DNA of 64,000 nucleotides, from sequence record MZ574431.2. The stretch is one strand, 5' to 3'. Shown here piece by piece: positions 1 to 64,000 of this stretch. Numbering within the stretch: position 1 is the first letter of the stretch; each line of letters starts with the position of its first letter. A program made the translations under genes and the position numbers. The notes below the pieces were generated by a model. That model had not been told where the DNA came from. It was given only the letters and a program-made list of their open reading frames with translations, and ran no database searches.

Positions 1-17
1 CGGCCGTCACCTTTGGC

Positions 18-779
18 ATGTCGCCGACCGAGATGCGCGATCCCGAGAAGGGGCGTATCTGGCAGACCGCCGAGTGCGTCTCGATCGTCGATCACCTGCG
101 CCCTGAATACCTGTTCATCCACGACGTCTGCGACTTCCGGGTGCGCAACCACCATTCGATTTCCAGCCCCCTGGACCGTTTCCGGCTCTACATCGACGGC
201 ACCGACACCGTCGAGGAGGAATTGAAGGAGGTCGCCTTCTTCCTTTCCAACATCACCCGGCCCGAGACCGAGGTGGTCGTGGTCGAAAGCAACCACGATC
301 TGGCGTTGAACAAGTGGCTCGACACGGCCGACTACCGCCAGGACCCGCCCAATGCGCGCTTCTTTCTGGAGTGCCAGTTGGCGCGCTACAGGGCCGAGGA
401 GGAGAAGAACGACGCCTTCTCGATCTTCCAGGAAGTGATGACCACCGCCTTCGACGACTATCGTTGCGAGGGCGTGACCTTCCTGAAGGAAGACGACAAG
501 TTCAATGTCGACGGCGTGGAGATGGCCAACCACGGCCACAACGGCGTCAACGGCAGCCGGGGCAGCATCGCTCAGTACGCCAAGATCGCCACCAAGGTCA
601 CGATCGGCCACTCCCACTCGCCGGGCATCCTCAACGGGGCCATGCAGACGGGCACCTCGACCAAGATGAAGCTGGGCTACAACAAGGGACCGGGCTCGTG
701 GTCCTGGACCCATGCCCTCCAGTATCAGAACGGCAAGCGCACCTTGCTGACCATCCAAGACGGCCTCGCCTATCTGTGA
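18..779 (+). CDS. Calcineurin-like metallophosphoesterase-type phage protein (probably 5'-truncated by the window edge)
   Basis: Motifs ESNHD, HGH and GHSH; the frame is open from the window start. Confidence 0.6.
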   Translation: MSPTEMRDPEKGRIWQTAECVSIVDHLRPEYLFIHDVCDFRVRNHHSISSPLDRFRLYIDGTDTVEEELKEVAFFLSNITRPETEVVVVESNHDLALNKWLDTADYRQDPPNARFFLECQLARYRAEEEKNDAFSIFQEVMTTAFDDYRCEGVTFLKEDDKFNVDGVEMANHGHNGVNGSRGSIAQYAKIATKVTIGHSHSPGILNGAMQTGTSTKMKLGYNKGPGSWSWTHALQYQNGKRTLLTIQDGLAYL

Positions 780-843
780 CGTTTTCCTTGACATGGTTAA
801 TTTCCATGTCATGAATGACGTCACCAAAGACCCCCGGACATCC

Positions 844-1830
844 ATGACCTTTCGCTACCTGACGACCTGCTCGGGCGTCGAGGCGGTGACGCTCGGCTGG
901 GCGCCTCTTGGCGCCCGCGCCGTCGCCTATTCCGACTACGACCCCGACAACGACTTCCCGACGCGCTTCCTCAAGGAACGCTTCCCCGAAATCCCCAATC
1001 TCGGCGACATGCTGAAGATCGACGGCCGCCTCTGGCGCGGCCGGGTCGACGTGCTCTGGGGCTCCACGCCCTGCCAGAGCTTCAGCCTCGGCGGGCTGCG
1101 TAAGGGCATCAAGGACCCGCGCGGCGCCCTGACCCCGGCCCTGGTGGGCCTCGCCAACGAAATCGCCCCCAAGGTTCTCTGCTGGGAGAACGTCGACGGG
1201 GTCCTTACCGACAAGGAAAACGCTTTTGGATGCTTTCTCGCAGCGCTGGCCGGAAGCGATACTGTCCTCGTCGCTCCAGGGAACAAATGGCCAAGTGCAG
1301 GTTACGTTGTTGGACCCGAACGCCGCATCGCGTGGCGAGTGCTCGATGCCAAACATTTCTTCCTCGCCCAGCAGCGCCGGCGAGTGTTCCTTGTCGCGTG
1401 TCCTGTTGACGGACCCGATCCCCGAGAAGTTCTATTTGAAGGCTTCGCGCCTTTCGACGCTCTTGGAGAACGCCGCGAAAGCTGGGCGCCAGTTGTCGAG
1501 CGCCGCGATGTCAGCACTGACGCTTACGCCTGCGCGATCCGAGGCCGCAAGCACGGACAGCAGTTCGAGCAAGGCGGACTGATCGCCAACTGCCTCCGCG
1601 CCAGCCAGGGCGGCTCCGACAAGCCCCAGGTCCTGGCCAAGGAGGCCGACGACCAATGGCGTGTGCGCAACATGACCCCGGTCGAGGCCGAGCGGTGCAT
1701 GGGCATGCCCGACGATTGGACCCTGATCCCCGGCGCCTCTGACAGCGATCGCTACCACGCGATCGGCAACAGCCTCGCCGTTCCTTGCGTCCGCTACATC
1801 GGCGAACGCCTCCTCAAAGTGCTCGGGTAA
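844..1830 (+). CDS. DNA (cytosine-5)-methyltransferase
   Basis: Motif IV GSTPCQSFS, motif VI WENV, QxRRRVF and C-terminal motif X IGNS; motif I variant TCSGVE. ORF track start 793 overlaps the -35 box, so 844 is preferred. Confidence 0.9.
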   Translation: MTFRYLTTCSGVEAVTLGWAPLGARAVAYSDYDPDNDFPTRFLKERFPEIPNLGDMLKIDGRLWRGRVDVLWGSTPCQSFSLGGLRKGIKDPRGALTPALVGLANEIAPKVLCWENVDGVLTDKENAFGCFLAALAGSDTVLVAPGNKWPSAGYVVGPERRIAWRVLDAKHFFLAQQRRRVFLVACPVDGPDPREVLFEGFAPFDALGERRESWAPVVERRDVSTDAYACAIRGRKHGQQFEQGGLIANCLRASQGGSDKPQVLAKEADDQWRVRNMTPVEAERCMGMPDDWTLIPGASDSDRYHAIGNSLAVPCVRYIGERLLKVLG

Positions 1831-1926
1831 GGCGCGTCCCGCCAACCCGGCCTCCCGGCGCTGACGAAGCGCCCACAACACGCCTACCCGCGACGGAAAT
1901 GCGCGGCCCTGGGCCTGGAGACCTCC

Positions 1927-4203
1927 ATGAAACTGCGTCGTCGCCGCCTTGTGTGGGACATCGAAACCGATGGCCTGCTGCACGAACTGACCCGCGTCCA
2001 CGTCCTGTCGATCCGCGACCTGGACACCCGCCAAACCTACGTCTTCCGCCACAACGCCGAGATGGACAACATCCGCGAGGGCCTGAAGATGCTGAACGAG
2101 GCCGATCTTCTGGTCGGCCACAACATCATCGGCTTCGACAACTACGCCCTCTGGAAGGTCTACGGCGACGAGTTCAACCCGCAAGGGACGATGCGCGACA
2201 CCCTGATCATGTCGCGCATGCTCTACTCGCAGATCAAGGACGACGACTTCCGTCTCTGGAAGCGCGGCGTCCTGCCCGGCGAAATGATCGGCAGCCACAC
2301 CCTGGGCGCCTGGGGCGCCCGCCTGGGCTTCCCCAAGGACGACTACTCGGCGCGGCGCAAGCAGCAGGCGACCGAGAATTGGCAGACCGTCTGGGGCCTG
2401 CCCGACAAATGGAACAACAACCTCAAGGCCTACATCTCCTGGTACACCTGGGCCGAATGGAACCAGGAGATGGAAGACTACGGCGTCCAGGACCTGGACC
2501 CGACCGAAGCCTTGTGGCTGAAGATCGAGCGCGTCCAATGGTCTGAGGACGCCACGATCCTGGAGCACATGATCTGCGACCTGATGGCGCGGGTCGAGCA
2601 GAACGGGATCAACTTCGACCGCGAACAGGCCCTCGTGATGGAGGCCGAGCTTCGCGCCGAATATGACGTCAAGACCGCCGAGGCCATCAAGCACTTTGGC
2701 AAGTGGCACACCGCCGCCAAATGGCGCAAGGGCGAGCCGCCGCGCGCCGAGTTTGGCGAGGACGAGAGCCGCACCAACTGGGCCGAGGTCACCGTGCCCA
2801 AGCGGTCGATCAAGTTCAAAGACCCAATGACCAAGGGCGGCGACAAGACCGAAGGCTGCCCCTACTGCCCGATCGTCCTCAAGGAGTTCAACCCCAACTC
2901 CCGTCCCATGATCGTCAACCGCCTGGAGACGATCTACGAGTGGGTGCCCGAGCGCTTCACCGAGAAGAACACGCCGATCGTCGACGACGAAGTGCTGCGC
3001 AACCTGGGTCTGACGATCCCGATCTGCGTCGAACTGGCTGAAATCTTCTACTACAAGAAGCGCCTTGGGCAACTGGCCGACGGCGCCGAATCCTGGCTGC
3101 ACAACTGTGACGCCGAGGGCCGCATCCATGCCCGGATCAATCCGGGCGGCACGGTCACCAATCGCGCCAGCCATTCCAAGCCCAACATCGCCCAGGTCCC
3201 CCGCGTCGTCTACAAGAAGCTCAAGCAGTGGGTGGAAAAGGACGTCACCTACCGCTGGATCGGCGGCAAGATCGCCTACGGCGTCGTCAAGATCGACAAG
3301 CGCACCGGCGAGGAGTTCTTCGACCAGAACCTGACACCTCTGCTTGACCCCAACGGCGAGCAGTTCATCGGCACGCCGGTGATCGACAAGGAGACGGGTG
3401 AGTACGTCCTTGACCGCGACGGCACGATCAAGACCAAGCCGACCCTGCTGAAGGGCCGCGCCGGCGATCACGGCTGGGACAGCCGCAATCTCTTTATGGT
3501 GCCCAAGGGCTGGGCCTTGATGGGCGCCGACCAGAAGGGCATCGAACTGCGCGCCCTGGCGCACTTCATGTGGGAGTTCGACGAGGGCGAATACGCCCAA
3601 ATCCTGCTCGAAGCCGACATCCACGACGCCCACACCGCCGCCATGGGCCTGGACAGCCGGGACAAGGCCAAGACGTTCATCTATGCCATGATCTACGGCG
3701 CCCAGGACTTTAAGCTGGGCGTCACGATCGACCCGACCCTGGAGAATTATCCCCAGAAGGCCAAGGCCCTAGGCGCGCAGATGCGTGAGCGTCTGATGTC
3801 CAGGTATCCCGCCTTGCGGAAGCTGATCAAGTCCGTGCAGCGGACGGCCAAGAAGGGCTACGTCGAAGCCCTGGACGGCCGGCAACTGTTCGTCCGGGCC
3901 AAGCACAGCGCGCTCAACACCCTGCTGCAAGGCGCCGGCGCGACCCTGGCCAAAATCTGGTGCGTCTCGTTCGAGTCGTTCATGGAAGAGGCCGGCTTCA
4001 AGCATGGCTGGGATGGCGACTTCGTCATCCTGGCGTGGATTCACGACGAACTCCAGGTCGCCGTCCGCGACGACCCGGCCGTCAAGATCGCCGCTGAGCG
4101 CTACATCACCGAGGCGGCCACCTACTCGGGTGAGCGGGTCAATTTCCGCCTGCCGGTCGAGATCGACGTCAAGTGGGGCACGCGCTGGAGCCACACCCAC
4201 TAG
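1927..4203 (+). CDS. polA: Family A (T7-like) DNA polymerase with 3'-5' exonuclease domain
   Basis: ExoI WDIETDG, ExoII GHNIIGFD, motif A ADQKGIELR, motif B RDKAKTFIYAMIYG, motif C WIHDELQ. Confidence 0.95.
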   Translation: MKLRRRRLVWDIETDGLLHELTRVHVLSIRDLDTRQTYVFRHNAEMDNIREGLKMLNEADLLVGHNIIGFDNYALWKVYGDEFNPQGTMRDTLIMSRMLYSQIKDDDFRLWKRGVLPGEMIGSHTLGAWGARLGFPKDDYSARRKQQATENWQTVWGLPDKWNNNLKAYISWYTWAEWNQEMEDYGVQDLDPTEALWLKIERVQWSEDATILEHMICDLMARVEQNGINFDREQALVMEAELRAEYDVKTAEAIKHFGKWHTAAKWRKGEPPRAEFGEDESRTNWAEVTVPKRSIKFKDPMTKGGDKTEGCPYCPIVLKEFNPNSRPMIVNRLETIYEWVPERFTEKNTPIVDDEVLRNLGLTIPICVELAEIFYYKKRLGQLADGAESWLHNCDAEGRIHARINPGGTVTNRASHSKPNIAQVPRVVYKKLKQWVEKDVTYRWIGGKIAYGVVKIDKRTGEEFFDQNLTPLLDPNGEQFIGTPVIDKETGEYVLDRDGTIKTKPTLLKGRAGDHGWDSRNLFMVPKGWALMGADQKGIELRALAHFMWEFDEGEYAQILLEADIHDAHTAAMGLDSRDKAKTFIYAMIYGAQDFKLGVTIDPTLENYPQKAKALGAQMRERLMSRYPALRKLIKSVQRTAKKGYVEALDGRQLFVRAKHSALNTLLQGAGATLAKIWCVSFESFMEEAGFKHGWDGDFVILAWIHDELQVAVRDDPAVKIAAERYITEAATYSGERVNFRLPVEIDVKWGTRWSHTH

Positions 4204-4219
4204 GGCTCCGTGTCACCCA

Positions 4220-4246
4220 AAATTTCCTGTGACGTAATTCTTGACA
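4220..4246 (+). promoter_or_regulatory. Phage promoter of the GTGACG-N6-TTGACA family
   Basis: AAATTTCCTGTGACGTAATTCTTGACA, 26/27 identical to 29250-29276. Confidence 0.75.
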
Positions 4247-4297
4247 CGCCCGCAGGACCCCTCTATTAACCATGACAACGGGAAGGGGCTCACGCCC

Positions 4298-4654
4298 ATG
4301 ACCATCTCCTCCAACATCGAGCCGGACTTCAAGGCGGCAAATCCCGCCACGGCCAATCTCATGCAACTCGCTGGCGCCGGCGGGCCATTCCTGGCCCTGG
4401 GCCTCATCGGTTCGACCCTGCTTGGGCTCGCCTCCTGGGGCGTCCACGCGGTCATCCCAAACATCCCCGAGGTAGGGTTCGGACCGGCCGTGTTCTTCAT
4501 GGCCGTGCTGGTTCTCTACTTCACGGCTCAAAGCCTGATTGCGTCCGCGCTGCTCAGCGCCATGGGCGTCTATGGCGAGGTGCTCGAAGCGACCTCGACC
4601 AATGTCGAAGGCATCTCGTCCGACGACTATCAGAAGTTTCTGAGCCTGCGCTGA
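4298..4654 (+). CDS. Hypothetical membrane protein
   Basis: Two hydrophobic segments; purine-rich RBS before ATG 4298. Confidence 0.7.
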   Translation: MTISSNIEPDFKAANPATANLMQLAGAGGPFLALGLIGSTLLGLASWGVHAVIPNIPEVGFGPAVFFMAVLVLYFTAQSLIASALLSAMGVYGEVLEATSTNVEGISSDDYQKFLSLR

Positions 4655-4710
4655 TCGACGTCTCGTCGACCTAAGACCCCGCCAAGATAAGTCCACTCGA
4701 AGGCTAAGTA

Positions 4711-5295
4711 ATGATCCTCTTTTTCGACACCGAAACCACGGGCCTGTGGAATAAAGGCCTCCCGATGGGCTCCGAGGAGCAGCCCAAGATCGTCCAGATC
4801 GCCGCCATCCTGACGGACGAGAACGGCGAAGAGAAGATGCAGATGAACTTCATCGTGCGTCAAGACCACGTCCCGCAACGCGCCTCGGACGTCCACGGCA
4901 TCACCACCGAAGTTTCGCAGGCCCTGGGCCTGAACGAAGGCATCGTGATGTCGGCGTTCGAAGAACTGCTGACGCTGGCCGACACGGTCGTCGCCCACAA
5001 TGGCGAGTACGACCAGCAGGTGATCCAGAACGCCTACACCCTGCTGGACGGCAAGCTCTCCAACCACTTCGCCGACAAGAAGGCCTTCTGCACCATGAAG
5101 GCCTCGACCGCGATCTGCAAGATCAAGGGTCCGCGCGGCTACAAGTGGCCCAAGCTGATCGAAGCCCACGAAATCCTCCTGGGCGAGAAGTTCGACGGCG
5201 CCCACGACGCCTTGGCCGACGTCCGCGCCTGCAAGCGCGTCTACTTCAAGCTCCAGGACATCATCAACGAGCGGCGCGCCGCCCAAGGGGGCTGA
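4711..5295 (+). CDS. DnaQ/DEDDh 3'-5' exonuclease
   Basis: FFDTETTG, VAHNGEYD, AHDALAD. Confidence 0.9.
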   Translation: MILFFDTETTGLWNKGLPMGSEEQPKIVQIAAILTDENGEEKMQMNFIVRQDHVPQRASDVHGITTEVSQALGLNEGIVMSAFEELLTLADTVVAHNGEYDQQVIQNAYTLLDGKLSNHFADKKAFCTMKASTAICKIKGPRGYKWPKLIEAHEILLGEKFDGAHDALADVRACKRVYFKLQDIINERRAAQGG

Positions 5296-5296
5296 C

Positions 5297-5398
5297 GTGC
5301 CCTGGACCATGGTCTTCACGATCATGCTCGGCATCACGTGGATGGTGCTGACCTCGCCGGGCGACCCGCCCAACAACTCCGGCCTCGCGCCCGCTTAA
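5297..5398 (+). CDS. Possible 33-aa membrane peptide
   Basis: GTG ORF MPWTMVFTIMLGITWMVLT... fills the gap between two genes; not in the ORF track. Confidence 0.35.
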   Translation: MPWTMVFTIMLGITWMVLTSPGDPPNNSGLAPA

Positions 5399-5410
5399 GA
5401 CCTCCCCAAC

Positions 5411-6502
5411 ATGGCTGCACTCGACCTCAAGAAGGGCTTCGACCTCTATGTCGAAGCCCACCAAAAGAAGTGGCGTCACGACCGCAGCAAGAGCGTGGGC
5501 GCGTCCGAAGCCTTCGGCTGCCTGCGCAAGTCGTGGTTCAGCAAGCACAAGGCGCCCCGCGACCCCTGGTACAAGGACGACTGGGGCGCAATGAAGCGCG
5601 GCGACGTGATGGAGGAGCACTGGGTCGAGCCGGTGGTCAAGTGGTATCTTGACCAGCTTCCCGGCAACGTCCGGCTGATCTGGGGCGGCAAGCACCAGCG
5701 CACGCTGGTGGGCAAGAGCGCCCCGTCCTCGGCCACGCCGGATGGACTGGTCGTCGACGCCGACGACGATGCCCTGGCCCTGTACGGTATCCCCAGCCTG
5801 GGTGGCACCGGATGCTTCAACTTTGAGATCAAATCCATCGATCCGAGGGTTAATCTCAAGGAAGAGAAGGCCGTACATCGCGGCCAGACAATAATGCAGA
5901 TGGGACTCACGCGGGAATTGACTTCCTACCGTCCCAACTACGCTCTGATCATCTACGTGGATGCTTCGTTCTACAGCGACATCAACTTCTTCGTCATCCC
6001 GTTTGACCAGGAAACCTTTGAAGCCGGCAAGGCCCGCGCCAAAGAGGTCTTTGATCAGAAGGACCCCTCGCTCCTCTTCCCCGAGGGCAAGCTGGAGGGC
6101 TCCTGCGACTACTGCCCCTACACCAAGGAGTGCGCCCGCGTCACCGGCGAGGCCACCCCGACCGACGGTGTGGTGACCGAAGCCAATACCGAGTCGCCGA
6201 TCGTCAAGGAATTCCAAGACCTGATCCTGCTGGAGCGTGAGCTTCAGGCTGAGAAGAAGGCCTCGGAGAAAGCTCACAAAGAGGCCCAGGAACGCTTGAA
6301 AGAGTTGTTCAGGGATGTGGGGATGCGCCGCTTCCAAGTCGGCGACATCAAAGCCTCGATTACCTGGAACAAGGGCAAAAAGTCCTTGGACCGTAAGGCT
6401 ATGGAAGAAGACGGAATTGACCTTTCTCTCTACGAGAAGGAAGGCAATGGGTTCGATACTCTACGGATCACCGAACGGGGGTCCGGGGTGGACGACACCT
6501 AA
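5411..6502 (+). CDS. Solo Cas4-like PD-(D/E)XK nuclease with a probable 4Fe-4S cluster
   Basis: GCLRKSWF, ATPDG, FEIKS, QxxxQ and CDYCPYTKEC give the 1+3 Cys arrangement. Confidence 0.8.
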   Translation: MAALDLKKGFDLYVEAHQKKWRHDRSKSVGASEAFGCLRKSWFSKHKAPRDPWYKDDWGAMKRGDVMEEHWVEPVVKWYLDQLPGNVRLIWGGKHQRTLVGKSAPSSATPDGLVVDADDDALALYGIPSLGGTGCFNFEIKSIDPRVNLKEEKAVHRGQTIMQMGLTRELTSYRPNYALIIYVDASFYSDINFFVIPFDQETFEAGKARAKEVFDQKDPSLLFPEGKLEGSCDYCPYTKECARVTGEATPTDGVVTEANTESPIVKEFQDLILLERELQAEKKASEKAHKEAQERLKELFRDVGMRRFQVGDIKASITWNKGKKSLDRKAMEEDGIDLSLYEKEGNGFDTLRITERGSGVDDT

Positions 6503-6650
6503 GACTAAGAGCACGACCGCTCTAAGCTAAGCCAAGCTAAACCAACTCTAAGCTACGCGAAGACACGGTAAGCTAAGCCCAAGCTACGTCCAAGATAAGA
6601 ACAGGCTAATAAAAGCCCAAGCCTAAGCTACGACTAAGCTAAGCCTACGA
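6499..6650 (+). repeat. Irregular short-repeat tract of AAGCTA/CTAAG units
   Basis: Perfect AAGCTA at 6524, 6534, 6550, 6570, 6581, 6625 and 6636, plus variants; A/C-rich, unlike the flanking DNA. Confidence 0.85.
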
Positions 6651-6723
6651 CGAAAAGACCTCCCCACCAGACGACAAGTCTCATGCCGGCGGCCCCTGCC
6701 GCCGGCCAATTCCAAGGATAAGT

Positions 6724-7569
6724 ATGTCCACTCAACTCACCACCACCTCGAATTCGGGTTTCCTGGCTGCGGCCGACGCCGACTACAACCTGCTGGCTGA
6801 ACTGGCCGGCGAACTGGGCGGCGGCGGCGGCGTCTTCCTGAAGTTCAACGGGAACGACGGCCTGTTCACCTACGGCGCCACCGGCGACGAACTGACCCTG
6901 GGGTCGCAACTGGCCTTCAACGGCATGTCGCTGGAACGCGGCTGGATTTGCTGGAAGGACGAAGAAGTCGTCGGCGAGGAGATGGTCTCCTTCCTGACGG
7001 GCCGTCCGAAGGACAAGAGCCAACTGCCCGACAACGGCCCGTACGAGTCCAACCAGGACGGCTGGCAGGAGCAGATGGCGGTCACCTTCAAGATGACCGA
7101 GGCGCCGTTCCACGAACTGATCTTCAAGGCCACCGGCGTCACCAAGCTGAACGCGATCAAGCGTCTGGTCCAGGACTACGTCAAGTCGATGAAGGCCAAC
7201 CCCGGCCTGATCCCGATCGTCGAGATCGACGAGACCGAGTTCGAGTCCAAGGCCAAGGGCGCCCGTGGCGCGCGCAAGCACGCCCCGGTCTTCAAGATCG
7301 TGGCCTGGGTCACCGAAGACCAACTGCTGGAAGCCGAGCAAGGCGCGGCTGACGAGTACGAGCAGCCGGCTGCGGCCCCCGAGCCGGTGAAGGCCCCGGC
7401 CAAGCTGGAAGCCCCGAAGACGACCACCCGTCGCGCCGCTCCGGCGCCGGCCCCCGAGCCGGAACCGGAAGTCCAGGACGACGCCGAAGGCTACGAGGAC
7501 GAGGCGGCTCCCGAGCCGGCGCCGGCCCCCTCGCCGCGTCAGACGGCCGCCCGTCGTGGCCGCTTCTAG
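6724..7569 (+). CDS. Putative single-stranded DNA-binding/annealing protein
   Basis: Aromatic-rich beta core (FLKFNG, GWICWKD, GWQEQ) and a long acidic/Pro-Ala tail, in a replication context. Confidence 0.55.
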   Translation: MSTQLTTTSNSGFLAAADADYNLLAELAGELGGGGGVFLKFNGNDGLFTYGATGDELTLGSQLAFNGMSLERGWICWKDEEVVGEEMVSFLTGRPKDKSQLPDNGPYESNQDGWQEQMAVTFKMTEAPFHELIFKATGVTKLNAIKRLVQDYVKSMKANPGLIPIVEIDETEFESKAKGARGARKHAPVFKIVAWVTEDQLLEAEQGAADEYEQPAAAPEPVKAPAKLEAPKTTTRRAAPAPAPEPEPEVQDDAEGYEDEAAPEPAPAPSPRQTAARRGRF

Positions 7570-7590
7570 GCCTTAGGCCCACTACCCCGA

Positions 7591-7623
7591 CGGCCCGCTC
7601 GCTTCGGCGAGCGGGCCTTTTCT
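7591..7623 (+). terminator. Rho-independent terminator
   Basis: GGCCCGCTCGC-TTCG-GCGAGCGGGCC followed by TTTT. Confidence 0.85.
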
Positions 7624-7648
7624 CCCGACATGACGAAAGAGGACTCCC

Positions 7649-8236
7649 ATGACGACGTTCGTGGCGTTTCCCAAGATCGCGCGCCTGAACCGCGAGATCG
7701 TGATTACCGAAAAGCTCGACGGCACCAATGCCCAGGTCGAGATCAACGACGCCGGCGACGAGATCGTCTCGGCCGGGTCGCGCAATCGCTACATCACCCC
7801 CGAGATGGACAATCACGGCTTTGCGCGCTGGGTGCGCGACAACCGTGACGAACTGATCAAGCTTGGCCCCGGCCGCCACTATGGCGAATGGTGGGGCAAC
7901 GGCATCCAGCACGGCTACGGGCTGGGCAAGGGCGACAAGCGCTTTTCCCTCTTCAACGTGAGCCGGTGGGAAGACCCCGCCACGCGCCCGGCCTGCTGCG
8001 GCGTCGTGCCGGTGCTCTATCGCGGCCCCTTCTCGGAAGCGGCCATCGTCGAAGCCGTCGAGCGCCTGCGCACCGAAGGATCGGTGGCCGCGCCCGGCTG
8101 GATGCGCCCCGAAGGCATCATCGTCTATCACACCGCCGCCGGCACCCTCTTCAAGGTCACCTTGGAGAAGGACGCCGCGCCCAAGTCCAGCTACGACGCC
8201 GCCCACGCGGCTCGGATCGCGGCGGAGGCTGCTTAA
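7649..8236 (+). CDS. Minimal RNA ligase (Rnl2-like adenylyltransferase domain only)
   Basis: Motif I TEKLDGTN, YGEWWG, EGIIV, FKVT; no C-terminal domain. Confidence 0.75.
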   Translation: MTTFVAFPKIARLNREIVITEKLDGTNAQVEINDAGDEIVSAGSRNRYITPEMDNHGFARWVRDNRDELIKLGPGRHYGEWWGNGIQHGYGLGKGDKRFSLFNVSRWEDPATRPACCGVVPVLYRGPFSEAAIVEAVERLRTEGSVAAPGWMRPEGIIVYHTAAGTLFKVTLEKDAAPKSSYDAAHAARIAAEAA

Positions 8237-8237
8237 G

Positions 8238-8417
8238 GTGGCCACCCTGCAATGGCTCGACGCCTTCTTTGCTCCGCGTGAACTGACGCTGGGCGACAAG
8301 ATCGCCATCGCCCTCAACGCGACCTGGGCGGCCTTCATCATCGCCGCCACCGTCCTCGTCTGGATCGTGGGCGCCTACTCGCTCGGCTCCTGGCTGATCA
8401 ACGGAGGCGGCGCCTGA
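8238..8417 (+). CDS. Small membrane protein (59 aa)
   Basis: GTG ORF with a hydrophobic helix; its TGA overlaps the next ATG. Confidence 0.6.
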   Translation: MATLQWLDAFFAPRELTLGDKIAIALNATWAAFIIAATVLVWIVGAYSLGSWLINGGGA

Positions 8418-9736
8418 TGCAGCTTTCCGCTCAGCAAGAAGAGGCCATCAAGGTCATCGTCAGCCGGCTGCGGGGCGAGTACCCCGAGAAGCTGACCTAT
8501 CTGGCCGGCTATGCCGGTACGGGTAAGTCGACGATCCTGCCGCACATCATCGAGGCCCTGGGCTTCCCGATCGACAAGATCAAGTTCCTGGCCCCGACCG
8601 GCAAGGCCGCCAAGGTCATGACCAAGAAGCTGGCCGCCCAAGGCTTCAAGGCCGTCGCCACCACCATCCACTCGGCGATCTACCGCGCCCGTCCAGCGCC
8701 GATCTCGCAACTGGAGGCGGAGCTTTACGAGGCCCAGACCCAGCGCGAGCGGCTGAAGATGTCGGGCGGCAAGCCCGAGGCGATCAACGCGCTCACCCGG
8801 ACGATCAATCGTCTGGAGAAGGAACTGGACGACCTCTACACCGAGGAGAAAATCCACTTCCAACTCAACCCCGACAGCATCATCAAGGACGCCATGCTCG
8901 TCGTCATCGACGAAGCGTCCATGGTGGGCCGATCGATCGCCGACGACCTGCTCTACTTCGAAATCCCGATCCTGGCGATGGGCGACCCTGGTCAGCTTCC
9001 GCCGGTTCAGGACGAGGCGGGCCTGACCGCCGGCGAGCCGGATTACTTCCTGACCGAGGTTCACCGACAGGCGGCGGACAACCCGATCCTGCAACTGGCG
9101 ACCCTCGCACGTCAGGGCAAGATCATGGTGCCCGGCGAGTACGGCGATGGCCGCGCGCGCGTCATCAAGCGCCGCGACTTCAACAACGGCCACTTCGACT
9201 GGGAGGCCGAGCCGCCGCAGTTCATCGTCGGCACCAACGCCACGCGCTGGCGCATCACCAAGATGCTGCGCCAGGGCTACGGCATCGCGGGCGCGGACCT
9301 GCCAAACTCGGGTCCCCAGGTCGGTGAGCCGCTGATCGTCTGCAAGAACAACCGCTCCTTCCCGACCCTGGTCAACGGCACCGAGGTCACCGCCGCTGAT
9401 TCGCATATGCTGATCAAGGGCCAGACGACCTTCCCTTTCAAGGTCACTGACGAGGACGGGCGCGGCTACACCCTGCCGGCCTTCCAGGGCCTCTTCGAGG
9501 AGCACTACGCCGGCAAGAAGAACGCCTTCTCGTCGAACTCGCGCTCGGCCTTCAAGGCGCGCAAGAGTTCGCTGGAGCTTGACTGGGGGTGGGCGATCAC
9601 CTGCCACAAGTCCCAGGGCTCGCAGTACGACGATGTGGTCGTGATCGATGAGAGCGGCGTGTTCCGCGATGACGGTCACCTCTGGCTCTACACCGCGATC
9701 ACCCGCGCGGCCGAACGTCTCACCATTCTGGTCTAG
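8417..9736 (+). CDS. RecD/Dda-like SF1B helicase
   Basis: GYAGTGKST, APTGKAA, IDEASM, GDPGQLPPV, TCHKSQGSQY, YTAITRA. Confidence 0.9.
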   Translation: MQLSAQQEEAIKVIVSRLRGEYPEKLTYLAGYAGTGKSTILPHIIEALGFPIDKIKFLAPTGKAAKVMTKKLAAQGFKAVATTIHSAIYRARPAPISQLEAELYEAQTQRERLKMSGGKPEAINALTRTINRLEKELDDLYTEEKIHFQLNPDSIIKDAMLVVIDEASMVGRSIADDLLYFEIPILAMGDPGQLPPVQDEAGLTAGEPDYFLTEVHRQAADNPILQLATLARQGKIMVPGEYGDGRARVIKRRDFNNGHFDWEAEPPQFIVGTNATRWRITKMLRQGYGIAGADLPNSGPQVGEPLIVCKNNRSFPTLVNGTEVTAADSHMLIKGQTTFPFKVTDEDGRGYTLPAFQGLFEEHYAGKKNAFSSNSRSAFKARKSSLELDWGWAITCHKSQGSQYDDVVVIDESGVFRDDGHLWLYTAITRAAERLTILV

Positions 9737-9745
9737 GAATCTCCC

Positions 9746-10279
9746 ATGAAAGTCTTCGCCTTCATTGGCAAGAAGGGCGCCGGCAAAGACACCGCCGCCG
9801 ACACACTGGTCGACCAGGGCTTCACCAAGTTCGCCCTGACCGACAAGGTCAAGCAAATCGTCCGTGACGTCTATGGCGTCACGGTCGAGGAGCAGACCGA
9901 TCGCGTCCTGAAGGAAACCCAACTCAAGCGCTGGCCGTATCTGAGCCCGCGCCAACTCGACCGTCTGGTCGCCGAGGACATGTTCCGGGGCCACGATCCC
10001 GACACCTGGGTCCACTACGGCGAGCGCGCCATTCGGAACCTGCTCCTGGATGGCAAGCGCAAGATCGCCGTGTCGGACCTGCGGCGTCCCAACGAGGCGG
10101 CCATGTTGCGCGACCGGTTCGACGCGACGGTGATCAGGATCGTCAACCCTCGTCTCGCCGACAACGACAAGCACGCCTCCGAGGCCGAGCAGGAACAGGT
10201 CGTCGCCGACTACACGATCTACAACGAGCGTGGCGTCCGTGATTTCCAGCAGGCCGTCCTGGCCATCGCGGGGTACTAA
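9746..10279 (+). CDS. Deoxynucleoside monophosphate kinase
   Basis: P-loop GKKGAGKDT, SDLRRPNE, HASE. Confidence 0.85.
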   Translation: MKVFAFIGKKGAGKDTAADTLVDQGFTKFALTDKVKQIVRDVYGVTVEEQTDRVLKETQLKRWPYLSPRQLDRLVAEDMFRGHDPDTWVHYGERAIRNLLLDGKRKIAVSDLRRPNEAAMLRDRFDATVIRIVNPRLADNDKHASEAEQEQVVADYTIYNERGVRDFQQAVLAIAGY

Positions 10280-10283
10280 GACC

Positions 10284-11213
10284 ATGCCCACGCCCAAGCA
10301 GGACGTCTCGACCGCCAAGGTCATCGCGTCCTCGATCCTTCCCAACGGCGTCCGCGTCGACACCCTCCAGCTTCGCTATTGGCGTCCCGTCCATGGCGAA
10401 TTCATGACCCACCGCGACTTCTCGCGCAACGGCGCCTCGGGTCGTGCCGTACCGGTGGCCTCGGTCCTGGCGCGCGAGGAGGTCTACCTTCCGCGCTTCA
10501 AGCTCAACAAGCCGGGTATGCAGCCGGGCGACTATCTCGACGACGCGGCCCAGGCCGGCGCCGAGAAGGTCTGGATGAAGGCCGTCAACGCCTGTCGCGA
10601 GGCGGCCGAATACCTGTCGAGCAAGGACGGCTTCAACGTCCACAAGCAGTGGCCCAACCGCATGATCGAGTGGTTCGGCTGGATCGACGTGCTCGTCACC
10701 TCGACGCGCTGGTCCAACTGGGACGCCCTTCGCATGCACCCCGAGGCCCAGGACGAGATTCGCTTCCTGGCCGAGGCGATGTACGAGGCGCGCCGCAACG
10801 CCAAGGTCGCCATCCTTAAGCCGGGCGAGTGGCACAAGCCCTATGTCCGCGAGGAGGAGATCGAAGCGGTCGCCCGCCTGTTCAGAGACGGTGACCTGCC
10901 TGACGACATCCGGCAGGCCCTCCATCTGATGGACGTGCCGCACCTGCAAGACGTGCCGCTTCAGGAAAAGCTCCTGCTGGCGGTCTCGGCCGCCCGCGCC
11001 TGCCGCGTCTCCTACGCCAAGATGGACGGCACCCCCGCCACCTTGGCCGACGACATGCGCCGCTTCCTGCTGCTGTCGCAGTCCAAGCCGATGCACGCCA
11101 GTCCGCTGGAGCATCAGTGCCGGTCGCTGTCGATGTTCGACATTCCGCGCCTGCAAGGCAATCTTGTCGGGACGGTGCAGTTCCGCAAGACGTTCCCCAA
11201 CGAGTGCCTGTGA
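10284..11213 (+). CDS. thyX: Flavin-dependent thymidylate synthase (phage type)
   Basis: EFMTHRDFSRNGASGRAVP signature, HASPLEH. Confidence 0.8.
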   Translation: MPTPKQDVSTAKVIASSILPNGVRVDTLQLRYWRPVHGEFMTHRDFSRNGASGRAVPVASVLAREEVYLPRFKLNKPGMQPGDYLDDAAQAGAEKVWMKAVNACREAAEYLSSKDGFNVHKQWPNRMIEWFGWIDVLVTSTRWSNWDALRMHPEAQDEIRFLAEAMYEARRNAKVAILKPGEWHKPYVREEEIEAVARLFRDGDLPDDIRQALHLMDVPHLQDVPLQEKLLLAVSAARACRVSYAKMDGTPATLADDMRRFLLLSQSKPMHASPLEHQCRSLSMFDIPRLQGNLVGTVQFRKTFPNECL

Positions 11214-11551
11214 GTGGCCTCCAGCGGCGCCTGGGGCTATGGCTCCAGGCCGCCTTTGGCGGACGCTTCACCTCGCCGCAGGACCGAGCCCTACGCGTCC
11301 TGGAAGAGGCGGTGGAACTGACCCAGGCCGTCGGCATCGGGCGCGATGTCGCCCGGCGCATGGTCGAGCACGTGTACGACCGCCCCGCCGGCGACCCGGT
11401 GCAGGAACTGGCCGGCGTCCTCAACTCCACCCTTCTGACCGCCACGGCGCTCGGCGTCGATGGTTACGAGGAAGGGTCTCGCGAACTAGCCCAGGCCTGG
11501 AAGCGGATTGATCTGATCCGCGCCAAGCAGAAAGACAAGGTGATGCTGTGA
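11210..11551 (+). CDS. MazG-like all-alpha NTP pyrophosphohydrolase-type protein
   Basis: RVLEEAVEL...QELAGV helical acidic motif; GTG start overlaps the thyX stop. Confidence 0.45.
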   Translation: MSGLQRRLGLWLQAAFGGRFTSPQDRALRVLEEAVELTQAVGIGRDVARRMVEHVYDRPAGDPVQELAGVLNSTLLTATALGVDGYEEGSRELAQAWKRIDLIRAKQKDKVML

Positions 11552-11694
11552 TCTGGTGGCTTCTGGGCGGCGCTGCCGCCGTCGGTCTCCTCTGGTGGCT
11601 CGTCCGCCTGGGCGCGGGCCTTGCCCTGCTCGAACTCGTCGGCGAGATCGCCGAGGCCCTGGCCGACGGCCTGGGCAATCTCAGCTTCGACTGA
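11548..11694 (+). CDS. Small membrane protein (48 aa)
   Basis: MIWWLLGGAAAVGLLWWLV...; overlaps the upstream stop. Confidence 0.55.
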   Translation: MIWWLLGGAAAVGLLWWLVRLGAGLALLELVGEIAEALADGLGNLSFD

Positions 11695-11788
11695 AGAAAG
11701 TCACCACGACACGTGTCGCGAGGGTTGACCCGTGTCACGATTTGCGTCACATTAACCATAAGGCCAACAGGCCTCTGTTCGGTAGCGT

Positions 11789-12070
11789 ATGTCCCAAGAC
11801 CTCTCCCCGCCTCCTCTACCTGATTTCGGTCTCGCGCTCTATGCGGTCGCGGGCGCCGAAGACACCGAAGTGGCCATGGACGTTCACGTCCCTGAGTTCG
11901 CCTCGACCGAGGACCCCGCCTCGCCCGCGCTTTTGCATGGCCTGGGCATCATGATCCTCGACCATCAAGGCGACATCGCCCGCATCGTCGACACCCTCTT
12001 CGGCGCCAAGAGGCCCTCCGAGGCCGAGGCTGTCCGCATGATCCAATCCCTGCTCCTGAAAGCTGACTGA
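11789..12070 (+). CDS. Hypothetical protein
   Basis: Phage-like codon use; coupled to the next ORF. Confidence 0.7.
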   Translation: MSQDLSPPPLPDFGLALYAVAGAEDTEVAMDVHVPEFASTEDPASPALLHGLGIMILDHQGDIARIVDTLFGAKRPSEAEAVRMIQSLLLKAD

Positions 12071-12372
12071 TGTCCACGCGTATCCCCGAAGCCGTCCTCA
12101 CCATCCACGATGACCTTGGCCAGCCGGGCCGGGTCCTCTTTTCCCTCGATCTCGACATGGAGGAACACCCCGACTCCGAGAAGGTCCCCTACTGCGACGT
12201 GGTGGCCCTGAGCCTGTTCAATCTGGCCCGCCGCCAGTCCGAGGCCTTCACCGAGACCTATCTGTCGGTGCTGGGTTGCATGGGCGAACTCAACGACGCC
12301 CTGGAAGCCGGCGCCGACGCCGAGGCCCTGGCCGCGATCCGCGCCAAGTGGGGGATCGAACTCAGTGCGTAA
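12070..12372 (+). CDS. Hypothetical protein
   Basis: TGATG coupling; GC3-biased codons. Confidence 0.7.
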   Translation: MSTRIPEAVLTIHDDLGQPGRVLFSLDLDMEEHPDSEKVPYCDVVALSLFNLARRQSEAFTETYLSVLGCMGELNDALEAGADAEALAAIRAKWGIELSA

Positions 12373-12799
12373 GCCCGACCTTGCTCTGATGCGCGCCAGC
12401 TTCGAGCAAGAGTTCGGAAGCGACGACGACGCGCTGGACATCGACGAGTTCGAGTCCATCGACGACATCGACGACGTTGTCGATCCTCGCACGGACGATC
12501 TCGACGACGACGACGACGACGAAGCGCCCGCCACCGGGCGCAAGTCGAACCTCTCCAACCGCCTGCCTCGCGAGGACTTCGCGCCGTGCGTCCATTACGA
12601 CGATCGGCCGCCGTTGATTGAGCAGTGCCAGGAAATCCTCAAGGACCGTCTTCAGATCAAGAACGGTTGCTTCTTCCTCGATCGTCGGCCGGTGCATACC
12701 GACAAGATCGTCGAGGCCGCCGGCCTTCAGTATCTGGAAGACGAGGCGCCGATGCGCTCGCCGCCGCCGCGTAGGCCCAAGCGTCGCAGGAAGTTCTGA
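12365..12799 (+). CDS. Hypothetical protein with a highly acidic N-terminus and basic C-terminus
   Basis: DDIDDVVDPRTDDLDDDDDDE; ends RRPKRRRKF. Confidence 0.7.
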   Translation: MRKPDLALMRASFEQEFGSDDDALDIDEFESIDDIDDVVDPRTDDLDDDDDDEAPATGRKSNLSNRLPREDFAPCVHYDDRPPLIEQCQEILKDRLQIKNGCFFLDRRPVHTDKIVEAAGLQYLEDEAPMRSPPPRRPKRRRKF

Positions 12800-12800
12800 C

Positions 12801-13103
12801 ATGGAAATGCAAGACTATCTGGGCATCGGCTATCTTGTCATCGCCGTTCTGACCTACCTGGGCATCATCATCGCCCTGCTGGTCAACCCCCAGACGGACG
12901 ATGAGGAGTGGCAGATGCTCCTCTGGGGCATCATCATCGGATTCTGCTGGGGTGTCATAGCCGTTTGCGGCCTTCTCTTCTGGGCCATCCCGGAAGGTTT
13001 CAAGGCCCTGCATCGCTGGCTTCATCGTCCAAAGCCCCAACCGCCCGTCCCGCCGGCGCGGCCCCCGGTCCCGGCCGACAAGCTCGACGTCGCCAAGGAC
13101 TAG
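12801..13103 (+). CDS. Hypothetical membrane protein
   Basis: Two predicted TM helices. Confidence 0.7.
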   Translation: MEMQDYLGIGYLVIAVLTYLGIIIALLVNPQTDDEEWQMLLWGIIIGFCWGVIAVCGLLFWAIPEGFKALHRWLHRPKPQPPVPPARPPVPADKLDVAKD

Positions 13104-13106
13104 CGC

Positions 13107-13391
13107 ATGACCATTCCGATCACGCGCAACACCACGATCGTCAACGTCAATCGACAGACGATCGACGCCAACTCCAAGAAGGCTCGCCTCGGCGAGCTTT
13201 CGGAGGCCGCCGCTCCCATCCGTGTCCAGAAAGGCAAGAGCGGCAAGGCCACCTACGGTTCCAAGGTGGCTGTTCTGGACGCCAAGGGCGAGGAAGTCGC
13301 CCATTTCATCTATGACCCGCAAGGCGCTCTTGTCTCCTGCGGCGCCCGGCTTGTCCTGGTCGCCCACCACGGAGCCAGGGTCGTCGAATAG
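13107..13391 (+). CDS. Hypothetical protein
   Basis: Operon position and codon bias. Confidence 0.7.
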   Translation: MTIPITRNTTIVNVNRQTIDANSKKARLGELSEAAAPIRVQKGKSGKATYGSKVAVLDAKGEEVAHFIYDPQGALVSCGARLVLVAHHGARVVE

Positions 13392-13399
13392 GAGGACAA

Positions 13400-13591
13400 A
13401 TGTCCCGTCTGCTTCTCGCCCTTCTGCCGATCCTGGCCTACCTGGGCACCCTCTGTGTCATCGTGGCCGCCTGGGTCACGCACATCGTCATCTGCCTGAA
13501 GACCGCCAATCTCGTCTTCCTGATCGCCGGCGCGCTGATCTTCCCCATCGCGGTCATTCACGGCGTCGGGTCCTGGTTCGGGGCTTGGTAG
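13400..13591 (+). CDS. Small membrane protein
   Basis: GGAGG RBS; hydrophobic throughout. Confidence 0.7.
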   Translation: MSRLLLALLPILAYLGTLCVIVAAWVTHIVICLKTANLVFLIAGALIFPIAVIHGVGSWFGAW

Positions 13592-13815
13592 CCATCACCG
13601 ACGATCACCTGCGGCGGGAGTTCAAAAAGCTCCTGACCCAGGGCTTCTACGTCGTTGACGAAGACGGCGTCATTCAGGAGGGCGAGGCGCTAGACGCTGC
13701 CCTCCTCTCCACCAAACCCTGGCGCGGCGACCTCTGGAAGGCGTTTCGCCTTCTCGAAGACCGGCTCTGGCCGGCACAGGCAACCTGCACATGTTCCTCA
13801 TCACCCTCCTGCTGA
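13585..13815 (+). CDS. Hypothetical protein (TTG start inferred)
   Basis: 3' part of ORF 13222-13815 has phage codon use and fills the gap. Confidence 0.5.
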   Translation: MVAITDDHLRREFKKLLTQGFYVVDEDGVIQEGEALDAALLSTKPWRGDLWKAFRLLEDRLWPAQATCTCSSSPSC

Positions 13816-14222
13816 TCGTCCTGCTCGTCGGCATCGCCATTGGCGCCGTCGTCTATTACGAGGGCCAGCACGACTTCCACCGCAAGGTCGACAACTATCG
13901 GGCCACCACCCTGGGCGGCCTCAACGTCTCGACCACCACCTACACCCGGCCCGCGCCCCAGGCGCTCGCCGCCCTGGGCCTCTCAACCGGCAAGTCCGCC
14001 AAGACCCTGGAGACGTACAAACCGGCGGCGGCCCAGCGCTCGACCAGCGAGGCGACGCGAGCCTCGGACGATAGTTGGCTGGTCTCGGCCGCTGCCGCAT
14101 CGAGCTTCGATTATAGCTCGTCCTACGACAGCAGCAGTTCCTACGACAGCGGCTCGTCCTTCTCGTGTGACACCTCCTCCTCGTCGTTCGACGCGGGGTC
14201 CTGCGACACCTCCAGCTTCTAG
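13791..14222 (+). CDS. Membrane-anchored protein with a Ser/Asp/Tyr-rich tail
   Basis: N-terminal TM; tail SSFDYSSSYDSSSSYDSGSSFSCDTSSSSFDAGSCDTSSF. Confidence 0.7.
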   Translation: MFLITLLLIVLLVGIAIGAVVYYEGQHDFHRKVDNYRATTLGGLNVSTTTYTRPAPQALAALGLSTGKSAKTLETYKPAAAQRSTSEATRASDDSWLVSAAAASSFDYSSSYDSSSSYDSGSSFSCDTSSSSFDAGSCDTSSF

Positions 14223-14420
14223 TTCGTCTAAGGCCTTGAAGATACTAAGACTTGTGTCTTCAAGGCCATCTACCCCTCAGTTTTGTGGTGCTCCGGGATA
14301 TGTCAAGCTGCGCGTCACGTGACGTGATTCTTGACTTCTGTCCCGTTTTGAGGCACCTTGCCAACCCTTTCGACTGAACCCAGCCCCCGCTCCGAGGGGC
14401 TTTTGTTTGCGGACCCCTAC

Positions 14421-17195
14421 ATGCCTGTTTCTCCTGCTTCCGTGCGGATCGATTCCGCGCGCGACTCCCGTTTGGACGATTTTTCGAAGCAGACGCTCAA
14501 GGAACGGTATCTCCTCCCTCACGAAACATCCCCCCAGGAGGCTTATGCGCGGACCTCGGCGGCCTTTGCCGACGACCCCGAGCATGCCCAGCGCCTCTAC
14601 GAGTACGCGTCCAAGGGCTGGCTCTCCTACGCCACCCCGCTGCTGTCCAATGGTGGGTCCGAACGTGGGCAGGCGATCTCGTGCTTCTTGACGTCGGTCG
14701 AAGACAGCCGCCAAGGCATCTTCGATCACTGGGACGAGATCGGCTGGCTCTCCAGCGTTGGCGGCGGCGTGGGCGCCAACTGGTCCGAACTACGCGCCAA
14801 CGGTGAGAAGACCTCGCGGGGCAGTCAGTCGACGGGCATCATCCCCTTCATCGCCGTCACCGACCGGATCATTCTGTCGGTCAGCCAGGGCGGCACGCGC
14901 CGGGGCTCGCTGGCGGTCTATCTCGACGTCCATCACCCGGAGATCGAGGAGTTCATCGTCGGGCGCAAGCCCACCGGCGGCGACCAGAACCGCAAGTTCA
15001 CCAACCTGCACAACGCGGTGAACATCACCGACGAGTTCATGCAGCACGTCATGTCGGGCGCGCCGTTCCCGCTGCGTTCGCCCAAGACCGGCGAGATCAT
15101 CCGCACGGTCAATCCGCGTGAACTGTGGAAGCTGATCCTCGAAACGCGCATGCAGACGGGCGAGCCCTACCTGCATTTCATCGACACCACCAACAAGCAT
15201 CTGCCGCCGACCCAGAAGGCCAAGGGCCTGAAGGTCCGCCAGTCGAACCTCTGCGTCACCGGCGCCACGCCTCTGCTGACCGATAGCGGCTATCTGCCGA
15301 TCGAGGCCCTGGCCGGCACCAAGACCAAGGTCTGGAACGGCGAGGCCTTCAGCGAGGTGGAGGTGGTGCAGACCGCCGAAGACGCCGAACTGGTTCGCGT
15401 CTGGTTCAGCGACGGCAGCTACCTGGACTGCACGCCCTACCACAAGTTCTACGATGAGGACGGCGTGGAAATCCGCGCTGGCGAACTGGGCGACGGCACG
15501 GTCCTGGAAGCGGCCAATCACCCGGTGATCCAGACGGGCGTCCAGGTGTCGGACGAGCGCGCCTACGCCGCAGGCTGGGCGACCGTCGCCGGCTTCGAGG
15601 ACAACAACCGCACGGGCGTCTTCGTCCCCGGCAAGCCTTCGGCCGAGCAGGCTCGCCGCCTGCAAACCCATTCGCTGGACTCGACACTGACCGAGGATGG
15701 ACTGCTTGTCCGCTTCGAGCCGCTGACCGTGCCCGCCGGCCTCGTGCCGCTGCACTGGAGCCTGCGCGCGCGCCAGATGTGGCTGGGCGCGGCCCTGGAC
15801 GCCGTGGGCGAGTGGGTCGATACCGAGTACGGCCCGATGCTGGGCTTTGTGACGCCTGACCCGGACCTCGTCCAGGAAACGCGACTGCTGGCCAAGTCCC
15901 TAGGCCTCAATCCGGTCATCCGCCTGACCGACAGCGGCAGCGCCTTCCTGCTGGGCACGGGCGAGGCCAACATGCTGATCACCGCCGGCTTTGTGTGCAT
16001 GCACGAGCATGGCGAGCCGGTGCTGGGCGCCCAGGACGAGATCAACACGATCAAGATCGTCGACGTCCATCCCCTGCCCTACGGCGCGGCCACCTTCTGC
16101 TTCACCGAGCCGCAGCGCAATCGTGGCGTCTTCAACGGCGTCCTGACCGGCAACTGCACCGAGATCACCCTGCCCACGGGCCGGGACGACCAGGGCAAGC
16201 TCCGTACGGCCGTCTGCTGCCTCTCGTCGGTCAACGCAGAGAAGTATTTCGAATGGCGCCACGATCCGCGCTTCATCGAAGACGTCTTCCGCGCCCTGGA
16301 CAACTGCCTCCAGGTCTTCATCGACGACACCACGCCGGGCCTGGAAAACGCGCGCTATTCGGCCAGCATGGAGCGGTCGGTCGGCGCGGGCCTCCTGGGC
16401 TTCCACTATCTGCTCCAGTCCCAGAACATCGCCTTCGCCTCGGAAGAAGCGCGCGCGCTGAACAAGGAAATCTTCGCCTATTACTCGGCCGAGGCCGAGA
16501 AGGCGTCGCTGAAGCTGGGCGCCGAACGCGGCGAAGCCCCCGACATGCTGGGCACCGGCCACCGGTTCGCCCACCGTCTGGCGATCGCGCCCAACGCCTC
16601 GACCTCGATCCTGCTGAACACCAGCCCCTCGATCGAGCCCGTCCGCGCCAACGTCTATCTGCACAAGACGCTGTCGGGCAGCTTCCGGGTCCGCAACCCC
16701 TATCTCCAGGAACTGCTGGCCAAGATCGCCATCGAGATGGAGCCGGAGACCGAAGGCCGCACCGACGAGGACCGCGCCGCCTGGGTCGAGGCCCAGTGGA
16801 AGATCATCAACGCCGACGAAGGCTCGGTGCAGAGCCTGGATTACCTGACCGATCACGAGAAGGCCGTGTTCGCCACGGCCATGGAGATCGACCAGGAGTG
16901 GGTCATCACCCACGCGGCTGACCGCCAGCCCTTCATCGACCAAGCCCAGTCGGTGAACCTGTTCTTCAAGGCCGGCACCAAGGCGCCGGAACTGATGAAG
17001 GTCCACTACGAGGCTTGGGCCAAGGGCCTGAAGTCCCTCTACTACCTGCGTTCCACGACCGCCAAGCGCGGCGAGAACGTCAACTCCAAGGTCGAGCGGA
17101 TGTCCATGCCCGTGACCCAGGAGGAAGACCTGTCCGTCGAGAAGGGGCCGCCCAGCCCGATCGAGGATAGCGCCTGCCTCTCCTGCGAGGGCTGA
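14421..17195 (+). CDS. nrdA: Class I ribonucleotide reductase alpha subunit, intein-containing
   Basis: YATPLLSN, SCF, QGGTRRG, QSNL|intein|CTEI, CCLSS, APNASTS, YYLR, C-terminal CLSCEG. Confidence 0.95.
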   Translation: MPVSPASVRIDSARDSRLDDFSKQTLKERYLLPHETSPQEAYARTSAAFADDPEHAQRLYEYASKGWLSYATPLLSNGGSERGQAISCFLTSVEDSRQGIFDHWDEIGWLSSVGGGVGANWSELRANGEKTSRGSQSTGIIPFIAVTDRIILSVSQGGTRRGSLAVYLDVHHPEIEEFIVGRKPTGGDQNRKFTNLHNAVNITDEFMQHVMSGAPFPLRSPKTGEIIRTVNPRELWKLILETRMQTGEPYLHFIDTTNKHLPPTQKAKGLKVRQSNLCVTGATPLLTDSGYLPIEALAGTKTKVWNGEAFSEVEVVQTAEDAELVRVWFSDGSYLDCTPYHKFYDEDGVEIRAGELGDGTVLEAANHPVIQTGVQVSDERAYAAGWATVAGFEDNNRTGVFVPGKPSAEQARRLQTHSLDSTLTEDGLLVRFEPLTVPAGLVPLHWSLRARQMWLGAALDAVGEWVDTEYGPMLGFVTPDPDLVQETRLLAKSLGLNPVIRLTDSGSAFLLGTGEANMLITAGFVCMHEHGEPVLGAQDEINTIKIVDVHPLPYGAATFCFTEPQRNRGVFNGVLTGNCTEITLPTGRDDQGKLRTAVCCLSSVNAEKYFEWRHDPRFIEDVFRALDNCLQVFIDDTTPGLENARYSASMERSVGAGLLGFHYLLQSQNIAFASEEARALNKEIFAYYSAEAEKASLKLGAERGEAPDMLGTGHRFAHRLAIAPNASTSILLNTSPSIEPVRANVYLHKTLSGSFRVRNPYLQELLAKIAIEMEPETEGRTDEDRAAWVEAQWKIINADEGSVQSLDYLTDHEKAVFATAMEIDQEWVITHAADRQPFIDQAQSVNLFFKAGTKAPELMKVHYEAWAKGLKSLYYLRSTTAKRGENVNSKVERMSMPVTQEEDLSVEKGPPSPIEDSACLSCEG
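15252..16154 (+). mobile_element. Intein (301 aa) in NrdA with a degenerate LAGLIDADG-like region
   Basis: Starts C-V-T-G; block B CTPYH; ends GVFNGVLTGN; the +1 residue is the catalytic Cys of QSNL-C-TEI. Confidence 0.92.
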
Positions 17196-17204
17196 ACGCC
17201 CGCC

Positions 17205-17228
17205 GAGGCCCCGGACAGCCGGGGCCTC
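17205..17228 (+). other. GC-rich intergenic hairpin between nrdA and nrdB
   Basis: GAGGCCCCGG-ACAG-CCGGGGCCTC with no U-tract. Confidence 0.6.
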
Positions 17229-17265
17229 ACCTTCCCCTGATCCCACTTTACCGACTGGACGGACG

Positions 17266-18552
17266 ATGAGTCTCCTCGAACCCCGCGACTACTATAAGCC
17301 CTTCAACTACGCCTGGGCCTACGACGCCTTCAAGAAGATGCGCGCCATGGCCTGGGAGCCGCACGAGGCCCCCATGGCCGACGACGTCAAGGATTGGCGT
17401 CACAAGCTCGTCGATGACGAGCGTGAATTCTTGACACAACTTTTCCGGTTCTTCACCCAGGCGGACATCGACATCGCCAAGGGCTACCGGAGCAAGTACA
17501 TGCCCCGGTTCGAGCATCCTGAAATCCAGATGATGTTCGCCGCCTTCGTCGACGCCGAGGCCAACCACATCGACGCCTACTCCACCCTGATGGAGACGCT
17601 GGGCATCTCGGAGGGCGAATACAAGGCCTTCCACAACTACAAGGCCATGCGCGAGAAGCACGAATACCTGTTCGAGCGCTCGCAGGGCAAGAGCCTCGCC
17701 GATCTGGCCGTCGACATCGCCATCTTCTCGGCGTTCGGCGAAGGCATGCAACTGTTCTCGTCCTTCGCCCTGCTGATGAGCTTCCAGCGGCGCGGCCTGA
17801 TGAAGGGCATGACCACGATCGTCGAATGGTCGATCCGCGACGAGACCCACCACGTCGAGTCGATGATCAAGCTGTTCCATGAACTGGTCAAGGAACACCC
17901 GCGCATCTGGAACGACGAGACCAAGGCGCGTGTCTATCAGACCTGCCGTGACATGGTGGACCTGGAAGACGCCTTCATCGACCAAGCCTTCGGTCTGACC
18001 CGCATCGCCGGCGTCACGCCCGAGGAGACCAAGGCCTACATCCGCTACATCGCCGACCGGCGCCTGCTGCAACTGGGCCTCAAGCCCAACTACGACCAGA
18101 AGACCAATCCGTTCGAGTGGCTTGAGGAGATCATGAACCTCCCGACCCACACCAATTTCTTCGAGCAGCGGTCGACCGAGTACAGCAAGGGCGAGATCGA
18201 AGGCTGGGACGAGGCCTTCGAACTGATGAGCCGGGGCTTTGCGCCGGCGATCGATTCGCCGCACGCGGGCTCGACGCCGGTCCTCACCTCGATCCCCAAG
18301 ATCGCCTACATCGTCCACTCCAAGCCCGGTTGCCCGCACTGTGACCGCGCCAAGGCGCTGCTGGACGCGCGCAAGATCGTCTACGTGTCGCAATCCCACG
18401 ACACCGACGAGACGCGCTTTGATCTGCTGTCCTCGATCAAGACCGAGTTCGGCGTGCCCTGGCGCACCTTCCCGGCGATCATCGACCTGCAAGGCTTTGA
18501 GCCGCGCTTCGTTGGCGGCGCCGACGCCCTGACGCAGGAGCTTGCACGATGA
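17266..18552 (+). CDS. nrdB: Ribonucleotide reductase beta subunit with a C-terminal glutaredoxin domain
   Basis: Di-iron ligands (FFTQAD, EANH, GEGMQLFSSF, RDETHH), NFFEQRSTEY tail, then VHSKPGCPHCDRAK...TFPAI...VGG. Confidence 0.93.
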   Translation: MSLLEPRDYYKPFNYAWAYDAFKKMRAMAWEPHEAPMADDVKDWRHKLVDDEREFLTQLFRFFTQADIDIAKGYRSKYMPRFEHPEIQMMFAAFVDAEANHIDAYSTLMETLGISEGEYKAFHNYKAMREKHEYLFERSQGKSLADLAVDIAIFSAFGEGMQLFSSFALLMSFQRRGLMKGMTTIVEWSIRDETHHVESMIKLFHELVKEHPRIWNDETKARVYQTCRDMVDLEDAFIDQAFGLTRIAGVTPEETKAYIRYIADRRLLQLGLKPNYDQKTNPFEWLEEIMNLPTHTNFFEQRSTEYSKGEIEGWDEAFELMSRGFAPAIDSPHAGSTPVLTSIPKIAYIVHSKPGCPHCDRAKALLDARKIVYVSQSHDTDETRFDLLSSIKTEFGVPWRTFPAIIDLQGFEPRFVGGADALTQELAR

Positions 18553-18986
18553 GCGTCGCTCATTTCCGCAAGCTTACCCCGACGGCGATCCTCCCCACCA
18601 GGGGATCGCCGCACGCGGCCGGCCTGGACCTGTATTATGACGGCGCCAAGCCGATTTCGCTCTGGGCCGGGCAGACGATCATGGTTTCCACGGGTTTGGC
18701 TATCGAGCAAATGCCCGATGGATGCTATGCTCGCGTAGCTCCTCGGTCTGGTATGTCTGTTAAGGGCAGTGATGTCCTGGCCGGCGTGGTCGATGGAGAC
18801 TATCGTGGGGAGATCAGGGTAGTCCTCCACGGCGTGAACTACGAGCGCCCCGCGATCGAAATCAATCCAGGCGACCGCATCGCTCAGTTGATTTTTGAGC
18901 GATACACGCATGCGGAAGTGCTTGAAGTTCACGAGACCAATGATACACAACGGGGCGCCGGCGGATTTGGTTCCACCGGGGCTTGA
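18549..18986 (+). CDS. dut: Trimeric dUTPase
   Basis: AAGLDL, PRSG, GVVDGDYRGEI, RIAQL, RGAGGFGSTG. Confidence 0.95.
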   Translation: MSVAHFRKLTPTAILPTRGSPHAAGLDLYYDGAKPISLWAGQTIMVSTGLAIEQMPDGCYARVAPRSGMSVKGSDVLAGVVDGDYRGEIRVVLHGVNYERPAIEINPGDRIAQLIFERYTHAEVLEVHETNDTQRGAGGFGSTGA

Positions 18987-19117
18987 TGATTGTCAATCGA
19001 ACTGCGAAGCTAGGGTCTAATTGCCGCAGAGCTTCAATTTTCGCTTGCGCCTTCGTCATGACGTGATACATGGCTTAAGTCATATATCGTGTCATCATAA
19101 CGAAGGTGAAAAATCTC

Positions 19118-19828
19118 ATGGCTCTAGCCTCCGCTGTCAAGGCCCCGACGACGTCGGCCGGCTCCCGTGCATCCGCCCAAAAGGCGCGTGGCAAGACCTC
19201 CCGCACGACCAACGTGTGGATGAGGAACGGCGACGAAAGCTCGGTCCACGGTCGGCTGACGTCGCGCCGCGTCCAACTGGGCCTGGACCAGATCGACATT
19301 GCCAATCGCATGGGCGTGGCCCGCGCGGCCTATTCCCAGTACGAGACCGGCAAGGTCGTCCCCTCGCTCGAAAAGATCGAGAAGGCTGCCGAAGCGCTTG
19401 AGACCACGCCCCAGTGGATCGCGTTCGGCGGCAGCAATCACGAAATCAAGATCATGTCCTACGTGACCGGCTCGCGCACGTGGGTCGACACCGGCGAGAC
19501 GTGGCCGATCCCGGCATCTTGGCTGAAGTCCAAGTTCCCCAACCTCAACCCCCACAGTCTGGACGCGTTCGAGGCCACCACCGACAGCCCGAGCGCCATG
19601 GTCCAGAAGGGCGACATCCTGATCGTCGCCCGCGACCAGAAGCCCAACAACAAGCTGTACCAGGAATTCGTCTTCTCGATGAACGGCGAATGTCACACCG
19701 ACAACGTCCGCAAGGTCGAAGGCGGCTTCCTGATCGGCTCGGGCGACGAAGGCAATCCGCCCGTCCAGGTCAGCCACCACGCGATCCGCATCCTGGGTCA
19801 GGTGGTCACGATCGTCGCCGCTGCGTAA
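19118..19828 (+). CDS. XRE-family HTH regulator with an S24-like C-terminal domain
   Basis: HTH LDQIDIANRMGVARAAYSQYETG; C-terminal DSP...KGDILIV. Confidence 0.8.
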   Translation: MALASAVKAPTTSAGSRASAQKARGKTSRTTNVWMRNGDESSVHGRLTSRRVQLGLDQIDIANRMGVARAAYSQYETGKVVPSLEKIEKAAEALETTPQWIAFGGSNHEIKIMSYVTGSRTWVDTGETWPIPASWLKSKFPNLNPHSLDAFEATTDSPSAMVQKGDILIVARDQKPNNKLYQEFVFSMNGECHTDNVRKVEGGFLIGSGDEGNPPVQVSHHAIRILGQVVTIVAAA

Positions 19829-19858
19829 AGCTCGTCACGACGACACGAAATATGACAT

Positions 19859-19891
19859 GGCCCGCCGGAGCGATCCGGCGGGCCTCTTTTT
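19859..19891 (+). terminator. Rho-independent terminator of the replication operon
   Basis: GGCCCGCCGGA-GCGA-TCCGGCGGGCC followed by TCTTTTT. Confidence 0.85.
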
Positions 19892-19962
19892 GTTCTGGTT
19901 TGAAAACGATTGCCAATGTCCACCCTGAGTGGACAAAACGGCCAGCAGCTAAACCGCGCATG

Positions 19963-19992
19963 AAAAGGCCCGCCAGATCGCTCCGGCGGGCC
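19963..19992 (-). terminator. Minus-strand Rho-independent terminator (near-copy of 19859-19891, inverted)
   Basis: Minus strand reads GGCCCGCCGGAGCGATCTGGCGGGCC-TTTT. Confidence 0.75.
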
Positions 19993-20275
19993 TCTGGGGT
20001 AGGGGAAAGCCGAAAGCTCGGCTGCCCAGGGTAAGGACTGGCCCGAAGGCGCCTTGGGTCCGGTGATCCGGGGTAACGGGTCCTCCCCGCGCCCTCACCG
20101 GCCCCAAAGCAGAGGCTGTGCAGCCTGCTCTGTCCTGGCTCCGACTCGCTCTTGCTTGGCCATCCAGCCTTGCTTCACCGCACGCCGCGTGAACCCATCA
20201 CCGATAGGTGGCGCCCGCCCTCCCTTCCAGTCGGCTCGGGGCGGGACGAAGACGCGTCACAGCGCCTCCGATGTC
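19963..20275 (-). ncRNA. Candidate structured ncRNA of unknown family
   Basis: Own promoter (-35 at 20302-20307, -10 at 20280-20285), own terminator, multiple helices including a C(UUCG)G loop, no credible ORF. Confidence 0.5.
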
Positions 20276-20279
20276 CCCC

Positions 20280-20319
20280 ACCATAGCGACCCCGACGTAG
20301 GTGTCAAGAAATGCGTCAT
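20280..20319 (-). promoter_or_regulatory. GTGACG-N6-TTGACA-family promoter on the minus strand
   Basis: ATGACG-CATTTC-TTGACA-N16-TATGGT. Confidence 0.65.
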
Positions 20320-20529
20320 GAAGAAAGAGGGCTTGACGCCCACCTTCAGCGTGGCATCCTGCCTGGGCATCGACAACCCAGGCCTCCTCTTCCGTTGGGA
20401 CTGGACCGGATTGCGGGTGTGGAGGCGTCCTGTGGCGCTGGACTTCCGGGGGACCCTCCACACTGACACCATTTAGAATTCACGTCGCGGCGACATAATG
20501 CTTGACACGGCTCACGAGGTAGGTTACAG

Positions 20530-20925
20530 GTCAGGAGTTGTCGGCTGAAGGGTCCTTCGGGACCTGGATGACGGGCTACATAGACACTGTACTGGACCGG
20601 GGTGCGATTCCCCGCGCCTCCACCACCAAGTCCCCCGGCTGGAGCCCACAAGGCTCCACCGATCCTGCCCAGCGAGGGATCGGCATCTGAACGGTTCGGG
20701 GGACTTTGTACTGGGGGCGATCAGCATCGACAGGCAGAAGAAGTGGAAGACGCGACACGGCATGGCTGCCGGTTCCCATCAGGGTTCGCTCGGCCAACAT
20801 TGATAAATGTCAATGCTTCGAACGACAACGACGTCGTGGTTTCGACCATGACCTCGGTCAAGCTGGCCGCTTAACGGCTCGGGGTTCAGAAGGCGCCTTT
20901 TCACCCAATGGCCTTCAGCTTGCCC
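20530..20925 (+). ncRNA. ssrA: Circularly permuted two-piece tmRNA
   Basis: T-arm and acceptor CGCCTCC-A-CCA end at 20625; 5' GGGGGCG at 20713 gives G3:U70; tag frame ends ...SVKLAA-stop (20872-20874); GCTGAAGG 20544-20551 pairs with CCTTCAGC 20912-20919; TTGACA at 20502. Outer ends approximate. Confidence 0.9.
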
Positions 20926-20929
20926 TCAG

Positions 20930-21140
20930 GGGCTCAGAGGACAGGCGGCGCAAGCCGCGCGATCAACACCAGGGGGCGGCCTGGGTCCCGAAACCGCCCA
21001 CTCCTCCTGCTTTCGCAGGCGGGATCACCACCGGCCCTCAGGCTGGTTCTGTCGGCAAACGATCAACCTGCCGGTGCTCTGATCCCGTCTACGAAAGCTG
21101 GAGGTTCGGCGCCGCCCTCGGGAGGCATCGAGCTTTCATC
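20930..21140 (+). ncRNA. Candidate structured RNA domain between tmRNA and tRNA-Met
   Basis: GCGGC-GCAA-GCCGC; 21019-21027/21080-21088; 21029-21035/21070-21076; 21093-21099/21131-21137. Confidence 0.45.
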
Positions 21141-21143
21141 TGG

Positions 21144-21220
21144 TGCGGGGTGGAGCAGTCCGGTAGCTCGCTTGGCTCATAACCAAGAGGTCAAGGGTTC
21201 AAATCCCTTCCCCGCTCCCA
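21144..21220 (+). tRNA. tRNA-Met (CAT), initiator-like
   Basis: Cloverleaf; anticodon arm CTTGG-CTCATAA-CCAAG; unpaired 1:72 (U:U); encoded CCA. Confidence 0.92.
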
Positions 21221-21249
21221 AATCTTCGCCTATATAGGCAAGTAGACAA

Positions 21250-21563
21250 GGCCGCTGAACCGGCATCCTCGGATGTCGATGAAAGGTCTAACCTCGCGTC
21301 GTTCCCTGGTCAGTAGGGGAGCGGCAGTCGGAGCAGATAAGGCGGGCGCGCAGCGGCCGAGATAAGGGCTTCGATTAGTCGGTCGGCGGGCTAGAGGGAT
21401 GAGAGGCCAGATGTCTCCTGCCGGAGGGACGCTGGCCGAACCTTACGATCTGCTTTCCAGGCCTCACGTTCGGCCCCAGTCAATGGGGTCAGGGGTTGAG
21501 GCTAGACCCCGGCGAGACGCCTGTAGCAGGCTCACAAGCTAGGACGTGCGGCCTGGAAAGCAG
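21250..21563 (+). ncRNA. Candidate structured RNA domain between two tRNAs
   Basis: 21250-21257/21351-21358; 21405-21410/21432-21437; perfect 14-bp 21450-21463/21550-21563 enclosing three small hairpins. Confidence 0.5.
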
Positions 21564-21568
21564 GCCGG

Positions 21569-21643
21569 GGTGACATAGCTCAATGGTAGAGCGGGGGCCT
21601 CATACGCCTCAGGTTCTTGGTTCGAGTCCAAGTGTCACCTCCA
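21569..21643 (+). tRNA. tRNA with CAT anticodon (elongator Met or Ile2)
   Basis: GGTGACA/TGTCACC acceptor, GGGGC-CTCATAC-GCCTC, GTTCGAG T-loop, CCA. Confidence 0.9.
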
Positions 21644-21799
21644 AACCATAGCAGCGCCGTACCGGTCACTGGGCATTGCGACCCACACCCACGGCTCAAG
21701 GGACCGGCGCCGGGACCTTGAAGGGGTTGGCCATACCCGGCACAAGGCCAAAAGGAACCCAGCCCCAGGTACGCCTCGGGTTGGGTTTTCCTTTTTGTA

Positions 21800-21874
21800 G
21801 ATGCCGTGGCAGAATGGTAATGTGCAGGACTGCAAATCCTGTTTGTGCGGGTTCGAGCCCCGTCGGCATCTCCA
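21800..21874 (+). tRNA. tRNA-Cys (GCA)
   Basis: GATGCCG/CGGCATC acceptor, CAGGA-CTGCAAA-TCCTG, U73, CCA. Confidence 0.93.
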
Positions 21875-21891
21875 ATCCCGAAAGAGACGCC

Positions 21892-22149
21892 ATGACCGCG
21901 CCACTCCGCTTCGATGACGATCGTCTGGACCATGATGAATTCACGATCGCCTTAGCCACGATGCTGGCGCGCCGCGATGGCCTGGACCTAGGCGCCCTGC
22001 GCAACTTCGGTGAGACCGATCTTCCGGGGCCGAACAAGTACGAGTACCTCCGCAGCGCCGAACGCTTCACCGAGCCTTTCCTGGGCTCGAAGGTCGTGAC
22101 CCCGACCGAGCTAGCCGAGGTGTGGCTGAGCCTCCCGCCGAAGGCCTAA
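21892..22149 (+). CDS. Hypothetical protein
   Basis: ATG after GAGA; phage codon bias. Confidence 0.65.
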   Translation: MTAPLRFDDDRLDHDEFTIALATMLARRDGLDLGALRNFGETDLPGPNKYEYLRSAERFTEPFLGSKVVTPTELAEVWLSLPPKA

Positions 22150-22155
22150 ACCGGC

Positions 22156-22482
22156 ATGCCCGCAATTCCCCTCAGGCCCAGGGCCGAGCGCGATCCGGCG
22201 ATCACCGCCATCGTCGACGCAGTCGTGGCCAAGCACCGCCCGGCGATGGACGCGGTGATCGAGCAGGCCAGGGTCTACGGCCTGGAGCAGCGCGACGCGA
22301 TCCGGCTCTTGGTCCAGGGATCATCGCCGGCGATGGCCAGGGCCTACATGCGCCAGTTCGAGGTCAGCTACCTCTACGCCTATGGCCTGCCATGGGTCCT
22401 GCCGATCAACGGCGCAGGCAATCCAGCGCTCCACCTGCCCGGATGCCGGGACCTGGGCGCCTACCACGTCCGCCTTTCATGA
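22156..22482 (+). CDS. Hypothetical protein
   Basis: ORF track; operon position. Confidence 0.6.
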   Translation: MPAIPLRPRAERDPAITAIVDAVVAKHRPAMDAVIEQARVYGLEQRDAIRLLVQGSSPAMARAYMRQFEVSYLYAYGLPWVLPINGAGNPALHLPGCRDLGAYHVRLS

Positions 22483-22515
22483 AAAAAGCCGCAGGCCTCA
22501 GGCCGGCGGCTTTTT
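22482..22515. terminator. Bidirectional terminator
   Basis: AAAAAAGCCGC...GCGGCTTTTT between convergent ORFs. Confidence 0.75.
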
Positions 22516-22740
22516 GTCTTTCAGGGCTAGGACTTCGTCCAGCGCGCCCGGTGACCACTCCGGCATGGCGTTGGCGGTCACCCCTGGGCGGTAGAACGCG
22601 CCCTGGAGCCTCGGCGCGAAAGCGGCGCTGACCGCCGTCATGAAGCCCATGACGTCGTAGCGATCCTCGGGGGCGATGTCGCTGCTGATCCGCTGGCCCT
22701 TGGCTCTCATGTCGTCGACGGTCATGGGGTCCCTCTCCAT
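22498..22740 (-). CDS. Hypothetical protein
   Basis: ORF track frame; start chosen at MERD. Confidence 0.5.
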   Translation of the reverse strand: MERDPMTVDDMRAKGQRISSDIAPEDRYDVMGFMTAVSAAFAPRLQGAFYRPGVTANAMPEWSPGALDEVLALKDKKPPA

Positions 22741-22929
22741 CGTCCTGGCCGGCCTACCCGATTTGGGCGATCCGCGCCACAGAAATCGCCATCTCACCTA
22801 AGAAACATAGCCGAAGGCTTCCAAAGGGTATTTCTGCAATCAAAACAGCCACTTGAAGAGTTGAGCTGGCTGTGCTATAGTCTTTTCATGATCAGAGAAG
22901 GGCTCTGATCTAGGAGACACAGTGAACCT

Positions 22930-23445
22930 ATGAAGGAAGAACGCGACAGCCAGCGATCGAAGCTATATAAGGCCGAGAGAGTTCTGGAACCAATGAGCAG
23001 TCGACTTGAGACCGTTCAGGAGATGGACACTTTCATCAGAAAGGTCTTGCAGAAAGCACCGATCCAGGCCCGCTATGCCTCTGAGGCGCGGCGGTCGATC
23101 GAAGTCGGGGATGGTCGAGGTCGCTCGCGCACGGCCGGCGGTGATCGAGATGGCATCGCCGTGCCCAGGGCCGGCCGCACCCAATGGATCGTCCTGCATG
23201 AGGTCGCCCACACCCTGACGATGCGACGCTACGGGACACACATCGCCGCGCATGGCTGGCAGTACGCCGCCGTCTACCTGGACCTGATCCGCTTTGGCAT
23301 GGGCGCAGAAGCCCACAGGACGCTCAAGGAGAGCTTCAAGGCCCACAAGGTGCGTTGGACACCCAAGCGCTCACGCCCGGCCTCTCCTGAGACCCTGGAG
23401 CGTCTGCGCCTGATGCGTGAGGCCAGGAAGGGCGTGACGCCCTGA
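22930..23445 (+). CDS. SprT-like HExxH putative zinc metalloprotein
   Basis: WIVLHEVAH...AHGWQY; upstream TTGAAG-N17-TATAGT promoter. Confidence 0.65.
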   Translation: MKEERDSQRSKLYKAERVLEPMSSRLETVQEMDTFIRKVLQKAPIQARYASEARRSIEVGDGRGRSRTAGGDRDGIAVPRAGRTQWIVLHEVAHTLTMRRYGTHIAAHGWQYAAVYLDLIRFGMGAEAHRTLKESFKAHKVRWTPKRSRPASPETLERLRLMREARKGVTP

Positions 23446-23687
23446 TAACCTGAAGGTGATAGGAAGTGACGGTCTTGATCACTCGGAGGTGATAGTCGCG
23501 ACCGGCGAGCGAGGGCGTAGCCCGAGAGAGGTGGGAGGCGTTGGACAAGAAAGGCCTCCCACGACGGTTCCGTGGTCGCGTGAATGATAGTTCATTCATG
23601 GGAGGCCTGCTTGTCTCGGCGGGGAAGGTGTGAGGAACCCAGTCCCCGCGTCGGGCGCGCGCTGTGTGCCAGCTTGACTAAAGGCTG

Positions 23688-24263
23688 TCAACCCTTGCGC
23701 GCGATGAGGTCGTCCTGAAGCACGATGACGGTGACGACAGCCTTGTGCGACAGCGAATAGTTCTTGCCGCCGCTGACCTGATCGCCCGGAAGGTGGAGCG
23801 CAACACAGCCGCTCAGGCGCCAGTCGCCTTCGACGCGGGCGCCATCAGCCAGGGTGCGCTCGCCGCCTGGGTGCCCCATGATAGCAGAGCGCTGCTTGGA
23901 CGTGATCAGCACCCGATAGCGCTCGAAGTCCGTCCCCAGCGCGCCGAGCAGACCTTCGTTGCGGCCCTCATATTCGACCCGATCGGGCGTCACCCAGAAA
24001 TAGAAGACGTCCTGCTTGCCCAGGCGGGCGGGAACGCGCAGGATTTCCCGATCACGTTCGCGCGTCCTGGCGATGGCGTCGTCCATGGTCCTCAACTCGA
24101 TCTCTCGGGCGCGCATCTCCCGGTCCACCGGCATCTTGAGGACCTCGTCCATCCGGGCGAAGTGGGCCTCGGCCCTGGCCAGGGCGTTGCGGTAGATCGA
24201 GCCCTGCTTGTCGACTTTCGGGGCATAGGTGATCGTGGCGATTTGGGTGAGGTCGGGCGTCAT
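23688..24263 (-). CDS. Hypothetical protein
   Basis: Starts MTPDLTQ, overlapping the SNF2 stop; 3' part of track ORF 23688-25325. Confidence 0.7.
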   Translation of the reverse strand: MTPDLTQIATITYAPKVDKQGSIYRNALARAEAHFARMDEVLKMPVDREMRAREIELRTMDDAIARTRERDREILRVPARLGKQDVFYFWVTPDRVEYEGRNEGLLGALGTDFERYRVLITSKQRSAIMGHPGGERTLADGARVEGDWRLSGCVALHLPGDQVSGGKNYSLSHKAVVTVIVLQDDLIARKG

Positions 24264-26140
24264 CCGATGGTCTCCATGATGTTGTCTTCCTTGACCTTCA
24301 CCGCCTGGGCGATGCGGGCGTCCAGCGATCCGTTCGCCACAAGGTAGTAGATGAAAATCTTGTCGCTCAACTGGCCGATGCGGCAGACGCGGTCCTCGCA
24401 CTGCTCCATCATGGCCGGCGTCCAGTCGAGTTCGACGAAGGCCACGTCGGCGGCCTTGGTCAGGGTGTGGCCAACGCCCATGGCCGCGATGTTGCCGATG
24501 ATCACCCGGCAGCGGTCGGTCTGCTGGAACTTGTCGACCATCTTCTGACGGTCGCGCTGGGGCACCTTGCCGTAGATGTAGGCCGGGTCGTACTTCTTCA
24601 GGCCCTCGATCAGGGCCTCGACCACGTCGGTGTGGTAGGCGAAGACGACGAGCTTCTCGCCGCCGTCCAGGAACGTCTTGATCCAGTCGAGCGAGGCCTT
24701 GATCTTGGCCATGCCAAGTTCGCGGCGCACCAGGGCGATCTCTTCGAAATCGATCTTGACCGCCGGCGGGTCCAGACCCAGAACCGCCTGGGCGAAGTCC
24801 ATCTTCAGGACCCGCGCATCGGTCTTGTCGCCATCCTCGCCGAGCGCCGCGCCCAGGCCCAGAGCTTCGGCGCGCTCCATGATCATCTGGCCTTGGAAGG
24901 CCTCGAAGTCCTCGACGCTCTTGAAGACCTTTTCGGGGTCCGGCGCCGCCATCATGTGCTCGAACAGACGCAGGTTCTGCGCCAGTTCGTCTTCCTTGGT
25001 GACGAGGTCCCTGATCTCGGCGCTGTCGAGCGCCACGACCGTCCGCGTCTTGGGCGGAAGCTCCGGCAGCACGTCCTTCTTCAGGCGCCGGATCATGAAG
25101 GTGCGGCGCAGGCGCTCGCCCAGTTCCTTCAGATTGGTCGCGCCCTTGGTGTTGAGGCCGTGGTGCTCGCGGAAGGCGCCGCAATAGCGGTAGTAGAAGG
25201 CCTCCTCGTTGAGCCCCAGGCCCTTCGGGTCGAAGGCCTGGACGATGGGCCAGAACTCCGCCGGCCGGCTGAGCATGGGCGTGCCGGTCAGGAAGACGCG
25301 ACGCAGCGCATTGACGGGACGCCAATGCACCGCGCTGGGGCGGCCCTTCTTGCGGTCGGCCGCCTGGATGCCACCGCAGATGAACAGCGTCCGAAGGCTG
25401 TCGGGAGACTTGAACGCGTGAGCCTCGTCCGCCACCAGAAGGTGCCAGAAGCGGTCGCGGATTTTCTCCGAGAAGCGATCGAGGATTTCGTAGTTGATGA
25501 TCACGACGTCGGTATCGGGCCAGACGTCGGTGCGCTTGATGCGCTTGAACTTGGGCTTACCGTTCTTGAAGAAGCCGTCAGGAACCTTCTCGATGAAGCT
25601 CGCTTCGGCGATACCCACGCTCAAGCCTTGGGTCTGCCACTTCTCCCACTCGCGTCGCCAGTTCTCCTTCAGAGACGCGGGGACGACCACCAGGGCGTTC
25701 TTGATCGGGGTGTCGTCGTTCAGCACGCCGATGGCGTTGCCGGTCAAGATCGCCTGGATGGTCTTGCCCAGTCCCGGCTGATCGCCGATCAGGGTGTCCT
25801 TGCGCATCAGGGCGTACTCGACGCCGGCCTTCTGGAAGGGGAAGGCTGAAATGCCCGCGTCCTTCAGCGCCTGGGGGATGGGTGGCTCGAAAGCGGTCTC
25901 GGCCTTGTAGGAGCGCTCCAGGCTGTCTTCCGCATAGGCTTGGACCAGGGACGCGGCCGAGATCGCCGCTTCGGTCCAGGTCACGCCCTGGACGGCCGCA
26001 GCCATCTCAAGGTTCGCCGCCACCCAGGCTTTCGGACGCGACTGCATATCGAGCGTGAAGCCGGCGTCCTGCCAGATCAGCCGCTCGTCATAGGTTCCCA
26101 GGCCGATGAACCGCCCGTCGCGGTAATCGATTCTAGCCAT
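24260..26140 (-). CDS. SNF2-family (HARP-like) helicase/ATPase
   Basis: GDQPGLGKT, VVPASL, DEAH, LTGTP, GVGHTLT, QCEDRVCRIGQ. Confidence 0.92.
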   Translation of the reverse strand: MARIDYRDGRFIGLGTYDERLIWQDAGFTLDMQSRPKAWVAANLEMAAAVQGVTWTEAAISAASLVQAYAEDSLERSYKAETAFEPPIPQALKDAGISAFPFQKAGVEYALMRKDTLIGDQPGLGKTIQAILTGNAIGVLNDDTPIKNALVVVPASLKENWRREWEKWQTQGLSVGIAEASFIEKVPDGFFKNGKPKFKRIKRTDVWPDTDVVIINYEILDRFSEKIRDRFWHLLVADEAHAFKSPDSLRTLFICGGIQAADRKKGRPSAVHWRPVNALRRVFLTGTPMLSRPAEFWPIVQAFDPKGLGLNEEAFYYRYCGAFREHHGLNTKGATNLKELGERLRRTFMIRRLKKDVLPELPPKTRTVVALDSAEIRDLVTKEDELAQNLRLFEHMMAAPDPEKVFKSVEDFEAFQGQMIMERAEALGLGAALGEDGDKTDARVLKMDFAQAVLGLDPPAVKIDFEEIALVRRELGMAKIKASLDWIKTFLDGGEKLVVFAYHTDVVEALIEGLKKYDPAYIYGKVPQRDRQKMVDKFQQTDRCRVIIGNIAAMGVGHTLTKAADVAFVELDWTPAMMEQCEDRVCRIGQLSDKIFIYYLVANGSLDARIAQAVKVKEDNIMETIG

Positions 26141-26549
26141 GCAGCACCGCCGGGGCGCGGCCGGCCAGGATCAGCGCTTCAAGCTTGCCTTGCAGGTACT
26201 CGAAGGTGGTGGGCGCGGTGATCGCCATGCGCGCGCGGTTCGTACCGATGCCGGCCGAGGGCCACACCACGATCCCGCCCTGCTGGACATGCTTGAAGAG
26301 ACGCCGCATGTCCTCGTCGATCATCTTCTTCTGGGCCTCGGTTTCCAGCGGGGCCTCGACGAAGTACATCTCGCCTGGGGTGTATTTGGTGCGGACGCCG
26401 ACGGCGTTGGGCTCGCCGCGCAGTTCAGCGGCCTGACCGCCAAAACCCTTGCGAGCCACATTGTCACCGAACACGTATAGGACGAACGGATTGCGACGCG
26501 CGTCCTCGCGCTTGATGTGCTTCTGGAAAATGACGGGCATGGCCGCCAT
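26133..26549 (-). CDS. Conserved phage protein (YVFGDN...GGQA...EPNA motif)
   Basis: Motif seen in many large-phage proteins; function unknown. Confidence 0.65.
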   Translation of the reverse strand: MAAMPVIFQKHIKREDARRNPFVLYVFGDNVARKGFGGQAAELRGEPNAVGVRTKYTPGEMYFVEAPLETEAQKKMIDEDMRRLFKHVQQGGIVVWPSAGIGTNRARMAITAPTTFEYLQGKLEALILAGRAPAVLHG

Positions 26550-26655
26550 CTAGGCGTTAACCATGTTCCATGTCAAGAATTGCGTCACGGGGTCGTAGCA
26601 GGCGGCGCATGACAGAATCCTTGACATGTCAAGGCTTTTTTGCCATGTTTCTGAG

Positions 26656-26946
26656 ATGTCCTGTACCTGCCAGCAACCCGGCCCTAAGTCGGACCTGATC
26701 GAGATATACGATCGGGATGGCAACCGCTTGTTTTATGCGAGGAAGACGTGCCCCATCCACAACCTGATCCTCGCCGTGAGCGAGAGGACCGTTCCGCCGG
26801 ACGAGCCCTCGACCGAGTCGCCATCCACAAAGCCGTCCTCTGCGACGACACCCCCGATGGACGACTGGTCAAGCGTCCGAGCAACCGTGAGAAGGTCGAA
26901 CAAATTTGCCGGATCACCGGCGCCAAGCAATCCGACATCGACCTGA
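26656..26946 (+). CDS. Hypothetical Cys/His-containing protein
   Basis: MSCTC...CPIH; follows a TTGACA promoter at 26621; overlaps the next ORF. Confidence 0.45.
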   Translation: MSCTCQQPGPKSDLIEIYDRDGNRLFYARKTCPIHNLILAVSERTVPPDEPSTESPSTKPSSATTPPMDDWSSVRATVRRSNKFAGSPAPSNPTST

Positions 26947-27158
26947 CGATCGAGCCGTCCTTCGACCAATGGCTGCGCTCGATGGACGAGCAGAAGGCTG
27001 TCGCCGGCCTCTACATGTCCAGCTTGCGGGCCGACTATCACCGGCGCCTGTACGAGCCTCAAGAGGAGGCGGTCAACGAGTGGTGGAACGAGCAGTTCGA
27101 CAACATGCTCACCCTGCTCTACACCGGCGCGCCGCCGCCGCCCAAGCGACTGCACTGA
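26748..27158 (+). CDS. Hypothetical protein (start uncertain)
   Basis: Strong GC3 bias from about 26810 onward. Confidence 0.6.
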   Translation: MPHPQPDPRREREDRSAGRALDRVAIHKAVLCDDTPDGRLVKRPSNREKVEQICRITGAKQSDIDLTIEPSFDQWLRSMDEQKAVAGLYMSSLRADYHRRLYEPQEEAVNEWWNEQFDNMLTLLYTGAPPPPKRLH

Positions 27159-27559
27159 TGCCTACCCCGAAGAAGCACCTCATCCTCTACGCCGGTCACG
27201 ATCGCGGGTCCCTCAAGGCCCGCGTCGTTGGCACCTTCATGCGCTCGGGCCAGACGTTCAACGTCATCCATCCAGGCTACGACGCTCAGGGCCGCAGGCG
27301 CTCGACCTGGACCCAGGTCTGTGTCGATGATGTTCCGGTCTGGGAGTGGAAGCTGACGGCGCCGATCTCCACCGTCCTGGAGAACTTCGATCGCCTGATG
27401 TCCAAGTCGATCGGCAAGGACAAGAAGCTGCTCAAGGCCGCGATCCGGGCGACCCAGAACAATCGTCGCGATCGCTTCAAGGACGGCGTCTCGGGAGTGG
27501 AGCCCGCGCCGTCCCTGACGCTGGATGGCCGGACCCCCAGCCCGACCTACGTCGCCTAG
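27158..27559 (+). CDS. Hypothetical protein
   Basis: TGATG coupling. Confidence 0.65.
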   Translation: MPTPKKHLILYAGHDRGSLKARVVGTFMRSGQTFNVIHPGYDAQGRRRSTWTQVCVDDVPVWEWKLTAPISTVLENFDRLMSKSIGKDKKLLKAAIRATQNNRRDRFKDGVSGVEPAPSLTLDGRTPSPTYVA

Positions 27560-28257
27560 CGCGGCGGCGCCATCACGAAATCGCCGTTGAACTCCTGGAA
27601 GATGGAGTAGCCCCAGCCTTCCAGCAGGCGCAGTGCGTCCTGGTCGCCGATCTGGTAGCGCTTTGCCGCCACCTGCTTCTTCTGCTCGACCACGATCACT
27701 GGCTTCTCGCGCCGGATCGTCGCCTCGGCCCCCTCGACCACGAACTTTTCGAAGCCCTCGACATCGATCTTGATGAAATCGACGTCGCGGAAGGCGAAGT
27801 CGTCCAGGGGAACGATCTTCAGCGTGCCGGCGGGGTCGGGCTTGACGTGGGTCTTCAGCGTGGTGTCGGACTTGTGAACGAGGCTGACGGTCTGACGCTG
27901 AGCGCCAAGGCCGACGGGATAGCTGGTCACGTTCTCGAACCCTGTCTCGCCCGCGCCGGCCAGGATGGGCACGAAGGCGCGCAGATTGGCGTCGAAGCAC
28001 TCGGCCTTCTGTGGATCGGGATCGAAGGCGTGGACGTGCTCAAAACCGTGTTGCAGCAGTTGCATGGTCCACATGCCGATGTGGCTGCCAACGTCGATCG
28101 CCACGCGCCGCATGGGCGGCAGGGTCAAGGCCGCGTCCAGCTTTCGGTGCTGATAGGCCGGACGACCCAGGGCGACGCTTTCGTCCAGAAGCTCCTGCAA
28201 GCGCGTCTCGCGCTCGGGCACCCAATAGCCGTGAACCTGCTTCATCATCCGCTCCAA
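27556..28257 (-). CDS. FkbM-family SAM-dependent methyltransferase
   Basis: IDVGSHIG, DFIKIDVEGFE. Confidence 0.85.
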   Translation of the reverse strand: MERMMKQVHGYWVPERETRLQELLDESVALGRPAYQHRKLDAALTLPPMRRVAIDVGSHIGMWTMQLLQHGFEHVHAFDPDPQKAECFDANLRAFVPILAGAGETGFENVTSYPVGLGAQRQTVSLVHKSDTTLKTHVKPDPAGTLKIVPLDDFAFRDVDFIKIDVEGFEKFVVEGAEATIRREKPVIVVEQKKQVAAKRYQIGDQDALRLLEGWGYSIFQEFNGDFVMAPPR

Positions 28258-28407
28258 CGCGTGAACTCAGTGACGCCCTGAGTGACATGGCGTCACTCCT
28301 CCTGTCAAGGCGACGACCATCGTGGTTAATTCTACAAGAAAGTGGTTGACACCTGTCATGAAACCGCATAGCTCTGTGGTCCTCGATAGACACACGGAGA
28401 CACCCGT

Positions 28408-29184
28408 ATGCGAAAGACCAGCGATCCGACCTACCTGAGCCAGCTTCGCGCGCTCAACCGACCCTCGTCCCTGGCGACGCCGGTCGCGACCTCGCAGGCC
28501 GTCTCGAAGAAGGGCGCCTCCAGCCGAGCCCAGGTCCTCACGCCCGACCAGTTCCACGAGCTTCGCGGTCTGGTCGACGATGATTCCAAGACCCCTGAGC
28601 GCGATCTGGTCGGGGTTCTGCTGTCGTTCTACTGCGGCCTGCGCGCCCAGGAGATCGCCTATCTGGAATGGCATCGTCACATCCTCAACGCACGTGGCGG
28701 CTTCCGCACCGCGACGATCAACGGCGAGACCGTCAACGTCATCTTCATCTCGGGTGACATCGGCAAGCGCGGGCGCGAGCGGACCCTGCCCATGCCCGCT
28801 CCGCTTCTGGATGCGCTCAAGGCCCTGCGGCGCCTGCGCCCGACCGACGTCTACGTCTTCCACCGCCTGGACTGCCCGCCCGGCTATGGGCCTCTGACGG
28901 CCAACGCCGTGGCCCAGTGGTTCAAGCGCATCTATACCAAGTACGAGTACGAGGGCTGCTCCTCGCACAGCGGTCGACGCACGTTCATCACCCAGGCCGC
29001 CCGCCGCGCCCAAGCCTCGGGCTGTTCGCTGCGGGACGTCCAGGAGATGGCGGGCCACTCCAGCCTCGTGACGACCCAGACCTATATCGAGGTTTCCGAG
29101 CGCCAAGCCTCGCTGGTGGCGGGCCTCTACGACGACGCGCCCCGCCCGAGCCCGAGGTCGGCGCGCCAGCGGCAGGCGGCCTAA
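28408..29184 (+). CDS. Tyrosine recombinase (Xer/integrase family)
   Basis: GLRAQEI (Arg), K in GKRGRER, SHSGRR (HxxR), AGH...TTQTY (Tyr). Confidence 0.9.
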   Translation: MRKTSDPTYLSQLRALNRPSSLATPVATSQAVSKKGASSRAQVLTPDQFHELRGLVDDDSKTPERDLVGVLLSFYCGLRAQEIAYLEWHRHILNARGGFRTATINGETVNVIFISGDIGKRGRERTLPMPAPLLDALKALRRLRPTDVYVFHRLDCPPGYGPLTANAVAQWFKRIYTKYEYEGCSSHSGRRTFITQAARRAQASGCSLRDVQEMAGHSSLVTTQTYIEVSERQASLVAGLYDDAPRPSPRSARQRQAA

Positions 29185-29249
29185 GCCGCCCCGGAGGACG
29201 GGTGATCCCCGTCCTCCAACGCGTCGCCTTCGGTGTCACGTGACGCCGC

Positions 29250-29276
29250 AAATTTCCTGTGACGTAAATCTTGACA
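29250..29276 (+). promoter_or_regulatory. GTGACG-N6-TTGACA-family promoter
   Basis: AAATTTCCTGTGACGTAAATCTTGACA, preceded by palindrome GTCACGTGAC. Confidence 0.75.
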
Positions 29277-29349
29277 TGGGAGCGGGTTTGGTAAATGGTG
29301 CCACCCGCAGCGAGGACGTCCTAACGACGCCTCCCAGAAAAGTTCCCGC

Positions 29350-32300
29350 ATGTCCGATTTGCTCGATTTCGCTGGAGCCCTCACGGGGCTCTACGAAGGC
29401 CCGATCGCCTTCGACCTGAACGGTGAGCCGTTCCACGCCTCCGACGCCCAGGCCATCACCGCCAACGAAGGCGCCCTCTACATCCAAGCCCAGCAACCGG
29501 ACGGCACCGTGCCGTTCGTGTGGGGCATCCAGGACGAAGCAAGCCCCTCCGACTGGAATGGCTGCCGCCTGACGCCGACCGCTGTCCTGCACAAGGACGG
29601 CGTCCTGATCCTGTTCTGGGCGTTCGACACGCCCATGCCGGCCGAGGCCGCGACCTGGATCGAGACCGCCTTCGACATGTCCCTGACCGAACCGGTGCCC
29701 ACGCCGGGCGCCAACGGCTGGGAACTGGTGCGCCTGGACGCCGAGACCTTCTACACCTACGAGGACTTCGAGCGCGCTTATGGCGACCCGGCGCCGTCGG
29801 ACGGCGCGATCTACGCAGCCGTGTCCCAGGCCGACGCCGACAAGGCCCAAGCCGAGATCGAGGCCCTGGCCGCCGAGGTCCAGGCCGAACCCAAGCCCAA
29901 GAAGAAAGCCGCCGCCAAAAAGAAGGCCGACGTTAAGGTTAAGACGCCTGCGGTGGCCGAAGCGCCTCCGTGGGATGAGGAGCCGGCCAAGTACGGCGAC
30001 GCCGCCGTGCGTGCGCCCTATGACGAGACCAATCCGGCCCTTCAGCAGGACATCGTGGTCACGGTCGGCGCCAATGCCGAGACCTACAACTGGAAGCCAC
30101 AGACGCTGAAGCTCGGCGCGATGATGGCCATGCTCTGCTCCCACAAGGAGGGCAAGAAGGATGGTCTGGCCTGGGTGCTGGGCGACATGGTCGCCGGCAA
30201 GCGCGGCATCAACTCGGTCAAGACGCTGACGGCCGTGGGCCTGGACATCGACACCGGCATGAGCGGCAAGGACCTGGACAAGGCCCTTCAGAAGCTTGGC
30301 CTGATGGCGGTGCGCTACACCACCCACAGCCACATGAAGGCCCGCACCAAGGTCCGCAAGGACATCATCCTCAACTGGATCGACAAGAACTATCCGGGCC
30401 TGGAGATCGAGGACCCCGCCACGGTCCAGAAGTACCTGATCGAGGCCAAGAAGTACGAGCCCCAGGTCGTCGAGGGCGCCCAGATCGTCGACTACGATCA
30501 CTCCGATCGCGGGATCGAGGCGGTCATCGACCACATGCCGATGGCCAAGCACCGGATCGTGCTGCCGCTGGCCGTGCCCTACGACATCGCCAAGGAGTCC
30601 AAGGGCACCTCGCAAAAGGCGGCCCTGGAGAAGTGGCGCCTGATCCCCAAGGCCCTGGCGCGCGACCTGGGCGACCTGCCGATCGACAAGACCGGCAGCG
30701 ATCCCAACCGTCTGTTCTACCTGCCGCGCCACGACAAGAACGCGCCGTTCGAGATCAGCCTGTTTGGCGGCGATCTGCTGGACTGGACCACGATGCGTCT
30801 GGTCGACGAGGGCGAGGAACTCGAAAAGTTCCTCAACCAGGGCAAGTCCAAGTCGACGACCGCCGAGGGGCGTGAACTGGGCCGCTGGTCGCTCAAGCGC
30901 GCCCACGGCTTCCAAGTGGCCGACGTCATCCGCACCTTCGCCCCCGAGCGCATCCGCTCGGACACCGGGCTGAAGATCGAGATCGAGTGCCCGTTCGACG
31001 AGAACCACTCCAATCCGGGTGATCCCGACGATCGCGCCTGCATGGCCGTCAACGCCGGCGATGGGCCGAGCGAAATCTTCACCGTCTCGTGCCGCCACGA
31101 GTCGTGCCAGGATCGCACGAACCTGGACATGGTTGGCAAGATGGTCGCCGACGGCTGGTTCGACCGCGAGGACATCGACAAGGAGGACTTCAACGCCATT
31201 CTGGACGAGGACGACGCCCAGCCGGCGACGCCCGAGCAGACCAAGCGCATCGAGACCGCCGCGCGGATCGAGGCCGAGGACGAGGCGCGGGCGGAATATC
31301 AGGTCAAGGCCGACGCCATCACCAAGACCTCCTCGGCCGCTGAGATCGAGGACTGCCTGAAGACCATCCTCGAAGCCAACCTCTCGTCGATCGACGAGGC
31401 GCGGGCCGTGGAAGCCGTACAGAAGAAGGTCGGCCTGTCCTCGCCGCGCTTCAAGTCCGAACTCAACCGCATCAAGCGCGAACTGACGTCGAGCAAGAAC
31501 AAGAGCAAGGACGGCAAGCGCGTCCAACTCGACGACGGCAAGCGCGTGATGTTCACCTACTCGGGCGAGATCGACTTCCACGCGGCGACCGACGCCTGCT
31601 TCGACATCCTCAAGACCAAGAACGAGCAGGAGGGCGTGCCCCACTTCGCCTGCCTGGAGCAGCGGCCGGTTCGCCTGACGCACTCCAAGCTGGGGCGCAG
31701 CGCCTACAACGAAATCTCCTCGCGCACCCTGTGGTCGGAACTGAACAAGTACATCACCTTCGTTCGGTCCACCGACGACGGCTCGATCGGCGCGCGCGCC
31801 TCCGTGCCCAAGGAAGTCGGCGATCAGGTCTACGAGACCATGTACGAGGAACTGCCGCCGGCGCCAGAGATCATCTACACCCCGATCTACGACAGCAAGG
31901 GGCGCCTGATCTCCGAGCCGGGCTACTACGAGGACGAGAACCTCCTGATCCCGTCCCTGGACTTCGAAGTTCCCGAGGTCCCGGCCAAACCAACGCAGGA
32001 TGAAGTCGACGAGGCCGTCAGGCTCCTGGTCGACGAACTCCTGATCGACTTCCCGTTCTCCGACTACGACAGCAATGGCGTTGAGCGGAGCGAGCCGTCG
32101 CGGGCCAACGCCATGGCCATGATCCTGACGCCGTTCATGCGGCGCATGATCAATGGCTGCACCCCGGTGTTCTTCGTCTCCAAGCCGGTCCCCGGCACGG
32201 GCGGGACCTACCTCGGCAAGATTCCGATCCTCCTCTTCGACGGCGAAGAAGGGGCTCCGATGATCTACACCGAGAACCCTGACGAAATGGCCAAGGCGCT

Positions 32301-33057
32301 GCTCGCCGGCGCCCTGGCGGCCAAGTCGCACATGTTCTTCGACGACGTGAAGTCGTTCAACAACCGCGAGATCATGCGCGCGATCACCTCGACCCAGGTC
32401 GGCGGCCGGGTGCTGGGCGCGTCGCGCAACATCGAGGTCGCCAACCGCTTCAACTGGGTCGCCACCGGCAACAACCCCGACATCAAGCCGGAAATGGGCC
32501 GCCGCGTGGTCACGATCCGCCTCAACCTGAAGGAAGAGGAGATCAACACCCGCGTCTTCAAGGGCCACCCGGACCTGCACGGCTGGCTCAAGGAGAACCG
32601 CTCCCAGATCATCGGCGCCATCCTGACCCTGATCCAGCACTGGATGGTCAACACGGCCAAAAAGCCGTTCAAGACCCGCAAGCTCGCCTCCTTCGAGGAC
32701 TGGGCTGAGAAGGTTGGCGGCGTTCTGGAAGCGGCCGGCATCGACGGGTTCCTGGACAACCGCAAGGCGGCCGAGACCGACATCGACGAAGCCGCCACCC
32801 GCGCGCTGGTTCGTGACTGGTTCAAGAAGTACGCCGACAAGGCGGTCACGCCGAATGACCTGTTCAATCTGGCGGACGACACGGCCAGCGATCTGATTGA
32901 CGGTAACACTGAAGACAAGCGTACGCGCAACAAGTTCTTCAAGCACCTCAACCACATCGAAAACCGCCTGTTCAACCTGGGCAATGTCAAGGTCGTGGTC
33001 ATCAGGACTATCGATCAGGACAAGTCGCCTCACTTTATGCTCCAAGTCCAAGACTAG
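29350..33057 (+). CDS. Large primase/helicase-like replication protein
   Basis: Prim-pol-like LDID...RYTTHSH region, zinc motif CPF..H...CRHESC, C-terminal P-loop-like domain (PGTGGTYL, FFDDV, ATGNN). Confidence 0.7.
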   Translation: MSDLLDFAGALTGLYEGPIAFDLNGEPFHASDAQAITANEGALYIQAQQPDGTVPFVWGIQDEASPSDWNGCRLTPTAVLHKDGVLILFWAFDTPMPAEAATWIETAFDMSLTEPVPTPGANGWELVRLDAETFYTYEDFERAYGDPAPSDGAIYAAVSQADADKAQAEIEALAAEVQAEPKPKKKAAAKKKADVKVKTPAVAEAPPWDEEPAKYGDAAVRAPYDETNPALQQDIVVTVGANAETYNWKPQTLKLGAMMAMLCSHKEGKKDGLAWVLGDMVAGKRGINSVKTLTAVGLDIDTGMSGKDLDKALQKLGLMAVRYTTHSHMKARTKVRKDIILNWIDKNYPGLEIEDPATVQKYLIEAKKYEPQVVEGAQIVDYDHSDRGIEAVIDHMPMAKHRIVLPLAVPYDIAKESKGTSQKAALEKWRLIPKALARDLGDLPIDKTGSDPNRLFYLPRHDKNAPFEISLFGGDLLDWTTMRLVDEGEELEKFLNQGKSKSTTAEGRELGRWSLKRAHGFQVADVIRTFAPERIRSDTGLKIEIECPFDENHSNPGDPDDRACMAVNAGDGPSEIFTVSCRHESCQDRTNLDMVGKMVADGWFDREDIDKEDFNAILDEDDAQPATPEQTKRIETAARIEAEDEARAEYQVKADAITKTSSAAEIEDCLKTILEANLSSIDEARAVEAVQKKVGLSSPRFKSELNRIKRELTSSKNKSKDGKRVQLDDGKRVMFTYSGEIDFHAATDACFDILKTKNEQEGVPHFACLEQRPVRLTHSKLGRSAYNEISSRTLWSELNKYITFVRSTDDGSIGARASVPKEVGDQVYETMYEELPPAPEIIYTPIYDSKGRLISEPGYYEDENLLIPSLDFEVPEVPAKPTQDEVDEAVRLLVDELLIDFPFSDYDSNGVERSEPSRANAMAMILTPFMRRMINGCTPVFFVSKPVPGTGGTYLGKIPILLFDGEEGAPMIYTENPDEMAKALLAGALAAKSHMFFDDVKSFNNREIMRAITSTQVGGRVLGASRNIEVANRFNWVATGNNPDIKPEMGRRVVTIRLNLKEEEINTRVFKGHPDLHGWLKENRSQIIGAILTLIQHWMVNTAKKPFKTRKLASFEDWAEKVGGVLEAAGIDGFLDNRKAAETDIDEAATRALVRDWFKKYADKAVTPNDLFNLADDTASDLIDGNTEDKRTRNKFFKHLNHIENRLFNLGNVKVVVIRTIDQDKSPHFMLQVQD

Positions 33058-33066
33058 GATTTCCTC

Positions 33067-34230
33067 ATGACTGTTTTCCCGCTGGTCGAGCATATCGACC
33101 AGCTTCTCCCGGCCCTTGAGGGCCGGGAGGAGTTCGTTGTGGCCAAAAAAGATGGCTACACGGTCATCGACTACCGCTACGTCCTGGCCGACAGCTTCGA
33201 TGATCCCCTGCGCCGCGAGTGCCGGGGCATCAAGTTCGACGAATACGGCATGCTCCTGGCGCGCCCGCTGCACAAGTTCTTCAATTGGGGCGAAAAGCCC
33301 GAGACCGGCCTGAACAGGGTCGACTTCTCGGAGCCGCACGTAGTCATGGAGAAGATGGACGGCTCGATGATCCACCCGGCCGTCGTGCGCGACGAACTGG
33401 TGTTCATGACCAGGATGGGTCGCACCGACGTGGCGCTGGAGGCCGAGCGCCTTTTCCTGGCCGGCAACGACGCGCTGCGCCATGCCCTGACCAGCAGCCT
33501 CGTGTCCGGCTTCACGCCGATCTTCGAGTACGTCGGCCCCGACAACCGGATCGTCGAGGCCTATGCCGAACCCGAACTGGTCTTGCTCCAGGCGCGCGAC
33601 CACTTCAACGGCCGATATATGAAGCTGTCCGGTCTGGAGTATCTGGCCAAGGAGTATGGCGTGCGCGTGGCGCCGACCTATCCGGCCTTCACCAAGCACG
33701 AGGATGTCCTGGCGGTTCACGGCCGCAGCGAAGGCGAGGGCGTCGTCCTGGTCTTTGACGATGGCCTGTTCGTCAAGATCAAGACCGACGAGTACCGCCG
33801 ACTGCATCGGATCAAGGACGACGTCAGCCGCGAGCATGATCTGGCGCGCCTGATCATCGACGGGCAGATCGACGACGCTCTGCCGCTGTTCGACGACAAG
33901 ACCCGCCAGCAGGTGGACAACTTCGCCGAAGACCTGATGCGCGGCGTTATCGTCGCCCAAGGCAGGCTGCGCAAGCTGGTCGACGCCGGCGCCGAGGTCG
34001 ACCAGAAGACCTTCGCCACCGTCACGCTCAAGGACCAGCCGGCAGGACTGCGCTCGTGCGCCTTCTCGCTGCGCAAGTCGCGTGAGAGCGCCGACCCTCT
34101 GACGCCTTATCAGGTGATCACCGATTTCGTGCGCAGCCACACCAAGGACGCCAAGGCGTTCGACTCGATCCGGGCGATGCTCGGCGACGTGCGGTTCGTG
34201 GGCAAGGTGGCGCGCATGGAAGCGGGCTGA
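33067..34230 (+). CDS. T4 Rnl1-like RNA ligase
   Basis: RECRG, HKFFN, motif I MEKMDGSM, FEY, EGVV, KIKT. Confidence 0.85.
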   Translation: MTVFPLVEHIDQLLPALEGREEFVVAKKDGYTVIDYRYVLADSFDDPLRRECRGIKFDEYGMLLARPLHKFFNWGEKPETGLNRVDFSEPHVVMEKMDGSMIHPAVVRDELVFMTRMGRTDVALEAERLFLAGNDALRHALTSSLVSGFTPIFEYVGPDNRIVEAYAEPELVLLQARDHFNGRYMKLSGLEYLAKEYGVRVAPTYPAFTKHEDVLAVHGRSEGEGVVLVFDDGLFVKIKTDEYRRLHRIKDDVSREHDLARLIIDGQIDDALPLFDDKTRQQVDNFAEDLMRGVIVAQGRLRKLVDAGAEVDQKTFATVTLKDQPAGLRSCAFSLRKSRESADPLTPYQVITDFVRSHTKDAKAFDSIRAMLGDVRFVGKVARMEAG

Positions 34231-34413
34231 TGCCGCGTGCGCCTCAGAACCCAAAGCACCAGCAACCGCCGCCCGAAGTGCTCTATGCCGACCTGATCAA
34301 GGCCGGCCTCGTGCGCATCGAGCGGCGGCGAGGCTTGCCGCCCCTGATAATCTGGTTGACCGGCTGTTAGAAAACGGTTGACACACCTGTTTGGGGCTGG
34401 TAGGACCCTTTGT

Positions 34414-35001
34414 ATGAGTATCGAAGCACATCTCCTGGATGACGGCGCCCACGAAGTCGTGGACGCGCGTCCCGCCCGCGCCAGGGCGCCTGTGGTCACC
34501 CTCCAAGAGGTGGTCATGGAGCCCATCGGCGGCAAGATGGCGCGCATGCGCGCCCAGGGCGACAGGGCGCTGCGCGAATTCCTCCTGATCCGTTCGCCGG
34601 CCGGCGCCGCCAAGGTGACGATCGCCCATGCGCCCGTCTTCCGCGCCTTGGTCCGGGCCAACCTCCAGCGCCGCACCCAGGGCGTGGAAGATACCGGTGT
34701 TTCGGTCGCCGAACTGGCCGAGGCCTCGGGCCTGCCGCCTGAGAAGGTGCGGTCGGTCTTGGCCAGCTTGGTCAAGAACCGCGCTGTGCGCTCCAAGGCC
34801 GAGCACCTGGGTTGGCAGGGCTACACCGCCCGCTACTACCCGACCGATCTGGGCCGAGAACTCTTTGCCATGGCCGAGCGTTGGGGCGAAGGGGTCATGG
34901 TCCAGATTGGTTCGACCTCGAACGCCTGGAAGGATCGATCGCAGTCCGAGCCGCCCAATCTCTTCCAACACGCCGATCTCATCCGCCGCAATCTCGCCTG
35001 A
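34414..35001 (+). CDS. Putative winged-helix DNA-binding protein
   Basis: VSVAELAEASGLPPEKVRSVLASLVK; promoter TTGACA 34378-34383. Confidence 0.55.
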   Translation: MSIEAHLLDDGAHEVVDARPARARAPVVTLQEVVMEPIGGKMARMRAQGDRALREFLLIRSPAGAAKVTIAHAPVFRALVRANLQRRTQGVEDTGVSVAELAEASGLPPEKVRSVLASLVKNRAVRSKAEHLGWQGYTARYYPTDLGRELFAMAERWGEGVMVQIGSTSNAWKDRSQSEPPNLFQHADLIRRNLA

Positions 35002-35018
35002 AGGAGCCCTAAGCAACG

Positions 35019-35387
35019 ATGCACAGCATGACCCCGATCCAACTCAAAGCCATCTGCCAGCGCGCCTGGGCCAACATGTGGCAATCCGAGGTCGCCGAGG
35101 CGACCCAGTACAACAAGGCCGTCATTTCCCGCATCATGTCGGGGACGCGCGTGATGTCCGAAGCCCTGGTCGCCCGCATCCGGCCGGCCGTGCTGGACAA
35201 GCTGGAATCCTTCGCCGACATCCTCAAGATGCCGGGCATGCCCGAGGCCGACAGCTTCGAGACCCAGGCCGCTGCCGACCTCATCCGCGAAGCCGCCCTG
35301 GTCGCCCGAGGTGACGAGCAGGCGGTCGCCCGCGCCAAGCGGCGCTACGCTTCCCAGAAGGCCCAGGAAGCCAAGAAGGCAGCCTAA
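35019..35387 (+). CDS. Hypothetical protein with a possible HTH
   Basis: WQSEVAEATQYNKAVISRIM. Confidence 0.6.
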   Translation: MHSMTPIQLKAICQRAWANMWQSEVAEATQYNKAVISRIMSGTRVMSEALVARIRPAVLDKLESFADILKMPGMPEADSFETQAAADLIREAALVARGDEQAVARAKRRYASQKAQEAKKAA

Positions 35388-35414
35388 GGCTCCAACCCTC
35401 AGGCGAGATACAAA

Positions 35415-35446
35415 GAAGGCCCCAGGAGCGATCCTGGGGCCTTTTC
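35415..35446. terminator. Bidirectional terminator at the strand switch
   Basis: AAGGCCCCAGGA-GCGA-TCCTGGGGCCTTTT. Confidence 0.8.
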
Positions 35447-35659
35447 TCATTGTCGAAGGACTTCCACACGCAGGAGCCGCTCAAGGGACTTGTAGGGCTC
35501 GCTGATGTAGTGCCGGCGCAGGAGGCGAAACCCCGAGGGTTCGCCGTCGACGGAAGGGACGTGATCAATCGTCACGCCGTGGTAATTGCGAGGGTCTTTG
35601 ATCATGGACGCCAGGGCGGCCACGATCTCCTCGGCGGTCAGGTCAGGCGCCTTGGTCAT
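35447..35659 (-). CDS. Hypothetical protein
   Basis: ORF track; overlapping coupling. Confidence 0.55.
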   Translation of the reverse strand: MTKAPDLTAEEIVAALASMIKDPRNYHGVTIDHVPSVDGEPSGFRLLRRHYISEPYKSLERLLRVEVLRQ

Positions 35660-36030
35660 TCGTCCTCACCCGTCCACGGCTTCTTTGGGCCGGGCTTCAG
35701 TTCGTAGTCGCTGATGTAGATGACGTTGTCTTCGACGATGATGTCTGTCTGGGACATGAAGTCGCTGCACGACTCCTCGATCTTGCCGTTCAGCACGTGA
35801 CCGGCGAGCGGCCCTCTCAGCAAGTAGTCGACCCAGCGGGCGACCTCGAAATGGCCTTCGCTGCCGTCGTGCTTGAGCGCGTCGCCGTCGTCATTGACCT
35901 TGAAACTGAAGTATCCCGGCGCGTCCGGCGGAAGCTCACCCTTGCGCATGCGCTTGAGCAGCGAGGCCTGCTTGACCGAAAGCCCAGGCGCGATCGTCAG
36001 CTTGCCGCTATAGCGGAAATCATAGGCCAT
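35656..36030 (-). CDS. Hypothetical protein
   Basis: ORF track; codon bias. Confidence 0.7.
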   Translation of the reverse strand: MAYDFRYSGKLTIAPGLSVKQASLLKRMRKGELPPDAPGYFSFKVNDDGDALKHDGSEGHFEVARWVDYLLRGPLAGHVLNGKIEESCSDFMSQTDIIVEDNVIYISDYELKPGPKKPWTGEDE

Positions 36031-36042
36031 GAATGAGCCCCT

Positions 36043-36531
36043 CTAGTTGTTGTGCGGCGCGAGGAGCGCTGCGGACACCGCCGGCGCCAGCAGCCAGGAG
36101 ACGTCTTCGCCCGCGTCAGCCAGTTCCTTGGCAAGGCTCGACGAGACGTGCAGGAACTCCGCGTCGCAGATGAAGTGGGTGACGATCACCTCGGGGGCGA
36201 TCTTTTCCATCGCCCCGCGAATCTCGAACTCGCTGTTGAAGTCGCTGACCTGCCGCAGGCCGCGCACCAGATGCGTGGCCTGCGTGGCGCGGGTGATCTC
36301 GGCCAGACTGCGCTCGTAGCTGAGCACCGAGACCTTCGGCAGCAGGCCGCGCAGGAGAAGCTCCTGCTCGATCAGCCATACCCTCGTCGGCGCGTCCAGG
36401 CGATGGGTCTTCTTGGGGTTTTTGCCGACCGCCACGGTGACGTGATCGAAGGTCTCGGCCGCCTTCTCGATGATGTTGAGGTGGCCAAGGGTGATCGGAT
36501 CGAAAGAACCGGCGTAGAGGCCGTGCTTCAT
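36043..36531 (-). CDS. coaD: Phosphopantetheine adenylyltransferase
   Basis: YAGSFDPITLGH, NPKK, VRGLR...DFNSE, VSSS. Confidence 0.85.
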   Translation of the reverse strand: MKHGLYAGSFDPITLGHLNIIEKAAETFDHVTVAVGKNPKKTHRLDAPTRVWLIEQELLLRGLLPKVSVLSYERSLAEITRATQATHLVRGLRQVSDFNSEFEIRGAMEKIAPEVIVTHFICDAEFLHVSSSLAKELADAGEDVSWLLAPAVSAALLAPHNN

Positions 36532-36533
36532 GG

Positions 36534-37718
36534 TCAGAGAGCCCTCTTTTCGCCGTGCCACTTGATCGCCACCGGCTGGCGCGGGATGCCCGCGTCCGTC
36601 CAGCCGAAGAACTCGATCGTCACGACCTTCTGTTGCTTGCCCGCTTCGCCCAGGAGATCAGCGTTGAACTTGGACATGCCGCCCTTGATGCCGGCGCCGA
36701 AGGTGCGCCCGTCGGGCAGGCGGCAGGTCACGCGCTTGGCGAAGCCGCTGTAGTTCCCGTTGCCCTCGACAATGTCGACGACCTCGAACTCCTGGTCCTG
36801 GAGAATCTTGATCTTGATCACCCACCAGCAGCGGTTCTGCACGTAGGGACCCGCCAGCCGGCCGATGCCGCCTTCGTAACCGTCGTCGACGGCCTTGTAG
36901 AAGAGTTCCAGCAAATGAGCCTCGTCGCGCACCGGCACGGTCGTGACCTGCATGATCGGTCCGTCGGCATCGAACAGGAATCCCAGGTCCTGAACGAGGC
37001 GATCATAGCGCTCATCGAAGCCCAGGTCGCGCACGGCCGGCGCCGGGTAGTCGTAGATGTGGTACTGCATCACGCGGGCCGTCTCGAACTCCTCCGGCGT
37101 GATGTCCTTCGTCTTGCGCAGGATCGAGGAAATGGTCTGGAACTCGTCGCGCAGGGCATGGTTGTAGAGTTCGCCATGCAGGACCGCGTCGGGATTGGCC
37201 TCGAAATAGGGAGCCAGGGCTTCCATGATATGCGGCACCGACACGATCGGCTCGCCTTCGCGCGTCGTCAGGCCCGACTTCTGGGCGATGCAGCAAAAGC
37301 CATCGAGCTTCGGCTGGAAGTAGGCGCCGGTCGTGCCCGCCTTGGGCGTGATCTTGGCCTTCTTCAGTTGGCCCAGCCACTTGTCCCAGGTCGTGTCGAT
37401 CCAGCGGTTGGCCAGTTGCGGCTCGAAGAACCGCGCCCCGCCGGTGGCCTCCTCGGGCGTCTCGAAATAGTCGCGCTTGAGCCCGTAGGTGTAGTCGGCG
37501 TTGATCTCGAAGATCGCCTGCTCCTCGTCGGTGCGCTTCTGCTTACCCTTGCAGACCGTCCACTTGGAGGTGGTCAGCTTGCCGTCGGCAAGGCCGGCCA
37601 CGACGCGGTGCTTGTTGCCCTGGCGCTCCATGTACCAGACGCGCAGCTTGCCCTTGCTGTCGTACTTGTAGAGGCGCTCGCGGGCGATGATCGGTTCGTC
37701 GACGGTGTCGAAGGCCAT
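36534..37718 (-). CDS. ATP-dependent DNA ligase
   Basis: PQLA, motif I QPKLDG, HGELY, YHIYD, YEGGI, KIK, OB-domain GAG...F...T..G.PR.P. Confidence 0.88.
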   Translation of the reverse strand: MAFDTVDEPIIARERLYKYDSKGKLRVWYMERQGNKHRVVAGLADGKLTTSKWTVCKGKQKRTDEEQAIFEINADYTYGLKRDYFETPEEATGGARFFEPQLANRWIDTTWDKWLGQLKKAKITPKAGTTGAYFQPKLDGFCCIAQKSGLTTREGEPIVSVPHIMEALAPYFEANPDAVLHGELYNHALRDEFQTISSILRKTKDITPEEFETARVMQYHIYDYPAPAVRDLGFDERYDRLVQDLGFLFDADGPIMQVTTVPVRDEAHLLELFYKAVDDGYEGGIGRLAGPYVQNRCWWVIKIKILQDQEFEVVDIVEGNGNYSGFAKRVTCRLPDGRTFGAGIKGGMSKFNADLLGEAGKQQKVVTIEFFGWTDAGIPRQPVAIKWHGEKRAL

Positions 37719-37726
37719 GGTCGGTC

Positions 37727-38209
37727 TCAGGTTCGGGGTTTGAAGGAGCCAGCCGCGATCATCCGCGCCTGGGGTTCGGAAGGGGAGGGCCACTGCCAGA
37801 CCTCGAAACCGTCCTGGTCGGTGAAAGCCACCTCCCAGACGATCACGCCGGCCTTGAGGCAGCGATCCATCATGTCATTGGTGCCGCCGTGGCCGGGGAA
37901 GCCCACGCAGAGAAAGGGCTTCAGATCGACCATCCGCTGATTGCGGCGCTTTGGAGCGGTGTAGGGGTCACTGCCATCGAGAGAGTCGTCGATCCCGACG
38001 GCGATCACGCCCGCGCCGCGCCGGGTCGCCCAATGGATGCCGTGGGTGTCCACGCCCTGGGCCAGCCCGGAAATCAGCCGGATGTCAGAAGCGTGAGGGA
38101 ACAGGACGTCCATCACCCGGAACACCTGCGGCGCGGTAACCTCGATACGAGGACCGGTGATCGCCACCAGGGCCGGTGGCCCGTCTTGTTTATAGGCTAT
38201 AAAGGCCAT
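37727..38209 (-). CDS. SLOG-superfamily (DUF2493/YspA-like) protein
   Basis: ITGPR, SGLAQGVD, RRNQRM, FPGHGGT. Confidence 0.7.
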   Translation of the reverse strand: MAFIAYKQDGPPALVAITGPRIEVTAPQVFRVMDVLFPHASDIRLISGLAQGVDTHGIHWATRRGAGVIAVGIDDSLDGSDPYTAPKRRNQRMVDLKPFLCVGFPGHGGTNDMMDRCLKAGVIVWEVAFTDQDGFEVWQWPSPSEPQARMIAAGSFKPRT

Positions 38210-38269
38210 GCCCCGGTTCTGTCCATTAGCTGAGCGAATACAGCGCTCTAACTCTTTATAGTCGCAGAC

Positions 38270-38770
38270 TCAGGCCGCGATCGGCTGCTCGTCGATGAAA
38301 TAGTGCGGCCTGCTGGGGTTGGCGCCCCATTCGTACTCCGCATCCTTCTTAGCCTGCTCAGCCTGCTCGCGGGTGGCGTGGAGACTATCGATGCTCCAGT
38401 CCTCGGGACCGTCCAACTCGACCAGGACATAGGCCTTTTCGGCGAGGGTCTCGGCATCGACCCAGAATTGAAAGAAGTACCAAATCAGATGCTTGGGTTG
38501 AGTATCAACCCAGGCGTCAATCTCATCGGTGCCTTCGCCCTTGACGATCCGGCGGATCGCATAGACGTCGTCCGCTTCATCATAGCTGACCGCCAGCCAG
38601 ACTGAGGTCTGCGGGCGGGGCACCCTGGTGAAGCAGAGTGAGCCGGCCAGCCGATCAAGGATCATGTCGGCCACGATCTCCGGCCCGCCGTTGCCCATGT
38701 AGCGGGGACTGTTCGGGGCTTCCTCGAAGAGGATGGCCATAACCGCGTCACGGGCTTCTTCGCGGGTCAT
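38270..38770 (-). CDS. Hypothetical protein
   Basis: ORF track. Confidence 0.65.
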   Translation of the reverse strand: MTREEARDAVMAILFEEAPNSPRYMGNGGPEIVADMILDRLAGSLCFTRVPRPQTSVWLAVSYDEADDVYAIRRIVKGEGTDEIDAWVDTQPKHLIWYFFQFWVDAETLAEKAYVLVELDGPEDWSIDSLHATREQAEQAKKDAEYEWGANPSRPHYFIDEQPIAA

Positions 38771-38958
38771 AGGGGAACCTCTTCGATCGGCGACGCGGCG
38801 CGGATCGCCAAATCGCAGGTGCTGACGATCGCGCGCCGGCGCCGGGTGTCTGCGCCCGTCGAGGCGGCGAGCGCCATGCCATCCAACTCGTTGCGGGCCT
38901 CACGCAAGGCGGCCCGTAGCTGGTTGATGATCGTCTCGTATTGGACCGAGGTGAGCAT
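38767..38958 (-). CDS. Hypothetical protein
   Basis: Coupled to both neighbours. Confidence 0.55.
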   Translation of the reverse strand: MLTSVQYETIINQLRAALREARNELDGMALAASTGADTRRRRAIVSTCDLAIRAASPIEEVPL

Positions 38959-39683
38959 CAGGCTTCCTGGTTGGTGATGGCGACCAGCCGGTCAAGGCCC
39001 AGGGCGACCTCGAAACAGGTCAGCTTCTTGGCGCCGTTGATCTCGGGGAAGTCGGTCCGCTTGGAGGTCGAGGCAACCTCTTTCCAGTCGCCCTTCCAGA
39101 TCGCTTCGATGTCGATCGTCTCGGTGGCGTAGGCCGGCAGGCGATCGCTTTCGATGAGCCGGGCATCGGTGCCCACAAGCTTCTCGACGGCGACGCGGAC
39201 GCTCTCACGCACCGGCGTGGCGTAGTCGGCCTTGGAGTCCTCGGGATAGAGGCACTGGAACTCCAGTTGCCAGAACTGGTTGAAGCGCAGCTTCTCGGAA
39301 GTGGCCCCGTCGCTGCTCTCGCGACGGAACGACGGACCAGCCTGCCAGAAGCATATCGGGCCGCGCATCTTGGTCGACTTCAGCAGGTGCTCGGCGATGA
39401 GATAGGTGCCCGGCGTCGTCTCGGCGCGCAGGGCGAACGGCTTGTCGCCGACCACGCCGGCAAGCTCGAAGATGTCGCTGCTGTCATAGGCGCACGAGAA
39501 GTCCTCTCGCGGCATCATGACCGGAGTCTCGACACGCTCGAAGCGCCAAGCCGAGTTCAGGTCCAGGAGCGGGCGCGAGACGGCTTCCAGCAGGCGGGCG
39601 ATGGCCTGCTCGCGGATCAGGATTTCCTCCTGGGTCCAGAAGCGCAGGCCGGCGGATTGGCGATTGTAAAGGGCGAAGCTCAT
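38958..39683 (-). CDS. Truncated class IIa aminoacyl-tRNA synthetase catalytic core (GlyRS-like)
   Basis: LRAETTPG, motif 2 WQAGPSFRRE...RFNQFWQLEFQ, motif 3 EVALGLDRL; ends right after motif 3. Confidence 0.78.
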   Translation of the reverse strand: MSFALYNRQSAGLRFWTQEEILIREQAIARLLEAVSRPLLDLNSAWRFERVETPVMMPREDFSCAYDSSDIFELAGVVGDKPFALRAETTPGTYLIAEHLLKSTKMRGPICFWQAGPSFRRESSDGATSEKLRFNQFWQLEFQCLYPEDSKADYATPVRESVRVAVEKLVGTDARLIESDRLPAYATETIDIEAIWKGDWKEVASTSKRTDFPEINGAKKLTCFEVALGLDRLVAITNQEA

Positions 39684-39708
39684 GACGTGGTAGATGTCAC
39701 GGCGCGCG

Positions 39709-40086
39709 TCAGACTGTCAAGCGCTCTTTGGCCAGGGCCGCTAGCGCTGGGCGCAGCATCTCGAACATGGCCGGCTTGTCCTGGGCGTCGGTCAGGCGCT
39801 TGGGCATGCGCGAGGGCAGGCCAAGCCATTCACGTCCGCGCCGCTTCAGTTCGGCCGCGTCGGTGACCTGCTGCTCAAAGAGGGCGCGCAGGTGTTTGCC
39901 CACGCCCAGCATCTTGCCCACCAACACGTCCTGCACGACGCGCTTGGCCGGCGGCTTACGCCGCTCGAAGGCGAGAAGGTCGAGACAGAGGTCGTGCCAG
40001 ACTGAGTCGGCGGAGTCTCTCACGCGCTGATGAACCGTTTGGCTGAACCACTTCGGCGGCGGAGCTTCTTTGGATGGCTTCTTCAA
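39709..40086 (-). CDS. Hypothetical protein
   Basis: TTG start with AAGGG upstream; overlaps the previous ORF. Confidence 0.55.
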   Translation of the reverse strand: MKKPSKEAPPPKWFSQTVHQRVRDSADSVWHDLCLDLLAFERRKPPAKRVVQDVLVGKMLGVGKHLRALFEQQVTDAAELKRRGREWLGLPSRMPKRLTDAQDKPAMFEMLRPALAALAKERLTV

Positions 40087-40342
40087 GAGCCTGGGCGCCC
40101 TTCTTGATTTTGAGTTCTTCGATGGAGCGATAGCGGCTATGACACCAGTTCCAGACCAGGGACCAATCGGCCTCGTCCATGCTGAAATGCAGGTGGATCA
40201 GGGCCAGCTTGATGTCCATGGGCGTGAAGTCGTTCCAGCAGCGGCGCTCCTCGGGGCCGGCGACGTCATAGCGCGCCAAGGCTTCATCGCGCTCCGTCAA
40301 GGTCTGGACGGTGCGGCCGGAGTCGATCAGGGAGGGCTGCAT
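39956..40342 (-). CDS. Hypothetical protein
   Basis: GAGGGGG RBS and promoter TTGACC at 40371-40376. Confidence 0.55.
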   Translation of the reverse strand: MQPSLIDSGRTVQTLTERDEALARYDVAGPEERRCWNDFTPMDIKLALIHLHFSMDEADWSLVWNWCHSRYRSIEELKIKKGAQALEEAIQRSSAAEVVQPNGSSARERLRRLSLARPLSRPSRLRAA

Positions 40343-40353
40343 GCCCCCTCATG

Positions 40354-40506
40354 TCACGTTCGGTGACACGGGTCAAGAATTGGAGTCAGGCTGATCAGGC
40401 CCTTCGCAATGAGGTTATCGATGGCGACCAAGGCGCGGGTCACCGACACGTCCAGTTCCTGCGCCATGCGCTCAGCCAGTTCCTGGCGGGTCTCGTCGAG
40501 GTGCAT
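40354..40506 (-). CDS. Small hypothetical protein
   Basis: MHLDETRQEL...; follows promoter 40561. Confidence 0.45.
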   Translation of the reverse strand: MHLDETRQELAERMAQELDVSVTRALVAIDNLIAKGLISLTPILDPCHRT

Positions 40507-40585
40507 GCGTGGGCTCCAGATCGAAAAAGAGGCCCCAGACCTACGCCTGGAGCCTCCCCTTGTCAACAGCTTTCTAGCAGACGGC

Positions 40586-42007
40586 CTAGAGTTGCGACGC
40601 CGCCAAAGCCCGGACTTCGTCCAGGTACTGCATGTTCTTGACCAGACCGCTTTCGTAGCGGGTCAGCAGAAGGTCGCCGTCGCGGATTTCGCCCGGCGCG
40701 ATGTTGATGGTCTGGTAGCCGTTCACCGCGTCGTAGATCAGCGCGAACCGGCCAGCCTTGGAGGCCTTGCCGTGGTCGGTGATCGGGTCCTTGCGGATCG
40801 GCGTCTCGACCCCGTCGATGACGTGGTTGGAGGCCTTCATCGCCCAGCGGTTCTTGTCGCGGTCGAGGTCTGCCGTCGCCATGCCGCCGCCGGCGGCTGT
40901 CATGATGCTGTCGGGCGCGATGCGGATGCCGTCGGCCGCGAAGAACGGGTCCATGTGGGTGTTCTCGTTCATGCCATCGCCGGTCAGGACCTTGACGCCA
41001 TAGCGCATGACGTCCTTGCCCTTGCTGTTGCGATCGGTGCCGAAGCCATCCGCCAGGGTCCGAAGAACCGGCGGATTGACCTCGAAGATTTCACCCGAGT
41101 CAGGGCGGCAGACCATCACGATCTTCTTGTTGATGATCTTTTCCTTGCGGGTCACCAGGGTCTTGGCGAACTCGTAGATGTTCCAGGTGTCGCCCACCAG
41201 GGAGAGGATGGCGCCTTCGGGAACGCGCTCGATGGCGTTGTCGATGTAGTCGGCGTCGTTGCCGTAGCCGAAGCCGCACGAGATCGAGTGCTCCGAGGCG
41301 ATGACCGAGAAGCCGGCCATCTCGTCGCGGTAGTAGTGATTGACGTGGCGCACGCCCGGATAGTTGTCCGAGCCCTGCTGGAAGATCAGGTGGCCGATGC
41401 CGGCGAGGCACGAGTGGTCGTAGCCCATCACGCCGCGCGAGCAGAAGTCCAGGAACGAGAACGGCGACATCGGCGTGTCGGAGTTCTGCTCCCAGTGACG
41501 CTTGATGCGCTGGTTGATGTAGAAGTTGCGCGTGGCGATCGAGCACGCCGTCCACAGGTCGCGCAGGATCATCGTCTCGAAGTAGCTGGTCAGCCAATAG
41601 AGGTCGGGGTCCAGGTTCTCGATCGTGAACAGCACGTTCTTGACCGGCACCAGGGTGCCCTCGGCGACTGCCTTGATGCGCAGCGGTAGGTGGCCGCCAT
41701 AGACGTCGATGATCTTGCGCCAGCCGGCCTCGTTGAACGGCACGCCGTGCTTGGGCAGGTCGCGCCGCAGTTCGTCGATGTCCGCCTCGGTGACCTTCTG
41801 CCCCAGCTTTCCGTAGAGCAGCGGCTGGAGGCCCGCGAACACGATCGCCGGATAGTGGCCGCCACGGCTCTCGATGTAGCTGTAGACGCTGGTCGTGCCC
41901 TTCCGGTAGATCAGGAAGTGGCTGAACTTGTAACTGTCGGTGTCCGCGATGAGGTTGTACCGCAGTGGCGGCAGGTACTCGGGGCGGCCCTTTTCGATGA
42001 TGCGCAA
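40586..42007 (-). CDS. nadV: Nicotinamide phosphoribosyltransferase (NAMPT)
   Basis: TDSYKFSH, YIESRGG, DFCSRG, ASEHS, VGDTWN, RPDSG, K.P.TD.GK.SK.G. Confidence 0.93.
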   Translation of the reverse strand: MRIIEKGRPEYLPPLRYNLIADTDSYKFSHFLIYRKGTTSVYSYIESRGGHYPAIVFAGLQPLLYGKLGQKVTEADIDELRRDLPKHGVPFNEAGWRKIIDVYGGHLPLRIKAVAEGTLVPVKNVLFTIENLDPDLYWLTSYFETMILRDLWTACSIATRNFYINQRIKRHWEQNSDTPMSPFSFLDFCSRGVMGYDHSCLAGIGHLIFQQGSDNYPGVRHVNHYYRDEMAGFSVIASEHSISCGFGYGNDADYIDNAIERVPEGAILSLVGDTWNIYEFAKTLVTRKEKIINKKIVMVCRPDSGEIFEVNPPVLRTLADGFGTDRNSKGKDVMRYGVKVLTGDGMNENTHMDPFFAADGIRIAPDSIMTAAGGGMATADLDRDKNRWAMKASNHVIDGVETPIRKDPITDHGKASKAGRFALIYDAVNGYQTINIAPGEIRDGDLLLTRYESGLVKNMQYLDEVRALAASQL

Positions 42008-42019
42008 GGGTGTCTCCTG

Positions 42020-43189
42020 CTAGAAGCTGGCGTAGCGGCCGATCATGAAGTCGGCGATGTGGGCGTGGTCTTCGAACGTGTCCATCGGATTGAGTTCGAA
42101 GGTCGGCATCCAGAAGGCGGCCTTGGCGTCGTCCAGGCCGATCAGGCGCGGCAGGCCATAGCCCTTGGGGATTTGGAAGAGGTGGGCTTCGGTGATCAGG
42201 TGCCCGCGCCGCGAGCGGTTGGGATCATCGAAGCGATGGCCCTCGCCCTGGTGGAAGGACATCAGCAGGGCGATCGCGGCCGTCAGGAAGGCTGGCTCGG
42301 GCGGCGCCGCGCGCCCAGCGACCCGCGCTTCGTTGCACTCGCGCAGATAGGCAATGAAGGCGGGAAGGTCGCGGTCTTCGATGAAGATGCCGGTCTCTTC
42401 GACGCCCTCGCGCGCAGCGCCTCGCAGGGTGCGCTCGTAGGGGTTCAGGAAGCCGCCGGGCAGGCCTTTCATGCCTGTGCCCTCTTCGCCGCCGCGTTCG
42501 ATCATGGCGATCTGGTCGCCGGCCAGGATCACCGGGTCGACCGTCTGGTGGGGACCATCGCCCCACTTTTCGCGATAGGCGATCTCGGCCGCCAACTGCT
42601 TCATCAGATAGGCGTAGACGGGTCGGTCGCGGAACTTGCGCAGGAACTCCACGGTCGGGCGCGGGATGGTGCTCCAGTCGAAGCTGTCGTTCCAGCCCTT
42701 GGAGTCGAAGTCGACCGAGCCCGAGAAGTAGGCCTTGCGGATCGCCGTCGCATTGGTGCCCGTATCCTCGACGGGGACATAGTCCCAGGCCCGGAACCAC
42801 GTCAGATACTCGCTGGTGGCGTCACGGATATTACCAACCAGCGCGATGCGCGGACGCAGGGCGCTCGTCGCGCTACGGACCGAGGCGTTGACCGACTCGA
42901 TCCAGCCGGCCTTGTTGTAGGGCATGTCGTTGAGCGGGGCGATGGAGATGCGCTCCATCTCCGCCGCGTCCCACCGCTCACGCAGGCAGGCCAGGAGAAC
43001 CTCCCGCCGCTCCTCGTAGGTGAACGGGTTGCGGGTGTCTCGGGCGACATTGGCCGACCCGAGCATGATATGGACGCGGTCGGCGACCTCCATGGCCTTT
43101 GCGATCACCCTCAGGTGACCTTCCTGGCAGCCTTGCAGGCGGCCGATCACGCCAGCGACGTTGTAGAGCGCGGTCGAGCGAATGGTCAT
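42020..43189 (-). CDS. nadM: Bifunctional NMN adenylyltransferase / Nudix hydrolase (NadM-Nudix)
   Basis: GRLQGCQEGH, RNPFTYEER, NAT.IR, Nudix box GGFLNPYERTLRGAAREGVEETG, DDA..A.W, FEDH. Confidence 0.9.
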   Translation of the reverse strand: MTIRSTALYNVAGVIGRLQGCQEGHLRVIAKAMEVADRVHIMLGSANVARDTRNPFTYEERREVLLACLRERWDAAEMERISIAPLNDMPYNKAGWIESVNASVRSATSALRPRIALVGNIRDATSEYLTWFRAWDYVPVEDTGTNATAIRKAYFSGSVDFDSKGWNDSFDWSTIPRPTVEFLRKFRDRPVYAYLMKQLAAEIAYREKWGDGPHQTVDPVILAGDQIAMIERGGEEGTGMKGLPGGFLNPYERTLRGAAREGVEETGIFIEDRDLPAFIAYLRECNEARVAGRAAPPEPAFLTAAIALLMSFHQGEGHRFDDPNRSRRGHLITEAHLFQIPKGYGLPRLIGLDDAKAAFWMPTFELNPMDTFEDHAHIADFMIGRYASF

Positions 43190-43209
43190 GGAGGCCCCCG
43201 ATCTGATGG

Positions 43210-43629
43210 TTAGGCGTCGTCGCCGGCCGGCGTCTCAGGCGCAGGCGCGGTCTCGGCCTTGGCGGTGCGACTCTTGGCCGGGGTCGGCTTTTCGGTTTCG
43301 GGCGCGGTCGTCTCGACCGGGACCGAGGCGCCGTTCGACAGCGGGACGACCGCCTCGCCGACTTCCTCGAACTGCTCGGCGAACGCGGCAGGCGAGAAAA
43401 CGGCGGCTTCGTGCTTGCCCAGCAGGACGATCCAGTCGCCATCGACGGCCTGCGCCGTGGTGTTCTTCGACGGGACCAGCAGCGTGCCCACGCCTGAGGT
43501 GCCGATCGGGCTCATGCCGATCGACGACAGGCCTTCGAAGGTCTGAGCCCAGGCCGGCCACGAGGTGCGGTCAGCGCTGCGGTCCCATTGAAAAGCCTCG
43601 ACGAGCACGGGCTTGCGTTGATAGGGCAT
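43210..43629 (-). CDS. Hypothetical protein
   Basis: YQRKPVLVEAFQW-type conserved phage N-terminus; Pro/Ala tail. Confidence 0.7.
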   Translation of the reverse strand: MPYQRKPVLVEAFQWDRSADRTSWPAWAQTFEGLSSIGMSPIGTSGVGTLLVPSKNTTAQAVDGDWIVLLGKHEAAVFSPAAFAEQFEEVGEAVVPLSNGASVPVETTAPETEKPTPAKSRTAKAETAPAPETPAGDDA

Positions 43630-43705
43630 ACGGCCCTCCTAGTTACTGTTGGGGTTGGGGTAGCATAGCCGTGACGCAGGGACTAGCCCCACGTCACGAA
43701 AAACA

Positions 43706-44158
43706 TCACGCCGCTTCGGTTTCGCGGACCGGCGACAGGTCCTCGGCCAGACGAACCACGGCGCGTCGGCTGCCCTGGGGCATAGCCACGAAGGCCTTGG
43801 CCAGGGGCAACCCGCCGGCGCCGATGAACTGGGTCAGGGTGTCGGGCTGGACGGTGCTGTCCTGCTCCTCGCTCACCGGCGGGAAGAAGTGCTCGACCGG
43901 CACTTGGAGCTTCTTGGCGATGTCGTAGAGCTTGCTGGCGCTGACGCGATTGGCGCCCTTCTCGTACTTCTGAACCTGCTGGAAGGTCAGACCCAGCGCG
44001 GCGGCCAGTTGTTCCTGAGAGATGCCCATCATCTTGCGCCGGGCGCGGATGCGCTCACCGACGAAGAGATCGACCGGCATGGGCGTCTTGGAGTCGCCCA
44101 GGACCGCCGGCGCGATCGGCGGATTGGGGGTGGCGGGGTCTTTCACGGTTCGGGCCAT
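43706..44158 (-). CDS. XRE-family HTH transcriptional regulator
   Basis: VGERIRARRKMMGISQEQLAAALGLTFQQVQKYEKGANRVSAS. Confidence 0.9.
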   Translation of the reverse strand: MARTVKDPATPNPPIAPAVLGDSKTPMPVDLFVGERIRARRKMMGISQEQLAAALGLTFQQVQKYEKGANRVSASKLYDIAKKLQVPVEHFFPPVSEEQDSTVQPDTLTQFIGAGGLPLAKAFVAMPQGSRRAVVRLAEDLSPVRETEAA

Positions 44159-44601
44159 TACAGTTCCTTTCCATCGGGATCGATGATCGCCAGCTTGTAG
44201 CCGCAGGCCTTCAGCGTGGCGTTGAGGGTGGAGACCAACGGCCGGCGGGTGCGGTAGTCGGTCCAGTTGCGTAGGGTGGTGCTGGACGCCCCGCCCCGCC
44301 GGGTGATTTCTGCCTTCGACAGGTCCGTGTCACCCAGGACGGTGATGGTCTTGACGAGAAGGCCATCGATCTCGGCGACGGGGACGCGCCGATCACGCGG
44401 CACAGGCGTCGTGTTACGCCCCACCGGGCCGGTCACGATCTCAGCGGTGGGCTTTTGGGCCGGGACCAGCTTGGACTTGACAGCCTCGGGTACGACGCCC
44501 AGGGGATTTTCGCTGGACTTGCGGGTCCGCAGCTTTGGACCGCCGAGCTTGATCGCGGTCTTTCGCTCCGGCCGTCCCCAGCTTTTCTTGCCGATCGCCA
44601 T
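44158..44601 (-). CDS. Protein with a C-terminal HTH
   Basis: LSKAEITRRGGASSTTLRNW...LNATLKACGYKL. Confidence 0.65.
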   Translation of the reverse strand: MAIGKKSWGRPERKTAIKLGGPKLRTRKSSENPLGVVPEAVKSKLVPAQKPTAEIVTGPVGRNTTPVPRDRRVPVAEIDGLLVKTITVLGDTDLSKAEITRRGGASSTTLRNWTDYRTRRPLVSTLNATLKACGYKLAIIDPDGKEL

Positions 44602-44609
44602 GGTGCCTC

Positions 44610-44843
44610 CTAGCTTCGGTCTTCGATGTCGTCGACCGATCTGCGCTTGGCGTAGAACTGTCGACTGCCTGTCCCAATCCAACCGACGTCGCCGCCTGGA
44701 TAGAGCTTGTTGACGTCCACCCAGTTTGGTCGCGCCATAGACCTGACAGGCGTGGCGCGCCCTTCCTGATAGACTTCGGCGCCGCGCTTTAGTCGAACGC
44801 GCGAACCGACTTTGATCTTTTTCCTGATCTCCTGCGGCGTCAA
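44610..44843 (-). CDS. Hypothetical protein
   Basis: ORF track; coupled. Confidence 0.55.
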   Translation of the reverse strand: MTPQEIRKKIKVGSRVRLKRGAEVYQEGRATPVRSMARPNWVDVNKLYPGGDVGWIGTGSRQFYAKRRSVDDIEDRS

Positions 44844-45046
44844 AGCTTGACCCCGCGTTCAATCAGACGCTTCTCGGCCGCCTCATCAGTTGGCCAGACG
44901 CTGGCGCAGGCCTGCTCTCCGGCCGCCCGGCGAAACGACTGCCAGTTCTGCCAAGACGGCTTAGGCTCTGTGCCGCTCATCGGGCTGCGGTAGCAGAGGG
45001 ACGCGCTTGGACAAGCACGGTCGCCGCACATCGCAATGTCAGGCAC
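44840..45046 (-). CDS. Small Cys-containing phage protein
   Basis: MPDIAMC....CP....CYR. Confidence 0.6.
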   Translation of the reverse strand: MPDIAMCGDRACPSASLCYRSPMSGTEPKPSWQNWQSFRRAAGEQACASVWPTDEAAEKRLIERGVKL

Positions 45047-45284
45047 GGCCCTCGCCCTTCTCGTTCAGGACTTCGCGAATAGCCTCCCCCTGTAGCCGGA
45101 GGTCCAAGAGGTCCTCATCCAGCACACGCAGAGCATGGCTGACCGACGCCTTGGTTGCAACAGGTAATTCGCGGTTTACGATCATTTCGATCAAGTCAGC
45201 GGTATCGGCGAGCATCTCGCGATAGGTCGCTGCTTGTCGGCGAGCGTAACGAGCCGCGTCTAGGGAGAGGACCAGGGCCGTCAC
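45039..45284 (-). CDS. Hypothetical protein
   Basis: Coupled ORF. Confidence 0.55.
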   Translation of the reverse strand: MTALVLSLDAARYARRQAATYREMLADTADLIEMIVNRELPVATKASVSHALRVLDEDLLDLRLQGEAIREVLNEKGEGRA

Positions 45285-45547
45285 AGGTGTTTCTGGGCCA
45301 GGGACTGGATGTTGAGGTGCTCACCCTCCAGCACACGCGTCATGCGCCGCGTGGTCTCGATGATGCCCGGCGGCACGAACTCGTCCTGGGCCGAAAGCTC
45401 CTCGCAGGACGCACTGAGCGCCTTGATCTGTTCCAGGATGCCGTTGACCTGGGCGCGCGTCTCAGCCTTGGCGGCGGCGACGAGGTCGGCCAGCTTCGGA
45501 CGGGTGGTGTCGACGAGACGCGGGGTCTTGGCGGCGGCGGTACTCAT
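45281..45547 (-). CDS. Hypothetical protein
   Basis: Codon bias. Confidence 0.7.
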   Translation of the reverse strand: MSTAAAKTPRLVDTTRPKLADLVAAAKAETRAQVNGILEQIKALSASCEELSAQDEFVPPGIIETTRRMTRVLEGEHLNIQSLAQKHL

Positions 45548-45561
45548 GTGATGCGTCTTCC

Positions 45562-45801
45562 TTACTTGTTATCGTTGGCGACCGCCGCCACGGCGAACGT
45601 GGCGTCGATCCGGTAGCCGATGATGCTCGGCTGTTCCCCGAAGAGGAGGTTTTGGTGGGTGCCATCGGTCAGGACCTCCGCCTCGATCGACAAGACGTCC
45701 GGGTTCTGGGCGAGGCGGATGAGCATGGCGTTGAACGCCTCGCCCGCCTGCTCCATGGTGCCGAAGGCGCCTTTCGCGTCGAAGACCCTGACCGTGCGCA
45801 T
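45562..45801 (-). CDS. Hypothetical protein
   Basis: Codon bias. Confidence 0.65.
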   Translation of the reverse strand: MRTVRVFDAKGAFGTMEQAGEAFNAMLIRLAQNPDVLSIEAEVLTDGTHQNLLFGEQPSIIGYRIDATFAVAAVANDNK

Positions 45802-45803
45802 GC

Positions 45804-46382
45804 CTACCCCTTGATCGGTACGGACTGGCCGGCGGCCAGGGTGAAGGTGGGAAGCTCGTGCGCCTCGATGGCGCTCGCCGCTTCGTTGGCCCAGCGGTTC
45901 TGTTGCTTCTCGATGAACTCGCCCAGGACCTTGATCCCAGCCTGGAGCCCCGGCGTCTCGCTCTCGGCGATCGCCTTGATGATCTCGCAGAAGAGTTCAT
46001 CGGCCACGAAGGCCTGCACGCGGAAGAGGTTGGCGGCGGCGATGCGGTCGTAGGCGTGCGCGCCCGTCAAGCCCATGTAGCTCATGGCGTAGGCGAAAAC
46101 CTCGATCGGCGCGCCGTTGATCCACGACCCGCGCAGGGCGTAGAGGTCCTCGAACTCGGGGAAGACGTCCAGCATGTCCTCGGACGCCGCGCCATACTGC
46201 TTGACGACGATCTCGTCCTGCACCTTCTCGATCAGGCGATAGCCCATGAAGAAGAACGGATCGGGGTTGCCCGGCGTCTGGGCCAGACCGCCGACGGCCT
46301 GATAGAACTGCGGCACGCCCCCTTCGAGGTCGATCTGCTTTTCCGCCAGGACGGGAACGAGGACGATGGAATCGATGGACAT
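45804..46382 (-). CDS. Hypothetical protein
   Basis: Codon bias; GGAG RBS. Confidence 0.75.
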   Translation of the reverse strand: MSIDSIVLVPVLAEKQIDLEGGVPQFYQAVGGLAQTPGNPDPFFFMGYRLIEKVQDEIVVKQYGAASEDMLDVFPEFEDLYALRGSWINGAPIEVFAYAMSYMGLTGAHAYDRIAAANLFRVQAFVADELFCEIIKAIAESETPGLQAGIKVLGEFIEKQQNRWANEAASAIEAHELPTFTLAAGQSVPIKG

Positions 46383-46399
46383 GAATTCTCCGGCGCCGC

Positions 46400-46726
46400 T
46401 CAGGCGGACTGGTTTTCGAAGTTGAATTTACGGGCGTACTGCGAACCGCCGATGACGTCCTTGGGCAGGACGGCGGCTTCGACATCGGCCAGCGGCTCGA
46501 TGTAGGACGAGATCGTCGAGTGAGGCGAGAACGACTTGGGCGTGTAGCCCTGGCTGCGCCCCGGCGCGCCGCGTCGGAACTTCTGACCGCCGATGCCGGC
46601 GTAGATGAACTTGTCGGTCACCTTGCGAACCTTCTCGGCGCGGATGTTGACCGGCTTGCGTGACTTCCTGGAGATCGCCACGTACTTGACGAGTTCGCCA
46701 ACCTTGGGGGACCAGAGATCATTCAT
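46400..46726 (-). CDS. Hypothetical protein
   Basis: Codon bias. Confidence 0.65.
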   Translation of the reverse strand: MNDLWSPKVGELVKYVAISRKSRKPVNIRAEKVRKVTDKFIYAGIGGQKFRRGAPGRSQGYTPKSFSPHSTISSYIEPLADVEAAVLPKDVIGGSQYARKFNFENQSA

Positions 46727-47555
46727 CGAGATCGGCTCCTTGGGTAAAACGAGGGTTTTTGATGATGGTCTGCGGCTCGCCCCGGAACATCTCGTGAGCC
46801 GAGATCGTGGCCTTGCCGCTGACGCGAGCGCCCTGGGCCACGCCGCGCGACCCGAAATAGGTTAGGGTCTGGCCATCGTCGGTCCTGATCTTGATCAGGT
46901 AGCGGCCCGACATCCACGACGTCGCCTCCCGCAGGCACGAGACAAAGCAGACCTCGCCGGCGAACTGGATGCGCTCGCCGACGGTTCCGACGTGTCGCGC
47001 CTGGGCGAGGCGCTCGCGCCGCTCGACATCCTTGTCGATGAACTTCTGCACGGCGGCCATCTGGGCTTCGGTCAGGTCCTGGTGCTGGATCGTCCGCCAC
47101 ATCGAGGTCAGGAACTCGCCGGGCTGGTTACGCTCGTCCGTCTCCATCGCCAGACGGCCGTAGAGGGCCGAGAAGGTTTGGTAGAAGGGGTCGGCCGCCA
47201 GCTTACCCTTGCGGGCCTCCTTGGCCTCTTCCTCGGCCTTCAGGCGCGCAGCCTGCGCTGCCTCGTAGGCGCCTTGCTTCTTGGCGCGCTGCTTGTCGCG
47301 CGACGCGTTCAGCTTGGCCAGTTCCTCGGGTGTGTAGAGCCGTTCTTCGCGAACGCTGCCCTTGCCCGAGCCACCACATTGGAAGCAGGTGTAGCCCGTG
47401 TGCTGCCAGCGGTCTGAGCGTCCCGCCCCGCCGCAGCGACCGCAGGGGTACTGGACCATCGTGATCGGACGGCCCTTGGCGTCGACGCCCATCTTGCGCG
47501 CGGCTTGGCCCTCGCGCAGGAAGAGTTCGATCATCTGTTCGGCGGTGTCAACCAC
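46719..47555 (-). CDS. Zinc-finger (CxxCGG.G x2) protein with a possible C-terminal OB fold
   Basis: CGRCGGAG...CFQCGGSG; HVGTVGERI; GTG start after AAGGAG. Confidence 0.65.
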   Translation of the reverse strand: MVDTAEQMIELFLREGQAARKMGVDAKGRPITMVQYPCGRCGGAGRSDRWQHTGYTCFQCGGSGKGSVREERLYTPEELAKLNASRDKQRAKKQGAYEAAQAARLKAEEEAKEARKGKLAADPFYQTFSALYGRLAMETDERNQPGEFLTSMWRTIQHQDLTEAQMAAVQKFIDKDVERRERLAQARHVGTVGERIQFAGEVCFVSCLREATSWMSGRYLIKIRTDDGQTLTYFGSRGVAQGARVSGKATISAHEMFRGEPQTIIKNPRFTQGADLDE

Positions 47556-47623
47556 GGGCGGCTCCTTTCGTTGACACCACCGTAAGTTCACCCTTGGAGG
47601 GTGTCAACAGGAATCTTGTAGAA

Positions 47624-47965
47624 TTATGGCTTGGCTTTGGGATGGGTGTTCGCCGCCACCCAGGCGCGCACCTCCAGGCTCATCCCCCGAAGCTCCTCCT
47701 CCGAGGCGCGCCACGGGATGCCGCCGGTCCCCACGCCGAAGGCGGTCCTGAACGGCGCCACCGCATAGGTGCTCGACAGCAGGCCATGGGCGTAGTTGGC
47801 GATCGTTTCCTTGTGCCAGCGATCCTCGCCGTCCGTGGCCGTGTCGACGACGCCATCCTTGCGCACGGCAATGATCACCACGGCGCGCAGGTTGTGCTTG
47901 GTCAGCAGGTCGATCGCGTCGTCCGAGGTCACGACGCACTGGGGATCGTCACGTTCAGTGGGCAT
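47624..47965 (-). CDS. Hypothetical protein
   Basis: ORF track. Confidence 0.6.
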   Translation of the reverse strand: MPTERDDPQCVVTSDDAIDLLTKHNLRAVVIIAVRKDGVVDTATDGEDRWHKETIANYAHGLLSSTYAVAPFRTAFGVGTGGIPWRASEEELRGMSLEVRAWVAANTHPKAKP

Positions 47966-48233
47966 GCTTGCGGGTCCAGAAATCAGTCAAGAGTTCGGAG
48001 ATGTGGTCGGAGATATGGCCCAAGATCAGTTCGCGGGCGCGCTTGGCGCCGGCCTCGACCACTTCCTCGGACAAGGTCGCCGGATCGCAGTCGATCCCGA
48101 CCATCTCCAGGGCATTGAAGACGAGGGTGTGGTTGAACTCGCGAAACAGGCTGCGGATCACGACCGGAGCACTCTCGATGCGCTCGGCGCTGAGACCGGC
48201 GTCGGTTAGCTCGGGCGGGGCGATGTTAAGCAT
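47955..48233 (-). CDS. Hypothetical protein
   Basis: ORF track; coupled. Confidence 0.6.
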   Translation of the reverse strand: MLNIAPPELTDAGLSAERIESAPVVIRSLFREFNHTLVFNALEMVGIDCDPATLSEEVVEAGAKRARELILGHISDHISELLTDFWTRKHAH

Positions 48234-49227
48234 TGGCCTCGGCGACCTTCCAGTTGGGGATGACGCTGGTCAGCAGCATGTCGGCGTCGCCCACGTCCTG
48301 GATGATTTGCATCTGAAGCTGTTCGAACGTGGCCAGAGCCACCAGCGCCGTCTGGGCGCCATTGAGCAGGGTTCTCACGCGATTGGACGCCAGCATCTGG
48401 TGCATGGAATCCGTCAGCCCTTCGGCGGCGACCTGCATCGCCACGCAGTGCAGTTGCAGGTTCTCGACCTTGGGCTTGATGGTGGTCATGAACGGCGAGA
48501 TGCGCGACAGCAGGCTCTGGCATTGATCCCGCGCGCCCGTCAGCATGCTCTCGTAATAGGCCGGCTTGGCCTTGCCGCTCAGGCGATCCAGGAAGCCGCG
48601 AGGCTTGCTCGACGCGTCCTTGGTGTCGGCGATCCAGTTCTTGATCCGCGTGCCGCTATAGGCCTGCGCGATCTTGACCTGCTCATTGGTGATGCTGACG
48701 TTGACCGCCAGATCGTCACTCCCCCAGTTCGTCCATTCCGTGATCGGGGTGTCCAGGACCTCCCTGATCTTGGGACGAATACGAGGATTGGCCCCGATGA
48801 CCGGGTCCAGTTCGGCCGCCCGCAGTGCCAGGGCATCGACCCGGTCATGGGCGCGAGGCGGCGCGGCGAAGGCGGGAACCGCCGAGGGAGCCGGCGCTGC
48901 GTTCTGAATGAACGAGGGGCTGGGCGCGTCCGCAAAGCGCGGGACCGGACGGGGTCCAGGCGCGGCGGCGGGGGCCGGCGTGGGATGCTCGGAGGCGATG
49001 ATTGTCCGGCCGGTCGGAGCGGCCTTGGGAGCGCCTAGGGGCTCGTCGGCTGCGGCGATCGTGCGGCTGGCCGGCGCGCGCGGCTGAGGCGCTTCGGGCT
49101 CTTGGCTGCTGGGGATGATCCTGGATCGCATGGCAGGGGACGCTTGCTGGGGGAGATCGACGGCGATGGGTTGGGGCTCAGGAGCCCCAACCCGTGAGGC
49201 CGGCGTGATGATGCGAGGTTTGATCAC
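48226..49227 (-). CDS. Pro/Ala-rich N-terminus plus helical domain, possibly a divergent TelA-like partner
   Basis: Last gene of the Ter/Tel cluster; RGFLDRLSG resembles the TelA GFLKRW segment. Confidence 0.5.
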   Translation of the reverse strand: MIKPRIITPASRVGAPEPQPIAVDLPQQASPAMRSRIIPSSQEPEAPQPRAPASRTIAAADEPLGAPKAAPTGRTIIASEHPTPAPAAAPGPRPVPRFADAPSPSFIQNAAPAPSAVPAFAAPPRAHDRVDALALRAAELDPVIGANPRIRPKIREVLDTPITEWTNWGSDDLAVNVSITNEQVKIAQAYSGTRIKNWIADTKDASSKPRGFLDRLSGKAKPAYYESMLTGARDQCQSLLSRISPFMTTIKPKVENLQLHCVAMQVAAEGLTDSMHQMLASNRVRTLLNGAQTALVALATFEQLQMQIIQDVGDADMLLTSVIPNWKVAEANA

Positions 49228-49246
49228 CGCGCGGTAGTCCTCGTTA

Positions 49247-49849
49247 CTAGGCGACAGCGCCCGGCAGGTAGCTGTTGATGATCTCGCCGATCGTCGCCTT
49301 CTGGCCGACGTCCAGCGCCTGGAAGCGCCACGAGCCGTCCTTCAGGTACAGCGAGCCGAATTGCAGCGCGTTGTAGCGCGAGTAGTCTTCGGTCAGATCA
49401 TAGCGCAGCAACGGCGCGCCCAGGACCAACTGGTTGTTGGCGTCGTAGGAGGCCGGGTAGATGCGGCAGTAGGCGTTCTTGACCGAGCCGAAGTTGACGC
49501 CCTGGTCGTAGATGTTGACCCAGAGATCGAGTTGGTCGACGCCGCCGGTCAGACGACCCAGGTCGATGATGATGCGCTCATCGTCCTCGTCGGCCGAGTT
49601 GCCTTGGCCGGTGCGGTTGTCGCCGGTGTGGATCACCGCGCCGTCCGACGATTCCTTCTGGTTGAAGTAGATGGCGCCGGGGTTGCCGATGCACTTGGCC
49701 GGCTCGTCGTTCGGCTGCTGCTTGCACAGGAACACCGACGAGTCGAGGTCGGCTTCCGTGGTCCAGCCGATGCCGACCACGAACAGGGTCTGACCGCCCG
49801 ATTCCTTCTGGATGTTGATGCGTTCGCCTTTTTCGACCGACAGGGTCAT
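49247..49849 (-). CDS. terD: TerD-family stress protein
   Basis: LSVEKGERI, DLDSS, HTGDNRTGQG...DDE, YDL.ED, W.FQA. Confidence 0.88.
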   Translation of the reverse strand: MTLSVEKGERINIQKESGGQTLFVVGIGWTTEADLDSSVFLCKQQPNDEPAKCIGNPGAIYFNQKESSDGAVIHTGDNRTGQGNSADEDDERIIIDLGRLTGGVDQLDLWVNIYDQGVNFGSVKNAYCRIYPASYDANNQLVLGAPLLRYDLTEDYSRYNALQFGSLYLKDGSWRFQALDVGQKATIGEIINSYLPGAVA

Positions 49850-49927
49850 GGCTCTGTGTCTCCGTTGATGAATGGATAGTCTGAGGGTGGAGAGGGTGGC
49901 GGGACCCGAAGGCCCCGCCGGTGGTGA

Positions 49928-50959
49928 TTAGGCCGAAGCCAGCAGGCCGTCAGCCTGTTTCTTGTTCTCGATCAGCGAGGTGATGAACGCCGCGCCGATG
50001 ATGATCGCGCCCAGTAGGCCCGTGATCCACTCGGGGACCTCGAACACCGGCGAGATCAGCATCAGGCTGCCCAGGGCGATGATCGCCCAGAAGGCGCCGT
50101 GCTCCAGGTGCGGATAGGCTTGCAGCGTACCGCGATCGACGGCCAGCAGGGTCAGTTCCCGCACCGCGAAGGCGCCGACGAACAGACCCACGGTGATCCA
50201 GACGATGTTGTTGGTCAGGGCGAAGGCGCCGATCACGCCGTCGAAGCTGAACGAGGCGTCCAGGACTTCGAGGTAGATGAAGCCGCCGATGCCCGCCTTG
50301 ATCACCTTGTCGGCGACGTCGCCGCCACCGGTCGCCAGGGTGCCCACGGCTTTGGTGGCCAGATAGGTCACCAGACCCAAGGCGCCGGCGAAGATGTAGC
50401 CGTAGCGTTCTTCGACCGGCAGCAGGCCCGCCAGCGCCAGGACCGCGACCAGCACGATCATGATCTCAGCCGAGTCCAGGATGCCGATCTTCGACAGGAA
50501 GCGTTCGATCGGGCCGAGCCAGTGGTGGTCCTTCTCCTTGTCCAGGAAGTGGGTCAGGCCCACCTTGAGCAGGAACACGCCGCCGAAGGCCGCCACCATG
50601 TAGTGGACGCCGGTCAGGGTCGCGGCGTACTTGGCCGGGTCGCTCAGGGCCATCACGGTGGCGTCGACGGGCGACATGTGCGCGGCGACCGACACGATGG
50701 CGATCGGGAACAGCAGACGCATGCCGAAGACGGCGATCAGGATGCCCCAGGTCAGGAAGATTTTGCGCCACTTGTCGTCCCAGTTCTCCAGGACGTGGGC
50801 GTTGACCACGGCATTGTCGAAGCTCAGCGACACTTCGAGGATGGCCAGGACGGCGACGGTGATCGCCATCGCCGGGCCGGCGATGAAGAAGGCGGCGATG
50901 ATGGCCAGGAAGAAGGCCAGGATCGGCAGTCGGAAGTAGTGGAATACGGGCTTGTGCAA
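49928..50959 (-). CDS. TerC-like (DUF475) integral membrane protein
   Basis: LEVSLSFDNAVVNA, VFGMR, YLEVLDASFSFDGVIGAFA, LEHGA. Confidence 0.85.
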   Translation of the reverse strand: MHKPVFHYFRLPILAFFLAIIAAFFIAGPAMAITVAVLAILEVSLSFDNAVVNAHVLENWDDKWRKIFLTWGILIAVFGMRLLFPIAIVSVAAHMSPVDATVMALSDPAKYAATLTGVHYMVAAFGGVFLLKVGLTHFLDKEKDHHWLGPIERFLSKIGILDSAEIMIVLVAVLALAGLLPVEERYGYIFAGALGLVTYLATKAVGTLATGGGDVADKVIKAGIGGFIYLEVLDASFSFDGVIGAFALTNNIVWITVGLFVGAFAVRELTLLAVDRGTLQAYPHLEHGAFWAIIALGSLMLISPVFEVPEWITGLLGAIIIGAAFITSLIENKKQADGLLASA

Positions 50960-51025
50960 GGGGTCCCCCTGTTTGCCGTGGATGGGAAAGGCGTCGGGTC
51001 CAGGGGGACCCGAGCCCGACGCGGT

Positions 51026-51766
51026 TTACTTGCCGCCGATCTTCTTGGCGAAGGCGGCGAACTCGGGGGTGAAGAGACGCTTATACATCTCCTCGTCCGA
51101 GATATTCAGGTCGCGGATGGCGATGAAGCCGACGTGGTCGAACTTGTCGGCCATCTTCTGGAGGAACGGGAAGGTCGTCGCCGACCCCACGCCGACCATG
51201 AAGAAGTAGATCGGCTTGTTGGCGCAGGCGGCCAGGGCCGACTCGGCGGCGGCGGCGTCGGCGTTGTCGCCGTCGGTCAGGAAGAAGATCACTGCCGGCT
51301 CGTTCGAAGCCGCCGTGCCGGGGGAGCCTTCCGACTTCTTGCCGAAGAGGCCGCCGAACAGGCCCGACGGCTTGACCGCCGGCGTGGCGGGCTTGCCCAG
51401 GAACAGGTCCCCGATGATCAGATTGATGATCGGGGCATAGTTGGTGCCGCCCCAGAGCGAGGCGCCCGACTTCAGCAGCTTGTTGCGGATGAAGGTGTCG
51501 TAGTCTTCGGCGCTGGCCGTGGTGATCTTGGCGGCGCCGTTGTCGAAGACGTAGCTGTCGAGCTTGCCGTCGTCGTCCAGGCGCACGGCCGCGCCCAGCA
51601 GTTGGTTGAAGGCGCTCTGCATCATGCCGTTCTCGAACATCCACTTGGCGGAGAACGAGACGTCCAGAGCCATGCCGGCGCGGACGGGCGGGATCGAGGT
51701 GACGCCGGCCTTTTCGATGGCGAGGCCGGCGGCCTTGGCTTTCTTTTCGACGGACAGGGTGCTCAA
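51026..51766 (-). CDS. vWA-domain protein (Ter-associated type)
   Basis: MIDAS-like DVSFS, GGTNY, FFLTDG, FMVGVG. Confidence 0.8.
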   Translation of the reverse strand: MSTLSVEKKAKAAGLAIEKAGVTSIPPVRAGMALDVSFSAKWMFENGMMQSAFNQLLGAAVRLDDDGKLDSYVFDNGAAKITTASAEDYDTFIRNKLLKSGASLWGGTNYAPIINLIIGDLFLGKPATPAVKPSGLFGGLFGKKSEGSPGTAASNEPAVIFFLTDGDNADAAAAESALAACANKPIYFFMVGVGSATTFPFLQKMADKFDHVGFIAIRDLNISDEEMYKRLFTPEFAAFAKKIGGK

Positions 51767-51775
51767 GGGTGTCTC

Positions 51776-52888
51776 CTAGTTGTTGCGGGCGAGCGCGGCC
51801 GAGACCTGCGAGGTCAGGGCGGCGATCTGCGGGGCTTCGGCGGTCAGGCGCGAAGCCATGTCCGAACGAATCTTGGCCATGTCGTCGATCGAGCCGACGA
51901 CGCTGGCGGTGACGGCTTGCAGCGACGCGAGGTCGATGTTGCTGCGGGCCATGGAGTTGCCGATCGCGACCGTGTTCTGACGCGTGAGGTCGGCGTTCTT
52001 GACGATCGCGGCGTTGAAGGCGTCGTCGATGTTGTTGGCCAGTTCGGCGCCCTTCTTCTGCTCCATCTGGATGATGTAGAGGGCGAACTGGCGCTTCATC
52101 GCCGGCAGGGTGTTGGCCTTCAGGTCCTTGAACTTCTCGGTCAGCAGGAACGAGTTGTTCTTGACCTGGGCCAGTTGCGGACCTTGCAGCAGGCACAGCG
52201 TGCGCGTGCGCTCCAGGTCATCGCACTTCTTCTTGGCGAAGGCGATCGCGTCGTTCCAGTTGGCGACGGTCTGGGCCGAGGTCGGATCGTTGGGGTCGAC
52301 GGCCGGCACGTTGGCTTCGGCCCAGGCGATGCGCTCTTGGGCGGTGATGACGACTTGGCCGAGGGCCTGATAGACCTGCTCGTTTTCCTGTTCCAGGCCC
52401 GTGATGTCGCCAACCCGGCGCTCGAACAGGCCGATCTGGCCCTGGACCTGATGGACCAGCTTGTCGACGTTGTCGTTGACCGACGAGACGTGCTGGTCGA
52501 TCTGCTTGGAGCCCCAGCGCTTCAGGAACCCGAACGGACCCTTGTTCCACTTCGACGGGTCGTATTGACGCGCCGTGTCGAGCAGGGTCAGCAGACCCTT
52601 GCCCAGTTCATCCATGTCCTGGGCCTTGGCGATGCCCGTGACCTTGTCGGAGATCGCCGTGGCGCGGCTCATCTCGTTGCCGCCCAGGGCGCCGATCTCG
52701 GTCAGCGAGAACGCCCGCTGCGCAGCCGGCGAAAACGACTGGGCCGGTACGACCGCTTGGTTCGTCACAGGCGCGGCGACTTGGGGCGTCGCGGGGGCGA
52801 AGTCCATCGGCGGAGCCTGGAACGACTGGACGGGAGCCGGCGTCGGGCTGGAGCCGAGGGTACGAGGTTTGGGAGGCATGGGTTCCAC
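51776..52888 (-). CDS. telA: TelA/KlaB-family toxic anion resistance protein
   Basis: About 370-aa helical/coiled-coil protein with Pro-rich N-terminus; L.Q.PQL...NN..L..K...T.P pattern. Confidence 0.75.
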   Translation of the reverse strand: MEPMPPKPRTLGSSPTPAPVQSFQAPPMDFAPATPQVAAPVTNQAVVPAQSFSPAAQRAFSLTEIGALGGNEMSRATAISDKVTGIAKAQDMDELGKGLLTLLDTARQYDPSKWNKGPFGFLKRWGSKQIDQHVSSVNDNVDKLVHQVQGQIGLFERRVGDITGLEQENEQVYQALGQVVITAQERIAWAEANVPAVDPNDPTSAQTVANWNDAIAFAKKKCDDLERTRTLCLLQGPQLAQVKNNSFLLTEKFKDLKANTLPAMKRQFALYIIQMEQKKGAELANNIDDAFNAAIVKNADLTRQNTVAIGNSMARSNIDLASLQAVTASVVGSIDDMAKIRSDMASRLTAEAPQIAALTSQVSAALARNN

Positions 52889-52947
52889 CTAGTTAGGATG
52901 CGTGAACTCGTGTCACGACCCGCGTCACGGGTCAAGCGATAATTGCA

Positions 52948-53601
52948 CTACGAAGCGATGGCCACATTCTGCTGGTTGAGCCAATCGACAATCTGCTCCC
53001 GGCTCTGGAAGCCGTGGGCCTCGATGCCATTGGCGTCCTCGTCCTCGATCAGGCACGACCAGCCAATCTCGCTGTCTTCCTCGCACGAGAGATCGAAGGC
53101 GGTCAGGGCCGAATCCGAATCGGTGTCGAACTTCTCGACGAACGCCAGATAGATGTCGTCGCCGGGACCCAGGATGCGGACCCCGAAGCGGTTGTATTTC
53201 ACTGGAACGGGCACTTTCACTGCGCAGTGAAAATCGTCATTCGAGTGAATATTGCCCAGGCTCTTGGCCAACTGGTCGGCGATCGGCCGATGATGGTCGT
53301 CGAACTGCTGGACGAACTGGAAGACCAGGGGCGAGGGCTCCACGCCGTCCACGGCCGCCGCCAGCGGCGCATAGCGCGGCTTTCGCAGGTTGTTGCGGTA
53401 GTGGATCAGCGACCCGGCGCAGAGGGCCTCACGACGACCCTTCTCCAGCGTCATGTGGCAGGAGATCGGGGTGTCGGTGCGCACACTGCCGACGAAGTAG
53501 TCCGTCGGGTGCCCGCCGAGATAACCGGCCGGCGACGCGCGCCGCCAGGGGCACTCCTTGCAGGGCGTTTTGTGGCGAAGGGGAGGGCAGGCTTCGGTCA
53601 A
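52948..53601 (-). CDS. Cys-rich conserved phage protein
   Basis: PCKECPWR, SCH, CAG. Confidence 0.65.
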   Translation of the reverse strand: MTEACPPLRHKTPCKECPWRRASPAGYLGGHPTDYFVGSVRTDTPISCHMTLEKGRREALCAGSLIHYRNNLRKPRYAPLAAAVDGVEPSPLVFQFVQQFDDHHRPIADQLAKSLGNIHSNDDFHCAVKVPVPVKYNRFGVRILGPGDDIYLAFVEKFDTDSDSALTAFDLSCEEDSEIGWSCLIEDEDANGIEAHGFQSREQIVDWLNQQNVAIAS

Positions 53602-53804
53602 AACGCCACCAGCCCCTCTTCGATCATCTCGTCGAAGAAATAGTCGATGCTCTCGCCGGCGATGACGTAGGCGCCCTGGTGCATGGGCGAGTTGGCCGAG
53701 ACGTTGTCCTCGAACCAGCGCCGACCGCCGTAGGTGATGGGGCGCGCCAGGATCAGGCCCGGTTCGACTCGCGTGATGTCGACATCGATCTGCATGGCCG
53801 ACAC
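53598..53804 (-). CDS. Hypothetical protein
   Basis: Coupled ORF. Confidence 0.6.
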   Translation of the reverse strand: MSAMQIDVDITRVEPGLILARPITYGGRRWFEDNVSANSPMHQGAYVIAGESIDYFFDEMIEEGLVAF

Positions 53805-54236
53805 CTAGCGCAGGTCCGCGCCGGTGTTGTCGGCGCAGCCATAGGCTTCGCGCAGACCCCGCTCCGGGTTCTGATAGAGCTTGTCGGCGCGCGCGAACTT
53901 CGTGCTGCCCAGGTTGTAGATGAACGACACGGCCCGAAAGTCCTTGGTCAGGTAGATGCCGCAGACCGAGTAGCTGTCGTCGTTCTCGCGAAACGCGCGC
54001 ATCGACGTGACGACGACCACGCGCCCCAGTCGAAGCTGGACCATCTGCTCGACCAGCGACGCCATCTGACCGCGCACCTGGGGAGGCGGGGCGAACGGCA
54101 GCCGCGACAGGGTCGCCGGCAGGTAGTCGACGCCAGGGCCTGGGATGTAGTCGTCCTGAGCCTGGACTGGCGCCGCGCAGGCGAGCATGGAGGCGACGCC
54201 CAGCGCCACGACCATAAGCTTTCGCGAGTTCTTCAA
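53805..54236 (-). CDS. Putative secreted protein
   Basis: TTG after AAGGAG; signal peptide KNSRKLMVVALGVASMLACAAPVQA. Confidence 0.6.
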   Translation of the reverse strand: MKNSRKLMVVALGVASMLACAAPVQAQDDYIPGPGVDYLPATLSRLPFAPPPQVRGQMASLVEQMVQLRLGRVVVVTSMRAFRENDDSYSVCGIYLTKDFRAVSFIYNLGSTKFARADKLYQNPERGLREAYGCADNTGADLR

Positions 54237-54314
54237 TCCAGGTCTCCTTCTGTTACGACGTTGCGTAAGACCTAGACGCACCCAGAACGGGTGTCAACAA
54301 CTTTCTTGCAGAAT

Positions 54315-54809
54315 TCAGATGTCGTGGGCGATGATCTCGATCCGAGCCGCCGCCAGCAGTTCATCCAGGGTGTCGACAAGCTTCGCTCCGAAGCGTTCGG
54401 CGATGATCTGCACATTGCCTCGGCGCCAGTAGCCCGGCGGGCAGCAGATCAGGCACTTCTTGCCTCGGGCGTGCAGCCCCAGTTCGAGCAGCGTGACCGG
54501 CGCCTTGCCGGCGGGATCGAAGCAGAAGATGACGATGTCGGCCGCATCCAGGTGGTCCAGTTCCCAGTAGACCTGCTCGGCGAATGGAGTGCAGGTGATG
54601 TCCTGGACCAGGGCGGTATCAAAGTCGGGCCGGCGCGGGTTGAACAGGATCACCGGCAGGGCCGAAAGCTCATCCACCACACGCGCCTGCCAGTTGGCCG
54701 CCTCGCCCATGTCGATGCTGCCGGCCAGGAAGACCTTGGGCAGGGGCGAGGACAGGGCGGAGAGATCGCGATCGGGGGCGACCAGGACCTTGGTGTCAGG
54801 GTGGCTCAT
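54315..54809 (-). CDS. Nucleoside 2-deoxyribosyltransferase-like protein
   Basis: VFLAGSI, W, FNPRR, QVYWE...ADIVIF, APVTLLELG. Confidence 0.8.
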   Translation of the reverse strand: MSHPDTKVLVAPDRDLSALSSPLPKVFLAGSIDMGEAANWQARVVDELSALPVILFNPRRPDFDTALVQDITCTPFAEQVYWELDHLDAADIVIFCFDPAGKAPVTLLELGLHARGKKCLICCPPGYWRRGNVQIIAERFGAKLVDTLDELLAAARIEIIAHDI

Positions 54810-55111
54810 GGCCGGATTTCTTCCTTGCTGGGATCGCCACCTTCGCGGCGGCGGCTGGTTTTGGGGTGCCGATGCCAGCCCGAAGGCTCGCCGGCGTAGT
54901 TCTGGGCCTTCCAGGCGCTTAGGCCGGCACGTGCCGAGGCCTCGGTCTCGTAGCACCAGCGGTCGTCATATTCCAGGTAGTCGTCGAGCGCGCCGACGTG
55001 CATCGTCCAGTGGAACATGAGCCGCTTGATGCCCACCCACATGCCGTTGCCCATGTCCTCGAAGAGGACATAGCCGCTCTGGCGCAGGAAGGCCTCGAAC
55101 TGCGGGGTCAT
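54806..55111 (-). CDS. Hypothetical protein
   Basis: Coupled; Trp-rich. Confidence 0.7.
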   Translation of the reverse strand: MTPQFEAFLRQSGYVLFEDMGNGMWVGIKRLMFHWTMHVGALDDYLEYDDRWCYETEASARAGLSAWKAQNYAGEPSGWHRHPKTSRRREGGDPSKEEIRP

Positions 55112-55590
55112 GCGATCGAGTAGGCCGCCGGATCAAAGCGGAAGCCGGCGAAGTTGCCGCCGTCGGCCTTGTGACGGCGCAAGCGGCTGACGACATCGTG
55201 GCCCAGCGAGGTCAGGTGCAGGAAGACGCCCGGCTCCATCTCCTCGACCAGAGGCAGGATCAGATCGCGCTTCTTGACGCCCATCAGGCCGGCCGCCACC
55301 ATGTCCTGGACGCAGTGCCAATCGTCGTGGTTCTCGATGTAGGTGCCATCGTTGAGCCGCGAGCCATGCTCGGCGCGCATGACCACGCCCTGGTGCCCGC
55401 CGTTGATGCGCTTGGGCCGCCGGCACTCTTCGTGCATGACGCGAAAGTGCTGCCGGCCCTGGCGCATGCGCGCGTCGAAGCCGACCTGGAAGCCGCCGCA
55501 CTCGACGGCTTCGATCTCGGCGTAGGCCAGCATCGACCAGTGGTCTTTGCCAAAGAGGGCGATCGGCACGTAACCGTCGTCGAGGGTCAT
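55108..55590 (-). CDS. Hypothetical protein
   Basis: Coupled; codon bias. Confidence 0.7.
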   Translation of the reverse strand: MTLDDGYVPIALFGKDHWSMLAYAEIEAVECGGFQVGFDARMRQGRQHFRVMHEECRRPKRINGGHQGVVMRAEHGSRLNDGTYIENHDDWHCVQDMVAAGLMGVKKRDLILPLVEEMEPGVFLHLTSLGHDVVSRLRRHKADGGNFAGFRFDPAAYSIA

Positions 55591-55599
55591 GCGCTGTCC

Positions 55600-55968
55600 T
55601 TAGAGGCGGGCAGTGACCTTCAGGTCACTGTCGATGTCGATGGTGAAGGAGCGGCTGCGGGGCGAGCCGGTGCGGTTGAAGCTGAGCGAGGCGATCGTGT
55701 AGGGCTTATCGCCCTGCTTTTCCTGCTCGGCCGGCGACAGGACTTTGGACGCCCAGCCGTGGCTGAATTCCGCACCGTCCCAGCCCAGGCTGTTGGTGTA
55801 GCGGGAGGCCTCGTAGAGCGCCCGCAAGAAGGCGCCCATGACCACGTCGTAAGCGTGATCGCCGTCGCGCTGGCTGTTGCGGTGGAACTTGGCCGTCTCC
55901 GAGGCGACCTCGAACAGCTTGGTGTCCTTCCAGGACATCACGATTGCGGGCATGGTGGACTCGCTCAA
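55600..55968 (-). CDS. Hypothetical protein
   Basis: Codon bias. Confidence 0.65.
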   Translation of the reverse strand: MSESTMPAIVMSWKDTKLFEVASETAKFHRNSQRDGDHAYDVVMGAFLRALYEASRYTNSLGWDGAEFSHGWASKVLSPAEQEKQGDKPYTIASLSFNRTGSPRSRSFTIDIDSDLKVTARL

Positions 55969-55970
55969 GG

Positions 55971-56318
55971 CTATCTCCCTTTCTTGAAGAAGCCCGCCGG
56001 CAGCTTCTTGCCAGCGTTCTTCTTGCGTTCATTCTGTTGGCGGGTGATCGCGGCTTTGACGGCGCCGGCCTTGGTCTTGTAGACCTTGGTCCAGATGATG
56101 CCGAGGTAGGGACGCGCGGCGTAGCCTTCCTTGCGCGAGAAGCCGTAGACGTCCTTGGCCGCCACGAAGGGCTCGAACGCGCGCGTATCGGTGACGCCAT
56201 AGCCGCCCGGATCGATCTGATCGTTCAGCAGCGAGATGGTCTCGCCGCCAACCAGCGTGGCCTCCCAGAACGAGGCGTAGACGACCTCGACGTCACCGAC
56301 GCGTTCGAACGGTCCCAT
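55971..56318 (-). CDS. Hypothetical protein
   Basis: Start chosen at MGPFER. Confidence 0.65.
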   Translation of the reverse strand: MGPFERVGDVEVVYASFWEATLVGGETISLLNDQIDPGGYGVTDTRAFEPFVAAKDVYGFSRKEGYAARPYLGIIWTKVYKTKAGAVKAAITRQQNERKKNAGKKLPAGFFKKGR

Positions 56319-56338
56319 GGACCGGGGATTGAGGTCGG

Positions 56339-56578
56339 TCAAGCCAGGACCCTTTCGCAGATGTGGGCGAAGGCCGCCTGGAACGAGGGGAAGGTTTCCT
56401 GCGTCTCGAACAGGTCGGCGTGGAAGCGCTCGGGGCGATCGATGCGGATGAACCACACGCCCGTCGGCTTGTAGTTCTCGTCGAGCCGCGAGCGGATCGC
56501 CGCCATCCGGCCGTGCCGGTCATGGGTGACGTCCCAGGCGTCTTCGCCGCGCTTGTGGATTGCGATTTCGTCGATCAT
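56339..56578 (-). CDS. Hypothetical protein
   Basis: TGATG coupling. Confidence 0.65.
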   Translation of the reverse strand: MIDEIAIHKRGEDAWDVTHDRHGRMAAIRSRLDENYKPTGVWFIRIDRPERFHADLFETQETFPSFQAAFAHICERVLA

Positions 56579-56877
56579 CAGCGGACCCGGTTGTTGCGTT
56601 GGAGGGCTTCGACCGCGTCCTTGCGCGTGATGTAGCCGCCAAAACGCTGCCCCGGACGCGTCTTGGCTTCGTAGTACCAGCGAGGGCTTTCCCAGGCGCG
56701 CGCCACGATGCGCTCGCCCGGAATGGATTTCTCCTGGCGCTCGGGACGCTGACCGATCCAGCCGATCACCTCGCCGTTACGCTCGACGGCGTAGCGCGCC
56801 ATCTTCTTCTGCTTGCCGCCCTTGATGAGGATCGGCGCGAAGATGTGCGGTAACGGCTTGAAGACAAGATCGGTCAT
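56578..56877 (-). CDS. Hypothetical protein
   Basis: GAGGAG RBS; promoter at 56925. Confidence 0.7.
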   Translation of the reverse strand: MTDLVFKPLPHIFAPILIKGGKQKKMARYAVERNGEVIGWIGQRPERQEKSIPGERIVARAWESPRWYYEAKTRPGQRFGGYITRKDAVEALQRNNRVR

Positions 56878-56944
56878 GCGTGCTCCTCTGTTGGTATGGT
56901 CTAGTTAGGGGAGGCTCGGGAGCCTGTCAACAGCTTTCTTGCAC

Positions 56945-57163
56945 TTACTGGGATTCGTAATTGTCGTCGACTTCATCGAGCAGGGCGCGAAGCTCCCGAC
57001 GAGCGTCGTGGTTGTTCATGATCTTCATGAGCAAGGCCACGGCGCTGTCCTGGGTGGTGCGCCCCAGTTTGGTGGAGAGGAGGTTCCCCACCCACGCCAC
57101 CAGGGTCACATACTTCAGGGTGCCCCGGACCGTGATAAGGGGCTTAGGACTCGGCAGCATCAC
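56945..57163 (-). CDS. Hypothetical protein
   Basis: ORF track. Confidence 0.5.
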   Translation of the reverse strand: MMLPSPKPLITVRGTLKYVTLVAWVGNLLSTKLGRTTQDSAVALLMKIMNNHDARRELRALLDEVDDNYESQ

Positions 57164-57866
57164 CAGCCTGGGGCGTTTCGAAGGCCAGTTTCAGGACGTC
57201 GTCGACCTTGTCGGGCGCCAGCAGGCCTTGAGCGACGGCTTGCGCCAGGGCCTGTTCGCCCAGGCGCTTCTTGCCCAGTTCGAAGTAGGCCTCGATCTCG
57301 CCATAGGCGCGATCGCGCATCTTGTCGGCCTGCTCGGTGGCGCGGTCGACCAGATGCGGCAGGTTGCCCGTCGCCTCGCGCAGCGCCGTCTGGAGTTGTT
57401 CGAGAAGCTCGCGAAGCTCGGCCTTGCGCGGCGAGCCACCGTCGAGAATCTTCTGACACATGTCGACGGCTTCCTTGACGGCCGCCATGGCTGCCTGGGC
57501 GTCCCTGGCGATCGCCTTGCCGGCGCGCTCATGGCCGTCAGCCCGCTGGCTGGTCGGCGGCTCAGCCATGCCGACGTATTGGCCGCCGACCATGCGCCGC
57601 TGAATGGTGCAGGGCACGCCCTCGGTGCCGACGCCGGTGATCAGTTGCGCGAACTGCACTTCGGAAAGGGCGATCTGGATGATCTCGCGATGCCCAAAGA
57701 AGCGTGCGTCCACACCGCGTGTGTAGCGATCGGCCTCCACGACCTTCAGGGTCAGGTAATGACCCACAGGCCATTCGACGCCGACGAGGTTGCGTTCGCC
57801 GCTGGTGCGCAGAACCTGCACGCGTCCGAAGGATTCGTGCGTTTCCTTGATCTCGTCGTCGGCCAT
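57144..57866 (-). CDS. Hypothetical protein
   Basis: AGGAG RBS; promoter at 57919. Confidence 0.8.
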   Translation of the reverse strand: MADDEIKETHESFGRVQVLRTSGERNLVGVEWPVGHYLTLKVVEADRYTRGVDARFFGHREIIQIALSEVQFAQLITGVGTEGVPCTIQRRMVGGQYVGMAEPPTSQRADGHERAGKAIARDAQAAMAAVKEAVDMCQKILDGGSPRKAELRELLEQLQTALREATGNLPHLVDRATEQADKMRDRAYGEIEAYFELGKKRLGEQALAQAVAQGLLAPDKVDDVLKLAFETPQAGDAAES

Positions 57867-57941
57867 GAGGTCTCCTGTGCGTTGCTCTTGAGGGAGGTTT
57901 ACGACCCGCCCTCAAGGCTGTCAACAGTTTTCTTGCAGAAT

Positions 57942-58349
57942 TTAGTAGTGCTTGGACAGGAGCCCGCGCTGGTCCCAGATGTTCGGACGCGGCTGGATGT
58001 AGGGGTTACGCGGATCGTCCCAGGCCAGGGAGTAGTCCAGGCCGATGATCCTGGCGCAGTCGGCGCCGATCAGGAACCAGCCCATGTCCGAGCCGTGGCG
58101 CGGCCAACCGTCGAGCGGTTCTGGGTAGGGCTCGACCTGGACGAACAGCGCCTCGTCGTCCGGGTGCAGGGCGTAGGGTCCGCCACCGACGCAGTGGACG
58201 ACACGGCGGGCCTGCTCGGGCTTGAGGTCCTTCTGGCAGCGGCAGCACCAGACGTCAGTCTTGGGATCGCGCCGATAGTCAGGGTCCATCCACACCGCCC
58301 GGTACGGGACACCGGGATGGAACTCCTGCACGAACTTGGCCTTAGCCAT
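57942..58349 (-). CDS. Hypothetical Cys-containing protein
   Basis: CCRCQ...C..I. Confidence 0.7.
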   Translation of the reverse strand: MAKAKFVQEFHPGVPYRAVWMDPDYRRDPKTDVWCCRCQKDLKPEQARRVVHCVGGGPYALHPDDEALFVQVEPYPEPLDGWPRHGSDMGWFLIGADCARIIGLDYSLAWDDPRNPYIQPRPNIWDQRGLLSKHY

Positions 58350-58653
58350 TCTGGCGGCCCTTCCAGCGTGCGTCCAGATCGTCGGCCGTCACGAAGATTC
58401 GCTCGGCCTCGGCGCCGCCGTAAGGACGCTCGCAGATCAGGACGACACCCGGCTGCGCCAGGGCGGCCTTCGAGCCGTGCTCGCCGCCACCTTCGGAGCC
58501 GTACTGGCTCATGTGGTAGGCCGAGACGCCGAAGGCCTCGGCGGCCTTGGCCTTCGATGTCGTCGCCACATAGGCCTCGCCCTGGCGTGAATTGCCGGGG
58601 ATGGCCGGATGATAGTAGGTGATGTGGTAGACCTTGAGCTTGGCCATCAGCAC
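58342..58653 (-). CDS. Hypothetical protein
   Basis: Coupled. Confidence 0.7.
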   Translation of the reverse strand: MLMAKLKVYHITYYHPAIPGNSRQGEAYVATTSKAKAAEAFGVSAYHMSQYGSEGGGEHGSKAALAQPGVVLICERPYGGAEAERIFVTADDLDARWKGRQNG

Positions 58654-59015
58654 GTACCCGAGGCAAGGAACTCGCTGGCGCGGTCCTTGTGCAGCGCGCC
58701 GGCCTTGTCCAGAGCCTCGGCGACCTCGGCCTTGATCGGCTTGTAGCCGCGCTTGTCATAGTAGACAAAGTCGCGGGTCTTGCCGGGATTTTCCCGCGCC
58801 CACTGCGCGTCTTCGGCCTTCATGCGCGCCATCCAGGCCTCGGCGCTCTGCTCGTCCTCGAACAGGACAAAGCCGTCCGGGCGCGGACCCCAGCCGCTCT
58901 CGTACTCGGTGCCCTCGATCACGAAGGCGAAGTGACGCGTCGGCTTGACCGGTGCAGATGGCGGTGCGTCCGTGCGGTCGGTCATCGTAGTGCCGGGCTG
59001 AAGCGTGCGAGGCAT
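58647..59015 (-). CDS. Hypothetical protein
   Basis: GAGGAG RBS; promoter at 59071. Confidence 0.7.
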   Translation of the reverse strand: MPRTLQPGTTMTDRTDAPPSAPVKPTRHFAFVIEGTEYESGWGPRPDGFVLFEDEQSAEAWMARMKAEDAQWARENPGKTRDFVYYDKRGYKPIKAEVAEALDKAGALHKDRASEFLASGTC

Positions 59016-59092
59016 CGAGGTCTCCTCTTGGTTGTCGTACGAGAACACTGCTAAGGCCGCGAGAAGCCAGTGTCAACAGTTTTCTTGCAAGC

Positions 59093-59230
59093 CTAGCCTG
59101 CCATCAGGTCGCGCTGGTATCGCCAGCCGTCCAGCCAAGACCAGCGGTCAAGATCAAAAAAGCCATAGGGGCAGGCGGATTGGGGCTGGCCCTGGGCGTA
59201 GGCGAATTGGCCCTGCTGGAACGGGTCCAT
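59093..59230 (-). CDS. Rmf/CrpP-fold small protein (45 aa)
   Basis: FQQGQFAYAQGQPQSACPYGFFDLDRWSWLDGW fits G..A...G.....CPY...W..GW; TAATG coupling. Confidence 0.65.
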   Translation of the reverse strand: MDPFQQGQFAYAQGQPQSACPYGFFDLDRWSWLDGWRYQRDLMAG

Positions 59231-59619
59231 TACTCTAACCCCATGGCCTTGCGGTAAGGCGTCATCGACCAGCCCTGGGCCGCGACCGCTTCGCCCAGGT
59301 CCGCTGCGCAGCGCAGTGTGCAGAAGAACTCGTCGACGTAAGTCACGCCGTCCCAGACGGTGACCTTGTCGATGTACTCGCCGCCGGTCTCCTTGATGTA
59401 GATTTCTTCGTAGGGCAGTCCATGGTAGCGTTGCCAGGAGACAGACAGGACCGTGCCGTTGACCAGGGTCTGGACCTCGGCTTTGGACCGAGGATAGACC
59501 TTCGCCCGGTGCTCCTCGCCGTTCTGGGCCATCCGACCAAAGTAGAGCGTGTCGACGTACTTTCTGATCGGCTTGCCGCACGAGCGGCAGAAGGGCTGTT
59601 TTTCGCTTTCGAAGGTCAT
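59230..59619 (-). CDS. Hypothetical protein with CxxC...C...C
   Basis: FCRSCG...FCTLRCA. Confidence 0.7.
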   Translation of the reverse strand: MTFESEKQPFCRSCGKPIRKYVDTLYFGRMAQNGEEHRAKVYPRSKAEVQTLVNGTVLSVSWQRYHGLPYEEIYIKETGGEYIDKVTVWDGVTYVDEFFCTLRCAADLGEAVAAQGWSMTPYRKAMGLE

Positions 59620-60341
59620 CCGAATTCCTTGGCTAGGGCGATCGCCTTCGACAGGCTTTCGGTCTCGAAGTTGGTCAGGGTGATCTGGCCAGTCTCGGCC
59701 TTGCACCGGATCGACTCCAGCGCCTCGACGAGGTCGGCCTTCTCCTGCTCCAGGGCGGCCTTGGCGGCCAGCCGGCGAGCAGCGGCCTCCACCTGCGCCG
59801 CCTTGGTCGCCTTGGCGTGTGCGAAGGCCGCATCCCACGACGGCAGGCTGCCGGCGATGTACGCCTCGTAGGCGCGCAGCAGCGCCAGTTCCTTGGCCTT
59901 GACGGTGCCGTAGTGAACACCGCTGACGGCCATCCCCGGCGAGATGTCATCCAGATCGGGCGCCGCGTCGAAGTTGGCGTCCAGGCTGACCGTGAGCGGT
60001 CTGATCTTCCACTCCTTGTCCCAGCCGTGGTCCAGGAGAAGGAAGGCGAACGGTTTGCCGTCGAGCATCGCCAGATTGGCGCTCTTGCGGCTGCGGCCTT
60101 CGGTCCAGGGCGTGGCTTTGAGATCAACCCCGAGCGCCTTGATAGCGCCCTTTGCGTAGACGCGGCTGCACTCGCTGCATTGGACATGCTTGGGGTCGGA
60201 CGCCTTGCGGATCACGCCGCCGATCGAGTCGTCGCCGCAAAGCGTGCGCTCACGCATGCGCGGCTTGCCTGTGTCGCTATAGACGCCGTCCTGGTAGGAC
60301 TCGGCGATGAGGTGCAGGTCGTATCGGCTGCTGCGGGCCAA
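59616..60341 (-). CDS. Hypothetical protein
   Basis: Codon bias; promoter at 60390. Confidence 0.7.
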   Translation of the reverse strand: MARSSRYDLHLIAESYQDGVYSDTGKPRMRERTLCGDDSIGGVIRKASDPKHVQCSECSRVYAKGAIKALGVDLKATPWTEGRSRKSANLAMLDGKPFAFLLLDHGWDKEWKIRPLTVSLDANFDAAPDLDDISPGMAVSGVHYGTVKAKELALLRAYEAYIAGSLPSWDAAFAHAKATKAAQVEAAARRLAAKAALEQEKADLVEALESIRCKAETGQITLTNFETESLSKAIALAKEFG

Positions 60342-60365
60342 GGAAGCCTCCGTGCTGTTCCTGGC

Positions 60366-60851
60366 CTAGATAGGAGCCAACGAACGGCGTGTCAACAGCT
60401 TTCTTGCAGAATGGCCGTACCAGCGCCAGAGCCGCTTGCCGATGATGTAGATCGACCCGGTGAAGACCGAGGTCAGTTGCAGGCTGTAGAGCACGTTGAT
60501 CAGGAAGGTGTAGCGGTAATTGCTGATGTGGATCGGAAGCAGGGAGGCCTTGCCGGCCCAGAAGCCTAGGTGCAGCGCGCTTTGCGTGTAGAGCGAAAGC
60601 GCGACCACGCCGATCCAGTATCTAGGTCGGATGAAGAACATCACTCCGACAAGGCTGGCCTGGACAGCGTCGATCCAGACATAGACAAACAGCGAGGTGG
60701 AATCGACATAGAAGAACCGCATCAGAGCGCAGGCGCACCAGCTATAGCACAGCATGGTGGCGACGACCTGGAGACCCTTCTGCCAGGAGAACAGCGCTGC
60801 GACGCCCATGACGAGCGTCGCAGCGGCGAAGAAATGCCCCCAGAACCCCAT
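60366..60851 (-). CDS. Multi-pass membrane protein
   Basis: About 5 hydrophobic helices; less GC-rich than its neighbours. Confidence 0.75.
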   Translation of the reverse strand: MGFWGHFFAAATLVMGVAALFSWQKGLQVVATMLCYSWCACALMRFFYVDSTSLFVYVWIDAVQASLVGVMFFIRPRYWIGVVALSLYTQSALHLGFWAGKASLLPIHISNYRYTFLINVLYSLQLTSVFTGSIYIIGKRLWRWYGHSARKLLTRRSLAPI

Positions 60852-60854
60852 GCG

Positions 60855-61094
60855 TTACGGGATCGTCGGTTCGTCTTCGGGCGGCTTGTCGTTGCCACCC
60901 GAGCGCGCGACCGCGACATCCTTGATGCGCGGACCAAAGACACCCGCCGCGTAGTTGAGCAGGACGTTGAGACGTTTGTGGATACGATCCACCGTCGCCT
61001 TGATTTCCGGTTGTTCGGCGACCTGCGCGTGCAGGGTCGCGAAGTCCTCGGCGATGGCGCCCACGAAGTCGATGGCCTTGTCGATGATGCTCAC
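60855..61094 (-). CDS. Small protein with a Gly/Pro/acidic C-terminal tail
   Basis: GGAGG RBS; ends ARSGGNDKPPEDEPTIP. Confidence 0.65.
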   Translation of the reverse strand: MSIIDKAIDFVGAIAEDFATLHAQVAEQPEIKATVDRIHKRLNVLLNYAAGVFGPRIKDVAVARSGGNDKPPEDEPTIP

Positions 61095-61158
61095 TGGAGC
61101 CTCCCTTTACTCAGAACGAGGACTGCGTATCAGCCCCGCTTGAGCGACGCGAGAGAAA

Positions 61159-61545
61159 TCATTGTGACGCCGCAGCTTTCGCCGCCTTGCGTGCTTTGAC
61201 TTCGGCGGTCCGCTCAGCCATGAAGGCCTCGCCCTCGACGCGGTTGCGCCACGTCTCGCGATGCTCCAGCAGGAAGGCGTAGCCGGCCTCCGAAAGGCGA
61301 TAGACCTTCGAACCCTTCCGTCCACGGAAGGTCTTGTTGAGGTACTCGGGCAGATTGACGTGCCCGCGCTGGCAGAAGTCCACCAACCCGCGCTTGGCCA
61401 GCTTGGCCAGGGTGCCGGAATGGTGAGAGCCATTCGTGCCGCCGACCTCCTGGGTCGTATGCCACTTGATCGGGTCGTCCCGCCACAGCGGGGCCAGTTC
61501 GTTGAGCGTGTCCAGGTCCCGCTCGGTCAGGGGTTGCAAGGCCAT
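61159..61545 (-). CDS. Putative winged-helix protein
   Basis: TTQEVGG...SGTLAKLAKRGLV...YRLSEAG. Confidence 0.6.
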   Translation of the reverse strand: MALQPLTERDLDTLNELAPLWRDDPIKWHTTQEVGGTNGSHHSGTLAKLAKRGLVDFCQRGHVNLPEYLNKTFRGRKGSKVYRLSEAGYAFLLEHRETWRNRVEGEAFMAERTAEVKARKAAKAAASQ

Positions 61546-61546
61546 G

Positions 61547-61795
61547 TCAGTAGTCCATGTCCATGACGACGGTGAAGGCGACGCTGCCGTCGGTCAGGGT
61601 CTCCTTGACCACCTTGATGGCCTTGACCTCACGCCCGGAACGGTCCTGGGCGTAGAACGACAGATTGTTCTCGGGGTCCTCGTTCTCGCAGAGGTCTTGA
61701 GCCGCTTGCAGGGCTTGGATTAGATCGTAGGTCCAACCCAGGCCCTCGCCGTCGTCGCCGGCCGTTTCGAAGATGGTTTCCTTGCTCATGGTCAC
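61547..61795 (-). CDS. Hypothetical protein
   Basis: ORF track; coupled. Confidence 0.65.
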   Translation of the reverse strand: MTMSKETIFETAGDDGEGLGWTYDLIQALQAAQDLCENEDPENNLSFYAQDRSGREVKAIKVVKETLTDGSVAFTVVMDMDY

Positions 61796-62376
61796 TCCTT
61801 GCTGGCGAGCGCCAGGGCCTCGGCTTCAAGGCGCGCGGCCTTGTCGCGGAGGACGCCGGCGCCTTGGGACGGCGAAAGCAGCCGGGCGGTGTCGCGCAGT
61901 TCCTGGGCCGAGCGGCGCAGGCTGGCGATCTCGATGTCGATCTGGTTGGACGGTTCGGCGGGCACCAGGATCACCTGGACCTTGCGGTCGTAGTCACGCG
62001 ACTGCTTGCGCACCTTGGTGCGGATCGGCTTGCGCTTGACGCCGTCATGGCTGTCGTGGTGGAAGGTGTAGAGCCACGTCACCATCCCCGGCGTCTCGCT
62101 GGGGACCCGCATGTCCTTGCGACGCAGCGGGAACTTTGGCGGCTCGATCCGCGTCCAGCGATCGTCGAAAGGGATCGCCGGCTCAAAGGTCTTGGGACCA
62201 CCCTCGGGAGGGCTCTCGCGGCCGATCTTGACCCCGGATGGATCGAAAAAGGCCACGTCCATCAGAACGTCGTCGCCGCACCAGTAGGATTGACGCACCT
62301 TGCCGATGGTGATGTTGCCGTCGTGGACCTCGGCGACCCAGTCGCCTTGGACGATCGGCAGTACCTTCTCGGTCAT
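61792..62376 (-). CDS. Hypothetical protein
   Basis: AGGAG RBS; promoter at 62433. Confidence 0.75.
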   Translation of the reverse strand: MTEKVLPIVQGDWVAEVHDGNITIGKVRQSYWCGDDVLMDVAFFDPSGVKIGRESPPEGGPKTFEPAIPFDDRWTRIEPPKFPLRRKDMRVPSETPGMVTWLYTFHHDSHDGVKRKPIRTKVRKQSRDYDRKVQVILVPAEPSNQIDIEIASLRRSAQELRDTARLLSPSQGAGVLRDKAARLEAEALALASKE

Positions 62377-62439
62377 GATGCGGGTGCTCCTGCGGTGGAA
62401 GTTGCGGGTCTTCTATGTCACGAAAAGTGACATGTCAAC

Positions 62440-62601
62440 TCATTTCTTGCACAGTTGCCCGGCCACATAGACCGCCACGCCAACGCCCAGCAGGCCCCAG
62501 ATGAGGGTCGAGCCATGCAGCACGATACGCGAGTGGGACACGTAATAGACGAGGCCAATGGCGATAATAGCGGCAATCACCAAGCCAAACCTGCTGTTCA
62601 T
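62440..62601 (-). CDS. Small membrane protein (53 aa)
   Basis: MNSRFGLVIAAIIAIGLVYYV...; AGGAG RBS; not in the ORF track. Confidence 0.55.
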   Translation of the reverse strand: MNSRFGLVIAAIIAIGLVYYVSHSRIVLHGSTLIWGLLGVGVAVYVAGQLCKK

Positions 62602-62744
62602 GCAATCTCCTGAAACCGATGGGGCGTAAGGCCGTTGAGCCCTGCATTACCCGTTGGTGGACCAGTCCACTGAAAATTGTGTGTGACGTGGATCGTGACC
62701 CTTGTCAACGTCCGCGTCCTGTGTCTAGGTAAGAGGGTCAAGGG

Positions 62745-63212
62745 ATGCAGGCGTCAATGAGTCGATACACGAGCCTTTTTCAAGAGGCGGCCAAGGTGGT
62801 CGACGAAACAGAGCAGCACCCAGGTCAGTCGATTCCCGGCTACTGGGAAATGTCCGATGAGACCTCATGGCCCGTCCTCATCGGCGTGATCATGAGCAAC
62901 GCCATCAATGAGGTCTGCCGTAGGCAGCCAGATTGCGTGTTCGAGCACGCCCTGGAGCGCCTTGTCGAGGTGACATCAGGCGTGCCGATGGTCGTCAAGG
63001 GCGATCCGGCCCAGATCGCGGCCAATCGACTGCGGCTGGCGGCCCAGGCGAATTTCGAGCGGGTTGAAACCGCCGTCGAGCGCTTGACCCGTCTGGCCTC
63101 CCTGGCGGCCGGCGAGTTGAAGAAGCTAGCCCCAAACGACGTCGAGTTGGAAAGACTCGCCAAGGACATTCGCGTGGCCATCGGCGACGCAAAGCATGTG
63201 AGGTTGCAGTGA
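62745..63212 (+). CDS. Hypothetical protein
   Basis: ORF track; divergent from the minus-strand block. Confidence 0.65.
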   Translation: MQASMSRYTSLFQEAAKVVDETEQHPGQSIPGYWEMSDETSWPVLIGVIMSNAINEVCRRQPDCVFEHALERLVEVTSGVPMVVKGDPAQIAANRLRLAAQANFERVETAVERLTRLASLAAGELKKLAPNDVELERLAKDIRVAIGDAKHVRLQ

Positions 63213-63784
63213 CGACGACGAAGGTGAAGTTCAAGGGCTCCAAGCGGTTGGAGCGCCGGCGGCAAGCTCGCCTGATCCAGGCGAGCGATCGGGCCAAGGC
63301 GGTCGTCAGCCCCTATAGCCGCGCGCAGCCGGTCAACAGGCCGTCCCTGCGGCACTTGGACAGCATACCGTCGGTGACGTCCCTGTCGGGTATTCTCGAA
63401 AAGCGCGCCAAGCCCTCACCAACGCCGTTCTACAAGGACCTGCACTGGGTGTCGCCGGCCAAGGATGGCGCCGCCGCCATGGCCATGAAGGTCACCGAGA
63501 TGCCCAAGCCCCATCTCCTGGCGGCGATCAGCCACGAGCGGGACAAGCGCATTGCCTTCACGCGGATGGCGAGCGCATCATACCCAACCGCGATGAACAA
63601 GGAGGCGCGCACCCGCGCCCAGAAAGCCGCCGCCATCCATTGTGCGTGGCTGGTCTGCCTTGAAGCCGAGGCCATGCGCCGCGACCCCTCCTACCAGCAG
63701 TTCATCACCCAGAAGGGTCTTAGCCTGACCCAACCCACGCCGGCGGAGATCGCCGCGCTGCCGTCCGTCTTCGTGGGCTCCTAA
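63209..63784 (+). CDS. Hypothetical basic protein
   Basis: Coupled. Confidence 0.65.
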   Translation: MTTTKVKFKGSKRLERRRQARLIQASDRAKAVVSPYSRAQPVNRPSLRHLDSIPSVTSLSGILEKRAKPSPTPFYKDLHWVSPAKDGAAAMAMKVTEMPKPHLLAAISHERDKRIAFTRMASASYPTAMNKEARTRAQKAAAIHCAWLVCLEAEAMRRDPSYQQFITQKGLSLTQPTPAEIAALPSVFVGS

Positions 63785-63789
63785 AGCCC

Positions 63790-64000
63790 ATGATGTTCGT
63801 CACCCGCTATCGCGTGCCCTCGGGCCGGACCAAGATCACCCAGTGCTTTGCTGATTCGCCTGAACACCTCCAGGAGGTGATCAAGGCCAGGGGCATGGAT
63901 GAGGTCGTCGACGACTCCGGGGTCAAGGTCGCCAAGCCGAAGCTGCCCAGCCAGTGGCTGGACCAGAAGCAGTACGCCAAGGCGATGCACGCCCTCAACT
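63790..64000 (+). CDS. Hypothetical protein (3'-truncated)
   Basis: ATG ATG TTC GTC... open to the window end. Confidence 0.55.
   Translation, partial: MMFVTRYRVPSGRTKITQCFADSPEHLQEVIKARGMDEVVDDSGVKVAKPKLPSQWLDQKQYAKAMHALN

Follow-up and report, generated by a model that had tools for sequence, protein, structure and literature searches.

Comparison of three Caulobacter jumbo phages points to a minus-strand ncRNA gene of the genus Bertelyvirus at positions 19962-20273, and we regard it as likely that this gene is real. Judged by its sequence, its predicted product, RNA-1, is a previously undescribed and unannotated RNA that has the gene layout of a bacterial sRNA and belongs to no described family. 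An earlier note on this DNA had proposed a stand-alone ncRNA gene on the minus strand, divergent from the tmRNA, and promoter, terminator, fold and relatives all speak for that proposal. The features that it listed were all located where it had put them. The explanation that we find best as a whole, and hold with moderate confidence, is an independently transcribed ncRNA gene whose RNA would act by binding a protein.

The locus and its relatives

The window, by which we mean the whole stretch of 64,000 nt that was analysed, belongs to the Caulobacter jumbo phage RB23, genus Bertelyvirus (MZ574431.2). Positions 19800-20560 are 100% identical to RB23 and to six near-identical isolates (C1, C2, J4, BL47 and two further Bertelyvirus records), and the sister lineages CcrBL9 and CcrSC share ~76% identity with the RB23 window from 20134 onward. 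All of these are ~300-kb jumbo phages of Caulobacter vibrioides CB15 within Bertelyvirus.

The locus sits within the replication and nucleotide-metabolism module, where RNR alpha, RNR beta, dUTPase and an XRE-HTH/S24-like repressor are followed by a gap, a permuted tmRNA and three tRNAs, an order that CcrBL9 and CcrSC share. The gap between the repressor gene and the tmRNA spans ~1.3 kb and holds no credible genes. Its sole annotated CDS in RB23 is gp200 (20318-20476, plus strand), and nothing is annotated in the gap of either relative. The same promoter-RNA-terminator unit is found in CcrBL9 and CcrSC, on the minus strand as in RB23. Further downstream, an inter-tRNA element of ~340 nt lies at 21221-21568. 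The neighbouring genes and the transcript itself are as follows.

19118-19828, plus strand: XRE-HTH/S24-like (CI-like) repressor gene, adjoining the ncRNA locus
20273-19962, minus strand: RNA-1, predicted ncRNA transcript of ~312 nt in RB23, delimited by promoter P1 and terminator t1
20533-20965, plus strand: permuted (two-piece) tmRNA gene, as located by ARAGORN/Rfam (context)

A promoter and a terminator of its own

The two signals that would delimit RNA-1 lie on the same strand.

20319-20280, minus strand: P1, ncRNA promoter, ATGACG-N6-TTGACA-N16-TATGGT
20319-20314, minus strand: upstream TGACG element of P1, recognised by sequence
20307-20302, minus strand: -35 box of P1, TTGACA, conserved in sequence
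20285-20280, minus strand: -10 box of P1, TATGGT, conserved in sequence, after a 16-nt spacer
19992-19963, minus strand: t1, intrinsic terminator of the ncRNA, a GC-rich hairpin of 10-14 bp (19992-19967) followed by UUUU

A family promoter had been placed at 20319-20280 by the earlier note; it is present as described, and its arrangement recurs across the window. Matches to TTGACA-N15-18-TANNNT occur twice in the 64-kb window, with 0.18 expected. By listing every TTGAC(A/G) site in the window, we could draw up two promoter families. The first, TGACG-N6-TTGACA, of which P1 is a member, recurs in the 64-kb window at 788+, 4241+, 26576- and 29271+, with looser versions at 14306- and 26621+, and precedes methyltransferase, exonuclease, helicase and other replication-module genes; the second, ATTCTGCAAGAAA-N4-TTGACA-N17-TA, has ten sites. 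Both CcrBL9 and CcrSC keep the -10 region of P1, GCTA(T/A)G(G/C)T, as well as the -35 box and the flank upstream of it, such that RNA-1 has a promoter of its own that is kept among relatives, as is usual for an independent gene of the bacterial sRNA type. The spacer and start region has 55-66% identity, low even when CcrBL9 is compared with CcrSC, although the two share 91-97% elsewhere in this locus. From these boxes, P1 reads as a host sigma-70/sigma-73-type promoter.

That an intrinsic terminator lies at 19992-19963 on the minus strand, as had been claimed, is borne out by folding energy, orientation and conservation. The hairpin has -28 kcal/mol on the minus strand versus -21 on the plus strand in RB23, one of its pairs is G-U on the minus strand and an A-C mismatch on the plus strand, and t1 is kept in CcrBL9 and CcrSC. 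RNA-1 thus ends in an intrinsic terminator on its own strand, again as in independent bacterial-type sRNA genes, with a U tract of four bases only. A simple terminator scan of the window did not list t1, probably because its stem can extend into the U run. In RB23, a second, inverted copy of the hairpin at 19859-19885 terminates the repressor gene; in CcrBL9 and CcrSC there is a single copy, with its U run on the minus strand.

Architecture of RNA-1

We placed the start of RNA-1 ~7 nt downstream of the -10 box and its end in the U run past the terminator. The earlier figure of ~310 nt holds for RB23 (~312 nt) but not for the relatives, for which we predict ~234 nt (CcrBL9) and ~294 nt (CcrSC) around a conserved core of ~140 nt. 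The transcript divides into a conserved 5' domain and a variable 3' domain, with these elements in RB23:

20134-20273, minus strand: conserved 5' domain, 140 nt, 81-82% identity between RB23 and CcrBL9/CcrSC
20247-20270, minus strand: H1 hairpin of the 5' domain
20214-20245, minus strand: H2 hairpin of the 5' domain
20194-20208, minus strand: H3 hairpin of the 5' domain
20154-20173, minus strand: GGAU-loop hairpin with a 2x2 internal loop, 5' domain
19993-20133, minus strand: variable 3' domain, 30-51% identity
20109-20131, minus strand: RB23-private hairpin AGCAG...CTGCT, 3' domain
About 20055-20106, minus strand: variable-length arm with base helix 20060-20066/20095-20101
20041-20050, minus strand: UUCG hairpin, 3' domain
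20008-20023, minus strand: 6-bp tetraloop hairpin, 3' domain

The conservation of the 5' domain compares with that of dUTPase (78%), RNR beta (87%) and the tmRNA (87%). Within this core, the long stretch 20134-20190 is weakly paired and highly conserved. In the 3' half, whole hairpins are gained or lost between phages, and the hairpin plan is kept while sequence and length change. A small GC hairpin, the 6-bp tetraloop hairpin, a CCUAC...AG linker and the terminator are common to all three phages. The long arm is present in RB23 and CcrSC, and CcrBL9 lacks ~75 nt of RNA-1, its arm being cut to a 5-bp stem. The sister relationship of CcrBL9 and CcrSC makes it probable that the arm is ancestral and that CcrBL9 lost it.

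Evidence for a selected fold

Covariation across related phages, a check that the earlier note had proposed, yielded compensatory changes once CcrBL9 and CcrSC were set beside RB23, in an alignment of three independent sequences of which two are closely related. The consensus structure of the 5' domain comprises 39 predicted pairs in 7 helices, with 98% of the cells paired across the three phages. It carries 5 compensatory pairs compared to 1.6 in column shuffles, the observed counts being reached in 2 of 500 shuffles, and sliding the partners by 1-3 columns leaves 0-1. Compensatory changes thus exceed the controls, as they should in a structured RNA whose fold is selected, here over three sequences. 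Because there are only three independent sequences, two of them closely related, the covariation statistics are weak, and we read the counts as suggestive evidence of a fold under selection, not as statistically decisive. Shuffle z-scores of the fold are modest (-2.1 to -2.7).

Both helices to which the earlier note had given coordinates hold up. The helix 20214-20220/20239-20245 shows two compensatory C-G to U-A exchanges, and 20060-20066/20095-20101 proves to be the base of the variable-length arm, reading CCGG/CCGG in RB23 versus CAGG/CCUG in the relatives. Two further compensatory exchanges lie in H1. The 6-bp hairpin reads AGCCGA/UCGGCU, GUCGUC/GAUGAC and GUCGCC/GGCGAC in the three sequences, with the tetraloops GCUU, UACG and UGCG, of which C(UACG)G belongs to CcrBL9 and C(UGCG)G to CcrSC. 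In the GGAU-loop hairpin, the 2x2 internal loop is AA/AA in RB23 and GA/AG in CcrBL9 and CcrSC. Two further proposed elements stand in part: the AGCAG...CTGCT hairpin exists but is private to RB23, and a TTCAC...GTGAA helix pairs in RB23 but is broken in CcrBL9 and CcrSC.

The fold points to the minus strand. Helices of the 5' domain contain nine G-U cells and zero A-C cells when read on that strand, and in each of t1, H3 and the CcrBL9 3' hairpin there is a pair that reads G-U on minus but A-C on plus. The GCC-UUCG-GGC tetraloop, previously said to read correctly only on the minus strand, does so, and the UUCG, UACG and UGCG loops are UNCG tetraloops on the minus strand only. The minimum free energy favours minus by 14 (RB23), 12 (CcrBL9) and 5 kcal/mol (CcrSC); the shuffle z-score of CcrSC is better for plus.

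Public reads provide a few natural variants. Two wastewater 'RNA-seq' studies contain near-identical fragments of this phage, in the form of four clean short contigs over non-coding stretches (19018-19157, 19914-20082, 20205-20432 and 21007-21195), the second and third of which cross the predicted terminator and promoter of RNA-1, respectively. The terminator contig has four differences, two of them in stems: 19985 G>A in t1 and 20023 T>C in the 6-bp hairpin, each of which yields G-U on the minus strand and A-C on the plus strand. The promoter contig has three differences, and all of them lie within the spacer and start region of the promoter (20275-20298). We draw on these contigs for sequence variation only: two of the three runs are rated probably DNA, the sparse contigs carry no strand or end information, and the tmRNA itself is uncovered by contigs of the RB23-type phage.

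No conserved reading frame

The region might instead encode one or more small proteins, such as gp200 or a 52-aa minus-strand ORF at 19949-20107, given that ORFs exist in this high-GC sequence and gp200 is annotated in RB23; we find this hardly credible. In CcrBL9, gp200 meets a stop after 23 codons, in CcrSC it has no ATG, and it spans indels of 7 nt and 1 nt, so that neither relative has it intact; CcrBL9 lacks the stretch that holds the 52-aa ORF. Across the region, the phage alignment contains indels of 1, 7, 10 and 25 nt. All six frames of the 5' domain have more non-synonymous (13-19) than synonymous (3-10) changes, five of the six contain stops, amino-acid identities are low and alike across frames, and the substitutions show no three-base periodicity (8/7/13). 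There is consequently no conserved ORF between P1 and t1, in agreement with the claim that the interval lacks a phage-like ORF and as is typical of an independent bacterial-type sRNA gene. By the same sequence comparison, RB23 gp200 is very unlikely to be a gene, which corrects the public annotation of RB23 at this point.

A family confined so far to one phage genus

Also borne out is the earlier failure to match the RNA to tRNA, SRP, 6S or RNase P, and the result extends to tmRNA and to all of Rfam. A search with Rfam covariance models, which the earlier note had suggested, found nothing at gathering score in the three phages, so that no family of Rfam 15 matches RNA-1; models of 6S, SRP and RNase P RNA gave no match in the three phages at E values up to 10, and ARAGORN and Rfam found no tRNA or tmRNA on either strand of 19963-20532. 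At E values up to 10, Rfam returned BjrC68 below threshold (23 bits versus a gathering score of 39), on the terminator hairpin only, and the Caulobacter sRNA CC2171 (RF01867; 23-26 bits versus 75, model positions 130-159), likewise on the terminator only.

Four more specific identities were considered and rejected. A CRISPR-repeat mimic is represented by a CRISPR-DR15 match to H2 of 21.7 bits (gathering score 36). An RNase P-like P4 pairing of GAAGUCCAGC with GCUGGAU has no Rfam support, and the upstream hairpin Hb described below fits the opposite strand. The loops lack the common motif of a CsrA-type sponge, and a duplication of the tmRNA acceptor arm reached p values of ~0.04 (RB23) and 0.1 (CcrSC) in local alignment.

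Comparing the core with 50,697 phage records by blastn retrieved 11 Bertelyvirus records and no others. Exact and gapped motif scans of IMG/VR gave, besides chance matches, only CcrBL9 and CcrSC, two metagenome scans found nothing, and a scan of 185,579 GTDB species genomes gave 17 chance matches, 0 of which scored with the covariance model. The covariance model R1 found nothing in the tmRNA-syntenic loci of CcrColossus, CcrPW and CcrRogue. As far as sequence searches of these collections reach, the RNA-1 family is thus confined so far to one phage genus, Bertelyvirus. One motif pattern matched, by chance, a coding gene of enterobacterial P2-like prophages.

A putative leader upstream of the tmRNA

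More hairpins had been reported upstream, at 20310-20465. They are real and conserved, but they are probably a separate element and not part of RNA-1: they need another explanation, as they lie upstream of P1 and the one that covaries strongly fits the opposite strand. On that strand we recognise the following.

20333-20360, plus strand: P2, candidate promoter, suggested by an alignment pattern like that of P1
20333-20338, plus strand: -35 box of P2, TTGACG, conserved
20355-20360, plus strand: -10-like box of P2, CATCCT, conserved, after a spacer of variable length (16-17 nt)
20367-20532, plus strand: putative leader into the tmRNA, containing Hb with its compensatory pairs
20417-20463, plus strand: Hb hairpin, stem 20417-20425/20455-20463 plus inner pairs
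20502-20530, plus strand: P3, promoter directly before the tmRNA, TTGACA-N17-TACAGG

P1 and P2 stand back to back, their -35 boxes 25 bp apart. A scan with the promoter consensus did not flag P2, and its start is predicted at about 20367-20369, where 6 variable nt give way to a block conserved from 20367. A counterpart of P3, GCTTGACA-N17-TACACA, precedes the tmRNA in CcrColossus and CcrPW. Hb has five compensatory pairs among the three phages, and in each of them its plus-strand form is the more stable one, by 3-7 kcal/mol. Its non-Watson-Crick pairs are G-U on plus (three in RB23, one in CcrSC) and A-C on minus; its loop holds the conserved 10 nt CGCUGGACUU (20436-20445). Within the putative leader, UCGACAACCC (20370-20379, plus strand) could pair with the complementary GGAGUUGUCGG (20534-20544) in the first bases of the tmRNA; this pairing has no support from covariation because both sides are invariant. 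The other, weak helices of 20310-20500 favour the minus strand and are invariant or have one changed position each.

From this sequence pattern, it is quite plausible that tandem promoters P2 and P3 drive the tmRNA-tRNA operon, with P2 adding a structured leader of ~165 nt; part of the minus-favouring weak helices would then be promoter DNA. The remaining probability is shared by a separate or longer minus-strand RNA and by roles at the DNA level. Two promoters ~170 bp apart before a stable-RNA operon (20333-20532) resemble the tandem P1/P2 promoters of rrn operons, and a leader that contains a long helix and pairs with the beginning of the mature RNA resembles rrn-type leaders; unlike in rrn, the arrangement here is predicted from sequence and its pairing is invariant. 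We know of no tmRNA gene with tandem promoters and a processing leader.

One longer version would join both parts into a single minus-strand RNA of ~550 nt, from near 20510 to 19962, that includes the upstream hairpins and makes P1 internal or fortuitous. Several weak helices at 20310-20500 have minus-strand G-U pairs, the promoter contig from the 'RNA-seq' libraries (20205-20432) crosses P1, and a loop UCCAGC (minus strand, 20438-20443) offers a possible pairing partner for the invariant GCUGGA at 20161-20166. However, no minus-strand promoter was found further upstream, the P1 region evolves as a promoter and not as RNA, that contig is probably DNA, the minus-favouring helices vary at one position each at most, and Hb, the sole strongly covarying helix there, favours plus in all three phages. 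We give the ~550-nt RNA little credence.

How RNA-1 might act

With RNA-1 taken as a unit of its own, host RNA polymerase would make it along with the replication-module genes that have promoters of like type, and its expression is probably early or middle, by analogy with phiCbK, whose replication genes are early (PMC10688885). The back-to-back promoter pair, with its 25-bp inter-promoter region, would allow RNA-1 to be co-regulated with the tmRNA-tRNA operon. The 5' domain, 140 nt of conserved sequence whose covarying stems carry invariant loops and internal loops, would be the working part, and the 3' half would be a tolerant set of stabilising hairpins with the terminator. Part of RNA-1 appears dispensable, given that CcrBL9 lost ~75 nt of it. 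Taken as a whole, RNA-1 would be a stably folded molecule to which a protein binds, in the role of scaffold, decoy or RNP subunit; the idea of a decoy or scaffold for a host RNA-binding protein, put forward in the earlier note, is a reasonable guess.

We prefer such a protein-binding mechanism to a linear antisense seed tentatively and by elimination, as a possibility and not a probable outcome. It is favoured by the covarying stems with invariant loops and the long conserved unpaired stretches in a fixed fold, by 3' hairpins that come and go, and by the lack of conserved complementarity, none having been found to the tmRNA, the leader, the tRNA spacers or the remainder of the 64-kb window. 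These sequence analyses identified no protein partner, motif or target for RNA-1.

The main rival of protein binding is a trans-acting base-pairing sRNA, possibly Hfq-dependent, that would use a conserved unpaired stretch, such as the 16-nt H2 loop CCGACUGRAAGGGAG, to anneal to mRNAs of host or phage and alter their translation or stability. RNA-1 has the usual layout of an sRNA gene, with its own promoter and intrinsic terminator, and conserved single-stranded stretches do exist; there is also a 19-nt match, with one G-U, to the mRNA of the membrane protein gp245c (50368-50386). That match, however, lies in a non-conserved part of RNA-1, is buried in a stem and has an E value of ~0.03; no conserved complementarity was found within the 64-kb window or among the RNAs around the tmRNA; and RNA-1 is a long molecule folded over nearly its whole length, with a U tail of only four bases. 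We rate base pairing as rather unlikely.

The tmRNA was considered as a pairing partner in several ways. A 10-nt match of the H2 loop to tmRNA 20875-20884 was rejected, as the relatives lack it: H2 covaries within itself, and the tmRNA site stays unchanged. When the tmRNA-tRNA operon was scanned in windows for duplexes, the top site was a different one in each phage, and duplex folding for targets is uninformative in GC-rich DNA. The arm of RB23 and CcrSC is complementary at 14 of 16 positions to the tmRNA 3' end (20609-20624, T stem and acceptor strand), with shuffle p values of ~0.04 (RB23) and ~0.1 (CcrSC), and this complementarity is absent from CcrBL9. Both the arm/tmRNA and the gp245c matches are weak as functional leads.

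A more far-reaching version of protein binding sees the 2 kb from 19.96 to 21.9 kb as an 'RNA island' in which the 5' domain of RNA-1 is the RNA subunit or decoy of an RNA-protein machine, and which may hold at least three undescribed structured RNAs, among them the minus-strand RNA, the plus-strand leader hairpin and the 340-nt inter-tRNA element. This is speculative and, to our mind, improbable. If true, the machine would have translation or ribosome rescue as its point of action, or would weaken an RNA-directed defence of the host, and the 14-of-16 complementarity of the RB23/CcrSC arm would tie RNA-1 physically to the tmRNA.

Finally, the conserved sequence could act as DNA, as sites for a CI-like repressor, an origin or another cis element, with no stable RNA of any consequence. 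H1 contains the palindrome GACGCGTC, P1 is flanked by TGACG motifs, which are the mark of a promoter family, and an XRE/S24-type repressor gene adjoins. Yet DNA sites would not be expected to show compensatory changes in at least five separate helices, a one-sided bias of G-U versus A-C, UNCG loops or an oriented terminator, and we deem a role as DNA very improbable.

Comparison with known systems

Few phage structured RNAs show evidence of a selected fold, and a role is known for hardly any of them. RNA-1 occurs in a culturable phage-host pair with good genetics (Caulobacter vibrioides CB15), has a compact conserved core of ~140 nt and comes with a natural deletion variant, CcrBL9, that marks the dispensable part. 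It also points to a cluster of unannotated RNAs round the phage tmRNA, which could show how jumbo phages with a tmRNA and tRNAs manage translation.

Among bacterial RNAs, RNA-1 shares with CC2171 the layout of a sigma-70 promoter and an intrinsic terminator, and the terminator hairpins are weakly similar, but its body is unrelated, larger and more folded than those of typical base-pairing sRNAs. Like 6S and the CsrB/RsmZ RNAs, it would be a stable multi-hairpin RNA with conserved loops and a hairpin number that varies between relatives. Unlike 6S, it has neither a rod with a central bubble nor a match to the Rfam 6S models, and, unlike in CsrB/RsmZ, its loops carry no repeated GGA-type motif. 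To our knowledge, CsrA is not known in Caulobacter.

The nearest concept to RNA-1 is the RNAC and RNAD pair of phage T4. These RNAs are about 120-140 nt long, co-transcribed with and processed from the tRNA operon, and classed as late. RNA-1, by contrast, is not embedded in the transcript of a tRNA operon, and it has its own promoter and terminator, the opposite strand, a length of 234-312 nt and no sequence relation to them. What the T4 RNAs, described as 'RNAs of yet unknown functions' encoded with the T4 tRNA genes (PMC9697503), have in common with RNA-1 is that they are phage-encoded, non-coding and near phage tRNA genes. By position, the inter-tRNA element at 21221-21568 is a closer analogue of RNAC and RNAD than RNA-1 is.

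Conserved spacers among the tRNA genes

Two spacers among the tRNA genes that lie 3′ of the tmRNA in RB23 carry conserved sequence:
21221-21568, plus strand: the stretch separating the two tRNA-Met genes, a conserved RNA with a high degree of structure
21644-21799, plus strand: spacer between tRNA-Met2 and tRNA-Cys, with 90-92% identity across RB23, CcrBL9 and CcrSC

The first, which is unannotated and has no match in Rfam, folds with a consensus energy of −167 kcal/mol. Of its 110 predicted pairs, 8 are compensatory. It is 87-88% identical to its counterparts in the related phages CcrBL9 and CcrSC, whereas the neighbouring tRNA-Met2 reaches just 73%. Its likeness to RNAC and RNAD of T4 is one of position. 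At its 3′ end, immediately 5′ of tRNA-Cys, the second has a strong terminator for the plus strand (AACCCAGCCC...GGGCTGGGTT, then TTCCTTTTT).

Complementarity of the ncRNA to other transcripts

Within the variable part of the predicted minus-strand ncRNA, positions 20048-20066 are complementary to 50368-50386 over 19 nt, with one G-U pair. The target lies in the coding region of the membrane-protein gene gp245c (minus strand), which adjoins a TerD gene. As the E value is ~0.03 and relatives do not conserve the complementarity, we consider this match probably due to chance. Read on the plus strand, positions 20084-20099 of the variable arm, a hairpin arm in the 3′ half of the ncRNA, are similar to the part of the tmRNA at 20609-20624 that forms the T stem and the 3′ strand of the acceptor (TCCCCGCGCCCTCACC versus TCCCCGCGCCTCCACC). 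In RB23 and CcrSC, the ncRNA is consequently antisense at 14 of 16 nt to the 3′ end of the tmRNA (shuffle p about 0.04 and 0.1). The arm of CcrBL9 is devoid of the tmRNA-like stretch.

Promoters, terminators and annotation

The window holds a second and very regular promoter family, ATTCTGCAAGAAA-N4-TTGACA-N17-TA(G/A), which is separate from the TGACG-N6-TTGACA family.

Promoter sites by family, with strand
ATTCTGCAAGAAA-N4-TTGACA: 28346+, 34378+, 40566-, 47607-, 54297-, 56930-, 57924-, 59076-, 60395-, 62438-
TGACG-N6-TTGACA: 788+, 4241+, 20307-, 26576-, 29271+; looser, 14306-, 26621+

An annotated RB23 CDS (20318-20476, plus strand; gp200, a hypothetical protein of 52 aa) overlaps both promoter DNA and an RNA hairpin that shows covariation, and its reading frame is disrupted in CcrBL9 and CcrSC; it is very likely spurious. 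A 27-nt terminator hairpin occurs twice in RB23, inverted (19859-19885 and 19966-19992; 26 of 27 nt identical), one copy serving the repressor gene and the other the ncRNA, and once each in CcrBL9 and CcrSC.

Other phages and environmental sequences

A non-coding stretch of ~800 nt lies 5′ of tRNA-Cys and the tmRNA in CcrColossus (locus L014, 2514-3315) and CcrPW (L015, 1645-3312). Its ~50-nt repeat, in 3-4 copies (CTGACGCGAACGCCGGCCGAGA...AGGCGTGACG, then usually GGGGCCAGAGGCC), is interspersed with several TTGACA/TTGACC promoter-like sites, and these units may constitute further small RNA modules.

Wastewater libraries labelled RNA-Seq (runs X1-X3), whose fragments may be RNA or DNA, contain contigs 98-100% identical to RB23, and RB23-like phages are thus present in wastewater. 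All four contigs (19018-19157, 19914-20082, 20205-20432 and 21007-21195) fall in non-coding stretches.

Follow-up and report, generated by a model that had tools for sequence, protein, structure and literature searches.

Annotations of phage tRNA clusters usually list the tRNAs and treat the spacers as junk. For the segment at positions 20930-21563 of the 64,000-nt stretch of DNA analyzed here (the window, taken from sequence record MZ574431.2), which surrounds a tRNA-fMet gene, a sequence-only reading had raised the question whether the spacers on both sides of the tRNA form a single large RNA resembling GOLLD in which the tRNA is embedded, or rather separate, undescribed non-coding RNAs released by tRNA processing. 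The evidence favors several units over one GOLLD-like RNA. As judged from sequence comparison, the elements termed L, domains I and II and module III in the following are independent, selected, structured non-coding RNA modules.

The RNA operon and the 3' end of its tmRNA

The window stems from a Bertelyvirus, a jumbo phage of Caulobacter, and is 100% identical to phage RB23. The 1.6 kb around the feature are 100% identical in the Caulobacter phages RB23, C1, C2 and J4, 99.8% identical in BL47 and ~85% identical in CcrSC and CcrBL9, with matches in parts only for CcrColossus and CcrPW. The Bertelyviruses RB23, C1, C2 and J4 are jumbo phages with genomes of ~312 kb.

Four RNA genes were identified on the + strand with ARAGORN and Rfam. 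A circularly permuted two-piece tmRNA (20565-20874, matching the full Rfam model RF04321 with 73.9 bits) is followed by tRNA-fMet (CAU, 21144-21220), which carries a U1.U72 mismatch and an encoded CCA, then by tRNA-Met (CAU, elongator or Ile2-type, 21569-21643), a terminator and finally tRNA-Cys (21800-21874). The identities assigned earlier to tRNA-fMet and the next tRNA were therewith confirmed. A consensus scan revealed a promoter-like region 5' of the RNA genes (20472-20507), comprising TTTAGA-16-CATAAT at 20472-20499 and, downstream of it, a TTGACA at 20502-20507 that is invariant in five phages. The conserved spacer 3 (21644-21799), in which covariation was not seen, ends with a strong terminator-like hairpin and U tract (21750-21797) located 2 nt 5' of tRNA-Cys. 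The segments between the tRNAs lie on the same strand, the terminator occurs only 3' of tRNA-Met, and neither a promoter nor a terminator was found internal to the operon. Most likely, the tmRNA, L, tRNA-fMet, a ~350-nt three-domain RNA and tRNA-Met constitute one polycistronic "translation RNA" operon and would be transcribed together.

The left part of the segment in question belongs to the tmRNA. Its acceptor piece has the terminal CCA at 20623-20625 and is followed by an intervening loop, the coding piece starts at ~20713, and the tag ORF (20809-20874) ends with ...NDNDVVVSTMTSVKLAA. The 3' domain of the coding piece (20875-21002, + strand), which contains extra hairpins and pseudoknots, concludes with the terminal pseudoknot CCAGGGGGCGGCCUGGGUCCCGAAACCGCCCACU and takes up the first 73 nt of the segment. 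On a Caulobacteraceae ssrA gene, the final pseudoknot of the Rfam alpha_tmRNA consensus reads ...CAACAGAAacCucCACU / ...GGCAACAGAAacCucCACU. Full-length matches to RF01849 (alpha_tmRNA) in CcrPW and CcrColossus end at L005 2807 and L004 2811, respectively, positions that align with RB23 21002 (...GGGGGCGGCCUGGGUCCCGAAACCGCCCACU). Because these matches end exactly there, 20930-21002 is assigned, on alignment grounds, to the 3' pseudoknot domain of a tmRNA of known kind and is no spacer.

Taken as a whole, 20565-21002 belongs to the alphaproteobacterial two-piece tmRNAs (RF01849, RF04321): its order is permuted, its acceptor stem contains G3.U70, its tag terminates in LAA, and the pseudoknot ...CCGCCCACU is present at its end. 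It differs from them by a long tag, ~95 extra nucleotides before the last pseudoknot and the lack of a terminator U tract. In bacterial alpha ssrA genes, the terminal pseudoknot is followed by UUUU and acts as a terminator, whereas the phage copies are devoid of the U tract and L begins 1-2 nt past the pseudoknot. As the phage tmRNA thus runs on into L, its 3' end must arise by processing.

Folding and conservation of the spacers

Both spacers had been described as folding almost end to end. The predicted + strand folds indeed surpass dinucleotide shuffles, with an MFE of -114 kcal/mol (z -4.5) for 20922-21143 and of -177 kcal/mol (z -6.1) for spacer 2 (21221-21568), but the portion 20930-21002 has to be deducted as tmRNA. 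The reverse strand of spacer 2 reaches z -1.1 only, so that the structure is confined to the + strand RNA. The GNRA loops ascribed to these folds turned out to be rare: one was found, GCAA at 20950-20953, and it resides in the tmRNA domain, while most of the others are GAAA strings located inside stems. The loops in the predicted fold are CCUC/CUUC, CUA, GGUCAGUA, GCA, GCC, GAGGCUA and GUA.

Comparison of RB23 with CcrSC and CcrBL9 yielded identities of 13-74% for neighboring genes and intergenic DNA, 64-65% for the tmRNA intervening loop, 73% for the tRNA-Met body, which exhibits many compensatory changes, and 82-83% for tRNA-Cys. The corresponding values are 98 and 94% for the tmRNA 3' domain (94-98% among Bertelyviruses), 95 and 90% for domain I, 88% for domain II, 86-89% for module III and 92% for spacer 3. 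The spacers at this locus are under purifying selection and better conserved than the tRNAs, and alignment of homologs revealed compensatory changes in relatives.

A feature of another nature, be it a gene for a small protein or an element acting at the DNA level (an origin or sites bound by proteins, for instance), is hardly conceivable. A 47-aa ATG ORF is present at 21399-21542, but its start codon and frame are lost in CcrSC and CcrBL9, in which frame-shifting indels of one and two nucleotides occur throughout the stretch. As this sole ORF is not conserved, coding can be excluded. A DNA-level element, in turn, is difficult to reconcile with a fold that is strand-specific through G.U pairs and with the compensatory substitutions found. 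Readings as RNase P RNA, ribozyme or tRNA-like structure, prompted by the resemblance of GAUGAAAGGUC to CR-I and of CUGAUC to the hammerhead core, were discarded, since no model scored and the motifs are not conserved.

For spacer 2, RNAalifold predicted 110 pairs in three domains from three Bertelyvirus lineages. In this alignment of only three sequences, 99.7% of the cells are paired and eight pairs are compensatory, a combination of pairing and covariation matched by none of 500 shuffles and by no slid control; 14 of the 15 variable pairs remain paired in all sequences. A variable short hairpin and linker (21221-21248, + strand; ~60% identity among Bertelyviruses) leads from tRNA-fMet to domain I (21249-21392, + strand). 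In this domain, a closing helix opens into a five-way junction with four arms, and a symmetric internal loop, AGAUAAGG/GAGAUAAG, as well as the loop GGUCAGUA are invariant. A purine-rich single strand (21393-21404) precedes domain II, a 14-bp hairpin (21405-21437, + strand), whose tip is reshaped with pairing kept in a fourth, diverged relative represented by contigs of run X2. Both domains were delineated by RNAalifold and pair counts, their support comes from three closely related sequences, and they were detected only in Bertelyvirus: the covariance model R2 matched domain I in this genus only, and a scan of IMG/VR with the domain I motif pattern returned known Bertelyviruses only.

Module III and element L as separate RNA families

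Module III (21446-21567, + strand; delimited by covariance model R1 and covariation) consists of a ~24-bp closing helix and a junction with three arms. The perfect 14-bp stem noticed earlier (21450-21463/21550-21563) is present as part of this helix, which ends 1 nt before tRNA-Met. No variation was seen in the loop of the central arm, GAGGCUA, or in the junction strands GUCAG and AGCUAGG, while the length of two arms is free to vary. With model R1, module III scores 142.8 bits on the + and 37.9 bits on the - strand. Homologs were identified in phiCbK, Karma, Swift and Ccr29 (61-70 bits), in CcrBL10 (68.1 bits) and in the IMG/VR metagenomic contig L024 (55.5 bits). The genomes of CcrColossus and CcrPW do not contain module III according to R1, and a search of 141 Caulobacteraceae-family genomes with R1 and R2 gave chance-level matches only (E ~0.006-0.008 per genome). 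In an alignment of nine sequences that was fitted to the model and hence favors the structure, 22 of 47 pairs show compensatory changes and 98.2% of the cells are paired, in agreement with MAFFT-based alignments; none of 500 shuffles reached this covariation, and slid controls gave at most two such pairs. We consequently regard module III as a predicted RNA family with covariation.

Several further candidates were followed up and rejected. Nine IMG/VR matches to the module III motif and the IMG/VR L009 match to the L motif are chance matches in coding DNA that lack tRNAs and an R1 score. A metagenome scan with a tRNA-fMet pattern yielded 12 contigs, none of which contains the modules. Pairing of the GAGGCUA loop with the anticodon arm of tRNA-Met was dismissed, as the arm differs in CcrSC and CcrBL9 while the loop is constant. 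T-loops or other tRNA-like motifs were not found in the module III alignment.

Element L (21004-21133, + strand; RNAalifold, model R3) is a phage-specific bulged hairpin element and lies beyond the end of the Rfam alpha_tmRNA model. A bulged helix of ~24 bp (21004-21028 with 21079-21103) encloses variable hairpins and the invariant GAUCUGUCGG, and a second hairpin (21104-21133) is separated from tRNA-fMet by 10 nt. Among Bertelyviruses, L as a whole is ~75% identical with a variable interior, and both helix strands are nearly invariant. RNAalifold found eight compensatory pairs in the core helix, spanning five lineages, with alignments of five and of nine phages, as exemplified by the replacement of GGGAUCA/UGAUCCC by GGAGGCG/CGUCUCC in CcrColossus and by GGGAACAC/GUGUUCCC in phiCbK. 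Model R3 scored ~101-102 bits in CcrColossus and CcrPW, 46-47 bits in phiCbK-like phages and 35.6 bits in CcrBL10. The R3 matches are located directly 3' of the tmRNA and 5' of tRNA-fMet. L accordingly qualifies as a putative RNA family that recurs in several phage lineages. Taken together, the spacers harbor at least two RNA families with clear covariation, distributed subfamily-wide in phiCbK and its relatives, the Dolichocephalovirinae, and tied to tmRNA and initiator tRNA.

The arrangement of the modules bears on the proposal of a single giant RNA of the GOLLD/ROOL type folded around the embedded tRNA-fMet. In L024, module III resides between tmRNA and tRNA-fMet, i.e., upstream of the latter, and ~270 nt from a tRNA. 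In the other phages, it is found between tRNA-fMet and tRNA-Met, flush with tRNA-Met in RB23 and CcrBL10 and ~100 nt away in phiCbK-like phages. Its occurrence on either side of tRNA-fMet indicates that the modules are independent units. The proposal can draw on the location next to tRNAs in a phage and on a 9-nt complementarity across the tRNA, GAAAGCAGG (21556-21564) with CCTGCTTTC (21006-21014). While this complementarity exists, it does not exceed chance level, given an estimate of ~0.2 chance matches for stretches of such sizes, and neither CcrSC nor CcrBL9 has kept it, as the equivalent site reads GAAACCAGA there; moreover, both partners belong to local helices with covariation support. 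When the whole 678-nt precursor was folded, the local modules were retained and a single optional long-range pairing emerged, between 21104-21135 and domain II, the outer part of which is destroyed by indels in CcrSC and CcrBL9.

All supported helices, and with them all covariation, are local and confined to modules of 120-150 nt. Rfam 15 models of GOLLD and ROOL gave no match at gathering score in the 64-kb window, and these and other models none at E ≤ 10 in 20300-22000, where the tmRNA and the tRNAs were the only matches; weak hits to hya and ncRv12659 (E 0.7-8) were dismissed. The single-RNA version of the earlier proposal is therefore very improbable. Its alternative, separate undescribed ncRNAs, fits structure, conservation and position, and their release would be brought about by tRNA processing.

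Possible roles and related RNAs

For the function of the modules, we favor, with a probability of about 0.5, a reading in which L, the ~350-nt spacer-2 RNA and possibly module III alone are stable RNAs that would be set free by tRNA punctuation and contact a partner. By cutting at 21143/21144 and 21568/21569, RNase P would define where L and module III end on their 3' side, at or close to the base of the long helix that closes each of them, and tRNA 3' processing at ~21220 would supply the spacer-2 RNA with its 5' end. Owing to their terminal helices of ~24 bp, the released RNAs are proposed to resist exonucleases and hence to accumulate like the stable RNAs from the T4 tRNA cluster. The invariant unpaired motifs GAGGCUA, AGAUAAGG/GAGAUAAG, GGUCAGUA and GAUCUGUCGG may be the surfaces by which a protein or RNA partner recognizes these RNAs during infection. 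In an RNA-seq library from wastewater, a contig of 191 nt exactly matches 21007-21195 and starts just past the end of the tmRNA; as it could come from DNA, it is a weak hint at a precursor comprising L and tRNA-fMet.

The position of module III is ambivalent in this respect. Its end lies 1 nt from the RNase P site of tRNA-Met in RB23 and at the tRNA start in CcrBL10, but the distances of ~100 nt in phiCbK-like phages and ~270 nt in L024 speak against stable RNAs formed in this way and imply that the helix does not abut the RNase P cut in every case. In addition, long perfect helices beside mature RNAs would also be shown by a purely cis-acting processing site. The helices of L and module III could accordingly be endonuclease entry sites (RNase III type or phage-encoded) or folding insulators that separate tmRNA and tRNAs and set their ends, with the excised pieces having no function of their own. 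Both helices measure at least 20 bp beside mature ends, as is typical of an RNase III-type stem; their ~24 bp correspond to the substrate length of RNase III, they abut mature RNA ends, and the need of the phage tmRNA for 3' processing in the absence of a terminator U tract makes the case strongest for L. On the other hand, the five-way junction of domain I with its invariant loops and internal loops exceeds the needs of a cleavage stem, the sequence core of module III is constant although its position relative to the tRNAs shifts, and sequence conservation within the helices is higher than that of the tRNAs. We thus consider an exclusive role in cis, the main competitor of the favored reading, somewhat unlikely.

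L might also be kept on the coding piece of the tmRNA as a phage-specific 3' extension that modifies trans-translation, e.g., through stability or factor recruitment. In two-piece tmRNAs the coding piece has a free 3' end, and in Bertely-, Colossus-, Shapiro- and Poindexterviruses, L is invariably placed directly behind the terminal pseudoknot of the tmRNA. However, a search with R3 detected no L at any of 24 bacterial permuted-tmRNA ssrA loci, a negative control recovered by scanning for the tmRNA T-arm, the Rfam alpha_tmRNA model stops before L, and the RNA-seq contig extends from 21007 into tRNA-fMet without being joined to the tmRNA, which is a weak argument. Such an extension appears quite unlikely.

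The favored reading, stable RNAs released from the operon, has its closest parallel in the T4 tRNA cluster. The stable RNA species 1 and 2 (rnaC/rnaD) of T4 are co-transcribed with the tRNAs and released by tRNA-processing enzymes; to our knowledge, their function is still unknown. Just like these, the RNAs described here would be structured non-tRNA molecules among phage tRNA genes, situated between tRNA genes on the same strand and presumably in one transcription unit. They are unrelated to rnaC/rnaD in sequence and fold, larger (~130 and ~350 nt), multidomain and tied to tmRNA and initiator tRNA. GOLLD (RF01998) and ROOL (RF03087) are likewise linked to phages or prophages, often located beside tRNA genes and elaborately folded, and the modules share with them the phage context adjoining tRNA genes. 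GOLLD (~800 nt) and ROOL (~580 nt) are single RNAs of far larger size, whereas here several modules of 120-150 nt, each independent of the others, follow in a row; they occur only in phiCbK-like phages of Caulobacter and are not matched by the respective covariance models. The role of tRNA-linked structured RNAs is a question that dates from the T4 stable RNAs and now extends to GOLLD and ROOL, and Caulobacter with phiCbK or RB23 offers a genetically tractable system to address it.

A resemblance also exists to Y RNAs (YrlA), the partners of Ro60/Rsr, which are modular, possess a long closing stem and a multi-arm junction and are sometimes phage-encoded near tRNAs. No YrlA match was obtained at E ≤ 10 in 20300-22000, and the TROVE domain (PF05731) is absent from the genomes of RB23, CcrSC, CcrBL9, phiCbK, Swift and CcrBL10. 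The sister genus Colossusvirus encodes a TROVE/Ro60 protein, with PF05731 present in CcrColossus and CcrPW, and a weak YrlA-like match occurs in the equivalent spacer. Tentatively, the RNA set of the Dolichocephalovirinae, comprising L, module III and the Bertelyvirus domains I and II, might target, in trans, the machinery of translation or RNA surveillance while the phage takes over the host. For instance, it could provide an RNA-binding factor of host or phage origin with a scaffold or decoy, and would fill a role like that of the possible Ro60/Y-RNA pair in Colossusvirus. In Escherichia coli, spacers that are transcribed as parts of tRNA operons, one of them encoding initiator tRNA, act as sRNA sponges after processing (3'ETS-leuZ and the metZ-metW-metV spacer). 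Those spacers are short, largely unstructured and act by base-pairing, whereas the RNAs predicted here are large and rigidly folded.

Judged by covariance model searches, L, module III and domains I and II fall outside all Rfam 15 families, with only the tmRNA part being of known kind, and we found no description of these elements in the literature. The Caulobacter phage papers that we found mention tmRNA only as an ARAGORN count or a citation. In the GenBank records examined the tRNAs are annotated and the tmRNA is missing, and in that of BL47 a CDS call is placed over the tmRNA; this annotation is corrected here.

A TROVE protein and a spacer with a weak Y RNA-like match in Colossusvirus

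A TROVE/Ro60-vWA protein is encoded in CcrColossus (469 aa, minus strand, 913-2322 of locus L078) as well as in CcrPW (locus L082), while the gene is absent from Bertely-, Shapiro- and Poindexterviruses, as checked in the genomes of RB23, CcrSC, CcrBL9, phiCbK, Swift and CcrBL10. Furthermore, the spacer between tRNA-fMet and tRNA-Met of Colossusvirus gives a weak match (23 bits) to YrlA, a Y RNA-like RNA, at positions 3533-3645 of the CcrColossus sequence L004. Protein and spacer may constitute a phage Ro60/Y-RNA pair that stands in the place occupied by module III in other genera. T-arm-like motifs are also present in this spacer of the Colossusviruses.

Initiator-type tRNA, tRNA-Cys and second tRNA-Met

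In the phage initiator-type tRNA (window 21144-21220), U1.U72 is mismatched and the base of the anticodon stem has just two G-C pairs, one fewer than is canonical. This tRNA is almost invariant among the aligned Bertelyvirus and Colossusvirus sequences. Two metagenome contigs, L016 (4266-4687) and L023 (5139-5564), carry a phage-type tRNA-fMet in two copies about 270 nt apart; neither contig was matched in searches with R1 and R2, the covariance models for module III and the domain I-II region, respectively.

Both tRNA-Cys and the second tRNA-Met(CAU) are longer in CcrColossus, CcrPW and the phiCbK-like phages, at 85-89 nt (2316-2402 and 3637-3723 in L004; 686-774 and 2945-3029 in the phiCbK-like sequence L097) as compared to 75 nt in Bertelyvirus. 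This length implies long variable arms, which are unusual for these two tRNA identities. The position of tRNA-Cys also differs: it is located upstream of the tmRNA in the same phages and in metagenomic contig L024, whereas it follows spacer 3 in the window. Spacer 3 (21644-21799) is conserved to 92% among Bertelyviruses, a comparison in which no covariation was seen for it, and ends with a very strong terminator-like hairpin and U tract (21750-21797). As this hairpin lies only 2 nt upstream of tRNA-Cys, the latter would require read-through or a start of its own.

tmRNA, upstream region and further relatives

In RB23-type tmRNAs, the stretch that separates the stop codon of the tag from the terminal pseudoknot is extended by about 95 nt (window 20875-20965); the additional segment consists of a pseudoknot-like element, GGGGUUCAGAAGGCGCCUUUUCACCC, and two hairpins. 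This segment is partly shared by L024 and lacking in CcrColossus and CcrPW. The encoded tag (…NDNDVVVSTMTSVKLAA) is unusually long. None of the GenBank records examined (RB23, BL47, CcrSC, CcrBL9, CcrColossus and CcrPW) annotates the permuted tmRNA, and in BL47 a hypothetical CDS, gp217c, is called inside it on the opposite strand (1880-2005 of the BL47 sequence L006).

Upstream of the operon (window 19829-20476), where GenBank lists a CDS of 52 aa, gp200, the alignment of RB23 with CcrSC and CcrBL9 yields an identity of only 44-64% with numerous gaps, i.e., conservation far below that of the structured RNAs of the operon.

When contigs from sequencing runs were compared with window 20500-21900, run X2 (longest contig 253 kb) proved to contain an additional Bertelyvirus-like relative (~88-92% identity) and the wastewater DNA run X4 a relative as well; both could supply extra sequences to covariation tests.
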